A DNA stretch of 64,000 bases from Octopus vulgaris (lineage: Eukaryota): assembly GCA_951406725.2 (NCBI GenBank), contig OX597815.1, forward strand, positions 60,512,001 through 60,576,000, given 5' to 3'. A program made the position numbers and the translations under genes. A model generated the notes under the pieces. That model had not been told where the DNA came from, made no database searches, and was given only the letters and a program-made list of their open reading frames with translations. Of this stretch, positions 1-64,000 are shown piece by piece (within the stretch, counting starts at the first letter, position 1; every line of letters starts with the position of its first letter).

Positions 1-1287
<1,287 letters not shown>

Positions 1288-2382
1288 TACGTATTTATAT
1301 ATAAGTTCATTTGGAATGATCCCGACATATATAGCCTATATCCTCTTTATAAAGAGCGTTCGGCTTCTTTATATGAACAACATTCGCGTGCATCGAGTAA
1401 CTTGTATGGATCACAACTCAACTGAATGGGGATATGAGAAGCTTTTCTCTTTCTTGTTCCCATTCTCATCCTATATCTCTCCCTGTCTCCGACTTATCCC
1501 TTTGTGTTTCCTTTCATATCTTCCTTTGTCACACACTTTATACATGTATATAGGCTTGCGAACATGCATTTTATGGACGGTTTAGTACGTACACATAAAT
1601 ATCAAATTATGCTTTATATGTTTATTTTAATATATATTATAATTTTCTATCGAATGAAAAATAGCAAAAAATATCAACATCAACAGCAGCGGCAGCTGTA
1701 GAACCACGACGCCACCACCAACAATAACAACAACAACCACTAAAACCACTTTTAATGTAGTTAGATGTATGATAATAACAGTGTTCTTATTTAGATATGG
1801 TATAATAGGTGTATAGATAGAAAACAACAGTGTAGTTAGAGATGTGTGAGTATAACAGTGTAGTTAGATGAGTGATAATTGCATGTGTAGTTGAATGTAT
1901 GAGAATAACGGTGTAGTTAAATGTGTGAGAATAACAGTGTAGTTAGATGATAACTGATAGTAGTAGTGTACTTATTTATTTGAGAATAAATGTTGTTAGA
2001 TGTGTGAGAATAATAGTGTAGATAGATGTGTGATAATAACAGTGTATATAGATATGTGAGAATGTCAGTCTATTTAGATGTGCGACAATAAATGAGTAGT
2101 TAGAGTAGCGAGTTTAAGAGTGGAGTTAGATATGTGAGAATAACAATGTAGTTAACTGTGTAAAAATAACAGTGTAATTAGATACGGGCAATTAAGAGTG
2201 TAGTGAAATATATGATAATAACAGCGTAGTTAGATGTTTGATAATAACGGTGTAGTTACATATATGAGAAACACTGTAGTGAAATATGTGAGAATAACAG
2301 TGTAATTATTTGTGTAGAAATAAAAGTGCATTTAGAGATGTTACTATAACAGTATTGATAGATGTGTTACTATGACAATGTA

Positions 2383-3660
2383 TCAGATTGTTCTGATACA
2401 TTGTCTATAAGTTCTGTCCAAATTTTGAATAAAGAAAACAAGTGATCAAATGTTATATTTAATTGAAATTTAATCATCAATGTGCTTTCCTTGATTATTT
2501 ATGACTTCCTTTCACCTATTTACAAGCTTTTTAATCCCATCAATGTAAAACTCTTTTGGTTTCAAAGCGAAGAACTCTGTAATGTCAGTTTCGACCTCCT
2601 CCTGGCTTGCGAGAGTTATGTCCCCCAAATGATTCTGTAAAGCACGAAACAAATGGTAGTCTGAAGGAGCAAGGTCGGGAGAATAAGGTAGATGAGAAAT
2701 TTTTTCCCAACCAAGCTCTTCGATCTTCTGTGATGTGATTTTTTCAGCGTGGGGTCGCGCATTGTCCTGATGAAACATCACTCCTCGATTCACTAAAGCG
2801 GGTTTTTTTCTTCAAAGCTTGGTTCAAACGCTCTAATTGCTGACAGTAGACATTAGCATTAGTTGTTGCATTAGGTAGTAACAATTCAAAGTGAATTACT
2901 CCTTTGCAATCCCACCATATAGAGAGAAGAACCATTTTCCCATGAAGTTCCCTTTTCGGTTGCGGTTGAGCTTTTTCCCTTTTATCAAGCCATTGTTTAC
3001 GACGTTTAACATTTCGATAGAAGATCCATTTTTAGTCACCAGTCACAAGTCTATCCAAAAAGGGTGAAATGACTTCGCCAGACTGGAGAGAAGAGCAGAT
3101 GTCAACTCGGGATTTGCTGTTGCTTTTGGACAATTCATGAGGCATCCATTTTCCAAGTTTAGGAACTTTTCCAAGTTGTTGAAGATGACGATGAACAGTT
3201 GTATGGTTTGACCTAAGCTTTATTGCCAATTCTTCAACTGATAATGCAGGATTTTCTTCAAGTAATGCCTCAAGGAGCTTATCATCAAATTCAACTGGAC
3301 GTCTTGTTCGATCTTCATCGAAATCTCCACTTCTGAATTTTGCAAATCATTTTCTGCAAATTCTTTCATTCAAGCATTATTTCCCATAAACTGAGTGTAT
3401 GTTTTGAATCGTTTCGGCTGCAGAGTTTCCTGTTTTGTACTCATAAAGCATTATGTGCCTTAAATGCTCTTTGGATGCTTCCATGTTAGAAAATGTTTTA
3501 ATCAAAGAAATTTTATTATTCTGTAAAATAATATTTAATTAGTTTAAATGTACACAAATGCATAAAAATAATTTTTAATTCCATTAGACATTCTAAAATA
3601 TTAAATTTCATTCAATTTTAAAAAATGGTAAAATCGGACAGAACTTATGGGATGACATGA
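2383..3660 (-). mobile_element. Degenerate mariner (DD34D) transposon
   Basis: Frameshifted ORF pieces show WMPHEL, LVTGD, FHQDNARPH and YSPDLAPSDYHLF. TIR core ataagttctgtcc (left) / ggacagaacttat (right); TA at 2381-82 and 3661-62. Confidence 0.92.
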
Positions 3661-4119
3661 TAGTTAGATATATAAGAATAACAGCGGATTTAGATGTTTG
3701 AGAATATCAGTGTAGGTAGATATGTGCAAATAACAGTGTAGTTAGATCTGTGATGAAAACAGGGTAGTTACATATTGAGGTGTGAAAATACCAATGTAGT
3801 TAAATATGCCAGATTAAGAGTGTAGTGAGATATGTGAGAATAACTGGGTAGTTAGATATGCGAGATTAAGTGCGTAGTTAGATATGTGAGAATACAGTGT
3901 CGTTAGATGTATGATAATAACAGTCTAGTTAGATATGTGAGAATTATAGTGAGAATTATATATAAGAACATTGTGGTTAGATATTTGATAATAACCGCGT
4001 AGTTAGATATGTGCTATTACCAGTGCAGTTAGATGTATGAGAATCACAGTGTAGTTAGAAATGTGATCATAACAGTATTGTTAGATATGTTAGAATAAAA
4101 GTTTAGTTAGGTATATATA

Positions 4120-5060
4120 TAGAGAATACCAAACGAGTTCCCTATGGATACCGTATTTATTACAACGAGTGGCTTGTAAACGTATCTAACGAGCGAAAGC
4201 GAGTTAGATACGTTTACAAGCCACGAGTTGTAATAAATACGGTATCCATAGGGAATGAGTTTGGTATTTTATTTATTACACACGAATAAACGACCATATT
4301 TTATTAACCCAATAACTAAATTCTTCACATCGTGTTGAAGCGCGCATGAATACAGCTTGATTTCACGTCAGTGACGTCACAATGTATAACTGTAAAAGAT
4401 GTCATGCCGCAGGAAGATAGTCCGACTTTATAGCGCTAAGTTTTCAGGTGAAATGACTGATAACTGATGACTGTTTAACATTTTGTTAACATTCAAGTTC
4501 ACGTTCAAGAAATACATAACACATATTGAATCTTCAATAACTTTAATAATACTCATGTCGAACTTGGCCAGTATTGATCTTCACTTTGAACATTCTGTAT
4601 GTTCCAAGAGGTTGAACAACGGATAACACTCTTCCCCCATATTTACCATCAATCTTAACAAAATCATTCACCTTGATATCGACAACAGTAGCCATCTTGT
4701 TGATAGATCTACCTGCACTGCAAGAGTATCGACGAGCAGACGAAATATTTTGTGATTTTTTTGGCAACAAAAAATTTAATTACCACCAGAAATGTTTATA
4801 TTTTATGTGTATATGACTTTAAGTGATATCTGGTATAAAAAAGATAGTATGTGTGTTTAATTACATGGCTACATTCTACCTGCTCGTGAAAGTAATGAAT
4901 GAAGTTTAGTTGTAACTTATGAATGACAAAAGTAGTGCCGTCACCGTGACCTCGGGTTATCACCATGGATTGAACAATCAGAAGCAGCGCTCGCAGTATC
5001 TGACATATGTTAGATACCAAAAATATCTCAAAGTGTTCTCACTCACATGTGTGTGATAAA
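4120..5060. mobile_element. Non-autonomous Crypton-like DNA element with a terminal hairpin
   Basis: Non-satellite insert between TA-rich flanks. Hairpin at 4125-4268; inverted pair tttattacacac (4272) / gtgtgtgataaa (5049); TGACGTCA at 4372; truncated non-repetitive ORF. The family assignment is inference. Confidence 0.55.
4543..4695 (-). pseudogene. Truncated N-terminal fragment (MATVVDIKVNDFVKIDGKYGGRVLSV...) of the element's protein
   Basis: Complex, beta-rich-looking peptide after a Kozak-like aagATGG. From memory it resembles N-termini of mollusc Crypton/DUF3504 proteins; unverified. Confidence 0.35.
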
Positions 5061-5281
5061 TATAGATATATAGATAGACATATAGATATAAGTATAGATA
5101 GGTAAATAGATAGATATATAGATAGGTATATAGATATAAGTGTTTTGTTAGATGTGTGAAAATATCAGTATAGTTAGATATGTGAGAATAACAATGTTGT
5201 TAGATGGATGAAAAAAAGAGTTTAGTTAGTTATTACACACATGTGAGTGAGAACACTTTGAGATATTTTTGGTATCTAACA

Positions 5282-5338
<57 letters not shown>

Positions 5339-5345
5339 CATCATC

Positions 5346-5430
<85 letters not shown>

Positions 5431-5435
<5 letters not shown>

Positions 5436-5659
5436 TAGTTTTATTTTTATAGCGTGCTTTCACTTCACTACCGAGCGCAGCTCTGTGTGCCTTAGGTATG
5501 TGCTGTGATTTGTTGTGATGCTCTGATGGTTATTGTATGGAAAGTGTTCTGCGTAGGATGTGTGCAGTGCCTAGTAGTGCAATTTTCTGTATGTTATATG
5601 TGTTTGTAAGTCCTGGTGTTTTTGTTATGTATTTGTCTGAATATTTTTTATCATGCCTA

Positions 5660-5660
<1 letters not shown>
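5431..5660 (-). mobile_element. R4/Dong-like LINE 3' fragment (family A) between (ATT)n tracts
   Basis: Encodes KYITKTPGLTNTYNIQKIALLGTAHILRRTLSIQ; near-identical to 49645-49875. Confidence 0.88.
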
Positions 5661-5731
<71 letters not shown>

Positions 5732-5735
5732 TTTA

Positions 5736-5822
<87 letters not shown>

Positions 5823-7258
5823 GATGTGTGAGCATAAGAGTGCAGTTAGGTGTGTAATATTAGCATATGTGGCTAGATTTATGAGAGCAATAGTGAAATA
5901 ACAGCGTAGTTAGATATGTGAGAGTAGCAGTGTAGTTAGATATTTGACATGATAATCACTGTTTACTTTGATGTGTTATAATAACTGCAGTTTGATATAT
6001 GATAATAACAGTCAAATTAGATATGTGAGAATAACAGTGTAACTCAATATGAGATAATAACAGTGTACAAAAATGTGTGTTAATAACAGTGTAGTTAGAT
6101 ATGTGAGACTAACATTGTAGTTAGATGTATAATAATGACAGTGTACTTAGTTGTGAGAGTAAAGGTGCAGTGAGACATGTATGAATAACAGTGTAGTTAG
6201 CTATGTGAGAATAACATTGTACTGAGATATATGAGAATAACAGTGTAGTTTAATGTGCAGGAATAGCAGTTTACTTAGATATATGAGAAGAACAGTGTAT
6301 TTGGTTGGGTGATAATAACAGTGTAGTGAGGTGTGTGATAATACCATTGTTGTTAGATATGTTTGAATTACTGTGTAGTTAGATATATAAGAATAACAGT
6401 GTAGTTAGATGCGTGAGTTAGATGACTGAGTTATGTGTAGCTAGATGTGTGAGAATAACAGTATAGTTTGATGTAGCTAACTACACTGTTATTCTCACAT
6501 ATCTAACTACATCGTTATTTTCACACATCTAACTACAAGTTATTCTCACATATCGAAGTACACAATTAATCTTGTATATCTAACTACACTCTTATTATCA
6601 CACATATAACTAGACTGTTATTCTCACATATGTATTTAAACTCATATTCTCTCATTTCTAACTACACTGTCAGAATAACAGTGTAGTTAGATGTATGGTA
6701 ATAACTTTGTAGTTAGATATTTTAATAACAGTGTAATTAGATAGATTAGGATAGACTAGTTACATGTGTGAGAATAATAGTGTAGATAGATATATCATAA
6801 CAACGGTGTAGTTAGTTATGTGAGAATAACAACTTAGATATTTGATGTGATAATTACGTCTTAGTTAGATGTGTGATGAATGCAGTGCAGTTAGATATGT
6901 GATTATAACTGTTAATTAGATTTGTGGGAATAATGGTGTAGCTAGATATGTGACAGAGTAGATAGATGTGTGATAATAAGGGTGTAGTTAGATATGTGAG
7001 AATAACAGTGTATTTGGATGTGTGATGATAACAGTGCAGTTCGATATGTGAACTGTAGTTAGTCGTGTAATAATAACAATGTACTTAGATGTGTAAGATT
7101 AACATTATCGTTAGATATGTAAGAATAACAACTTAGATAAATGAGAATAACTGTATTTGGATGTGTGATAATAACAGTATAGATAGATATGTGAGAATAA
7201 TAGTGCAGTTAGCTATGTGAGTATAACAGTGCAGTTAGATGTGTGATAACAGCAGCGT

Positions 7259-7584
7259 GTGAGGGCGCGTGGCTTAGTGGTTAGGGCATTCGGCTCATGA
7301 TCGTAAGGTTGTGAGTTCGATTCCCGGCGACGCGTTGTGTCCTTGAGCAAGACACTTTATTTCACGTTGCTCCAGTCCACTCAGCTGGCAAAAATGAGTT
7401 GTACTTGTATTTCAAAGGGTCAGCCTTGTCACTCTCTGTGTCACGCTGATTATCCCCGAGAACTACGTTAAGGGTACACGTGTCTGTGGAATGCTCAGCC
7501 ATTTGCACGTTAATTTCACGAGCAAGCTGTTCCGTTGATCGTATCAGCTGGGACCCTCGTCGTCGTAACCGGCGGAGTCTTTTG
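7259..7584 (+). mobile_element. tRNA-derived SINE with Meta-type central domain and an 11-bp TSD
   Basis: A box tggcttagtgg, B box gagttcgattcc, core gtgtccttgagcaagacactt. TSD aacagcagcgt at 7248-7258 and 7585-7595. Confidence 0.9.
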
Positions 7585-9234
7585 AACAGCAGCGTAGTTA
7601 GATGGGTGAGAACAACAATTTAATTGGATGTATGAGAATGAAAGTGTAGTGAGATATGTGATAACGGCGGTGTAGTTAGATATAAGAAAATAAGAATGTA
7701 GTTAGGTTTGTGAAAATAATAGTGTCTTTACATACGTGAGAATAACAGTGTAGTGGGACATGTGATAGTAACAATGTTGTTAGACATGTTATAACAATAA
7801 TGTAGTTAGATGTGTGATAATAACAGTGTAGTTAGATATTTAACAATAACATTCTAGTTAGATATATGACAAAAGAGTAAAAACAATAGAGTTGTTAGCT
7901 ATGTGGGAATAACAGTGTAGTTAGTTATGTGGAAATAAAGTGTTCTTAGATAAGTTAGAATAACAGTGTAGTTAGATATGTGTGTATATGTGTAGTTAGA
8001 TGTGAGGGAATAACTGCGACGTCAGGTGTATCAGAATAACGTTCTTACATATGTGAGAATAACAGTGTTGTTAGATGTGCGAGATTAAGTGTGTAGTTAG
8101 GTATGTGAGAAAAACAGCACAGTTCGATGTGTCATAACAACAGTGTAGTTAGATATATGAGAATAACAGTGAGGTTAGATGTGTATGAATAACACTGAAG
8201 TTAGATATGTGTGAATAATAGAGTAGTTGGATGTGTGATAATAACAGTGTAGCTATATGTGTGATAATGACAATGTTGTTAGATATATGATAATAACAGT
8301 GTAGTTAGATATGTGTGAGTAACACTGTACTTTGATATGTGATAATAACAGTGCAGTTATGTGTGAATAATAGTGTAGTTAAATGTGTGAGAAGAACAGT
8401 GTAGTTATATATGTGAGAATAACAGTGTAATTAGTTTAACTCTGTAGTTAGATGTGTGAGAATAAAAGTGTATCTATATGTGTGATAATGACAATGTAGA
8501 TATATATGTGAGCATAACAGTGTAGTTCAATGAGTGACGATAAAAGTGTAGTTAGATATGAGATAAGAGCATTGTGTGAAGTGAGAAGAAAATTGTATTT
8601 CTATGCGTGTCTTTTTGATTGCATATAAGTGCAGAAGTGTCCATATGTCTGTATAATTATATGCATGTATCTGTGAGTACTGCCGTGCATGCACAAGTCT
8701 TTGCCTTCTGTTGTGCCACTTTGAGATTGTGGTGTAAATCTGTGTTGGTGAATGTTTGTGTGTGCGCTTGTGTGCATAAGTGTGTGTATATTTGTTGTGT
8801 GAATTTGTGCCTGTGATTTAGTGTGTGCATGTGTGATTTGGGAATATGAGACAAAACAATGTTGACCACGACGACGACAACAAATCAAAAAAATATAAAG
8901 TAACCGGAAACGTAACGAAGAACAAAACAAACGGAAATCCGTATGGTAGCTGCAGATAACAGCAGCAGCAGCAGTTAAAGGCTTTTGTTGCACCTGCAGG
9001 TGGTGGCTACGGAGGTGGTGGTAGTGATAGTAGTGACAATGATGGTAGTAAGAGGGAATAGTTGTGGTGGGGTTATGTTTTATAGTAGTACTAAGAAAGG
9101 TGTGACACAAGCAGCAGCACCAACAGCAGCAGTGGCAGCAGCAGGAGTCGTAGTCATAGTGGTGATAGTAATCATGTTGATGGCGGAGTCGATCTTATGC
9201 AATATTACTGCCAAGAAAGGCTTAGCGGTTTTAC

Positions 9235-9302
<68 letters not shown>

Positions 9303-11744
9303 TAGTAGTAGTAATTTTTGTTGTTGCTGTTGTTTATGGTGGCGATAATGGTACAGTGTTGATTCTAGGATGGTATTTGGTTGTGGTGGTTGTGCTGTAG
9401 AATTTTTTTTGTTTTGCTTGTGTGCGTTGTACTTCTGAGATACGATAGAGATGTAGGCGATGATAGCGCCGCCGTAGTAGAGTTCTTTTTTTATGTTGTT
9501 GTTGTCGTTGCTTTGGTTGTGTTAGTGGAAGTGGAGTGGGCTGGAGCCAGATCTGCAGTCGGTGTTGGCAGTGGCGGAGGGGTGTTGTGGTAAGGTATAA
9601 AAAAAATAGAATAACAACAGTTATGTCTAGAGCTCCCTCTCTTTTCCTCTTTCTCACTCTGTGCATGTATGTGTGTTTTCCCATTTTCCCGCTATTTCAT
9701 GATGGCAGAATGATATTTTTATTTTATCTTTTTCAAGATTTTCGCCTGAAAAACCACCAGCAAGAGATTTCTCTTCTGGCAGAACCAACCAAGTCAGAAA
9801 TGGCCAAATAATTAAAAAGATATAAATACAAGAAGCAACAAAACAAGGCGAAAGTATTTGCCCTCGGCAACTCGCAATGGACTAACGAGCCAAACAATGA
9901 ACATCTGTGGGGTAAGAAATCATGTCAGCAATAACAGCAAGAAGTTAAAACTACTTGGTTCTGGGTTCGATCTTACTATGCACCACTTTGAACAAGTGTT
10001 TTTTTTCGACTTTTTTTTATATAGTTATTTTGGATTGAGCACTCACCAAATGAGGGAAATAGCGAAGGTGGGAACTGTAAAGGATTCTGTCATATAAGCA
10101 TATATATGTGTACATACATACAAATATACACACATACAAAATTACGAGCCCGCAATCTTCTCAGTGTTACTGGAGGCCGATAAACTGATACCTTGTGGTA
10201 TTTCCTCGAAGTTGTCCCTGGCGTCCCCTTGTTCTTCTCACTACCAAAAATGCAAAGAATCCATAACAAGCTCAGTTGGAAACTTATAACTCCAGACACT
10301 ATTATAGTTAACGAATGAATGTGATAAAAATATATAAAATAAAATATATCGTCCGTTAAAACAAGCCATGCTGCATAACGTAGTTTGAAACGGTTGGTCA
10401 CAGCTGGAATGTCTTTGATCTTGAAGTTACAACGCATTTTACTCATAAACTGACCCACCATGATGGCGGTGGGGCGGCACAAGAATAAAACTAGTTTAAA
10501 CGCGTTTCGTCTAGTCATTCACGCACTAACACACGCATGAGTGTGTGTAGGAGGGGGCAAGTGTTTAGGTAATATTCGTTCGTTACTGTAAGATGTAGAA
10601 GCATCGTATAAATTAATTGACGAGTGTTTCGTTTAGCTCGCAGCTACTTTTTCATACATCAATTAAATATTCAAATGATTCAACGGGATTTGTTGTTTTT
10701 CTTGTTATTTTTGCGTTGTTTATTTTTATACTGTTGATTTAATAGAACCATATAAAAACTGGTTTAAAAAATCATTACCATCATCATCATCTTCAAAATC
10801 ATCGCCGTCGTCGTCGTCATCGTCGTCATGATGATCATCGTCATTAACACCAAAAACCCACGAAATTCTTTTCTTGGACACTCTCCACATTGGTTGTAGA
10901 TAAACGGCAGAACACTAGCGATTGAATTGATTATTGCATCCTTCTCCTCCTCTCCTTCTTTCTTCTCTTCCTCTTTCTCCTCCTCTCCTCTTCGACACCA
11001 AATTCTTCTTCCTCCTTACTATCTCTCCTCACACCTCTCTTCCAACCTCTTCTCCCAGTACCCCATTAGTTATAATACCACGAAATCTGTTCACTGACCT
11101 ATCGACCTCTCATATCTATCGATGGGATTGGAAGTGGAGTTTAGCCAATTGACAATGGCTAATACACGGGATCTCTGAGATCGAACTCTTATACTGGCGA
11201 CACACTTAGTATAATAAATTGAACTGAATATATAGCGAAGCACTGGATTATATAACAGAAAGGAAAGCAAGACCGTTTTTGGCATCGCTAGTGTTTGGGT
11301 GCTGTGAACTAGTTGTTAGGGGACAAACCAGCATAAGAAGACATTTCCATTTCGAAGACAGAATAAGCAAAATATATTTGAAAAAAGACGGAAAATCTTT
11401 GGAGAACAAAAACATTTTGATATCAACGAGGCTTTATTAAATACTGAAGTAAACAATCATATCTTTTGTAAACATTCCATGTCTCTTTCTATCTCTTTCT
11501 TCCTTTTCCCGTGTACGTGTGTGTGCGTGTATGTGTATGTGTGTGCGCGCGCGGGAATGTGTATGTGTGTATTCCTGTATTTCTCTCTCTCGTTAAAAGC
11601 ATTAAGATTTAACAGCAGCATATTACACACATATGTATATTGAAAAGGTTTAGAGGTTTTACGTGAGTAAATTTATAGCATTAAAGCAAAAAGAAGAAAA
11701 TGCTTTGAGAAATTTATCATTGATAAAAGTATTTACATTTTTAT

Positions 11745-12485
11745 TAAAATATGCGACCGGTTTTAATCGCTTAAAAAGACGAATTAGTCATTCTGAAATA
11801 ATTCTACATTGATTATAGTGTTTTTCTTTAATATTTGAATGTAACTTATTTCCTCAGTAAAAGCTTTTCTTTGTGGGTCCTTCATATATATACAAGAATA
11901 TAGTTTGGAGTTCTACAATGGAATCATTCAGTTATTTCGGGTAGCATTACAAAGTCTTGCACTGCGTGTTTAAGCTGATGAATTTCACGACTCCAGATTT
12001 TGAGCTTATGTGTTCCACACTAGATCCGATGTTTGTGTTTCACTTATTTGTAATTGAAATTTATCAAGAATAAAAATGTATTTGAATGATTGTAATTTGA
12101 AGACAATGTTTCTTTTTTCTTGTTCAAGCTACTGAACGGCAGTACACTATCTTAAGCTTAGTTGCAAACAAGTTGAAGGTAATGTCATGGTTACAATATG
12201 CTTTCGCCTTTGCAATTCTGCTCCATTTAAACCCAGAGTTATCCTTTCTTCTGTTCTTAAAATGGCAAATGTATTTCTACAACGAAATGGAATTCTCTTT
12301 CTGAACGATTGCCTGTGTCGTAAGTTTCGAGTTTAAATGAGTTTCTTGTGAGCCTGATATGTTTTTTAATCGATTAGGTCAGAATCACCTCTGTACTCCC
12401 GAACCTTCAACAAACATTTACAGTTGATGGAACGATTGGTTATATTTCAACGGTTGCTTTTACATTGGTGTGATTGGAGATATCT
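11745..12485 (-). pseudogene. Highly decayed Penelope-like element (thumb/GIY-YIG relic)
   Basis: Hand-translated fragments SNHTNVKATV, EKRNIVFKLQ and RKAFTEEISYIQILKKNTIIN resemble the PLE C-terminus. They are followed by aaaccggtc, an HHR stem-III-like remnant. Confidence 0.4.
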
Positions 12486-13092
12486 GAAAAGAAAAAAAAA
12501 CTATAGACCACCTTAAAATAATTCCTACTAAAATGTTATGATATTAGTATGATTTGGGAAGAGAAAATATATAAAAGTACTTCTTTGCTATATTTTTGGA
12601 TATTTCTACACACATCTCATTTTCTTATTTTATATTTAGTAGTTCTTGGAGGGAATTGTTAGGCATAATTTAGTTTATCATTCAAACTATTTCGTGTTAG
12701 AGCTCTGTTGTAGAATGGACAAGCTTTATTTAATATTGCGCTATCTCATGATAAATTGGAATTTACTCTTCTATTATTGTCTACAATGTGCTTAATAATT
12801 GAAGATGGATGATTAGAAATTTTTATTAAATTTTATTCTTTCAGTGATCAGCTTATGATGCGGGTGGATTTTACATGTGTTCAGATTAGATTCTAGAAAT
12901 TTACTATTTTCAATTTAGAGTTGTTTGTAATTTTTATATTAAGTTATTTAAACATACTAAATAATGTTTATTAAATCACTGCATATCATGTTTGTTCATA
13001 TTACAGAATACAACAACTCTGCTGCGTCTGTATAATCTTATATTGGCTAATTCTTTTTTATTTCTCTATGCATGACATGTGTGTATGCATGT

Positions 13093-13325
13093 ATTCTTTC
13101 ATTTGTTTCAGTCATTTGACTGCGGCCATGCTGGAACACCGCCTTTAGTCGAACAAATTGACCGCAGGACTTATTCTTTGTAAGCTTAGTACTTATTCTA
13201 TCGGTCACTTTTGCCGAACCGCTAAGTTACGGGGACGTAAACACACCAACATCGGTTGTCAAGCGATGCTGGGGGGACAAACACAGACGCACAAACATAC
13301 AAACACACACACACGCGCGCACACG

Positions 13326-13381
<56 letters not shown>

Positions 13382-14043
13382 CAAGATAAGAAAATAGAGA
13401 AATACATCTAAATCAAATATCAATTACAAGATAATACTCAATCACATACTTTATTAAACCACCACATAAGAGACTGTAGGGTTAAATATAAAAAGTAGAA
13501 CTAATCAGTGTACATAAAGGAAAGTACATAAAAAAGTGTACATAAAAGAGTAATGTTGTATAATAAGTAGAATATATATAAAAGAGAATATAAATATAAG
13601 TAAATATAAATATAAGTATAGATTACATCTTACAGCTGTTTCGGCCATGTAGATAAGTATGTCTCATTTTACCAATATTAGCCCTTTATGGTTGGTCAAT
13701 ATATAGATATAAATGAGACATTTACAAAAATATCATAAGGCCTCTTCGGAGATTATGTAATATAACTCAGTCTACATATATACCCACATGGGTGTGGGTG
13801 CATACCCACAATACAACATATACATATACATATGAGTGCATATACTCACACTCCTATAAATATAAAAATATACATTTATATATATATATATATATACGAC
13901 GGGCTTCTTTCAGTTACAGTCAACCAAAACCACTCACGAGGCTTTGGTCGGCCCGAAGACACTTGCCTAAGGTTCCTTGCAGTGCAACTGAACCCGGAAC
14001 CATGTGGTTGGTAAGCAAGCTTTTTACCTCACAACCACGTCTG
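13093..14043 (-). mobile_element. Octopus OK/OR-type tRNA SINE, split by an insert at ~13381-13790
   Basis: Head at 13898-14043 (reverse complement: cgtggttgtgaggtaaaaagcttgcttaccaaccacatggttccgggttcag). 3' part at 13093-13288. Same family as 33053-33484 and 53194-53495. Confidence 0.85.
13622..13761 (-). ncRNA. Type I hammerhead motif with extended stem II; U4C variant core
   Basis: Minus strand: atct-CCGAAGA-ggcc-[~90 nt including the hairpin tgtctcattt/aaatgagaca]-ggcc-GAAA-cagctg-TA-agat. Confidence 0.6.
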
Positions 14044-14694
14044 TTTGTAAGTATTTTGTCCTCGGTATAACTTTAAACTGCATCCGGTATTGGAGTCTTG
14101 GTTTAGGAGTTCCAGGGTTTGAGTGGGGTGGAACCATCTCTTAGCCACTATTGTACTCAGATCTACCCTGACCCAGAGTAGAAGCACCTGTGAGGGTCTC
14201 ACCTAAGGGTCAACTAGCATATTTGACGTCAATCCATCTGAGCGCGGGGACGCAGAAATACCCTTGGCTGATGTCAGTGAGCTCAGTAAAACCACCGAGT
14301 GGGAGAAACTCCTGGAAGTTTTCACAACATCCTTCTACAAGATGGGCATTCTGATGTATAAAACCTGCGGTTTCACGTGATTACAGGCTATCTGGCCTCA
14401 GCCTATTACTAATAATCACAGAGTCTCTTTATGATGACCTCATTCCATTAATGAAAGTTCTATGGCATTGGAAGAGTGGTGGCGTGTTCAGGCCTAACCG
14501 AATGGAAGTGCACATTAAGCCTCTCATCTATGCTTAAAATTATGCAGATCTGCAACGGGACTGAATAGTCATCTAAGGGGTCATAGACAGAGAGCCAGAA
14601 ATGTTATTGACGACAAAGCTCACGGAGACGGCTATCACCTGTAATGATGGAACAGTCACTATGAATGTGTGTGTGTGTGGGTGTGTGTGTGTAC

Positions 14695-15640
14695 ATGAGG
14701 CAACGAGATTTGATACTTCCACTCCATCATAGCAATCCATGAATAGATCATAAAGTACATTACCGTGTTTCTTGACCCAGACAAAATTGAATTGAAATAA
14801 TAATGACTTCCTTACATTCATAATTAATATCAGCGTCGGTTTTGTAGTGTATAGTTTTCCTAGGAGATTACTGCAAAAGGTTGGGTAAGATTCTACGATA
14901 CCAAAATGAACAAATTAAAACTCTTTATAGTGTGGCAATTACAATTACACTGTGTTAAATAAGTTACTAGTCTAATTTTATTTGCGAAATCTAATGTTTA
15001 TCCAGTTGGCTTTTCATTGAATTGGAGAGTCTACATTTACTTTTTCCTGCAAAGTTATCCTTATTGTCCTTCAATGTTAAATACGGTTACAGTGGACTAA
15101 GGTGTTTTGTACTATTTTTTGTGTTTAACTTTGTGGCAAAGAATTTCACCTTGTAGTGTATACTGTTGCCTATATTTGGATTAGTGTTTGTATGCATTTG
15201 CTATGCAGTCTAATCTTAATTTACTGTGAATGCTTCTCTGAGCCTAATATAGGCTTTTGGTCTGAAATGCTTGAACGAATATACTGTTGTAATGAATTTT
15301 TTTTAACGTATCTTGAATATTATTAATATAATTATTGCATGTAACTGTCTTAGCAGTCTGACTGTGTCTCTTAAAGTTTCCAAGTTTTCTTTTGTGAAAG
15401 TATCTATTTATTGGGAAATCGAATTTGTTGTCCTGAGGTAAATTTGTAGTAATTTCTCCTTCCAATTTATTGTTCTTAACATACTCTCAGTTTCCTCAGT
15501 TAATGGCTTGGTGCAAAGTCTCTTCAGTGGAATGGCCGTGTTTAGCAGAAAGTGGCTAATTGTTTGACTTTCTTTTACTGAGTACCATCTTCTCAGCACT
15601 TTTAAAGTGTTCAGCCACATAGAAAAATCTGCGGACATAA
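14695..15640 (-). pseudogene. Penelope-like RT relic
   Basis: IFVQAFQTKSLY (~VFVPADKTxNLY) and RKSLLFQFNFVWVKKHGNVLYDLFMDCYDGVEVSNLV (~RKSLLF..WVKK..FDVTMGSYDGAEVCELV). Confidence 0.8.
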
Positions 15641-15814
15641 AGGAGGATTCTCGTAACGAATATAAGAAAAAGTACGTTGTAAACTTTAGTCATTTAATTT
15701 ATCTGCCTGAGAGTAGAGTTTGGGGAAAAAGAGATTTCGAGAAGTAGCTCAGAGAACATCAGCTAAACAAATGTTATATAGTGTGTGTGTGCGGATTGAG
15801 AGTTAGCGACATTC

Positions 15815-15897
<83 letters not shown>

Positions 15898-16431
15898 TGT
15901 ATGCGTGTGTGTGTGCGCGCGCATAATTATTGCGTTTCGGCATAACGGTACTAATAGCTTGAGACAAGTCAATATACATATGCTTCAAGATAAGGCGTTA
16001 TGCAAGTACAGAGAAGTAACACGAATTGATGGAATGGTAATAGAATAGGAATTACTTCATCACCTTCGTTAGCTTACAGCTCTTTCTCTTATACGAAGTG
16101 TATATTTATTTAGGAAAATATTGAAATGTACAGAAAATTGTGCCCTTGAAATGATATATACGTAATGCAATAACACAGAAGCGCATACACAAGAACTATA
16201 TTCATATATACATACGTACATACATACACGCATATACAAACACTCACACACACATACACACACACGCGCGTACACACATGCACACACATACACATGTATA
16301 TGAATATATATATGCGTGTTTGTGTGTGCATGATATAACATTACATAACATAATATATTTAATAATAATAATGATTATATATATACATATATATATAAAT
16401 ACATATATATGTATATATATATGAGTATATA

Positions 16432-16510
<79 letters not shown>

Positions 16511-16514
<4 letters not shown>

Positions 16515-17872
16515 AAGATTATTTGCCAACATAATGTGGTAGTCCTGGTTAGGACAGATGTTACTGCTATTTATCCCCAAGAAATATCGTCTCCAGTTGG
16601 CTATCGACGCGCTAACTTTCAATATCTATGTAAGTGAAATGCGAAAAGTTTGTTTGTCTCATTTTGGGATTGGAACAGGTTAAGTGGCACTAGATGGGGT
16701 TGGATTGGCTCCAAAATTTACAGGGACATGTAAAAAGAGGCGAGGAAGTGAGTGAACTAGGTTAGAAACTCCTATCTCAAAAGCTGTGGTTGCTAAGGCA
16801 ACAAAACTCACACTTTGACAAGTGTTTGTTGTTTCTCTCTTTCGTATATCAGCCTGTCTTCCACCATCTCTCTCTTTCCTTCCTTCCCTCCACTTTCTCT
16901 CTATAACGACGTTTGACAGCTTCGTCTCTCTGTCACTCTTTCTTCCACCACCTCTCTCACTGTACGCCTGTCTGTATCTACAGAGTGAAAGCGTTGACAG
17001 CCGCAAAAGTTTAAATATTCCCGCTAATCTTAATATATTATCGTCATCAACCCCTAGACATTAGTGACGGTAATCAATATCTATAATGCTGAAATGCGAA
17101 AAAGTTGTTTGATTTCTTGGTTATTTGTTTCATTTTGGGATGAAAACGGTTTAAGAGGCAGATTCTCATTTTTACGTATTTTTGCCTTTTATTTTTTATT
17201 GTTTACAGTTTTCATTTTTTCTGAAAGAAATTTACAGCTGCATGTAGCCAGTGTTTAGAGCTTTCATTTGCATGGTCAATCGTCGAAAAATTCCCAAAAT
17301 AAGTACTAAATTTAACAAAGAAATCCTTTTTCTCCTTATTTTTCATCGCTCAAATAGTGGCACGTACAAAAGGCAAATGTGCTTTCCGTTGTCACTGCCT
17401 GATATTTATGATTGATCATTCAAAATATTTCCTTTCTCAACTTACTCAAGATCTTTTTTTTTATAAATGGGAGAGAGATAGATAGAGAAGGATAGAGAGT
17501 AAAAGAAAGCAAGGGAGAGTCCGGGAGAAAAGAAGAGTAAGAGAGTGGGAAAGTGAGAAAGGAGAAACAAATAGGGAGAATGTGGTTATAAGGAAGCAAC
17601 AGAAAGTAACAACCACACCCTCGCCGCACGTAGAGCGGGTCACCTTAAGCTAGTCTTCCTTATATTTTCGAACAAGGGAGTTTAGTGCCCTCACTCAGCT
17701 CTAATAATTTTCATATTTATGAGATCAGTAACTGTGTCATTTTGAAAAGTGTATATTTTGAACAAGAATCTAGTGCCGCCATCCAGCTGGAGACGATATT
17801 TCCTGGAGCTAAAGCACTGCAACATTCATCCTAACCAGGACTGCCACATTATGTTGGCAAATAGCCTTTACT
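16511..17872. mobile_element. ~1.36-kb segment bounded by ~90-bp inverted repeats (MITE-like, or two opposed repeat copies)
   Basis: 16511-16600 is the diverged reverse complement of 17783-17872. Related sequence at 60471-60625 and 48108-48170. Confidence 0.65.
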
Positions 17873-17994
17873 CTAGAGTACTGTTACTGAATGTTTCTTG
17901 TTCATGGATTTAGAATTAATAATCTTTCTATTTATGAGATCATAAATTACCACGAAAGCAACTTAAACCGTCCAAAGGACCTGTGCGTTTGCTA

Positions 17995-18058
<64 letters not shown>

Positions 18059-18060
18059 AG

Positions 18061-18119
<59 letters not shown>

Positions 18120-18277
18120 AAATAACTAAAGTCAGTTGGGTGTGAAGTTCAGAGCAGCACTCAACCTGAAAACTGGGTTATCAACACTGTCGGGATCCAA
18201 GCGAACACCAGAATACTTCTGGCGTAGAAAATTCAAGTTTCACGACAATTATATCGTCATATGGTTTGGCGTAGAGG

Positions 18278-18680
18278 ACAATGAAAAGAGGACAAAGAAA
18301 ATTCTTTAAAAATATTTTTAATTATATGCTACACGTTTTCGTAACATCTCCATTTGCAACGCCACTTTACGCGAAAATTCTAAAAGAAAAATTACGTAAT
18401 ATATGTGGTTTGGGGCATTGGAGAGGCAATTCCTCAGACTTGCCTCAAAGTTATGCTATTACATTGTTCATCTATCAAATTTTGTTGTTATAAGGATGCA
18501 AATATCAGACCTCGTTGCACAATGTAATAGCATGACCTTGATGCAAATCTGAGGAATTGCCTCTCTAATGCCCCAGAATTTTCGTGTAAACTGGCATCGC
18601 CAAATGGGGATGGTACGGAAACATGTGTAACGTATAACTAAAGATGCGTTAAAGAATTTTCTTTGTCTTCTTTTTATTGT
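18278..18680. mobile_element. Foldback/MITE-like imperfect palindrome
   Basis: Arms 18278-18467 and 18519-18680 are reverse complements (gaggcaattcctcaga / tctgaggaattgcctc; gacaaagaaaattcttt / aaagaattttctttgtc). ~50-bp spacer and a ~30-nt extra stretch in the left arm. Confidence 0.8.
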
Positions 18681-20997
18681 GCGTGTGTATACATACATAT
18701 ATATATATATGTGTGTGTGTGTGTGCGCGTGTATGAAAGTAAACGTGTGTGTGGGGGGATTGTGTCTCTGTGTATGGAGGCAAATTCGTATACAGTGATA
18801 CCTGTTCATAGATGGATAGAAACACAGACACCAATATACAGACATGAACACATTCGTATACAAATACATTACATCCACACACATACACATACACAAGCGT
18901 TTCTTGCTTCACAACTACAACTACTACTACCGTCACCACCACTGTTACTACAAACTTTATCTGTTAATTAATTAAGTCCTACTCCACCCTTTACCGTCGT
19001 TAGAAACAACACTCACCACCACTACAGACGTTAGAACCGCCTCCACCTCCATTACCTTCAATCCTCTCGCCAACCCCACCAACACCGCTACTACCACCAC
19101 CATGATCAGCCCTACACTGGGCGCATCAAACCACGCACAAACCGCACATTTACTCTTTGCAACTGTTCTCGCTCTCTCACTCACACTCTCTTCTTCTCTG
19201 CCTGTCTGTCTGTCTGTCTGTCTGTCTCTGTCTCTCTCTCTCTCTCTTTCACTCACACTCTCTTCTTCTCTGCCTGTCTGTCTGCCTGTCTGTCTGTCTC
19301 TCTCTCTCTCATTCTCTCACTCTCTCTTAAAGCATCACTCCCCCTAGTGTTCATTCCATAAATTCTAAATCATGACTGACATAATCTTCAAAAACATGAA
19401 GATGAAGGTGGTGGTGGTGGTGGTAGTGTTGGTGGGGGTGAGGACGATGACGACTACGACGACCATCACCAAGAACAACAACAGAATTAACGAGCCACAG
19501 ATGGCACCTTTCCTTGATTTGCTGAAAAGAGCAACCAAATAAAATCTTACCTATTATAAAAGGACAGTCATACTGGATAAAGATGTCTTAGATATACTAA
19601 ATGATGTATTGGACACGGATGGACAATTTCTGATACTATGTCTTTTCAGACGAAGTAGAATTGGAACTAGATAACAACAGCAATAAACATAACAAGCATT
19701 GTAGCCAACAACAACAACAACAACGTCATCAACAAATTCATTAATATTAGAAACACCATCACCACTAACATCACCACCACCATTACAACCCCTACTGCCA
19801 CCACCATCACCATCACCACCGTCAGCAAGAATAATTTAACATCACCACCACACCATAAACTGCAACTACTATCGTAACAACAATAACAAAAGCGAAGACA
19901 CCACCACCACCAACACCACCGCCACAACCTCTAACGCACCCACTCCCATCCCAGAAAACTACCCCCCACCCTCTTCCTTCATCACTAATGGAGTCGATGA
20001 CTTAATTAGCTTGAAATTCATTTCCGTTGGCATCGTAAATAACATAGGAGGCGCTGGTGTGGATGGAATGGTGGTGTTGTTTTTGTTGTTGCTGTGTTAG
20101 CGGTGGTGGTGGTGGTGGTAAACGTGATTCGTCGATGGAAACTGGTTACTGAGTGGGGGAGAATTTGGTGGTGGTAAGAATTTGGCGGTGGTAAGAATTT
20201 GGCGACATATTGGTTAATGTAATGATGATGGTGTTAGTGGTGATGGAGGTGGTAATCGTTGTTGTGGTGGTGGTTGTATTGATGATTGTGATATTGATGT
20301 TGATGGGCGTAGTGGTGACGGTAGTGTTCTTGACGGCGGAGATTGGGTGAAGATGGTGGTGGTGGTGATCAGGATGTTGGTGGAGAGAGTAGAGAAAGGG
20401 GAAATTTACGTGATGAAAATAGTGAGATCTTTAAGGTGGAGTGGTGATGGGGTATGGGAATTAGGTGATACTAATCATAATGGAGATGGTGGCATGAACG
20501 GTGGAAGTGGTAATGATGTTGGTGGTGATGGTGATGGTGGTGGTGGTGATGATGATGGTAATGATAGTGATGGTGGTGGTGTGAATTAAGTAATGATGGT
20601 GGTAATGAAGCCGGTAATGGTAAAGTTGTGGTGATAGTGTCGGTGGCGTTGGTGAAATCTGAGGAATTTCTTTGTGGTAGGAAAGTAGGATAGAAAGAGA
20701 GAATTCTAGCTGGAAGATGAAGTGACGTAACGAGGGAGGGAGAGAGACAGACAGACAGATAGATAGAGAGATAGAGAAAGAGAAAGAGAGAAGAAAGCGA
20801 CAGGGAGGAGAAAGGTGTATACCAAGATATAGAAAGGTTGGGTGAGAAATTGGGAGGTATTTGTTGAGAGAAGGGGGGAGGAAAGAAAGGTGAGAGAGAA
20901 AAATGAGAAACTCAACACAGTTGAAGTTAAAAATTATGGCACACCAATCTGGAAATTGTTAAGCAATCAGATTGATTCTCTACCTTCGGCGTCCATA

Positions 20998-21062
<65 letters not shown>

Positions 21063-21184
21063 CACGCAAACACATACACAAACACATATACACATATACA
21101 TATGTACACACATATATTTTCTGAACATATATGTGTGTGTGTATAGGCGTGCATGTATAACAAAAACGCATTTTATATATGAAA

Positions 21185-21232
<48 letters not shown>

Positions 21233-21277
21233 AGAGAGAGAGAGGGGGGGATTGAGAGAGAATATATATATATATGT

Positions 21278-21354
<77 letters not shown>

Positions 21355-21540
21355 TAAACAGAGACAAACAGGTAGACAACGACAAAAACAAAGAAACAGA
21401 TAGACAAAGAATGATAGAGATGGAGGTAGAGCATGTATGTATATGTGAACGTGCTTTATTTAATCTAATTAACTCTGAATTTCTTATACTGAAACTGTTC
21501 AGACGTTTTAAGACGCATATTGTGAAGGGCATATGTACCC

Positions 21541-21578
<38 letters not shown>

Positions 21579-21584
21579 CCTCCT

Positions 21585-21723
21585 TTTTTACTTGTTTAAG
21601 TCATTTGATAGCAATCATGCTGGAGCAGCACCTGACGGGGTTTTAGTCGAACAAATCAACCCCAGGACTTATTCCTTGTAAGCCTTGTTCTTATTCTATC
21701 GTTCTCTTTTGCTGAAATGCTAA
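21585..21723 (-). mobile_element. OK/OR-type SINE 3' fragment
   Basis: gtcatttga...catgctggagca...ttagtcgaacaaatcaacccca matches the tail of the 13.1-kb copy. Confidence 0.75.
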
Positions 21724-22578
21724 AACATTCAGATAGGGACCGTTGGACTCTTACACGAATTGTTAGAAAGGATCACAAAAGTACAGCTCCCAAAATTACT
21801 GCAGAGCTTAATGACCACCTCGAAAACCCAGTTTCCACAAAAACTGTTCGCCGGGAACTGCACGAAGCCGGATTTCACGGGAGGGCTGCAATCAGAAAAC
21901 AAATACTTTCAAAAGCAAACCTTGCAAAACGTTTAGAGTGGAGTAAAAACCAACAGAATTGGTCCCTAGAGAAGTGGAAGAATATTATTTTCTCGGACGA
22001 GTCATCCTTTACCTTATTTCCGACCACCGGACGGGCATACGTCTGGAGACAGCTAAAGAAGCATTTGACTCAGACCGCCTTCTTCCACCTGTTAAGCCTG
22101 GAGGAGGATTGTGATGATCGCAGTGGGGGGGGGGCTATATCTTGGAAATCCGCTGGGCTAATGGGTTCCTTTCATGGCAGAATTAATAATCAAGACTATT
22201 TAAGCATTTTATCTGATCAAATTCATCCTATGGTTGCGGAACTATTTCCGGGGAAAAGTGCAAATCTGGATAGCACGAGGAACATTCTAGTGAAGTTGAA
22301 CATCTTATCGGCCACCATAGTCCCCAGATCTCAATATTATTGAACATTTATGGTACATTTTAGAAAAAAACAAGTAAGGAGTCGATATCTTCTACAAGAA
22401 CTGGAAACTGTTTTAGCTGCAGAATGGACAAAAATTCCTTTGGAAACAGTTCAAACTTTCTACGAGTCCAAACCTCGTAGAATTCAAGATGTAATTACTG
22501 CCAAAGGCAGTCCTACCCCATATTAAAATGAATTTGCTTGAAATTTTCAGGTGCCCCCATTATTTTGTCCAATCCCTG
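21724..22578 (+). mobile_element. 5'-truncated Tc1-like transposon
   Basis: STKTVRRELHEAGFHGRAAIRK...IIFSDESSF; SPDLNIIEHLW in a shifted frame; right TIR cattattttgtccaatccctg followed by TA. Confidence 0.9.
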
Positions 22579-22625
22579 TACATATATATACATATATACA
22601 TAGTACTTACATATACACACATATA

Positions 22626-24208
22626 GAGTTGCGGCCAAAATGTTCAGAACGGCATTGTTTTCGTCAGAATAGTAAGTATAAGTTTTTATCAAAGTTGTTT
22701 TATATTCTATAATTTTCACAGACAATAAATACAATATTAATTTTTACTGTCTAAGATTTTGGTGTAATTTGTGAGGAGAATACAAAAGTTATGGATGATT
22801 TAGTGATTTACTGCAAAACCTATGGCGGCCAAAATGATCAGAACGGTTGAAAAAATAATAAAAAATGACAGAGAATACTGGTATTATTTAATATTTAGTG
22901 TGAAGCCCTTTAGCTTCAATCACACTCTGACATCTTCGACTGCATGAGGAAATTAAATTTTCAATTTCTTGCTGGGGTGATCTTATTCCATTCTTCCTGA
23001 AGGGAATTCCATAATTGCTCAGTTGTTTTAGGATTTCTGGCTTTCGAACGTTCTCCTAGAATATTCCATACATTTTCAATAGGATTGAGATCTGGGCTTT
23101 GAGCAGGCCAATCCATAACAATAACCTTTTCAACCTTGAAGAAGTTCATGACTACCTTAGCCTTGTGACATGGGGCGTTGTCCTGCATGAATATGGGTGG
23201 TCGCTTAGTTGAATTTCTCAGCACAGGCAAGACATGATCTTTTACAAGTTGTTTATAAACTCCTGCATTTACCTTTCCATGTAATCGTACCAAAGGGCCC
23301 ACACCATCTCCAGATATCATCCCCCAAACCATGACACTTCCTCCACCGAATTTAACACTAGTCTTAAGGCGTTTAGGCGACAATTTTTCACCTACTTTTC
23401 TACAAACGTACCTTTTCCCATCTGAGCCAAATAACATAAACTTAGATTCATCACTGAAATGCACCGTTTGCCATTTTTCTTGAGACCACAACACATGTTC
23501 GGTTGCAAAGGTAAGGCGACACTTTTTTATTCTTGGAGCTGATCAGTGGCTTCACTGCAGGTGCTCTTGCTTGTAGGTCATGTTCAACTAAACGACGAGA
23601 CACAGTTTTGAGAAACAGCGGAAGCAGTTTTAAATATGTCCTTTTTAACCAACTTTACCATAGCACGATCTTCTCTCTTGGTCGTTTTTCTTGGCCTACC
23701 TTTAAACTTTCTTGCTTCACACGAACCACAATCATCGTAGACCTTAAGAATACCGTGTACAACACCTTTTGACTTGTTAACAATCTTTGCAATAGATCCA
23801 ATACTTAAATTATCCTTCCTTCGAAGCTTAATAATCTGCTGACAAATTTGTAACGGAGTAAGTGGCATTATATTAACAAAGTACACTGCAAATATTCTTA
23901 CTAATGTTTAGTAAAGGAACCGTCAGGTAAACAAATTCAAAACATTAGAGTTCGCCGGTTAAATATACTAAAACACGGAGTAAAAGCAACCGTTCTGATC
24001 ATTTTGGCCGCCATGGGTTTTGCAGTAAAATCACTAAATCACCCATAACTTTTGTATTGTCCTCTCAAATTACACCAAAATCTTAGACAATAAAAATTAA
24101 TATTGTATTTATTGTCTGTGAAAATTATAGAATATAAAACAACTTTGATAAAAAAATATATCTACTTTTCTCACGAAAACAATGCCGTTCTGAACATTTT
24201 GGCCGCCA

Positions 24209-24211
<3 letters not shown>
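22626..24211 (-). mobile_element. Full-length Tc1 element of IR/DR type (~1.59 kb), frameshifted DD34E transposase (~23868-22895)
   Basis: ~224-bp TIRs (22626-22849, 23987-24211), each carrying two gcggccaaaatg(t/a)tcagaacgg direct repeats. TA flanks; motifs FSDESK, FMQDNAPCH, SPDLNPIENVW. Confidence 0.96.
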
Positions 24212-24270
<59 letters not shown>

Positions 24271-24284
24271 ATATATTAATAAAT

Positions 24285-24739
24285 ATAAGGGTAGCAAAAA
24301 ATTCTAGAAAAAGTTCTCCGCTACCAGCGGTCCAGCGAGAAAGAAAAGATAGTCAAAGACTATATAATATACATTCAAAAATATAAGGAATGGCCATAAT
24401 AGGATATTCGACTCACTAGAAAGAGCAGCCAAACTCAAACCGCTAATAGTTATAATTCTGAAATTGAAAGAGAAATAAAAACGTTTACCTCTTTCATCTC
24501 TGGACTATGCATAGTTTCGGCAAACTTTGGTAAACAAATTAATTAAATTAAATTAAATATATTTACAACTGGCGTGACTCGTCAGCAGAGAAGCCAAGGA
24601 CGAGTATATATCTACGAGGCGATGGTAAGGAAGCCTCCAGTCTATATGTTATAAATTTTCAAAATCTACCGCAATCGTGCGGTCTTCTCAGCAGCAAATA
24701 TAAACTGCTGACTTAATTTGAAAATTAGCCAAAAAATCA

Positions 24740-24745
<6 letters not shown>
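24285..24745 (-). mobile_element. ORF-less, HHR-bearing PLE/retrozyme-like insert between (TA)n tracts
   Basis: Contains an HHR. Shares ggaatggcc..aatagg..attcg..cactagaaagagcagc and gggtagcaaaaaattc segments with 38525-38620. Confidence 0.55.
24497..24591 (-). ncRNA. Type I hammerhead ribozyme, canonical core with GUC cleavage triplet
   Basis: Minus strand: tctctg-CTGACGA-gtca...tgcc-GAAA-ctatgcatag-TC-cagaga. 6-bp stem I, palindromic stem III (ACTATGCATAGT), one mismatch in stem II. Confidence 0.8.
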
Positions 24746-24821
<76 letters not shown>

Positions 24822-24847
24822 GTATATATATATATGTATATATATAT

Positions 24848-27781
24848 ATTCTCTTATTCTCTTATATGTCTCAGTCCAATGACTGTGGCCATGCTGGAGC
24901 ACCGCCATTGTAATCATCTTTCAACTTTCCACCTTTGTCGGAGCGGCTTCTGGTGAAGGATGGAGTTCGATGCTACAGCCCTCTTTTGAGTTTTTTACTT
25001 AGATTTTGGCTCATCCGGGATCTCGGCGAGCCAGAGGTCAAGTTCACGTTTGAAAACGTCTACATCCACTCCATGGTGGCTCCTCAGATGCTTCGGCAGA
25101 CAGTTAAACAGCAGTGGGCCCTTGAAACCCAAGCTATTGCAGTACATCGCCCTTGCCCGAGATGAAGCATTCTGCACAATGGGGACAGCACAGTGACGTC
25201 CTGTTTGCGGTCTGGTATAGCTCTTTATTCCAAAGTTTGGTGCTAGTCCTTCCAGTATCTTCCATATATGTATCACTGAATACCTCTCCCGCCTTCGTTC
25301 CAGGGAATAGAGTCGCAGCTCTTTCAACCTGTCCCAGTAACTCAATCGTTCCATTGATGCAACTTTCTTTGTGTAATTGTGTTGGACTGCTTCAAGCTCT
25401 GCTATCGTCCTTGTAGTATAAGGCGACCATAGCTGAGAGCAGTAGTCCAGGCAGCTGAGGATAAATGACTTCCATAGTGTCATCATAGTTTCTTGGTCCC
25501 TTGTCCGGAAGGTTCTCAGAATCCAGCCAGCCAGTCTTCTGGATACTGCTTCCATTTTGTTGAGATGTGTGTGAAATGAGGCATTGTTGTTCATTTCTAT
25601 TCCAAGATCACGCACCGTATTTGATTCTGGGATCGTTGCTCCACTTGGTCCAACGTACTGATGTCGTGATTCCTGAGCAGTGCTTAGCTGGTAGCGGAGG
25701 GCCTGGAATTTACTTGCATTAAATTGCATGTTGTTATCCTCAGCTCATGTATAGATGGTATCCAGATCTTTCTGTAAGAATGTAGCATCAGAGGTTTCCT
25801 TGACTGACTGCGACTTTTGTGACGTCGGCATAGGTGGTAAGCATGACTGCCTTTGTCACTGATAACATATCTGATAGGGCTACCATGAAAAGCAGTGGCC
25901 CAGCACAGCGCCTTAGGGCACTCCACTCACTATTAGTGTATTTGTGGAATGAGCTCCGTTGGATGCTACAGTTTGGCTCCTGTCCTTTAGGAAATCATGC
26001 AGCCACTCTCCGACTTTACCTGTGATCCTGAGTCCCCATATTTTGTGGCATATCATTCCATGGTCGACCTTGTCAAATGCCTTCGCAAAGTCGAGGTATA
26101 CCACATCCACTTTTGAGCAGTTCATTAATTGCTTCAGTACCCAGTCATAGTGTCGCAGAAGCTATGTAAGATAGCTCCTTCCCGGGCGAAAATCATATTC
26201 GCTGTCTGAGAGCAGGTCATTGTCCTGAAGGAACTCAATCAGTCTCTTCCTGACAATGCGCTTCATGACATTACTGATGTGGGAGGTCAGGGAGACAGGT
26301 CTATAATTCCTAGCCTCTGTCCTGCTTCCTCCCTTATGGATGGGGCATATTATTCCCTCTTTTAGATTTTTTTGGAGTTTCCCTATCCTGAGGGACTCCT
26401 GGAAAAGGATTTGAAGCGGTCTGGCTTGAGCTCTTTTACATTTCTTTAGGAGGATTGCAAGGAATCCATCAGGGCCCGTTGCCGAGTTCGAGCTCAGCTC
26501 TTCAATGGCTGATGTCACATCAGTTTCCTCTATGTTGATGTTATCAATAGTTGCCATTTCACAATACGTGTCTTCGGGGTGAAAGAACCTATCTGGTACA
26601 TTCACTCGTAGCTTCCCCAGCGGTATGCTGAAAGCACTCTTGTATTGTGCATTCAGTAATTCACTGATTCTCTGGGGGTCCGCAGTTGGTGAGCCATTTT
26701 CATCTAGTAGCGGCCCTATTTTGTAGCGCACTGAAGCAGATTCTTTCACATACCTATAGAAGGCCTTAGGGTCCGCTTTAATGTTTTTGATAGCCCTGGC
26801 TTCCTTTTCTGGTCTTTCTTTTTCATGGGAAAGTTTGAGTGCGTTTTCAATCTCAAGCAAGGTGCATTCAAGGTGGATTCGTCTGAAATCTTTTAGATGT
26901 CCCTTTAGATGGTTTGAGATTTTTGCTCTTCGTCTCATTGGTACCCTCCTATCCCTGGGTATTATATTTTTCTTCGCCCGTTGATTTGATGTTCCCTTTG
27001 GCGGTAAACTTAATGCAGATATCATATCTGCTTGCTATGAAGTTCTGTAGTTTCATGTCGATGTTTTCCCCTGAGAGGATGGTGGACCAGTTACATTTGA
27101 GGACCTCTTTCTCAATGCCTTTCCAGTCAGCTTTGTGGAAATTCAGGCTAGAGATGAGATGAGCGTTTCTAGTATTTCGTATGTCCGTGGTCTTTTGCGG
27201 TCCATACATCATTAGCTCTATTAAATTATGGTCCGAAAAAAGCGTCGGTGTCACTTTCACGTCATGTATGAGTGTCGAGCTGTTTGCGAAATATAGGTCC
27301 AGAATATTCTTTTCCCTTGTGGGGTGATGCACCATCTGCTGCATAAACTGTGTCAGTGAAGTCAAGCAAAGACTCTGCATGATTCCGATTTTGAAGTGAC
27401 ATACTTGAAAGGGGACAACCCTCTGGTCATTTTACATGAGGGAGATTGAAATCCCCTAAGAGAAGTGCAGATCATTATCGAGATTTGTCAGAACATCTCT
27501 CATTTTTTGGAGGCACTCTTCAAATGAGTTCTCATGATCTAGCGCATCTTGTGGGCGATATGTGATACATATTACCATCCTCATCTGTTTAATGTGTACT
27601 ACCATTGTGTTGGAGTGCGACAAGAGTACCATGGGCGTGACATCATCACGGATGTATATTGCCACTCCTCCATGAGACCTTTCTCGTCTGTCGGTTCGTA
27701 GCACAACATATCCTGGTATGTGTACCTCGGCATCCGATACATCCACATTTAGGTGTTTCTGTTAGTGACACGCATATTGCA
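24848..27781 (-). mobile_element. CR1-group LINE, ORF2 pseudogene (APE + RT) with 3' tail
   Basis: APE motifs [28 protein letters not shown] and PTLFSDHNLI. RT motifs NYRPVSLTSH, VDVVYLDFAKAFDKVDH, SGVP, LDYCSQLWSP, LYSLERRRERY. Multiple frameshifts. Confidence 0.93.
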
Positions 27782-27798
27782 TATATATGTATATACAT

Positions 27799-29793
<1,995 letters not shown>

Positions 29794-29796
29794 GTA

Positions 29797-29856
<60 letters not shown>

Positions 29857-30249
29857 TTCATATATATATATATATATAGATTCAGATAAATATAGTACTT
29901 AAGTTGAGGCACCAGAATCAAGTATGGTATTATCCATACAATTTCAAAGGAAGGTGATTAAAATAAGCAAATCTTCTCTATTGGTGTTAATAAGCTACAT
30001 ATACTTTACCATAGTATTAGTAATTAAGCTGTTTTATTTCCTTTTCTATGATGTTTTGCCCAACTTGATTATTTTATTTTATTTCTTTATTATTTTATAA
30101 TTAGCCTTTATTTATTCATAAAATTAATTTAATTTTTGTATCTCTATAAATTCATACTTAGCTTATATAAAACTATACTGATATATTCATTACTTATTAA
30201 AAAAACTGCTTAGATTATAATTTTATTAATATATAATTAGCATGTTCCT

Positions 30250-30800
30250 TTACCTCAATACACCTTTGTTAATATCAGTATATACCAATTAATCAATATT
30301 CACAGATACCATCTTATGAGTTAGTATACAAGTGTACAATATGTATAAATATTAAACTATTTCTGGATAATTTCTTTCCCTACCTCTATTGTGATAAAAG
30401 TTTGGTATATACTCAAAAGTATTCATGAATCTCTATCCGTTTGTTATAATATTCTTCTTAATAATCCTCCAAATAACCCTAAACTTTAACTGTATACAAT
30501 ATAGCAACTTGTTTAAAATATTTAATTATAGTACTACATGATAAGACTTCCCCTGTTTCATTATCAATAGTCTGCTAGTGGGCGACCCCCTTAATTGTCA
30601 GCTAACATCTTGTTTTTACCAAACCTCATGATACTGCGTCTAATAAATCTTGATTTTTATGACTATACCAACTATGATGTATGTTTGCTCCATCAACCCT
30701 AACAGATACTGCCCTCTGTTCTCTCAGTTTTAAATATGCAAGGGATTTGATAAACTAGTCTATAAATTAAAACCGACCCCATAAAAACAAAAAATCAGTA
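30250..30800 (+). pseudogene. Decayed Penelope-like C-terminal relic
   Basis: Fragments NIATCLK, DPLNCQLTSCFYQT and TALCSLSFKY echo PLE linker/GIY-YIG motifs. Confidence 0.35.
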
Positions 30801-31889
30801 ACAGGCAGAGTCTGTAACAATGTATATCTTCTTGTAAACTTAGTAACTTCTATGCTGGATTGAGACAGCATGTTCTAATTTAATTAAATTAAATTCTGTC
30901 TTTGTCAGCTGAAGATTGCTCTGCATTTTAAATTGATGTAATGATTGTATTGTTCAATTAAATGGATATCCTTGTTACTTATTTGGATTATATATATATA
31001 TATATATATATCATCAAAACAAGTGAAATAGTTTGTGTTTGTCAACTGGTTTCGCTTTCGCTAATTATGATATTGAAATTATCGTATTTCGTATTTTCTT
31101 GGGAAGATTTTAGTCCATATCCTTGGAATTAAGTTTGTGAGTGAATGAACAAGTAGAAAAATCTAAGGGTAGGTAAGTGGTGATCATTATTATTCGGGAC
31201 AGGGGACGTAATTGCATTTTTTATTGGGGATGGGGAGATAAATAAATATACAAAAATCAAAAGCTAAAGTAGTGAGATGAAATATGTACAGTGATGTGTA
31301 TGTGATCATGAATTAAAATATACACTGAGACCAAAGTTGGTTATGCGTTCATATTTATGTGTGTTCTGTAATTTTCATGTTAAGGTTTATTGAAAATATA
31401 GAAAATGTGGTGAAAGGTCGATAATGCCATTCATCATTTAGGTATCGATAAAATAAGTACAACTTATTTACTTATCCTTCCCCCTCAATATTGCTAGTCT
31501 TGTGCTAAAATTAGAAAGAATATTATTGTTGTTACTGTTATGTGTATACGATTGTCATCGTTGCCGTTTTATGTTACAATGTTTGCTGGTCTGTGTGTAG
31601 TTGGTAAAAGTATTGATAAGATCCGCATTTTCTTCCCACTCTTCCTCTTCCTTCTCCTACTCTTCCTTCTTCTCCTCTTCCTATTCTTCATGAGAGGAAA
31701 TAAGTTACTCATCATTGCTGTTGGAACCACTGCTCTAGCCATGTTATCATTAATTCCTGCAGTGACAACAAAACAAATACTAATTAAGAAACTAGAGAAA
31801 ACGCAGCCGACGATATCCAATATATGACTGAAACGGTAGGAGAATTCAATGAAAAAAGAAAGAACAGAACAAACAAATCGAAAGAAATG

Positions 31890-32370
31890 AAATTCAGACA
31901 ACAAATGTAGAACCTGCAGGAAAGGAGTCAAAAATATAAATTATTTTTTAAGCGAGTGCGGTTAACTAGCACAAAAAGAGTATAAATGTAGGATGACTGT
32001 GTACGTACAGGATTGCATTGAGATGTTAGCCAAGTGTGTGAATTCAAAGCAATAGTAAAGTGGTATGAACACGAACCAGAGGTTGTGTTAGAAAATGAGA
32101 ATTACAAGAGCTTACGGCACTTCCCTATAGACTAACCATGCTATTGAAGCAAGAAGGACAGATATGATTATAGATGACAAAATAAACAAACAGTGTAAGA
32201 TCATAAATTTTGCATTTCTCTATCATAACTGAGACGATACCAAAGTAATTGAAAAAATTGGGAAATATGAAGATTAAGCACAAGAGCTGACGAGACTGGA
32301 AAACCGAGACAACAATTATTCCTGCAGTAATTAGTAGACTTGGCACAACACCTGAAATGCTACCCGAGAG
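31890..32370 (+). pseudogene. Decayed R4/Dong-like LINE (zinc knuckle + RLE)
   Basis: KCRTCRKGVKNINYFLSECG*LAQKEYK...KWYEHEPEVVLENENYK. Confidence 0.8.
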
Positions 32371-32449
32371 GCATTTGTGTTCGTGTAAAGTTATGGCCAA
32401 ATGCACTCAAACCATGACCACCCCACCTTATTCTATCTAGAACAATTTT

Positions 32450-32581
32450 TATTTTATCGACCCCAAAGGAATGAAAGGCAAAGTGGACCTCAGAGAAATA
32501 TGAACTCAGAACAAAAAGGCGGACGAAATGCCGCTAATCATTTTGCCCGCTGTGCTTAACAATTCTGCCAGCTCGCTGCCT
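32450..32581 (-). mobile_element. tRNA-derived SINE with Nin-type domain
   Basis: Reverse complement: ggcagcgagctggcagaattgtt...ctgagttc...actttgcctttcattcctttggggtcgataaaat. Confidence 0.8.
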
Positions 32582-33052
32582 ATATTGTTCTATAGCTTCT
32601 GGTAGGTACGTGGGTAAGTTATGTAGCGCATAAACAGTCCCCCACCCATAATGAAACACCACGACATTAAAAATATTCTTGTATCAGAGTCCTGCCCTAG
32701 TTATCTTTCTATATTAGTCACGTCTGTATTTTTGAAGAAAATATTTTTCCTTGCAGACTGCCAACTCCCGTAAAATAAACCTAAATCATTTTGGAATTTG
32801 CTTACTGATAAGTTCTGTTGAGAGATTAGTAAAACACTTGACCAATCATTGAGTTTTCTTTGCCCTAGTTCCATTATATTATCTCTTCCTCCCCTTCCAC
32901 CTCCTCTCGGTTTTCTTCTCCTCCTTCTCTTCTAGTTATAACGTTACCCACTATAAACTAAAAGAATGAGCGGGAAAACACCCAGGGTTACCTACTGCAG
33001 GAAAACTCAGTAGTAAAGTGATGTAGTAAGGCAAAAAGAAATTAATTAGTTA

Positions 33053-33183
33053 CAGGTGTGGCTGTGTGGTAAGTGGCTTGCTTCCTAACTTCATGGTTCC
33101 AGGTTCAGTCCCACTGCGTGGCATTCTGAGCAAGTGTCTTCTACTACAGCCTCGGGATGAGAGAAACTGAAAGAAGCTCGTCG

Positions 33184-33232
<49 letters not shown>

Positions 33233-33484
33233 ATGTGTGTGTGTGTGTGCGTGCATGCATGCATGTATGTATATATCTGTGTGTATGTGTGTTGTTCCCC
33301 CATCACCTCTTGACCACCAATGTTGGTGTGTTTACATCCCCGTAACTTAACAGTTCAGCAAAAGAAACTGACAGAATAAGTACTAGGTTTAAAAAATAAG
33401 TCGTGGGGTCAAGACTTCAAGACTGTGCTCCAGCATGGATGCAGTCAAATGACTAAAACAAGTAAAAGGATAAAAGAATAAATA
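33053..33484 (+). mobile_element. OK/OR-type SINE, near full length
   Basis: Head gtggctgtgtggtaag...ggttccaggttcagtcccactgcg; internal (TA)n(GT)n; tail gtgctccagcatggatgcagtcaaatgactaaaacaagtaaaag. Confidence 0.88.
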
Positions 33485-33689
33485 CCGAGAGGGAACGCCT
33501 CCAGAATTTTAACTGAAAATGATTAATGCAACGGGGTGTGAGTCTGATGTTTAGTAGTGGAAATACAGCTCTGGATATAGGCCAGCCATACTGAACCACA
33601 TCAGCAAAGAAGCATAGTTTGGATTACATATAGTGAAGATTTTCATTTGCGATAATTGACCCTTATATTGTTGATTAAAGGAGCTTCGG

Positions 33690-34030
33690 TGCTGGATCAC
33701 ACAGAGATTATCTAAAGACATTTTACAAGTTGTCATACATGTTTTAGTAGAGCGACATCTACAATAATAAATCAGTTGTGATGCTACAAAAGGGAATAAA
33801 ATGGGTTGGCCAGGGATAATCATTTCGTATATTTGCCAACGTCTAAATCTTCAACAAAATTATGTTGATCTTCTAGAGAGTTTTACCACTTTATATACAT
33901 CTTTATAACTCTTCGATTGCTATAAGAATTTTATGAAGTTTTATTCTAATTCGGCTCTGATAATCTACTTCTACATTAACAGATCAGACCCAAGCTTACT
34001 AATTTTTTAATGGCTTCTTATTAGGAAATT
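33690..34030 (-). pseudogene. Possible DNA-transposon C-terminal relic with a Cys-rich tail (Academ-like)
   Basis: VDYQSR...ASQLIYYCRCRSTKTCMTTCK resembles the RAxYQA...ELIxCxCKxxCxxxCKC pattern; weak. Confidence 0.3.
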
Positions 34031-35373
34031 TCAGCAATAACATGTCCAAAATATGATCATTTAAGCTGCTATATGGCTTACTTTCTGATTGCCTCAATAT
34101 TAGGTGAAGTACCTATTTAAAAACAATTTTACGTTTATACAAGGAGTTTTCACTCATAAATCAGTTAGTAAATAGTAAATAATGGTTGAATAGAGAAGCT
34201 TTAGAATAATTCTAATTAAAAGGAAGAAGTACAGAATGAGCCTTTGAGAATTTTTGAAAAAGAAAATATGACACTCGATATAGGCTGATATATAACCGAT
34301 GAACTCTCGAAAATTTGGATATGCCAATAACTCATTTCGTTTGATGAGCGTCAAGAGGAAGGGATGAGCGCCTTGTGAACTGACTACACAACTCAGCTTC
34401 TATTTATATCAATATTTTTTTTAACCATTTTCGCAATAGCATTCCTTCAACCTCCAAATGTATTTTGCTGTGACAAACAGATTGTTTCATTAATTTTTCT
34501 GGTCAACATCTGTTTCAAGTAAATTTCCAAGTTCTCGAACAGCTGAGTCCAAAATGCGTTTTCGATTTCTCGTTCTGATTATGTCACTTCATTCAGTTAA
34601 ATCAATAATTAGATTCAGAACTGCAAATTACCCATTATAAGTATCGCAACTGTGAAGTGGACGTCAAAGTATTTAATGGACCAAGAAAGTTTAATGTAGT
34701 GAACATTAAACTATTTAATATGCCATTAAATTTCAATACCAAAGCTCTGATTTACTCTTCACTGCATTTTAATGTTTTCATTTAAACCCTGAGATTGTCT
34801 TCCGTTATGTTTTTGGTCAAAATTAAAATAAATTACTTTCCCCCATCAACACGGGTGTAGATTCACTAAATTAATATATGTTGGTTCATTATATTATGTT
34901 TACACCATCTTTACTGATCGTTTTTCATGCACTGTACAATATTAATATACCAAATCATTTCCTGGAGGCTCATTCTACTTCAACCTACAGAAAGGCAAGC
35001 TCACAAGATCAAATTCTCACTTTGTAATTATGTAAAAAAATAATGAATATTTGGTTTACAAAGTAGACTTAATGTCAAGGAAGAGAGCGAACTGGGTGGG
35101 GAAAGGGAGAGGTTAACAACTTGTTCAGAAATTTAACGTAGAGTATGAAGATAGAAATGGAATCTGTCTGTGAGTATAGACATAATTTACTGTCGACAAG
35201 AAATGGTCAAGATGTATGGAATATTGTGTCCGATGTTTGACGTTTGCATAGCGTAGGTTTATTGGTTAAATGTAAAATTTTGTGTCAGTTGTACGATGCA
35301 AGATTATCATCGATGGTATTGACCAGTCACAGTTATTGCACATCGACTGTTTGGATATATTAAGCACATTGGT

Positions 35374-35443
<70 letters not shown>

Positions 35444-36189
35444 GCTTTTATGGATATATATATATTGATTATATAGATATATAGTTTTATGAATATATGA
35501 TATATATATTGGTTATATGGATATATAGTTTCATGGATATACATATATATATACATATAGATATTGGATATAGTTTTAGCATAAATATAAATCATGCATT
35601 ATAATTTCCATTTAATTTTATTTGTCGCTTTAATATTTATTTGACGTAATATTAGGTTTGATTTTTCAAATAAAACTAACATATCTTTTGAAATATAACT
35701 ATTTATTTGGTTAACTCGTTCGTCTGGACAATCGTAGGCATACACTTGTCCATTCATTTATACACTCACACTTTTAACATGTACACACTCATATACACTG
35801 GCAATGGATTCATATGATGGGAGTAAAGTTTCTGAAATTATACATCTCAAAACACTCTCCAGAGGAAAATGAAAGCCACAGACTTCGGCCAGTATAGATA
35901 GCATAACCTACAACAACGATGAAAATTTCGGCTTTGTTATTAATTTTTATATATATATTAAGTTTTCCTTGTGTTCGTTGACACACACATAAACATGCAG
36001 ACATACATGCACGCACGCACGCACGCACAGATATTGATACAACCCCATTGAAGGATGTATCCGAGGTCTCTGTACATGGAGTCAGTGTAGGGTTGGTGTG
36101 AGATGTTTTGATTGCATATGGATGATTCAACCTGATAATCATGAGCTTCACATACTAACCACAAAGATACATGTCTTCATGCTCGCACG

Positions 36190-36440
36190 TATACATATAA
36201 AAGAGAGTCCATGCTGATTTTGCTCAGGAGATGGTTTAAAAAGTCCAGGTTATCTCTTATGAAGCTCGATATATGTTGAAGAATAGATTTTAGGAGGATG
36301 CCAATGAAGTTACTGAGTTTGCGTGTCTAACAGCAACGAGAGTAGCCCCTACTTTTGCTAACCTTGTCATGGAAATCTTGGAAGTCCAAATATACGAACA
36401 CGCCAGGCTGAAATTTGGCGATAACTTCCAAAAATAGATT
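36190..36440 (+). pseudogene. Penelope-like RT fragment
   Basis: GMPM...TRVAPTFANLVMEILEVQIY (~GTAMGTRVAPTYANLFM). Confidence 0.65.
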
Positions 36441-36459
36441 TACTATATATATATATATA

Positions 36460-36990
36460 TAGTAAATCTAAAAACACCAATGACAAAGACAAAAAACAAC
36501 AACGCGAGGACGTGGTACATGCAAAATATTAGCAGACGCTCAGGGAAACGAAGAAAGGTGGTTTTACGTTTCGAGCAAAACTCTTCTTCAGAAACAGGAG
36601 ACAGAGGAAGGTCCAATAGAAAAGGAAGACGGAGGTAAAAAAAAATCGCCAACGATTCACATGTGGTTACATTTTGAAATGACCGGAAGGGAATGGATGA
36701 AAAAAAGTTCTTTCTAAGAAAGGAGAGTGTAAGAGAAGGAAGTATGTGTGTGTATGTGGGTATGCGCGTGCACGCAAGTCTCTGTATGCGTGTATATGCG
36801 TGTATGTATTGTATATGTGGTGTTGGATGTTTATGTGTATGTTTGAACTTTGTATCTCTTACTGTTGGAGGAAGAATTCAGCAGCATGGTCCTTTGTTTA
36901 GTTGTGTGTAGAGGAATGGTCAGTAGAAAGGTGTTTGACTGACAGTTTGAAGTATGTGTGTTTAGCTGTGTGAAAGTGTGAAAGTGTGTG
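36460..36990 (-). mobile_element. PLE pseudo-LTR fragment, paralog of 27921-28230
   Basis: Shares acaacaacgcgaggacgtgg, aaaggaagacggagg and aaaatcgccaacg with the 28-kb copy; contains an HHR. Confidence 0.8.
36561..36595 (-). ncRNA. Minimal type I hammerhead ribozyme (GUA triplet)
   Basis: Minus strand: gttt-CTGAAGA-a-gagt-ttt-gctc-GAAA-cg-TA-aaac. Confidence 0.82.
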
Positions 36991-36998
36991 TATATGCA

Positions 36999-37052
<54 letters not shown>

Positions 37053-37055
<3 letters not shown>

Positions 37056-37993
37056 TGTCCTGTACACACGTATATATATTTATATATGCATGTATATATA
37101 CATGTAGATGTAGGTACGTACATATATGTTTGTATGTATGCATATATTTTATTTATTACACTATTGTATGACTGAGCGCCCTCGCGTCGATTCGATTCGT
37201 TTCGTTTCGTTTCTTCTTCTCTAAGCTGGTTTTTATATATAATTATGACGCGAAACTCTATAACTCCCTCTTCTCTCTTTCTTTCACCCTCTTTGGCTTC
37301 CTTCCTCTCTCTCTCTCTCTCTCTCTCACTCCTCCTCATCTCTCTCACAGCCGGGTCGACGAACTTCCTTTCGCTGGCGGCCTTCTTCAAGTAAACATGT
37401 TTCTTCCTGCGCTCGTGAAAAAATTTTTTTCCTCGTCTAGGCTTATAGGCCCTCATTATTTGTTTTCCTGTCCTGTTTCTATTCCTTCTTGTACTGTATT
37501 TTTTGTAATTGTAATTTTATTTTGTATTTGTTTTTAATTGTATTGTTTTTACGTCCTGTTTTTGTCACATTTTTTTCCTTGTTTTTACCCCTCTGCAAAG
37601 GAATTTTATTTAATTCTTTCGCCGGAAGGATTAGTTCGACGAGACGTGTTCTGTCCTCACTTTCGAAGCACGCTGGAGTTGAACTAGGGACAGCTGATGA
37701 AGAGGATTTTTCCTTGTGTAGTTGTCTTGCACTATTTTCCGTTGTTAAAAAAAATGGTCCGTTCCATGCTGTTTTTACTTTTTCGTTTCTCGTTGAGTTC
37801 TACGTCTATTTGTGGTGTCCTGTACACACGTATATATATTTATATATGCATGTATATATACATGTAGATGTAGGTACGTACATATATGTTTGTACGTGCA
37901 TATATTTTATTTATTACACTATTGTATGACTGAGCGCCCTCGCGTCGATTCGATTCGTTTCGTTTCGTTTCTTCTTCTTCTCTAAGCTGGTTT

Positions 37994-37994
<1 letters not shown>
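37053..37994 (+). mobile_element. ORF-less element with ~180-bp terminal direct repeats (760-bp period) in (TA)n
   Basis: 37053-37233 is nearly identical to 37813-37994; internal CTGATGA motif. Confidence 0.75.
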
Positions 37995-38080
<86 letters not shown>

Positions 38081-38480
38081 ATATATATAATAAAAAATTT
38101 GGACAAATAAGTATAAGTCGATTAGTGTGTTTAAATGTTGAGTAAAGCACCGACACAGATTAGGCTAACTGTTGTCATCGAGGTACACCTTCAGGAACTC
38201 CGCACGTATGCAGCTAAACACACGTCCACATACTACAATCTAAACCACACCTGACTGATTAATACACCTGAGTTAAAGCCTAATGAACTGTAACCATGGA
38301 ACTTATACTAAAGAGGAATCGTGTGCGAATAACATGTATTTAGACATCTAGCTTTACAATGCAGATATGTATGAGTAAAATGTACCAATAAATACTATCA
38401 GACTTGATAGATGGACGGAGAAGTCGAGAAACATAAATAAAAACGCAAACACTGGCATATGTATATGTGTAGGTGTGTAC

Positions 38481-38529
<49 letters not shown>

Positions 38530-38622
38530 CAATTTAGGAATGGCCTTAATAGGCCATTCGTCCACTAGAAAGAGCAGCTGGTAGCGATAAATTTCTATTG
38601 AATTTTTTGCTACCCTAAATTG

Positions 38623-38724
<102 letters not shown>

Positions 38725-38958
38725 TGTGTGCCTGTGTGAGTCTACACATATACATACATATGAGTATACCTGTGTGTGGGTGTTTGTGTACGTGCGTGTG
38801 TGTGTATGTGTGCGTGTGTATGTATGTGTGTGTATATGCATATATGTGTATGTAGATAGTTATATGTGTATATATGTGAGTGTGTGAGTGTCAGTCTCTG
38901 TCTGTGTATAGATGTCTGGATCTATGTATGTATCCATATGTATATGTATGTGTATCTA

Positions 38959-40130
38959 CGAGGGGCGTTCAATAAGTAATGTCCCTGACCCACTTGCAGT
39001 TGTTTGATCTAGCTGAAATTTTGCATGTGCAATTATTTATATCTCTATAGATTAAATGGCAAATTACAGCTCTGAACTAATTGTGGTTTCTGATTTACAG
39101 GTGTTTGAACTGAGTCAAGTGTGAAATGGACCCTGTTGAGTGTCAAGCAGTGATCCGGTTTTTGTATTTGATAGGACGCACACCACGGGAGACTTTTGAT
39201 GAAATGAAAGTAACTTATGGTGATGATGTCCCATCATATGACCTTGTAAAACGCTGGCAACGTGAATTCAAACATGGTCGGAACTCTGTGGAAACGGCTC
39301 ACAGATCTGGTCGCCCCCCCATTCATGACCATTTGCATATGCAAAACGTGTCTGCCAGATGGATTCCCAGGTTGCTCACACCTTTCCAGAAGCAAGAACG
39401 CGTCGAGTACTCGAGGATGAATTTGGAGATGTTCCAAGAAGATGAGTCAAAATTTTTCAAATGACTGATTACACAGGATGAAACCTGGGTCCATCACTAT
39501 GATCCAGAGACCAAAGCCCAGTCAATGCAGTGGAAGCACTGTGACTCACCTTCTCCAAAGAAGGCAAGGGTGCAGCCCTCCGCTGGCAAGGTCATGCTCA
39601 CAGTCTTCTGGGACCAGGACGGAGTAATGATGACAGATTTCCTGGTAAAGGGTACCACACTTACAGGAGCCTATTATGCTTCACTTTTGAGGAAATTAAG
39701 AGAAGCTATCAAAATCAAGAGGCGGGGCAAGATCAGCAAAGGCATCCTCCTCCTGCAGGACAACGCTCCCGTCCACAACTCGCGTGTCGCCAAATCAGAA
39801 GCACAGGCGTGCGGCGATGAACTCCTCCCCCATCCCCCCTACTCTCCTGACCTTGCACCCTCTGATTTTCACCTCCTCCCAGCCATGAAGTCGTTTTTGA
39901 AAGGAAAGCGTTTCCCAGATGATGCAGCCTTGATTTCTGAAGTCACGTCGTGGTTGGAGGACCAAGCTTGGGTTTTCTACAAAAACGGTCTCCAGAGCTG
40001 CATCAAATGATGGAAGAAATGCGTAACTCTGGGTGATTCATATGTAGAAAAGACTAATAACTGTGCCAAGTTTCGTTGCTCTACTGCTATGGGAAGTGGG
40101 TCAGGGGCATTACTTATTGAACGCCCCTTG
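38959..40130 (+). mobile_element. Mariner element, internally deleted, transposase pseudogene
   Basis: TIRs cgaggggcgttcaataagtaatg / cattacttattgaacgccccttg; TA TSD; WIPRLL, ITQDETW, LLQDNAP, YSPDLAPSDF; stop codon at 39462-64. Confidence 0.96.
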
Positions 40131-40274
40131 TATATCTATATGTATATATAATAATATAGTGTAAAATTAATTAATTTATTTATTAATAATTTTACCAAGT
40201 AGTCAGTACGTTAAAATACCTTTTTAGATGAATTATACAAAATATTTTGTATATTTTGTATTTTCTATATGACC

Positions 40275-40620
40275 TATGCTCACTAAATGGAGGCTGTATG
40301 ACAGACATTATTTAGGAAGCTACAGTGAATTTCACCAACGCTAATAATACTGTTTCATCGAAGAGATATGTGGGTCTCACAGAGGTAAATTTCAATGCAA
40401 GATTTAATAGTCATACCTTAAGCTTCAGACACTGGAACAAACGAATGACTACCAAATTATCCAGTTATATATGGTTCTTAAACGAACAAGGTATCAACTA
40501 CAGTATCTACAGGGAGATCTTATCCAAGTGTAAACCTCACACTAACTCTTTGTGACATGTCCATATTTCACAAAATAACTGTTACGGTTTTGGGCCACCC
40601 AAGATCACGGCTAGAATCCA
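40275..40620 (+). pseudogene. Penelope GIY-YIG fragment
   Basis: CSLNGGC...KRYVGLTEVNFNARFNSHTLSFRH...TKLSSYIWFLNEQGINYSIYREILSKC. Confidence 0.85.
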
Positions 40621-40924
40621 CGTTTCTACTATGTCCTGCACAAACTTACCCATATGATTTAACTCCTATTAATTTTTTATTTTATTTTTTATTTTTGTTT
40701 TTTCTATATATTTTCCTTTTTTTTCATTTTCATATGTGTGTGTGTATGTATATATATTATATGTATTTGTGTATGTATATGTGTATGTATATGTACGCAT
40801 ATGAGTGTAAGACTGTGTCTGGTGCATATGTGAAATTTTCATGTGCACTTATATGGATAGGCATATGCTTCTATATGTGTGGGTGAATGTGTGTGTATGC
40901 GTGTGTGTGTATGCGTGAGTGCAA

Positions 40925-41750
40925 TTTTATTGTTTTTATAAATTATTGTTTTTATACACGAACACATACACACACATACTCACGTACCCACGAACACAGA
41001 CACACACACCTTTAGACACACTCACATGAACGTACACACAACTACATACATGCACATACTCAAGCACACGCGCGTACACACAATAAAATGAACACAACCT
41101 GACACACATCTTCACGTTCACATACTCAAGCACACAACCTGACACACGTCTCCACGTTCTCACACACACATATACACACGCACGCACATACACACATGCA
41201 CACACGCACATACACATACACGCACATACATACGCACATAATATACGCACATAATGCACGCACGCACACATATACACACGTACATACACACACACACCAG
41301 CACAGATTCCCACATATACCTCCAACAAACAATACTCATACAGATACGCACACAATTATACATACATGGGCACAGATACACGCACATACACGCACGTAAG
41401 CACACACACGCATATTACGCCTACACAACTCCCAAACCCCCCCACATACACGCATACACAAATTCTCATACACATCTATACATATACATACACACAATAT
41501 ATGCATACACGCGCACTCACACATACACATACGTATACACATATAGACACAGACACACACATACACGCACACAAAAACATGCACACACATACGCACGCAC
41601 ACACGCACAATAATGCACACACCCAACACTCACAACACCACGGATACACGTATATACACCCACATACGCTTACACACACATATACACACGCACACACAAC
41701 TACGCGCACATACGACACGTACGCACATACATACACACACACACAAATGA
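40925..41750 (+). repeat. Cryptic (CA)-rich block, inverted paralog of 28230-29100
   Basis: Unique anchors cagattcccacatatacctccaacaaac and aacctgacacacgtctccacgttc are reverse complements of 28521-28548 and 28658-28682. Confidence 0.85.
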
Positions 41751-41779
41751 ACCCACACATACATCTCATACACACAGCA

Positions 41780-41908
41780 CACAACCACATGGTTCCGGGT
41801 TCAGTCCCACTGTGTGGCTTCTTGGGCAAGTGTCTTCTGCTATAGCCCCGGGCCGACCAATGCCTTGTGAGTGGATTTGGTAGACGGAAACTGAAAGAAG
41901 CCTGTTGT
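41780..41908 (+). mobile_element. OK/OR-type SINE 5' fragment
   Basis: caaccacatggttccgggttcagtcccactg...gggcaagtgtcttc...ggaaactgaaagaagcc. Confidence 0.85.
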
Positions 41909-42301
41909 ATATATGTATATAATTATATATATGTGTGTGTTTGTAAAAGAATATACATATGTATTAAGTTATGTGTATGCATGTAAGCACCTATGTGTAT
42001 ATGAGGATAAGGTTGCGTACATATATATATACATGTGTGCGGGTATGTGTATATCTATGAGTACGTACATGCATATATGTTTGTGTGTGTGCATGTACGT
42101 ATACATGTTTGTGTGCGTGTGTACGTGTGTAGACGTTGTGAACGCAAGTGGTTTATGTCTACGTATGTTATTTTTTGTGAGAATATGATTGTGAGTATAT
42201 TTTTATAATTTTTTAAAATACATTTTTATCATGTCTTATCTCTTTTCTATTCCCATCTATTAGAGTTACTTCCCTTATATTTAACGGTTTCTTGTAGCCT
42301 C

Positions 42302-42362
42302 TGTTGCAGACGAGAATGTATCGTAGCTCTTCGCTTCGACATTCGAAACTGTGAGTGCTATA
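42302..42362 (+). ncRNA. Decayed type I hammerhead motif
   Basis: tgttg-CAGACGA-gaatgt-[19 nt]-acattc-GAAA-ctgtgag-TG-ctata. Perfect 6-bp stem II; U4 and H17 are altered. Confidence 0.5.
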
Positions 42363-42484
42363 ATGACAGCCGTTTACTGTTTGCTCTAATTTATAACATA
42401 TAAAATATTCCTCTATTTCTACAAATATCGAGGTCTCATTCTTTTGTTGTTTTACATATTATTATTATTATTATTATTATTATT

Positions 42485-44398
42485 CTATGTTTGACTTTTG
42501 CTTTATATTTGTACAAGTTGGCTCCAAGTCTCACCCAGAGACCTCAAGAGACAACAGGGTTGGAAGTTCATGTTGTTGTTATGCCTAGTGTGCCATATAT
42601 TTGGGGGGTGGGGATGTTGTACTAATGAATGTCTAAAAAGAAAAAAAAAGGTTTTTTTTTTTTTTTTTTTTTTAAACCGAAAATTATGTTTGTTTTAAAC
42701 CTTGAGATTACATAGAGAGTATTTTGCGTAGGATATGAGCAGTTCCCATGAGCACTATCTTTTGAACTTCTGCCATTTTTGGGTTTCCTGGTATCTGAGT
42801 TAGGTAGCTATCAGCCCCTTTTGCTATCATTCCCAGGGCACCTATGACAACAGGTATTGTTTTAGTCTTCAGGTTCCACATTTTGCTGATTTCTATTTCA
42901 AGATCTTTATATTTGCTCAGTTTTTGGTAGGTCTTGACAGATACGTTTATATCGATTGGGACAGTCATATCAATGAGGAGGCATGTTCTTTGTTTGAAGT
43001 TTTTCAATATGATGTCTGGCCTATTTGCATCTATCTTCCTGTCAGTTTGAATGGTGAAGTTCCAGAGGAGTGAGATGTGGTCATTTTCAAGCACTGGGGG
43101 TGGTTTGTGTTCCCACCAGTTTTTTTCATGGGGCAAATCCAGGTTTTTACAGATTACCCAGTGAATATATAGTGCAGCTCTATCGTGCCTGTTGAGATAC
43201 TCTGTAGGCGCTAGAAGACTGCACTTGGAGACCACATGGTCAATGGTTTCATTTTGTTGCTTGCATACACGACACGTTGGACTGCTTCTGATCTTTAATA
43301 TGTTGGCCTGGTAGTTTCTTGTTGGTAGGCATTGATCTTGAGCTGCTATGATAAACCCCTCTGTTTCAGATTTTAAGCCAGAGGCCATTAGCCATTGATG
43401 GGTCAGGGCTTTGTCGATATCTGCATTATTCGCTCTCTTTGGGTATTTGCCATAGAGAGGTTTTTCTTGCCATTTATTATTCAGAATATCTAAGGCCGCA
43501 GTTTTGGCACGGGTTTTCATGCGCCTAGCTTTTTCTGTGCTTGTTTCTTGTATATCTATCTCTAATTCCGAAATTGGTTGTATTCGGAATTCACTTAGAT
43601 ATTCCTTTGCCTGTTTTGTGACTGAGTATGATGCTTTCTTGTTTTCATGTTTTGAGACAAGTTTTAGCATTCAGTCCTCAGAGTTTTTCAGGTAGGTGTC
43701 TAGGCCAATTGTAGCAATCTTCATTGTTATTGCCAGTTGCAAAAGACCACGGCCTCCCTCTTTTCTTGGCAGATAGAGTCGTTCTGTATCTGCCTTAGGG
43801 TGGTGCATTCTATGCATTGTCAACAGTTTCCTTACTTTTCTGTCGAGCTGACATATTTCAGTAATTGACCAGTTAACAATATTGAAACTGTAAGTCACGA
43901 CTGGTATAGCTAATGCATTGATTGCTTCGATCCTGTTTCTTGCATTCAGCTCTGTCTTGAGTATTGCTCTCACTCTTCGATAGCATTCTCTCCTGATCCT
44001 TTCCTTCATCTCTGAATGCCTTATTCCGTTCCCTTCAATTATCCCTAGGTACTTGTAGCTCTCCGCTGGGTCTAGTTCTTTTATGACATTCTGTTGGTCA
44101 AGGTTAACGTTAGATGTTTCTGTCATTTTTCCTTTGATAAAGGTAGCCTTTGCACATTTATCGAGGCCGAATTGCATTCTGATGTCGTCACTGAATTGTT
44201 TGACTATCGCTAGTAAGCCCTTGAGTTGTTGATCATTTTTTGCAAAAAGCTTTAAATCATCCATGTAAACGAGATGATTTATATTTTTATCAAACATTTT
44301 ATACCCGTACTGCGCGTCATTGAGCAGCTTTGAGAGAGGTATTAAGGATAAACAAAAGAGGAGTGGTGACAGTGAGTTACCCTGGAAAATGCCACACA
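42485..44398 (-). mobile_element. R4/Dong-like LINE (family B), 5'-truncated: RT + CCHC + RLE, one in-frame stop
   Basis: GIFQGNSLSPLLFCL, HLVYMDDLKLF, CRVCKQQNETIDHVVSKC, NRPDII. ORFs 43671-44398 and 42708-43670 are in frame across a TGA. (ATT)n on both sides. Confidence 0.95.
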
Positions 44399-44425
44399 TT
44401 ATTATTATTATTATTATTATTATTA

Positions 44426-44481
<56 letters not shown>

Positions 44482-45157
44482 TTCCTTCTTTGTTCAAATT
44501 TTCTTCCATTTCTCGCCGAGTTTTTTTCCGTACACCTAGGGCAGAGAAGCTCATTGTATGCATTCCCAGATTACACACGCAAATTCACAGGTAAAATATG
44601 TATATAAAAATTTAATAAATAAATAAACTTATGGATGTTGTTTTCACAGCGATAATGCTCTTCTCAGTACATGAGTCGTTCCAGTTAACACGATTTTTTG
44701 CACTTCCTGTAGGGATGGTAAGCCTGGTATCATTTTCAAATAGATTTCAGTCCATATTTTCATCATTCCTAGAGATTCTACAATCACTGGTAGTGTAGTC
44801 ACCTTGAAATGCCATATTTTTTTCAATTTCTATTAGCAAGTCTTTATATTTACTGATCTTGTCTAATTCTTTCGCCGCTATGTTGTGATCGCAAGGAATA
44901 CTCATGTCAATTAATAAACAGACCTTTTTTGTCTGATCTTTTACAATAATATGTGGTTTATTAGCTTTTATAGTTTTGTCGGTATGTACGGGGAAGTCCC
45001 ATAGATTCGACACATTTTCTCCCTCGGTCACAGTTTCAGGATGGTGTTTATACCATTTGTCAGCGGTTTTGATTTTATAATGCCGACATATTGTCCTGTG
45101 TAAATACTGGTCGACTCTGTCATGTCTTGTTTTATATTCTACAGGCGCTAAGACTCT
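44482..45157 (-). mobile_element. R4/Dong-like LINE 3' fragment (family C)
   Basis: LAPVEYKTRHDRV...KWYKHHPE...NKPHIIV...LIDMSIP...EVQKIVLTGTTHVLRRAL; (ATT)n on both sides. Confidence 0.9.
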
Positions 45158-45195
45158 ATTATTATTATTGTTATTATTATTATTATTATTATTAA

Positions 45196-45244
<49 letters not shown>

Positions 45245-45252
45245 TAGATACA

Positions 45253-45303
<51 letters not shown>

Positions 45304-45694
45304 ACACAAACGCTCATACATCAGGCAATGTCTTGAATTAGTCATCTTGTAAAATACTTTTGGCACTGAGATTTCGAGGAAAAATTAATTTAAAGTAGAG
45401 ATAGAAATTTAATACTTCAACTTTTATCAACTGAACTATATTACTATCGCAGATCAGCTTCTAGTTTTAGTGACTTTCCCACACAACGATCGAAATGATT
45501 TGTGAAGTTGCAACAAGATCACATGCCAGGAGCCTATATTTGAAACACGAATTTGTAGTAGAACCACAGGGAGACAACGTCAATCCCCTAAAGCGACTTG
45601 AACGCAAAACATAGAGCTATGAATTATGATATCCTGCTGATTCTTACTTTGCAATTTTCATTCTTATTAATATAAGCAAATAAAATTAGCATAT

Positions 45695-46044
<350 letters not shown>

Positions 46045-46497
46045 CATACATACGTTCACGCACAGAGTAATACACATTTGTGCACGTATATATCTAAATG
46101 TGTACGTGTGTATGCATGCATCTAGGTGTTTGTATCTGTGTTTCTATATATGCATGAATATATGCAACACACTAATCTATATGCACAAATATATATGTTT
46201 GTTTCATACACAGTCAGAAGCGCATGAAAATATCCCCACCTGACTTTCTGTGTGTGTATGCGTGTGTGTGTGTATGTGCGGGTGAGTGTCCCCCCCCCCC
46301 ACATATATATGTATGCATACTTATAAAAGGAAGAGTAGGAGATTAGGTTGTGTTCATACACAATCACACACATGTATGTGTGTGTGTGTGTTTGTGTGTG
46401 TGCATATATGTATGTATGTATTTCTTCATGTTTACATATATGCATATATGCTTATATGGACGTATACAATATATAAACATTTAGGTCTGTATATGTC

Positions 46498-46572
<75 letters not shown>

Positions 46573-46964
46573 ATGTATATATACATGTGTGTGTGTATAT
46601 ATATATGTCCATATTTATATATTTATAGATATGTATACATATATTTATATATATACATATATATCTTTGTATATATGTATGTATGGATGTATGTATATAT
46701 GTGTGTATGCAGATGTATATACAGAAATTATCCCATACATACACTTGTATAAATACGGCTTCAGCGGATGTATATTCATTAGATTTTTACCGGTTAATAT
46801 TAAAAGGCTTAAAATACAACGTCACATGACCTCTGGGTTCAAACAGCTTCGGCTTTAATCACCCAAAATTGACATTTAATGATTTGAAATATGATTGGGA
46901 TAACCTTTCACCTCTGCTCATCTAATAATTCAACCAACACCAATCAGCCAGTTCAGTCTTTACT

Positions 46965-47750
<786 letters not shown>

Positions 47751-48024
47751 AAATTCAATTCTCTGTGAAAGTCATTATTCACGTCACCTTCCAAGCAATA
47801 CAATTTGAGAGAAGCCATGTTCCTGATCTTTTATTCTTTCGCTGGTAGCTGTCATTACACTACGACCATACTAGGGCTCTGGTACAACCTTCAACAGTTC
47901 TAATCTCCGTTATTATAAGGCCCCAATTGCTTTATTCCAAGTAATAAGTTCAGTCTCGTAATGTTTAACAAAAAGGGACACAACTCGATACAATGGTTTA
48001 CAGCGGTATGCTCAAACATAGATA

Positions 48025-48061
<37 letters not shown>

Positions 48062-48063
<2 letters not shown>

Positions 48064-48370
48064 GTGACGCATATTTGCCATTTGAATATGGCTAACCCCT
48101 AAGGGTGGATGCTAATGTAGTTTGTAGCCCCAGGAAGATATCTCCTCCAGCTGGCTATAGACACACTATCTGTGCCCTATCAGTATTTGTGAAGGGAAGT
48201 CATCCTTCCCGTCTTCAACTTATGATAACATAAGTTGAAGACGGGAAGGATGACTTTCCTTCACAAATACTGATAGGGCACAGATAGTGTATATCTTCCT
48301 GTGGCTACAAACTACAGTAGCATCCACCCTTAGGGGTTAGCCATATTCAAATGGCAAATATGCGTCACGA
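48062..48370. repeat. Near-perfect 309-bp palindrome
   Basis: tcgtgacgca...aacttatg|ataa|cataagtt...tgcgtcacga; the left arm has ~21 extra nt. Confidence 0.93.
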
Positions 48371-48419
48371 TGTGTTACCGCTACTGTTTATAACTCGCTC
48401 TGAGATTTATCATTATATA

Positions 48420-48620
48420 TATTCGGTCATCCAATAAATAATGGGTTTTTTTTTTCAATAGCATGAACTAAAAGTAGGATGAGGAGGGAGAAACTACTTC
48501 TATCAACTCGCTATAAAAGCAGGTAGTGATTTTACCGTGTGCTTATTCTTAGTGCAAGTTTTGAAGAGAAAGTTCCATTTTAACAGTTATTTTTTTCAAA
48601 GCTATAATAGAAGTGACAAT
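48420..48620 (+). mobile_element. Mariner 5'-end fragment
   Basis: TIR-like tattcggtcatccaataaataatg, similar to the 3.66-kb mariner TIR. Confidence 0.45.
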
Positions 48621-48992
48621 ATTTATCGGATCGAGACGAACACAGTCGTCCTTGCGGTTCACAAGAACAATAGACACGCTTTTACTTTTCTTGAGGCTAG
48701 GCAATGCAACGCATGACATTGACATGCCTCAACCATAGCGGAACTCTTCCGTCGTTCGCGTGAGTCACTGCTGCATCTATGCTCGTCTCCTCCCGATATG
48801 TATTGTGCTTTTAACACAAGTTTATGGAAACTTTTTGCCCCCCACAGCATCATGCCTTCTAACGTTATTTTCTTTTATCTTTCCTCATTCTTGTTTCATT
48901 CATTTGTCTGTGGTCATGCGGGGGCACCACCTTGTAGGGATTTTAGTCGAATAAATCGACCCCAATAATTTTCTTAAGTCTATTACTTATTC

Positions 48993-49155
48993 TACATTAT
49001 TTACATTATTTACATTTGACAGATATTTATCCCTATCTTCTTTGTTGTTCACACAACTTTTCGGCTGATATACCATCCAGACTTCATCAGGTGTCATGGG
49101 GAAATTTCGAACCTGGATTATCATTCCTAAGGTATTTTTCGATGTTGTTATTGTA

Positions 49156-49212
<57 letters not shown>

Positions 49213-49275
49213 ATTATTATTATTATTATTATTATTATCATCATCATTCAGGTCACTGCTTGGAATCGAACTCGG
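48993..49275 (-). mobile_element. 5'-truncated inverted copy of the tRNA-(AAT)n-HHR SINE
   Basis: Reverse complement: ccgagttcgattccaagcagtgacctgaat-(AAT)n-acatcgaaaaatacc...ctgatgaag...gaaa...gtaaataatgta. Confidence 0.8.
49051..49094 (-). ncRNA. Minimal type I hammerhead motif
   Basis: Minus strand: acac-CTGATGA-a-gtctgg-atggtata-tcagcc-GAAA-ag-TT-gtgt. Confidence 0.68.
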
Positions 49276-49436
49276 GCATATGGCGGAGAGGTTAAGAGCG
49301 CGGGCTACTAACCACAAGATTCCGAGTTCAATTCAACGCAGTGACCTGAATGATAATAATAATAATGATAATAATAATAATAATAATAATAATAGTCTCT
49401 AAAAGAAATGGATAAATTCTCAATAGAGAAATTCTC

Positions 49437-49875
49437 AGATAGAGAAATTAAGGCCAACAGACCAGATATAGTTGTCAGAGACCATGAAGAAAAAAAATGC
49501 TTTCTAATTGATGTATCAATACCGGCTGATGACAACGTGTCTCTAAAAGAAATGGAGAAACTCTCAAAATACAAAGACCTGGAAATAGAGGTAACTAGAA
49601 TGTGGAACCTGAAAACAGAAACAATTCCTATCATAGTAGGTGCATTAGGCATGATAAAACAATATTCAGACAAATACATAACAAAAACACCAGGACTTAC
49701 AAACACATATAACATACAGAAAATTGCACTACTAGGCACTGCACACATCCTACGCAGAACACTTTCCATACAATAACCATCAGAGCATCACAACAAATCA
49801 CAGCACATACCCAAGGCACACAGGGCTGCGCTCGGTAGTGAAGTGAAAGCACGCTAAAAAAATAAAACTACTGAA
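49437..49875 (+). mobile_element. R4/Dong-like LINE 3' fragment (family A)
   Basis: DREIKANRPDIVVRDH...LIDVSIP...EKLSKYKDL...IIVGALG; flanked by (AAT)n. Confidence 0.92.
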
Positions 49876-49914
49876 TAATAATAATAATAATAATAATAAC
49901 AACAACAACAACAG

Positions 49915-50044
<130 letters not shown>

Positions 50045-50116
50045 AAGAAGAAGAAGAAGAAGAATAACATCGAAAAATACCTTAGGAATGAGAACCCAGA
50101 TTCGAAATTTCCCCAA

Positions 50117-50162
50117 GGCACCTGATGAAGGGTGGAGAGTATATCAGCCGAAACGTTGTGTT
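50117..50162 (+). ncRNA. Minimal type I hammerhead ribozyme
   Basis: ggcac-CTGATGA-a-gggtgg-agagtata-tcagcc-GAAA-cg-TT-gtgtt. Confidence 0.75.
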
Positions 50163-50399
50163 AACAACAAACAAGATGAGCACAAATACCCGTTAAATGT
50201 AAATAATGCAAATAATGTACATAATTCCTCGTTTCTTAAATATAGAACTGTAGTACTTTTTCTGTCGGTCTCTAAGTTACAGGGATGTAAACACACCAAC
50301 ACCGATTGTCAAGTGGTGGTGGAACGTGTGACAAACATAGACACAAAGACACACCTACATCCATACACACGCACACACATACATATACTATCAGCTCGT

Positions 50400-51870
50400 T
50401 TCCGTTACCGCGTGCGTGTGTGTTGCTGTGTTTGGACAACATCACATCTGCTTCGTAGATGATGGCCTCAATACTGCATTTCGTGAGTATTCATTGTTTA
50501 CTCTGCATGAGCCTTCTGCCTCTGTGCAGGGTTTAGGAACGTTCACTAATGTCTTTTTGACACGCGGTGCACGACTGAACAACACTTATGAGACGTGAAA
50601 TGCCTATCCACTAATCTTAGGAAGGTTCTTTCTATGCAGGCGTTCACATTGAGTGAAATAAAGGAGCAAACCAAATTTTTCGGCGGTCCTTTCATGTGGG
50701 TGTTAGGGCCAGGCATTTTAATGATGCTGCTAGAGCTAAGTTATAACAGAGGCTAGCAGAGTTGAAAATATTTTTATTCGATGAAAGATTCGAAATTGTC
50801 TTACTGACACCCTTTCGGCTTTTTTTTAAAAGACTATTGGTGCTTGAAAGGAGTTTGTACCGATGCACGACAGATTCTCATTAAATTTGCAGTGAGGCAT
50901 GTATGAACCGGTACCCAAATTGAGCATTATGTCAAAGAAATATAGTATGGCAAGTCAGTTAGAATTAAGAATATGTATTAAATCTTTCCTAAGTCTGTCC
51001 AAAGTATGTTAGATTTTCTTAAGCCTGTCAAAACTATTGTTTCTGTATTGGCCAACGTGTGTTGAGAGGCATTTCTTATTTAAGGTGTCTTTTGGATGTT
51101 ACAGATATTCGCACTGTCAAATGCTCCCATTGCCACGTCGAATGAACGAGACGAACACCGACCCAGCTGTGATCCACAAAAACGTTAAACGCGCTTCAGC
51201 TTGCTTCACTTCAAGGAAGTTGAAACGTTTCAATATATCTATCATGTTTTTAATACAACATATCTATGAACAAATTTTCCCTCGGACAATAACTACAGCA
51301 TCATGCCTGTTCACTGTTTTCACGCTTTAAGTATATCTAGATGGACATTTTCATTTAATATTGTTTCAATAGTGCATACCGAGTTTTATTTAGTTTCGTG
51401 TCTATGAGGAGCTCAAATCTCGTGAGGGGCAACTTCTAATTAGCACTCTAAAATTAGTAAATGAAATACCAGCAATATACTCTGAACGAACCTATATCAC
51501 TCTTGATAGATTTAAAGACTTCGTTAATGCTTTCAAGGAATAATTTTGGCCATTAAGATATGATGGTAGTGTCAGATGAAACGCGAATAGTTTTCACTTG
51601 AGAACCCATCGTGTTTTTTTAACCGGGTATATAAGCTACAAAATATATAAACTGACATTTGCTGCCTTCCTAATGGGCACAATAATATATCTTAGAAAAA
51701 ATTCATCCATTATTTCGCATTGAGGGCAGTTTGCAAACGTAATAAAAAATGCTGAGAAAAACAGTATGTTAATTATTCTAAGAACTATAGTGAAAGAGTT
51801 ACGACTAAATTTTCTAATTAGGGGTTCAGTAATAAAATCAGCGGCTCGCATTTTCTTTGTCAAATCCATA
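50400..51870 (-). pseudogene. Decayed Penelope-like element (RT to GIY-YIG)
   Basis: In order on the minus strand: YIIVPIRKAANV, SFDVAMGAFDSANICN, SLNVNACIERTFLRLVDRHF, KCSIEAIIYEADV. Confidence 0.72.
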
Positions 51871-51958
51871 TTTTCCGCTCATTTTTCAGCCATTTTATAT
51901 TTTTTCTAGTTAAAAACGGAAGTTAGTATTTTATATACTTATGGATTACGAATACATA

Positions 51959-52080
51959 CACACGCACACGTTCACAGACGCACACGTTCACACACGCACA
52001 CGTTCACACACGCACACGTTCACACACGCACACGTTCACACACGCACACGTTCACACACGCACACGTTCACACACGCACA
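51959..52080 (+). repeat. 16-bp tandem repeat (CACACGCACACGTTCA), ~7 copies
   Basis: Direct reading. Confidence 0.9.
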
Positions 52081-52251
52081 TACATGCATACATGCATACA
52101 TACATACATACATACATACATACATACATACATACATACATGCACGCATGCATACATACATACATACATACATACATACATACATACATACATACATACA
52201 TACATACACATGTACATCTACACACACATACACACACACACATACAGAGTG

Positions 52252-52309
<58 letters not shown>

Positions 52310-52532
52310 TTTAATTATCGTTCACTTACGGAAACGGAATGCTACAAATCGTTATGAATAAATTTTAAGGATTATATTAATCTAGAAATTAATTATTGCA
52401 TGGTTTCCTACAGTAATAAAGCAACACAGCGACACCAAATTATAATAACAAAAATTACTAATGTGTACGTATTTATATGTTTGTCTGTATGTGTGTCTGT
52501 CTGTATGTATGTATCCATCCATCCATCCATCC

Positions 52533-52645
<113 letters not shown>

Positions 52646-53193
52646 AATAAATGTTTTTATATATAAAAACGTGAAATACAGGAAGGGACGAACACGGAAC
52701 ACAGACAAATCATTCGAAGCCTTCAATCTTCAGTCAGACACCGAATCATCATAGCAAATTTCGGCTGTTCAATTCTGATATTTGCTCCAACTCGGCCAGC
52801 CCCAAGAAAAAAACTAAGCTGTAAGCATTAGATTTCTTGGTAGAAGACAAGAATGTAAACGCAAGAGACGGATGTAAATACAAGAGACGAAAACGAAATT
52901 GAAAACAGTAATGGATAAACAAAATATAACGGTGGTTGTCTTACGACTTTAGACCAAATGAGACAAAAACAACAACAACATAGCAGCTGGCGTAGAAATA
53001 ATTACCTTTTCGGTAGAGGGGACACATGTTGGTCGAGATATATATATATATATATATATACATGCATTTATACACACATACATTATAACTTAAATGTATA
53101 TGATTTCCCACATGCACGCACGCGGACATACACATATACACACACTCACACACAAACATATGCATGCATATAAGTACAAAAATATACCTTATA

Positions 53194-53495
53194 GGCGCAG
53201 GATATGGCTGTGTGGTAAGAAGTTTGGTTCCCTACCACGTGGTTCCAGGTTCAGTCCCATTGCGTAGCCCCGGGCTGACTAAAGCTTTGTGAAAGGATTT
53301 AGTAGATGGAAAATGAAACCCCGTTGTATATACATACACATGTGTGTGTATCTTTGTGTTTGCATTTGTCCCCCAACACCGCCTGACAACTGGTGTTGCT
53401 TGTTTACGTTTCCGTAACGTAGCGGTTCGGCTCAGGAACTAGAATAAATGTTCGAATAAAACACTTCAATGATTGAAACAAGTAAAAGATAAAAG
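53194..53495 (+). mobile_element. OK/OR-type SINE with internal deletions
   Basis: ggcgcaggatatggctgtgtggtaagaag...ggttccaggttcagtccc...gattgaaacaagtaaaag. Confidence 0.82.
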
Positions 53496-53789
53496 CTTCC
53501 TATAGAGTGTAAAGAAACAAAAGTTGAGAGTGTTTTTATAAATTATTTACTTACGTCGTCTTTCATGCAGTTCATTAACGATAATATTCGCTATATATGG
53601 ACAAACCTTATAAGCGTGTTATATTATCAAATCATCACTTTGCATAACACACGTTAATAACCTTGACGATTTATAGCAGACATCAGAAGGAGTTACGTTA
53701 TCAACAAAGCAGTACATGGATTTGTAATTACTGGTTATATATATAATACAATTTAAATTAAAATGGGCATATATGTAAATACATATCTA

Positions 53790-54570
53790 GGGAATGGATA
53801 GGGTAAAATCCAGGCTACATATGTTTGCTAGTTATCAGAACCTCGACCTCATCTCCTGTGAGTTAACATGGGATCCATTGATAACAATGTAACCTTCATT
53901 GTAAACTTCATTTGGCTTGATAAGTAATTCTCATCGAGTAATTACTATTGGGTTGTCGTAAAGTTCGTGCCGATTTATAGAAGCTTACCTTTTGACATAT
54001 TTTAGAACATGGTTGAGTCCATAAAATAGGATTTAACTACACTTCCATTTAGAGCACAGTTTAAGCTATCTTTTCGTGGAAGTAGGTTTATGTTCCTATA
54101 ACCTGTGTTACTTCTGTAACCCTTTAAAATGGAAGGTACGAAAGTTCATTTTCAGCACTTGATGCTTTGGGAACCAGACAAAAATTGCTGCAGCACTGCT
54201 GGGATGTGTTACCCCACCCTCCATGTTCACCACATATTGTTCTTTCGGATTTCCACTTATTCATGTCTTCGCAGAATAGTCTTAATGGTAAAAATTTCAA
54301 TTCCTTGGATGACATAAAAGATACCTTGATGAATTCTTTGCTATGTAACCACCTCAATTCTGGGAAGAGAATATTTTCAAGTTAAAGGAGAGAGGGAGAC
54401 GCATTGTGCAACAAAATGGTTCATATTTGGTTGATTAAAAATGTAATGGCAAGTATTTATTGACCCTTTTCTTTCCTTTAAAAATCGGCACGAACTTTCC
54501 GGACAACCCAATACTTCCGAGGATCTGTTAGCTAGAAAACATGTAGCCTGATTTTACCTACGTCATTCCC
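53790..54570. mobile_element. Small MITE-like element (~60-bp TIRs, TA flanks) hosting a mariner derivative
   Basis: gggaatggatagggtaaaatccaggctacat (53790) vs atgtagcctgattttacctacgtcattccc (ends 54570). Confidence 0.6.
53948..54511 (+). mobile_element. Mariner internal-deletion derivative (564 bp)
   Basis: TIRs ttgggttgtcgtaaagttcgtgccgattt / aaatcggcacgaactttccggacaacccaa; TA TSD; WDVLPHPPCSPHIVLSDFHLF. Confidence 0.9.
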
Positions 54571-55421
54571 TAAATTTGGATTTCTATTCGCATTCACATC
54601 AACCGCATTTGCTAACCACGAACTATTAAATAACTTTTTTCAGCTTATGGAACTTTGATATGGAAAACATTTACAACCTTCTACATCAATAAACCACTAT
54701 TATTCCTGAAAGTTGTTTTTTATACCTTCTACGGACTGCTCGAAGCTTACTAGCTTTCCACACCTTAATCCTTGGATCTCAAATTTACATATAATTATAC
54801 AGATATGTGTGTATACGTGTGCGTTTGCGTGCGCGCCTGTGTGTATAGCTGGATGTGTGTATACAAGTGCAATCGTGATTTTGGCACCAATTTTTAATAC
54901 ACTTACAGTAGGTGGTACCCCTTATAATGAAATATCTTCTAATTATTAGTTTCAAATATTAACACAAAGCCATCAATTTGGGATGGACCCAAGTCGATTA
55001 CATCGATCCCAGTCCTCAACATTCTGTCAGCTCACCGCCTAACCCTATCTTATAATTATTAATATGGCATAGAAAAGCATCAGTCTTAGGAAAGTTCCGT
55101 ATATAAAGCGCACGGTTAGAAAGTTCTTTTGCAAACAAGTGAATCATGAGATATCCATAAACACCAGACCAAATTACTGGAATGGTTCACCAAAGATTAC
55201 TGTGACGGAATCTTTGCATTCACTCGCAATTACACACTATAAATGCCGAAGCTCTTAACAGAACAGATATGCCAAATACAGAATCATGAATAATAATAAA
55301 TTCTTTCTGTTGATTTGGTTATATTATTTGTATGGAAGATACACAAGATCCTATGGAGATTTATTGGGTAGAAAATACAAATTAAAAGCTAGGTTCAAAC
55401 AACATTTTTTTTTAATAGTTG

Positions 55422-57092
55422 TCATCATCATCATTGTTCGACCGTGGTCGAGACAATGGAATTTACTATGTTACGCCAGACTTCACGGTCCATCATAGCA
55501 TTACGGAGGTCCTGTTGCTGGATGCTTGTATCTCTGGAGATTACATCAGGGTAGGAGAGTGTGCGCCCTCTGGTATCGCGAGCAGATGGCTTTCAGAGGA
55601 GAAGAGTAGAAATCACCTCGTTTTCAGCTCTACAGCAATGTCCAGCAAACTGGACTCTTCTACCTTTCACAAGAGATGATACAGGTGGTAGTTTCTCATA
55701 TATTTGTACTTTGGTTGGATGACGCTTCCATGAGAGATTTTGAGCTCTCATAAGGAGGCGAGTGTCTATTCCATCTAACCACCTTTCAAGCTTCTTTGAT
55801 AACGTCCAGGTTTCTGAGCCATATAGTAGAATTGGTTCGACTGTGGCTTTGAAGATTTTTAAGTTTGACATCTCTACTTAGATTTGATGACTAGATCTTA
55901 TGCATATCATTACAGGCTGACCAGGCCATACCCTTTCTAGTTAGAAAATCTTTTTCAGATGATGATATGTATGACCCAAGATATTTGTAATCAGAAACCA
56001 TATTTAAGGGGGTATTGTTGAGAGTATGGATGATGAAATCACTGTTGGACAGGCACTTGTTTATATATTCAGTCTTGGTAAAGACCTACACAATTTGAGG
56101 CTTGTTCAAGAGATTATAAAAGAGACTGGGCATTGGAGAGAGAATCACTGATAAGAGCGATGTCATCAGCAAAGTCAGTGTCTGTTAAGTATCCAGCTGG
56201 GTGTCTGGAACTTCTAGGTTTTATTTCAAAGATGAAGAGAAATGGGGCGAGTGTGTCTCCTTGCAGTATTCCGGCTTTGATTGAGAAAGATGATGTTTCC
56301 CCATCAGGGGTTAAGATGGTTGAAGACGTATCTGTGTAGAAGACCTTGATGGCAGAAATGATTTTGTCATGAATCGCATAGAGCTTAAGGATTTCAAACA
56401 TCTTGTACCTATCTACAGAGTCGAACGCTTTAGAAAAGTCTACAAACACCATTGCAAGATCGCGATTAAATTCTTTCGATTCTTCAATAAGTCTGCGTAG
56501 GCATAGTATTTGGCTCAACGTTGAGCGCCCATGTCTGAATCCATTTTGGTTCTTTCAGAGCAAAGGTTCAACAAAAGGGACGAGACGGTTTAGAATCAGT
56601 TTGTTGTACAATTTTGCCGCAATTGACATTAGAGATATACCCCTGTAGTTGGTGACGAGGGATAAATCGCCTTTTTTGAGTATTGGGATGATTTGAGCTT
56701 GGTGCCAAATCTTTGGAGCTATAAAAGTGGAAAGTGTGTGATCGCAAAGATTGAGCAAAAGTACGTGAAATCTATCATCCTTCCAAATTATAGCTGGGAT
56801 GTTGTTGGGACCAAATGCTTTCGAGGCTTTCAGTTGTTTAGTGGCTGCTGTTAGTTCAAATAAGGTAAAAAGGGAGGTGTTGATGTCCAGCGTATTTGAT
56901 ATAGGCACACTTGGAAGAGTGGGGTTATCAGGGATTTTGGCATTCTTTCCAAGTAGGTTTTTAAAATGAATTGACCAATTTTCTAAACGCTTCTTAGATG
57001 ATCCCCCTTTGATTCTAATTGATGACCCAGAATTTTTACCTGATAGGTCTTTGATGGATTTCCAGGCAAGATGGTGCTTTTTACTAATGTGC
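55422..57092 (-). mobile_element. RTE-clade LINE, 5'-truncated RT pseudogene
   Basis: NYRGISLMSIAAKLYNK, FVDFSKAFDSV, GILQGDTLAPFLF, DFADDIAL, LLYGSETWTL; (GAT)n 3' tail. Confidence 0.93.
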
Positions 57093-57140
57093 TCTCAATA
57101 GTTGTAGAAAATAGAGGAAGTTAGAAAGGTATGTGTGTGT

Positions 57141-57218
<78 letters not shown>

Positions 57219-58060
57219 AGAGAGAGAGAGAGAAGGGGAAAAGCACAATCTTAAGAATTCTCACAAGATTTCAAGAACAAATATAATCGTATGGGTTATT
57301 CTTTAAAATACATGTTCTGTTGGAAAAGAAGAAAAAATTGAAAATTGATTCATCTTGCACCATCTTGTACAGAGGTTGTCTACAGCTGGCATCTGTCTGG
57401 TTTATTTTTAGACTTGCAGTTGTCAAAGTAGATAAAACTGTTTGGTAATGTTCGTCTCACAGATATATATTGTGTTTTTAACACAATATGTCTACGAAGA
57501 GGCTTTATCCCACTTAAAAACAGCATCGTGCTTTCAGATGATGTACATATGTTAAATATGGCACGCAAATAAATGTATATATGTATATATTTATGTATAT
57601 ATTTATATATAAATGTATATATGTATATATTTTGGCGTATATCGCAGAGTGCAATGCGCGTATTAAATGATATTTGTAAAAATAATTTAAATTAACTGCA
57701 ATTGGGACAACTGCAATACTAAACGTTTTGAGGAGAAAATGGCTGAGAAAGAGAAAGAGAGGAAAGGGAGAGAGAAAGAAAGAGAGAGAGAGGGAGAAAG
57801 AAAGAGAGAAAGAAAGAAAGAGAAAGAGAGAGAAAGAGAGAGAGAGAAATGAGAGAGAAAGAAAGTGAGAGAGAGAAATGAAGTGAAGTTATAGTATTGA
57901 AAGTACACTTCGAGGGGAAAAACTTTTCGATACTTGATCCAGAAACTAATAGATAAGAACTCACACAAATACATTTGTACCCAGACATGAGAACGTGCTT
58001 ACGTCCCTTACTTCCACACCTCCGTATATGTATGTCTGTTAATATGAGCATAGGTACACA

Positions 58061-58168
58061 AGGCGGCATGCTGGCAGAAACGTTAGCACGCCGGGCAAAC
58101 TACCTATCGGCATTTCTTGTGATTGTACGTTTTGATTCAAAATTTCTTCGGGGTCGACTTTGTCTTTC
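58061..58168 (+). mobile_element. Nin-type SINE 5' fragment
   Basis: ggcggcatgctggcagaaacgttagcacgccgggc...gggtcgactttg. Confidence 0.75.
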
Positions 58169-59361
58169 GTATATATTGTAATTAATCTATCTGCTTCGCT
58201 GAAAGGTATGATTTCTTTTTGAGAGAGGGAAAGAAAATCTGTTCAAAGACGAGGAAAACAAGCATCGTCCCTGTTGTGACTTATCAGAAAGCCCAGCGTT
58301 TAGCTTTCACTCGCAATTCAATACGACCTGATCAATTGCACTATACTTTAGCGAGTTGTCCTCGATGTCTGTGTAGTTGGAAGACGCAATCTAGATGTTC
58401 TACAGGATTGAGAAGTGTCTGTCTCTGCTGGCGACTATATAGGTACCTAAAACAATTAACGAACGTATATTATATGTTTTGTGTTCGCGCCAACTCTTAA
58501 AGAAAACTGAAGATTTGGCTCCAAAGAAGATGCCCTCTTCTATCATTCCTATTTGCTGTAAAGTGACACATTTTTCTACATTCACACCTTCCTCATCAAA
58601 CTGATGATGTCTGGTGGCGGGTTTGGTGTAGAAAACACTCCTCGTCAGCTTTTTCAACTTTGTCACTATACTATCTCTCACTATACTAGAGAAAAGGTGA
58701 AATGTAGTAAGAGGTAGTGGTGGCGGTGGTGGTAATAGAATGTTAGGGGGTAATGGTAGTAATCATGGTAGTAGTGGTGATGGTAGTGGTAGTGGTGGAG
58801 CTGGCGGCTGATGTGATTGATGTGGTGGTAATAATTGTGTTAGTGGAAATGATACTAACGGTGTGGTTGGTGATGTTAATATTCGCGGTGGCAATGGCGG
58901 CGGTGAGTTTATGATTGATATACTGGTCTTAACGGCGGTGGTGTTTATGATTGATATGGTGATAGTAATAGTCATGGTGATAGTGTGTTTGGTGGTGTTA
59001 TTAACGTCATCACCACCATCACCAATGATTGATGTGCTGGTGATGGTGGTGGTGTTGGTATTAGTAGTTGTGGTGGTTATCCCTTACATAGCTCTGCAGG
59101 GCTATGTCTATAATCAACGACATTCCAACCGTTGAATTACATTACCTCGTGTTCTTGTTATTTCAGCGTGGTACAGAATGAGCTGTTGGAAATTTACTTG
59201 TTATTTCTAGCAGGTTGTGTTACTAGGTAGAAAGTGTCTAGTAATAGTGGTGGTCACTGTACTGCTGCTGCTACTGCTACTGCTACTACTATTGCTGCTA
59301 CTACTGCTGCTGGTGGTACCGCTTATGATGATGACAATAACAGTGATGATCATGACTGAAC

Positions 59362-59427
<66 letters not shown>

Positions 59428-60000
59428 CAACGGCAACAGTGGTAGAGGTGTTGGTAGTGCTGTTGGTTATGCCAACAATTGTGGTGATGATGATGGCGAA
59501 TGTTTTAATGAATACTGATGGTAGGAGAGGAAGTGATAGTAGTGAGGTGGTAGCAGTAATAGTAGTTCTGGTAGTAGTGGGAGTGATGGTGTTAGTAGTG
59601 GTAGCAAAGATGGCATTGATAGCTGTGTTTGCATTAATAGTTGCCGTACTTTAAAGTTCTAATAGAATGATTGGTTGTTGTTGGCTTTTAAAAAACTTGT
59701 TGTCTTGTCATTTTCAGTGTTATTGTTGTTGTTGTTGTTGTAGTCGTTGTCATCGTCGTTGTTGTTGTTGTTAATGTTCTTGTCGTCGTCGCTGTTGTTG
59801 TTGCTAAATCACCAGTCGTCCACATTTTGCCGATGACAATTAATGTCGCTGATATCACCAAGAAACACACACAACAAACAATTCATTGATTGGTTATAGA
59901 TCTTTTTATTGGGATTTTTCGTGAGATTTCGGAAGATCAAAAAGGTTAGAGTGTCGCTGGGATGTAGTGATAAACGCCATAACCACTATCACACCTCAGC

Positions 60001-60037
<37 letters not shown>

Positions 60038-60061
60038 ATTATTATTATTATTATTATTAAA

Positions 60062-60268
60062 TCGGTGAGCTGGCAGAATTGTTAGCGTGCCGGGCAAAAT
60101 GCTTAGCGGTATTTCCTCCGCCTCTACGTTCTGAATTTAAATTCCGCCCGAAGTCGACTTTGCCTTTTTTCTTTTCGGGGTCGATTAGATAAGTACCAAT
60201 TCAGCAGTGGCGTCGATGTAATCGCCTTACCCTCTTCCTCAAACTTGCAGGCATTGTGCCAACATTTG

Positions 60269-60303
<35 letters not shown>

Positions 60304-61105
60304 GTTGTTGCTACTGTTATTGAGTTCAAATTCGGCTGAGGTCGATTTTACCTTTCATCCTTTCGGGGTCAATAAAGTACCAGTTGAGTACTGGGGTCGA
60401 TGAAATTAACTTACCCCTCCCACCAAATTTCAGGCCTTGTGCCTTTAGTAGAAAGAATTATTATTATTGGCAGTAAAGTTTATTTGCCAACAGAATGCAG
60501 AAGTCCTAAACATGATAATGTTACTGCTGTTTAGCCTCAGGAAAACAATTTTTCCAGCAGGATACCGACACAGTTTGCGTCCGTATAGCAAGAACAAGGG
60601 AGTTTATCGCTCCCATCACTAGCCTTCGTGATATTCACAGACCTAGGTTTTTGGGTTGATTCCCATCTTCAGGACGAGATAATCACAGGTTTCTTCTTCT
60701 TCTTCTTCTTCTTCTTCTTCTTTTTCTCCTTCCACCACCACCAGCACCACTAGCACCACCAGCACCACCAGCACCACCAGAACCACCAGCACCACCAGAA
60801 CCACCAGCACCACCACCACCACATCGGCCCGAGAGGATGAAAAGCAAAGTTGGCCCAATGTGCTAACGATTCTGTCAGCCCGCTGCCTTAAAGTCTTGGT
60901 TACTATTAAGCAAACATAAGGGGGGCAACTTGGCAGAATTGTTACTGCGCCGAGCAAAAAGCTTAGGGGCATTTCATTCATCTTTACGTTCTGAGTTCAA
61001 ATTCCACCAGCGTCGATTTTGAATTTAATCCTTTTGGGATCGATAAAATAAGTACCAGTTGAGTACTAGAGGCAAAATTGCTGGCCTTGTGCCAAAATTT
61101 GAAAC
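60062..61105 (+). mobile_element. Cluster of Nin-type SINE copies (60062-60270, 60320-60455, 60922-61105)
   Basis: Repeated ctggcagaattgtta...gagttcaaattc...gtcgac/gtcgat...ggggtcgat...aagtacca. Confidence 0.82.
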
Positions 61106-61281
61106 TAATGTTAATCAAACATGAAACAGCCCATTATCTCTGAAGGCCCAGTGTCGTCGCAAGAATTTTACCTTCCACCTTTGTCTCACCTTGTTGATGG
61201 ATTCGAAGAGGATCTGTAACTTCTGAGGAACACTACTACCGAAATTAAACTTCATTATGGATACCTATGTAGCTTTTAAAC

Positions 61282-61616
61282 CAGTGTTTCTCAACCACAT
61301 TTTATCTAAGGACCTCTTTGATTACCGATTAATTCTTGTGGAACCCGTAGCCATTCGGTGTTTAAAGACTAGTTTTATAGGTACTTTCAGAATTCCTATT
61401 TTCCTTTTCAATTATTCACTTGTGTAGGTACTCTCTCAGCGAACATTTTTCAGTGGCCAGAAAAACATTAGAAAAAGACTTGCAATAAATACATCTAAAG
61501 CAAAACTATTTCAGGCACCCTTTAAATACTACTGTGCATACCCAATTTACTATTTTACTTATATGGAACCCCAAAAAGCTTACGTGTTACATATGGGCCT
61601 TGGTTGAGAACCATTG
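61282..61616. mobile_element. hAT/Charlie-type MITE
   Basis: TIRs cagtgtttctcaacc / ggttgagaaccattg; imperfect 8-bp TSD ttttaaac / tttaaagc. Confidence 0.72.
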
Positions 61617-62527
61617 TTTAAAGCAAAAGACCACTTGCACATATGAGACAAACAACAAACACATTGTAGGCGATGCAAAAAGTCTAATGAAGTAATATTG
61701 GCTTGCATTGAATTGGCCTCGATTATGAAAAGAAGACATAATGTAGAAACTTTGATGGATTAAAGAATTACGACAAAAATGAAGATCAGTGAGAAAGAAA
61801 CTAAAAAACATTGAGATATTTTTTGAAGAAAGCAGTCAAAATATGGTGTGATAATGATTTGAAGGGTTGTTGCTTCATTAATACTTAATACACACACATA
61901 TATATGCATGCATACATGGATATACATACACCCATATATACAGTAACTCCTGCTTGTGCATGCATACGCATACACACGCACTCACACTGGTATATATATA
62001 TATATACTTGCATACATGCATTTGTATATGCACTCATTTAAATACCAGTGTGAGTGCGTGTGTATGCGTATGCATGCACATATATAACACCTCTACCACT
62101 GTTGCCGTTGCCACTACTATATATATATATATATACATGCATACATATACACATACATATACACACACATATACATACCCACTAACTACATATATATATA
62201 TGTATATATATTGTATTATAATATATATATGATTCATATATATGTGATATATGATATTTATATTATTTATATATTGTGTTTATATATATATACGTTCATT
62301 TCCATATATAATTATGTCTATGTATATATATATATAAATATATGTAAAATACGTTCGAGCAGACGGTACCAAATACAAGCACTCCACAGATAACCCAGCA
62401 TTAACACATAAATACATCATTAGTTTTCACAGAGCATTTTTTTCAGCGAAAATGTTCAAGAAATTTTAATAGAAATCTAGAATTGATTGAGGCTTCAAAA
62501 TTAAGTGTATACAGCGACAAAAGTGTA

Positions 62528-62583
<56 letters not shown>

Positions 62584-62597
62584 TTGTTGCTGCTGCT

Positions 62598-63144
62598 GCT
62601 TCCCTAATGCAATACCAGACACTGGCTCTCATGGCTTCTGAGCTTAACTGATTGGAAGTGCTGTCATGTACCTCGTTTTGTCTTCTATAAAAAGATGGGC
62701 TATAACAAGTATTCTGTTCAATACCACATATTTGCTTGTCAGTTGTTTGAGCATTTCCCTTGGTGGCTGACGTAATATGCATTTCTGACCACGAGCAGAG
62801 TTAGTAGGGGAGTATCATAAAGCCATGTGTTGAGAGGAATTCTTTGGTATTTGAATGAATCACCTCTGAGAACATGAGTGTTTTGTTCAACATCCTTAAA
62901 CAACCCTTATTTAGGGACTTTTTGAACGGGATAGGCAACTCGATCAAAGGAAAATTCTAAACGGACACCACCTGGAAGGTCAGGCACTTTTTATCTTGGC
63001 ATAAGATCACTATGTCACGAACATATGGTTGTGAAACATAAGCCTGGTGTACCCTTATCAGACGGGTAGTCAGGATGGCTATATTGGGTTTCGTATATTT
63101 TACCCCAGTGTTACTTTGATGGCAAGCACTGTTCTCTCACTCAA

Positions 63145-63145
<1 letters not shown>
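62598..63145 (+). repeat. Interspersed repeat between (TAC)n tracts, probably a LINE 3' region
   Basis: Complex sequence bounded by triplet microsatellites and ending ctctcactcaat; family unverified. Confidence 0.4.
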
Positions 63146-63232
<87 letters not shown>

Positions 63233-63233
<1 letters not shown>

Positions 63234-64000
63234 GAATGGATAGATTATTGGAAAGCCTATGGCATGATCCCAACGCATGGATAAGTGAATGTTTGAGTAT
63301 ATTCAGTATAGCAGACAACATGAGAGAATTAATTAGCTGTAGCATGAGGAAATGGAAAGTAGATCTCTATTCAGGTGACACAAACTTAAGGTAAGTTAAT
63401 ATCAAAAGAAAAATTTTCCAGGGGGACTCGCTGTACCCTTTAATATTTGTCTTATGTCTGATGCCCCTCATTTTAATATTAGGGAAGGCAAAGGCAGGAT
63501 ATCAGTTCAGAAATACTAAGAGAAAAATTAGCTCTACAGAGATGATCTGAAACTTTTTAGTAAGAATGAAAAAGAGATTGATCCCGTAATACAGACTGTA
63601 AAACTCTTCAGCAAAGATATAGGCATGAAATTTTACTTAGATAATTGTGCAATATTAGTCATGAAAAGGGGACAGATAATCAACAGCGAAGGCATCCAAT
63701 TACCAGATGGCTATACATTAAAATCATTGACAGGAGGAGAGGATTATAAGTATTTAGGAGTATTAGTATCTGACAGAGTACTAACTATAACAACGAAAAT
63801 GAAAATTGAGAAGGAGTACATTAAAAGGGTAAGTAAGCTAATGAAGTCAAATCTAAATGGTCCGAATCTAGTGAAGGCTGCAAATACTTGGACAGTATCA
63901 TTACTTGGATACTCAACCGCTTCTGTACATTGGACAAAAACTGAATTGGCGAAGCTAAACAGAAGAACTAGGATGGAATTCAAGAAGAATGGAGGACTCC
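63233..64000 (+). mobile_element. R4/Dong-like LINE RT (family D), decayed, runs off the window end
   Basis: Follows (AAT)n: KAYGMIP..WISECL, KIFQGDSLYPLIFVLCL, DDLKLF, FSKDIGMKF, YKYLG. Confidence 0.9.

Follow-up and report, generated by a model that had tools for sequence, protein, structure and literature searches.

A terminal hairpin with tandem G.A mismatches in Octopus vulgaris: a putative CryptonA-type transposon end and candidate single-strand recombination substrate

A long hairpin interrupted almost exclusively by tandem G.A mismatches raises the question of what kind of element carries it and whether the structure is used as a folded single strand. We have investigated such a hairpin in a window of 64,000 nucleotides of Octopus vulgaris DNA (GCA_951406725.2, contig OX597815.1, positions 60,512,001 to 60,576,000, forward strand). 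An earlier note, made from the letters alone, had described the hairpin and proposed that it was selected to fold on one strand, as a single-stranded substrate analogous to integron attC sites or rolling-circle origins, in an animal transposon. Its structural description is accurate throughout. Arms 4125-4194 pair with 4268-4199 without gaps (position sum 8393), non-Watson-Crick sites being limited to three G.A/A.G tandems and one G.T (4137/4256) below the apex that the note described. CGAG is read in five of the six GA motifs, the right arm of the outer site reading TGAG, and an ACGAG-like word occurs up to six times within the hairpin, always in a single orientation. The hairpin folds with a z-score of -17.9, none of 200 shuffles folding equally well, and its mismatches are the family consensus, not decay of the window copy.

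NMR data in PMC10085684 show that CGAG words placed opposite each other pair as C:G, two sheared G:A and G:C, and a review (PMC13037366) gives melting temperatures of 76.5 C for the apex sequence GCGAAAGC and 33.0 C for GCTTTTGC, which is near, but not identical to, the complement of GCGAAAGC. The stability of such mini-hairpins is described there as unexplained by current parameters. In the ViennaRNA DNA model, the GA strand (the + strand of Table 1) and the opposite strand fold at -68.3 and -66.0 kcal/mol (-66.3 and -64.2 kcal/mol for the bare hairpin), a difference of ~2 kcal/mol, and strand specificity therefore gets little support from computed energy. RNA parameters place the strands further apart, at -108.0 and -98.5 kcal/mol.

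Comparison of copies shows that the hairpin is one end of a tyrosine-recombinase (YR) transposon, probably of CryptonA type. Homology begins at 4119 and stops at 5059, with copies ranging from ~320 to 2420 bp through internal deletion. The sequence is near-invariant from 4119 onward in 118 copies, and the 7-nt top spacer is also present in related families. A search of the octopus genome returned 368 candidates, 40 of which were scored and are 95-100% identical over 371 bp, and exact short motifs detect 211 left ends and 279 far ends, indicating at least 279 copies. The family is young, and its copies are dispersed and single, with no cassette array. The hairpin is present at one element end only; the two ends are unlike, and neither terminal inverted or direct repeats nor a target-site duplication are observed. 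A MITE or collapsed terminal inverted repeats (TIRs) as the source of the hairpin was rejected on the single-ended hairpin and the missing duplication.

Table 1. Features of the putative CryptonA-type element and its target in the window.
Feature	Positions	Strand	Basis
Host target left box ATAT (family consensus ATAH)	4115..4118	+	flank logos, window reading
Internally deleted (non-autonomous) element, putatively CryptonA-type, 941 bp	4119..5059	+ (GA strand)	homology limits among copies; both ends match 2.4-kb YR-coding copies, break at 4555
Element terminus: 7-nt spacer 4119-4125, inner box ATAC 4126-4129	4119..4129	+	copies, related families
Gapless 70-bp hairpin	4125..4268	+	arm pairing and folding
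Outer GA tandem and G.T	4135..4137 (tandem 4135-36/4258-57), opposite 4256-4258	+	
Middle GA tandem	4167..4168, opposite 4225-4226 (4167-68/4226-25)	+	
Inner GA tandem	4191..4192, opposite 4201-4202 (4191-92/4202-01)	+	
Mini-hairpin cap GCGAAAGC (apex)	4193..4200	+	pairing; Tm in available portion of PMC13037366
Inner region complementary to joined ends: box 4264-4267, 5-nt spacer 4268-4272, 11 nt 4273-4283	4264..4283	+	
Tyrosine recombinase ORF, first 47 codons, remainder deleted	4555..4695	-	tblastn with P0006, 96% identity
Element far end, last bases ATAA; 5055 differs from family consensus	5049..5059	+	
Host target remainder: 6-bp spacer 5060-5065, right box ATAT 5066-5069 (consensus DTAW)	5060..5069	+	

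A DUF3504 search of the octopus genome gave 18 matches, 7 of which sit in 2.3-2.4-kb copies with both element ends. These full-length copies contain one long ORF, on the opposite strand and reading toward the hairpin. Its product matches DUF3504 (PF12012, E 1.7e-26), Phage_integrase (PF00589, E 7e-9) and also QRICH1, and the R-H-R-H-Y set (R294, H422, R425, H448, Y457; P0002 numbering) is invariant in all 36 aligned relatives, in contrast to domesticated DUF3504 genes, in which the catalytic R-H-R-Y residues are not kept. The predicted model has a mean pLDDT of 83 with a disordered C-terminus, and its best structural alignments are with Cre, XerA, QRICH1 and IntI4. The closest named protein, 97% identical, is labelled Octopus sinensis, others being from molluscs and a sea anemone; viral contigs gave weak phage-integrase matches only, at E 7e-6 or worse. 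The 2.4-kb copies have no reverse transcriptase, no gag and no terminal repeats, inverted or split, and GCR1_C, the domain separating CryptonF from CryptonA, has no Pfam match at E 0.01. A single DUF3504-type YR ORF, a length of ~2-2.4 kb, the lack of TIRs, many deletion derivatives and an animal host are all shared with CryptonA, and on this sequence evidence the element is probably CryptonA-type, an assignment accompanied by a recombinase tree that took in no reference Cryptons. It falls outside the integron, DIRS and Helitron families. The animal transposon origin given in the earlier note is thus borne out by the element limits and the DUF3504 recombinase, and its choice between a DUF3504 and an HUH Rep partner falls on the former. 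An HUH Rep or rolling-circle partner, and with it the reading of the hairpin as a rolling-circle origin, was dropped because the only long ORF of the full-length element is the YR. Three other octopus single-exon DUF3504 ORFs (L053, L054, L057; P0003-P0005) do not match the element ends; their catalytic set is incomplete by eye and they are likely domesticated Crypton genes.

The target was reconstructed by rejoining the flanks of 90 distinct insertions, giving the consensus ATAH-N6-DTAW, with A at -2 in 89, T at -3 in 76 and T at +7 in 73 targets, C at +6 in 2 and G at +8 in none. Mirror symmetry peaks at a 6-bp spacer, also with TA runs removed (78 left). Within the spacer, bias is confined to A at +0 (66/90), and none of 78 targets fully matches the element's own 6-bp spacer. 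Fifteen hold-out targets are concordant, +7 being weaker (T in 9/15), and the target in the window reads ATAT, ATATAG, ATAT. Position -1 is variable at the left junction and fixed at the right, the reverse being observed for +0, which indicates a single crossover, placed between 4118 and 4119, and no direct repeat. If both strands were exchanged across a spacer without homology, the target spacer would be expected at the left end in some copies; among 20 copies failing the left-end motif, 18 have the element spacer or a variant of it and 2 are truncated, with the qualification that copies lacking the left spacer may be under-sampled. Tyrosine recombinases cut each strand at the 5' edge of the spacer, a chemistry which, combined with the observed crossover, would place the exchange on the + strand, that is, the GA strand. 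The strand that is cut would then be the strand that folds, a link independent of the mismatch data. More than 12 copies have a common left flank (L228, L235, L252, L254, L256, L273, L276, L278, L279, L281, L282, L286, L287 and others) and were collapsed by flank before counting. Their single left flank and, mostly, a 43-nt apex deletion suggest that they were amplified as passengers of another repeat.

The two ends of the element are related through the inner region. Directly past the hairpin, 4273-4283 is complementary to the far end at 5049-5059, and when a natural head-to-tail junction (L207) is folded, the stem is lengthened by 14 bp that span the junction, 2 nt being bulged out of its 5' arm. 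The folded junction contains two boxes whose spacer is asymmetric, with 7 nt on the 5' arm facing 5 nt on the opposite arm. Among 19 loci with far sequence, the best match of the inner region exceeds all 30 shuffles in 11 and no match rises above the shuffles in 8. The 11 matches lie 57-449 nt beyond the ORF match and mostly end in ATAA, and 7 of them also exceed every far region of another family; the octopus match (12) is below the best other-family far region (13). For the L082 family, homology breaks off after ATAA and the complement measures 9 nt. Overall, the complement is 9-24 nt long and imperfect. Of 12 loci, 8 have an ATAA box that ends 2 nt inside, and by eye 3 more have a one-mismatch box at that place, in a count for which the terminus was set by motif and the register by the stem under a rule written after data inspection, an earlier free automatic pick of the register having been ambiguous (+2 in 5/16 loci).

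Copy-to-copy variation was followed in 82 copies taken from the left-end motif list, 60 of which have all three GA sites. GA/GA is kept throughout in 31 of the 60 complete hairpins (2 with a point change), and each of the other 29 has at least one site made Watson-Crick by copying between the arms, or has its centre inverted. The earlier note had expected invariant GA/GA positions and had named Watson-Crick pairs or random mismatches in other copies as grounds for abandoning its claim; taken to the letter, invariance fails, although the changes are copies from arm to arm and not random mismatches. Its second expectation, covariation of the stem pairs, is uninformative either way, 3 compensated pairs being observed within the family against 156 one-sided changes. 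Of the 82 copies, 17 were assigned to a class with deletion of at least one site and no conversion. The commonest non-canonical pattern (6/60) retains no GA/GA at all and recurs across several sub-lineages, copies identical elsewhere differing in site state; copies of this kind may have transposed further. Outer-site conversion is biased, with 16 copies showing an overwritten left arm and 3 an overwritten right arm (p 0.004). Watson-Crick pairing at the middle site goes with inversion of the centre: 13 of the 16 copies with an inverted centre have it, compared with 9 of the remaining 44 (p 3e-5). Where both outer sites are converted, the directions are opposite in 9 copies and the same in 3. 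TC/TC survives at the outer sites in 1/82 and 0/68, and is present at the middle site in 2 of 20 extra copies. Conversion is not linked to divergence overall (p 0.35) or in the 410-bp class (p 0.75, 13 vs 17 copies), both comparisons being of low resolution.

An assembly artefact as the origin of the converted copies is unlikely, as independent short-read contigs agree. At the diagnostic junctions they are identical to the converted copy L248, the left end with a converted outer site being present in X10 and X13, the middle GA with an inverted centre in X9, X11 and X13, the 43-nt deletion in X10 and X13 and a 54-nt deletion in X10; template switching in the library is a possible alternative source of these contig junctions. 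The conversions show strong pressure toward a perfect palindrome. Template switching between inverted repeats is, according to the available portion of PMC8604942, a generic cause of arm homogenisation and spacer inversion, and the conversions are therefore no proof of a transposition intermediate.

Conservation of GA/GA beyond the octopus family was investigated in metagenome contigs scanned for recombinase relatives (best 80 of 389 confirmed loci). An unselected inverted-repeat scan detected 22 downstream hairpins in the 63 loci whose sequence reached far enough and 12 upstream hairpins in 55. Read on the antisense strand, the downstream two-by-two loops are GA/GA in 14/33 and TC/TC in 2/33, and the upstream loops are TC/TC in 6/24 and GA/GA in 1/24. 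By eye, 24 of the 34 hairpins were kept as element ends and 10 dropped (L129 and L137 downstream; L074, L075, L104, L119, L124, L125, L137 and L138 upstream). Together with the octopus copy, the kept hairpins have GA/GA in 44 of 79 two-by-two loops on the strand that reads the hairpin first, and TC/TC in 6 of 79, every one adjoining an inverted apex. Their arms form 11 clusters, 31-66% alike, with GA/GA in 10, although several clusters have a common core word and there may be only six independent groups. Caps are of the GNA or GAAA type, eight related loci having a GCGNAGC triloop, and L111 has a hairpin without GA/GA. In L078, L082, L101 and L103, a separate clade (support 98/97), the hairpin is upstream and GA is on the coding strand. 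As the GA strand can be on either side with respect to gene sense, it is defined by the element ends and not by transcription. The hairpin threshold was passed by 13 of 21 loci having 1 kb on each side, and the 8 loci below it nest among hairpin-bearing relatives, 7 of them keeping deleted or displaced remnants. That GA/GA is still the consensus in distant families implies either selection or a repair filter favouring it. Selected folding on one strand, as originally claimed, thus gains from GA/GA on a defined strand across such dissimilar arms and finds little in the energies, which hardly separate the strands. Two of the metagenome contigs (L104:1700-1880 and L137 downstream) have a different GA/GA hairpin family beside Crypton ORFs, probably nested non-autonomous elements of like design.

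We consider it rather probable, by analogy with attC and phage CTX, that the folded GA strand builds a recombination site and is used as a single-strand substrate in a single exchange. The GA strand would be exposed, probably at a replication fork, where the mini-hairpin cap and sheared G.A tandems would allow it to fold in vivo, the TC strand folding worse. The recombinase would join the two ends by exchanging this strand alone, and a single-stranded circle would be set free. There the joined ends would pair with the inner region and create the two-box site with its 7/5-nt asymmetric spacer; as duplexes, the junction (7) and the inner copy (5) would both miss the 6-bp spacing of the targets. 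One strand exchange with a duplex ATAH-N6-DTAW target would then insert the strand, with replication or repair finishing the process. In duplex DNA, the GA tandems would interrupt a 70-bp palindrome at small cost to the folded strand. Of the two single-strand analogies drawn in the earlier note, it is the attC-like one that fits, given the far-end complement and the one-crossover target. The wider proposal, to which we give belief and doubt in equal measure, is that the CryptonA elements of animals correspond, among eukaryotes, to integron cassettes, with a recombinase that reads DNA structure in place of duplex sequence and cuts only the G.A-stabilised folded strand, with a single-stranded circle and an exchange resolved by replication, and with sheared G.A tandems serving as mismatches that evade repair and select the strand.

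An unlikely but serious alternative is that the hairpin is only an aid, in end synapsis or as a replication pause, and that an ordinary duplex circle recombines, GA/GA being kept as the least-corrected, palindrome-breaking mismatch and never read by the recombinase. The frequent and recurrent conversions, the association of the middle site with centre inversion, the near absence of TC/TC at the outer sites and the generic occurrence of template switching are as this predicts. It offers no account of why the joined ends are copied internally with a 2-nt excess that is conserved, nor of the constant single-crossover outcome without a coupling sequence at either end. The two can coexist, a repair filter holding for the GA sites and reading of the folded strand for the junction.

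Less probable still, and in our estimation improbable, is that the inner region is a splint that anneals both ends of an excised linear strand for ligation, the circle then being made double-stranded and integrated. The precedent is DIRS-1, a YR element whose internal complementary region (ICR) pairs with both extremities and is needed for retrotransposition via single-stranded cDNA, as described in the available portion of PMC7192593, and the octopus inner region is likewise complementary to both ends, with single-stranded intermediates again possible. The ICR of DIRS-1 is described as exactly complementary (PMC7192593), whereas the octopus complement is short, imperfect and fused to a terminal hairpin; in most families the pairing beside the junction is imperfect and lacks 2 nt, as would be expected of a feature that is recognised more than of a splint for ligation. 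Unlike DIRS-1, the octopus element has no reverse transcriptase to supply the strand, no gag and no inverted LTRs, and no repeated core is left where it inserts.

A role of the structure as RNA (terminator, silencing trigger or guide) could draw on the stability of GNRA loops and tandem GA pairs in RNA and on the wider strand separation under RNA parameters, yet it is very doubtful: with respect to the ORF, the GA strand is antisense in one clade but sense in the other, the junction pairing requires joining of ends 0.4-2.4 kb apart, and the GCGNAGC triloop of the eight related loci is a DNA mini-hairpin motif (PMC13037366, available portion). No RNA data set was listed as carrying the element, which counts neither for nor against its expression. 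Equally hard to credit are directly repeated protein-binding sites in duplex DNA, with the facing arrangement of the CGAG motifs incidental. The one-orientation ACGAG-like word speaks for them, but the motifs are exactly opposed across the axis in families with unrelated stems and varying motif numbers, a register that duplex binding does not need.

A hairpin, palindrome or single-strand mechanism for Cryptons or Eulors is stated in no title or abstract opening found, with the reservation that Repbase and Dfam entries and subscription papers, like some Eulor consensus descriptions, may mention hairpins. Phage CTX integrates as a single strand with host Xer enzymes at one chromosomal site, whereas the octopus element would employ its own enzyme at many degenerate sites. 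At dif, the folded circular single strand of CTX builds the YR attachment site for XerC/D (PMC9345347, available portion). The same portion describes Vibrio SE elements, in which YRs circularise one specific strand; these have four genes, carry a 6-bp donor spacer and lack an inverted-repeat att structure, while the octopus element carries no donor bases. The octopus design resembles recombination of integron attC with attI by IntI as set out in PMC7439510: both involve a YR and a single folding strand, and the site is rebuilt in a stem that has unpaired bases and an asymmetric spacer and that varies from case to case. IntI makes one strand exchange, which replication then completes, as we propose here. 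The attC hairpins also have a stable GC-rich apex resisting SSB (PMC5737091, available portion). The single-strand mechanism is proven for attC and would apply to the octopus element by inference. Unlike integrons, the element encodes its own enzyme and has neither a cassette array nor an attI platform; its box is ATAH/DTAW, compared with RYYYAAC in attC, and its site arises only on joining two ends. The 2-nt spacer excess (8/12 loci) is analogous to the extrahelical bases of attC in a different arrangement, and tandem sheared G.A pairs are not among the attC features described in the sources consulted.

Animal Cryptons are reported to have ends lacking any repeat, and no substrate for their movement is given in the literature consulted. 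The available portion of Kojima and Jurka (2011, PMC3212892) lists animal Cryptons without terminal repeats, with 'n.d.' in three CryptonA supplement rows, and restates a proposed excised-circle model with 4-6-bp direct repeats; in contrast, the octopus element lacks a direct repeat, ends in a hairpin at one side, contains an inner copy of its junction and inserts at a palindromic target. The words hairpin, palindrome and single-strand are absent from the main texts of PMC3212892 and PMC13465315 (fungal Glomhoppers). With an almost intact enzyme, precisely defined ends and a consensus for the target, and with predictions for the position and strand of the cut and for the folded substrate, the mechanism can be tested with oligonucleotides. 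If true, a structure-specific single-strand recombinase would be active in animal nuclei, in which the survival of single-strand intermediates is doubted (PMC7439510, available portion), tandem sheared G.A pairs and DNA mini-hairpins would have a biological role, and a fourth eukaryotic route of DNA transposition would stand beside DDE, HUH and duplex-circle YR. It may also hint at the ancestral ligands of the Crypton-derived DUF3504 proteins ZMYM2-4, QRICH1, KCTD1 and KIAA1958.

Other repeats surround the element in the window. Degenerate 26-bp satellite arrays are present at 1826-2304, 3660-4110 and 5893-8560, the block at 6477-6670 being inverted, and the Crypton copy at 4119-5059 is inserted within this satellite. 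A second far end is detected 170 bp downstream, on the minus strand at 5227-5284 (58 bp, 97% identical, inverted), where it runs into a TAT microsatellite and is probably a truncated second insertion. Also inserted in the satellite, on the minus strand at 3000-3485, is a broken transposase reading, which we take to be mariner-like from a helix-turn-helix and the start of a catalytic domain. A near-perfect 62-bp Watson-Crick hairpin without GA tandems at 48163-48290 belongs to an abundant repeat (1958 candidates); in other copies the same 128 bp are oppositely oriented a few hundred bases apart, and the hairpin thus looks like a MITE with its middle deleted. Long inverted-repeat pairs at 22608-24229 (202 nt, 92%) and 48993-50219 (256 nt, 84%) are probably TIR elements.
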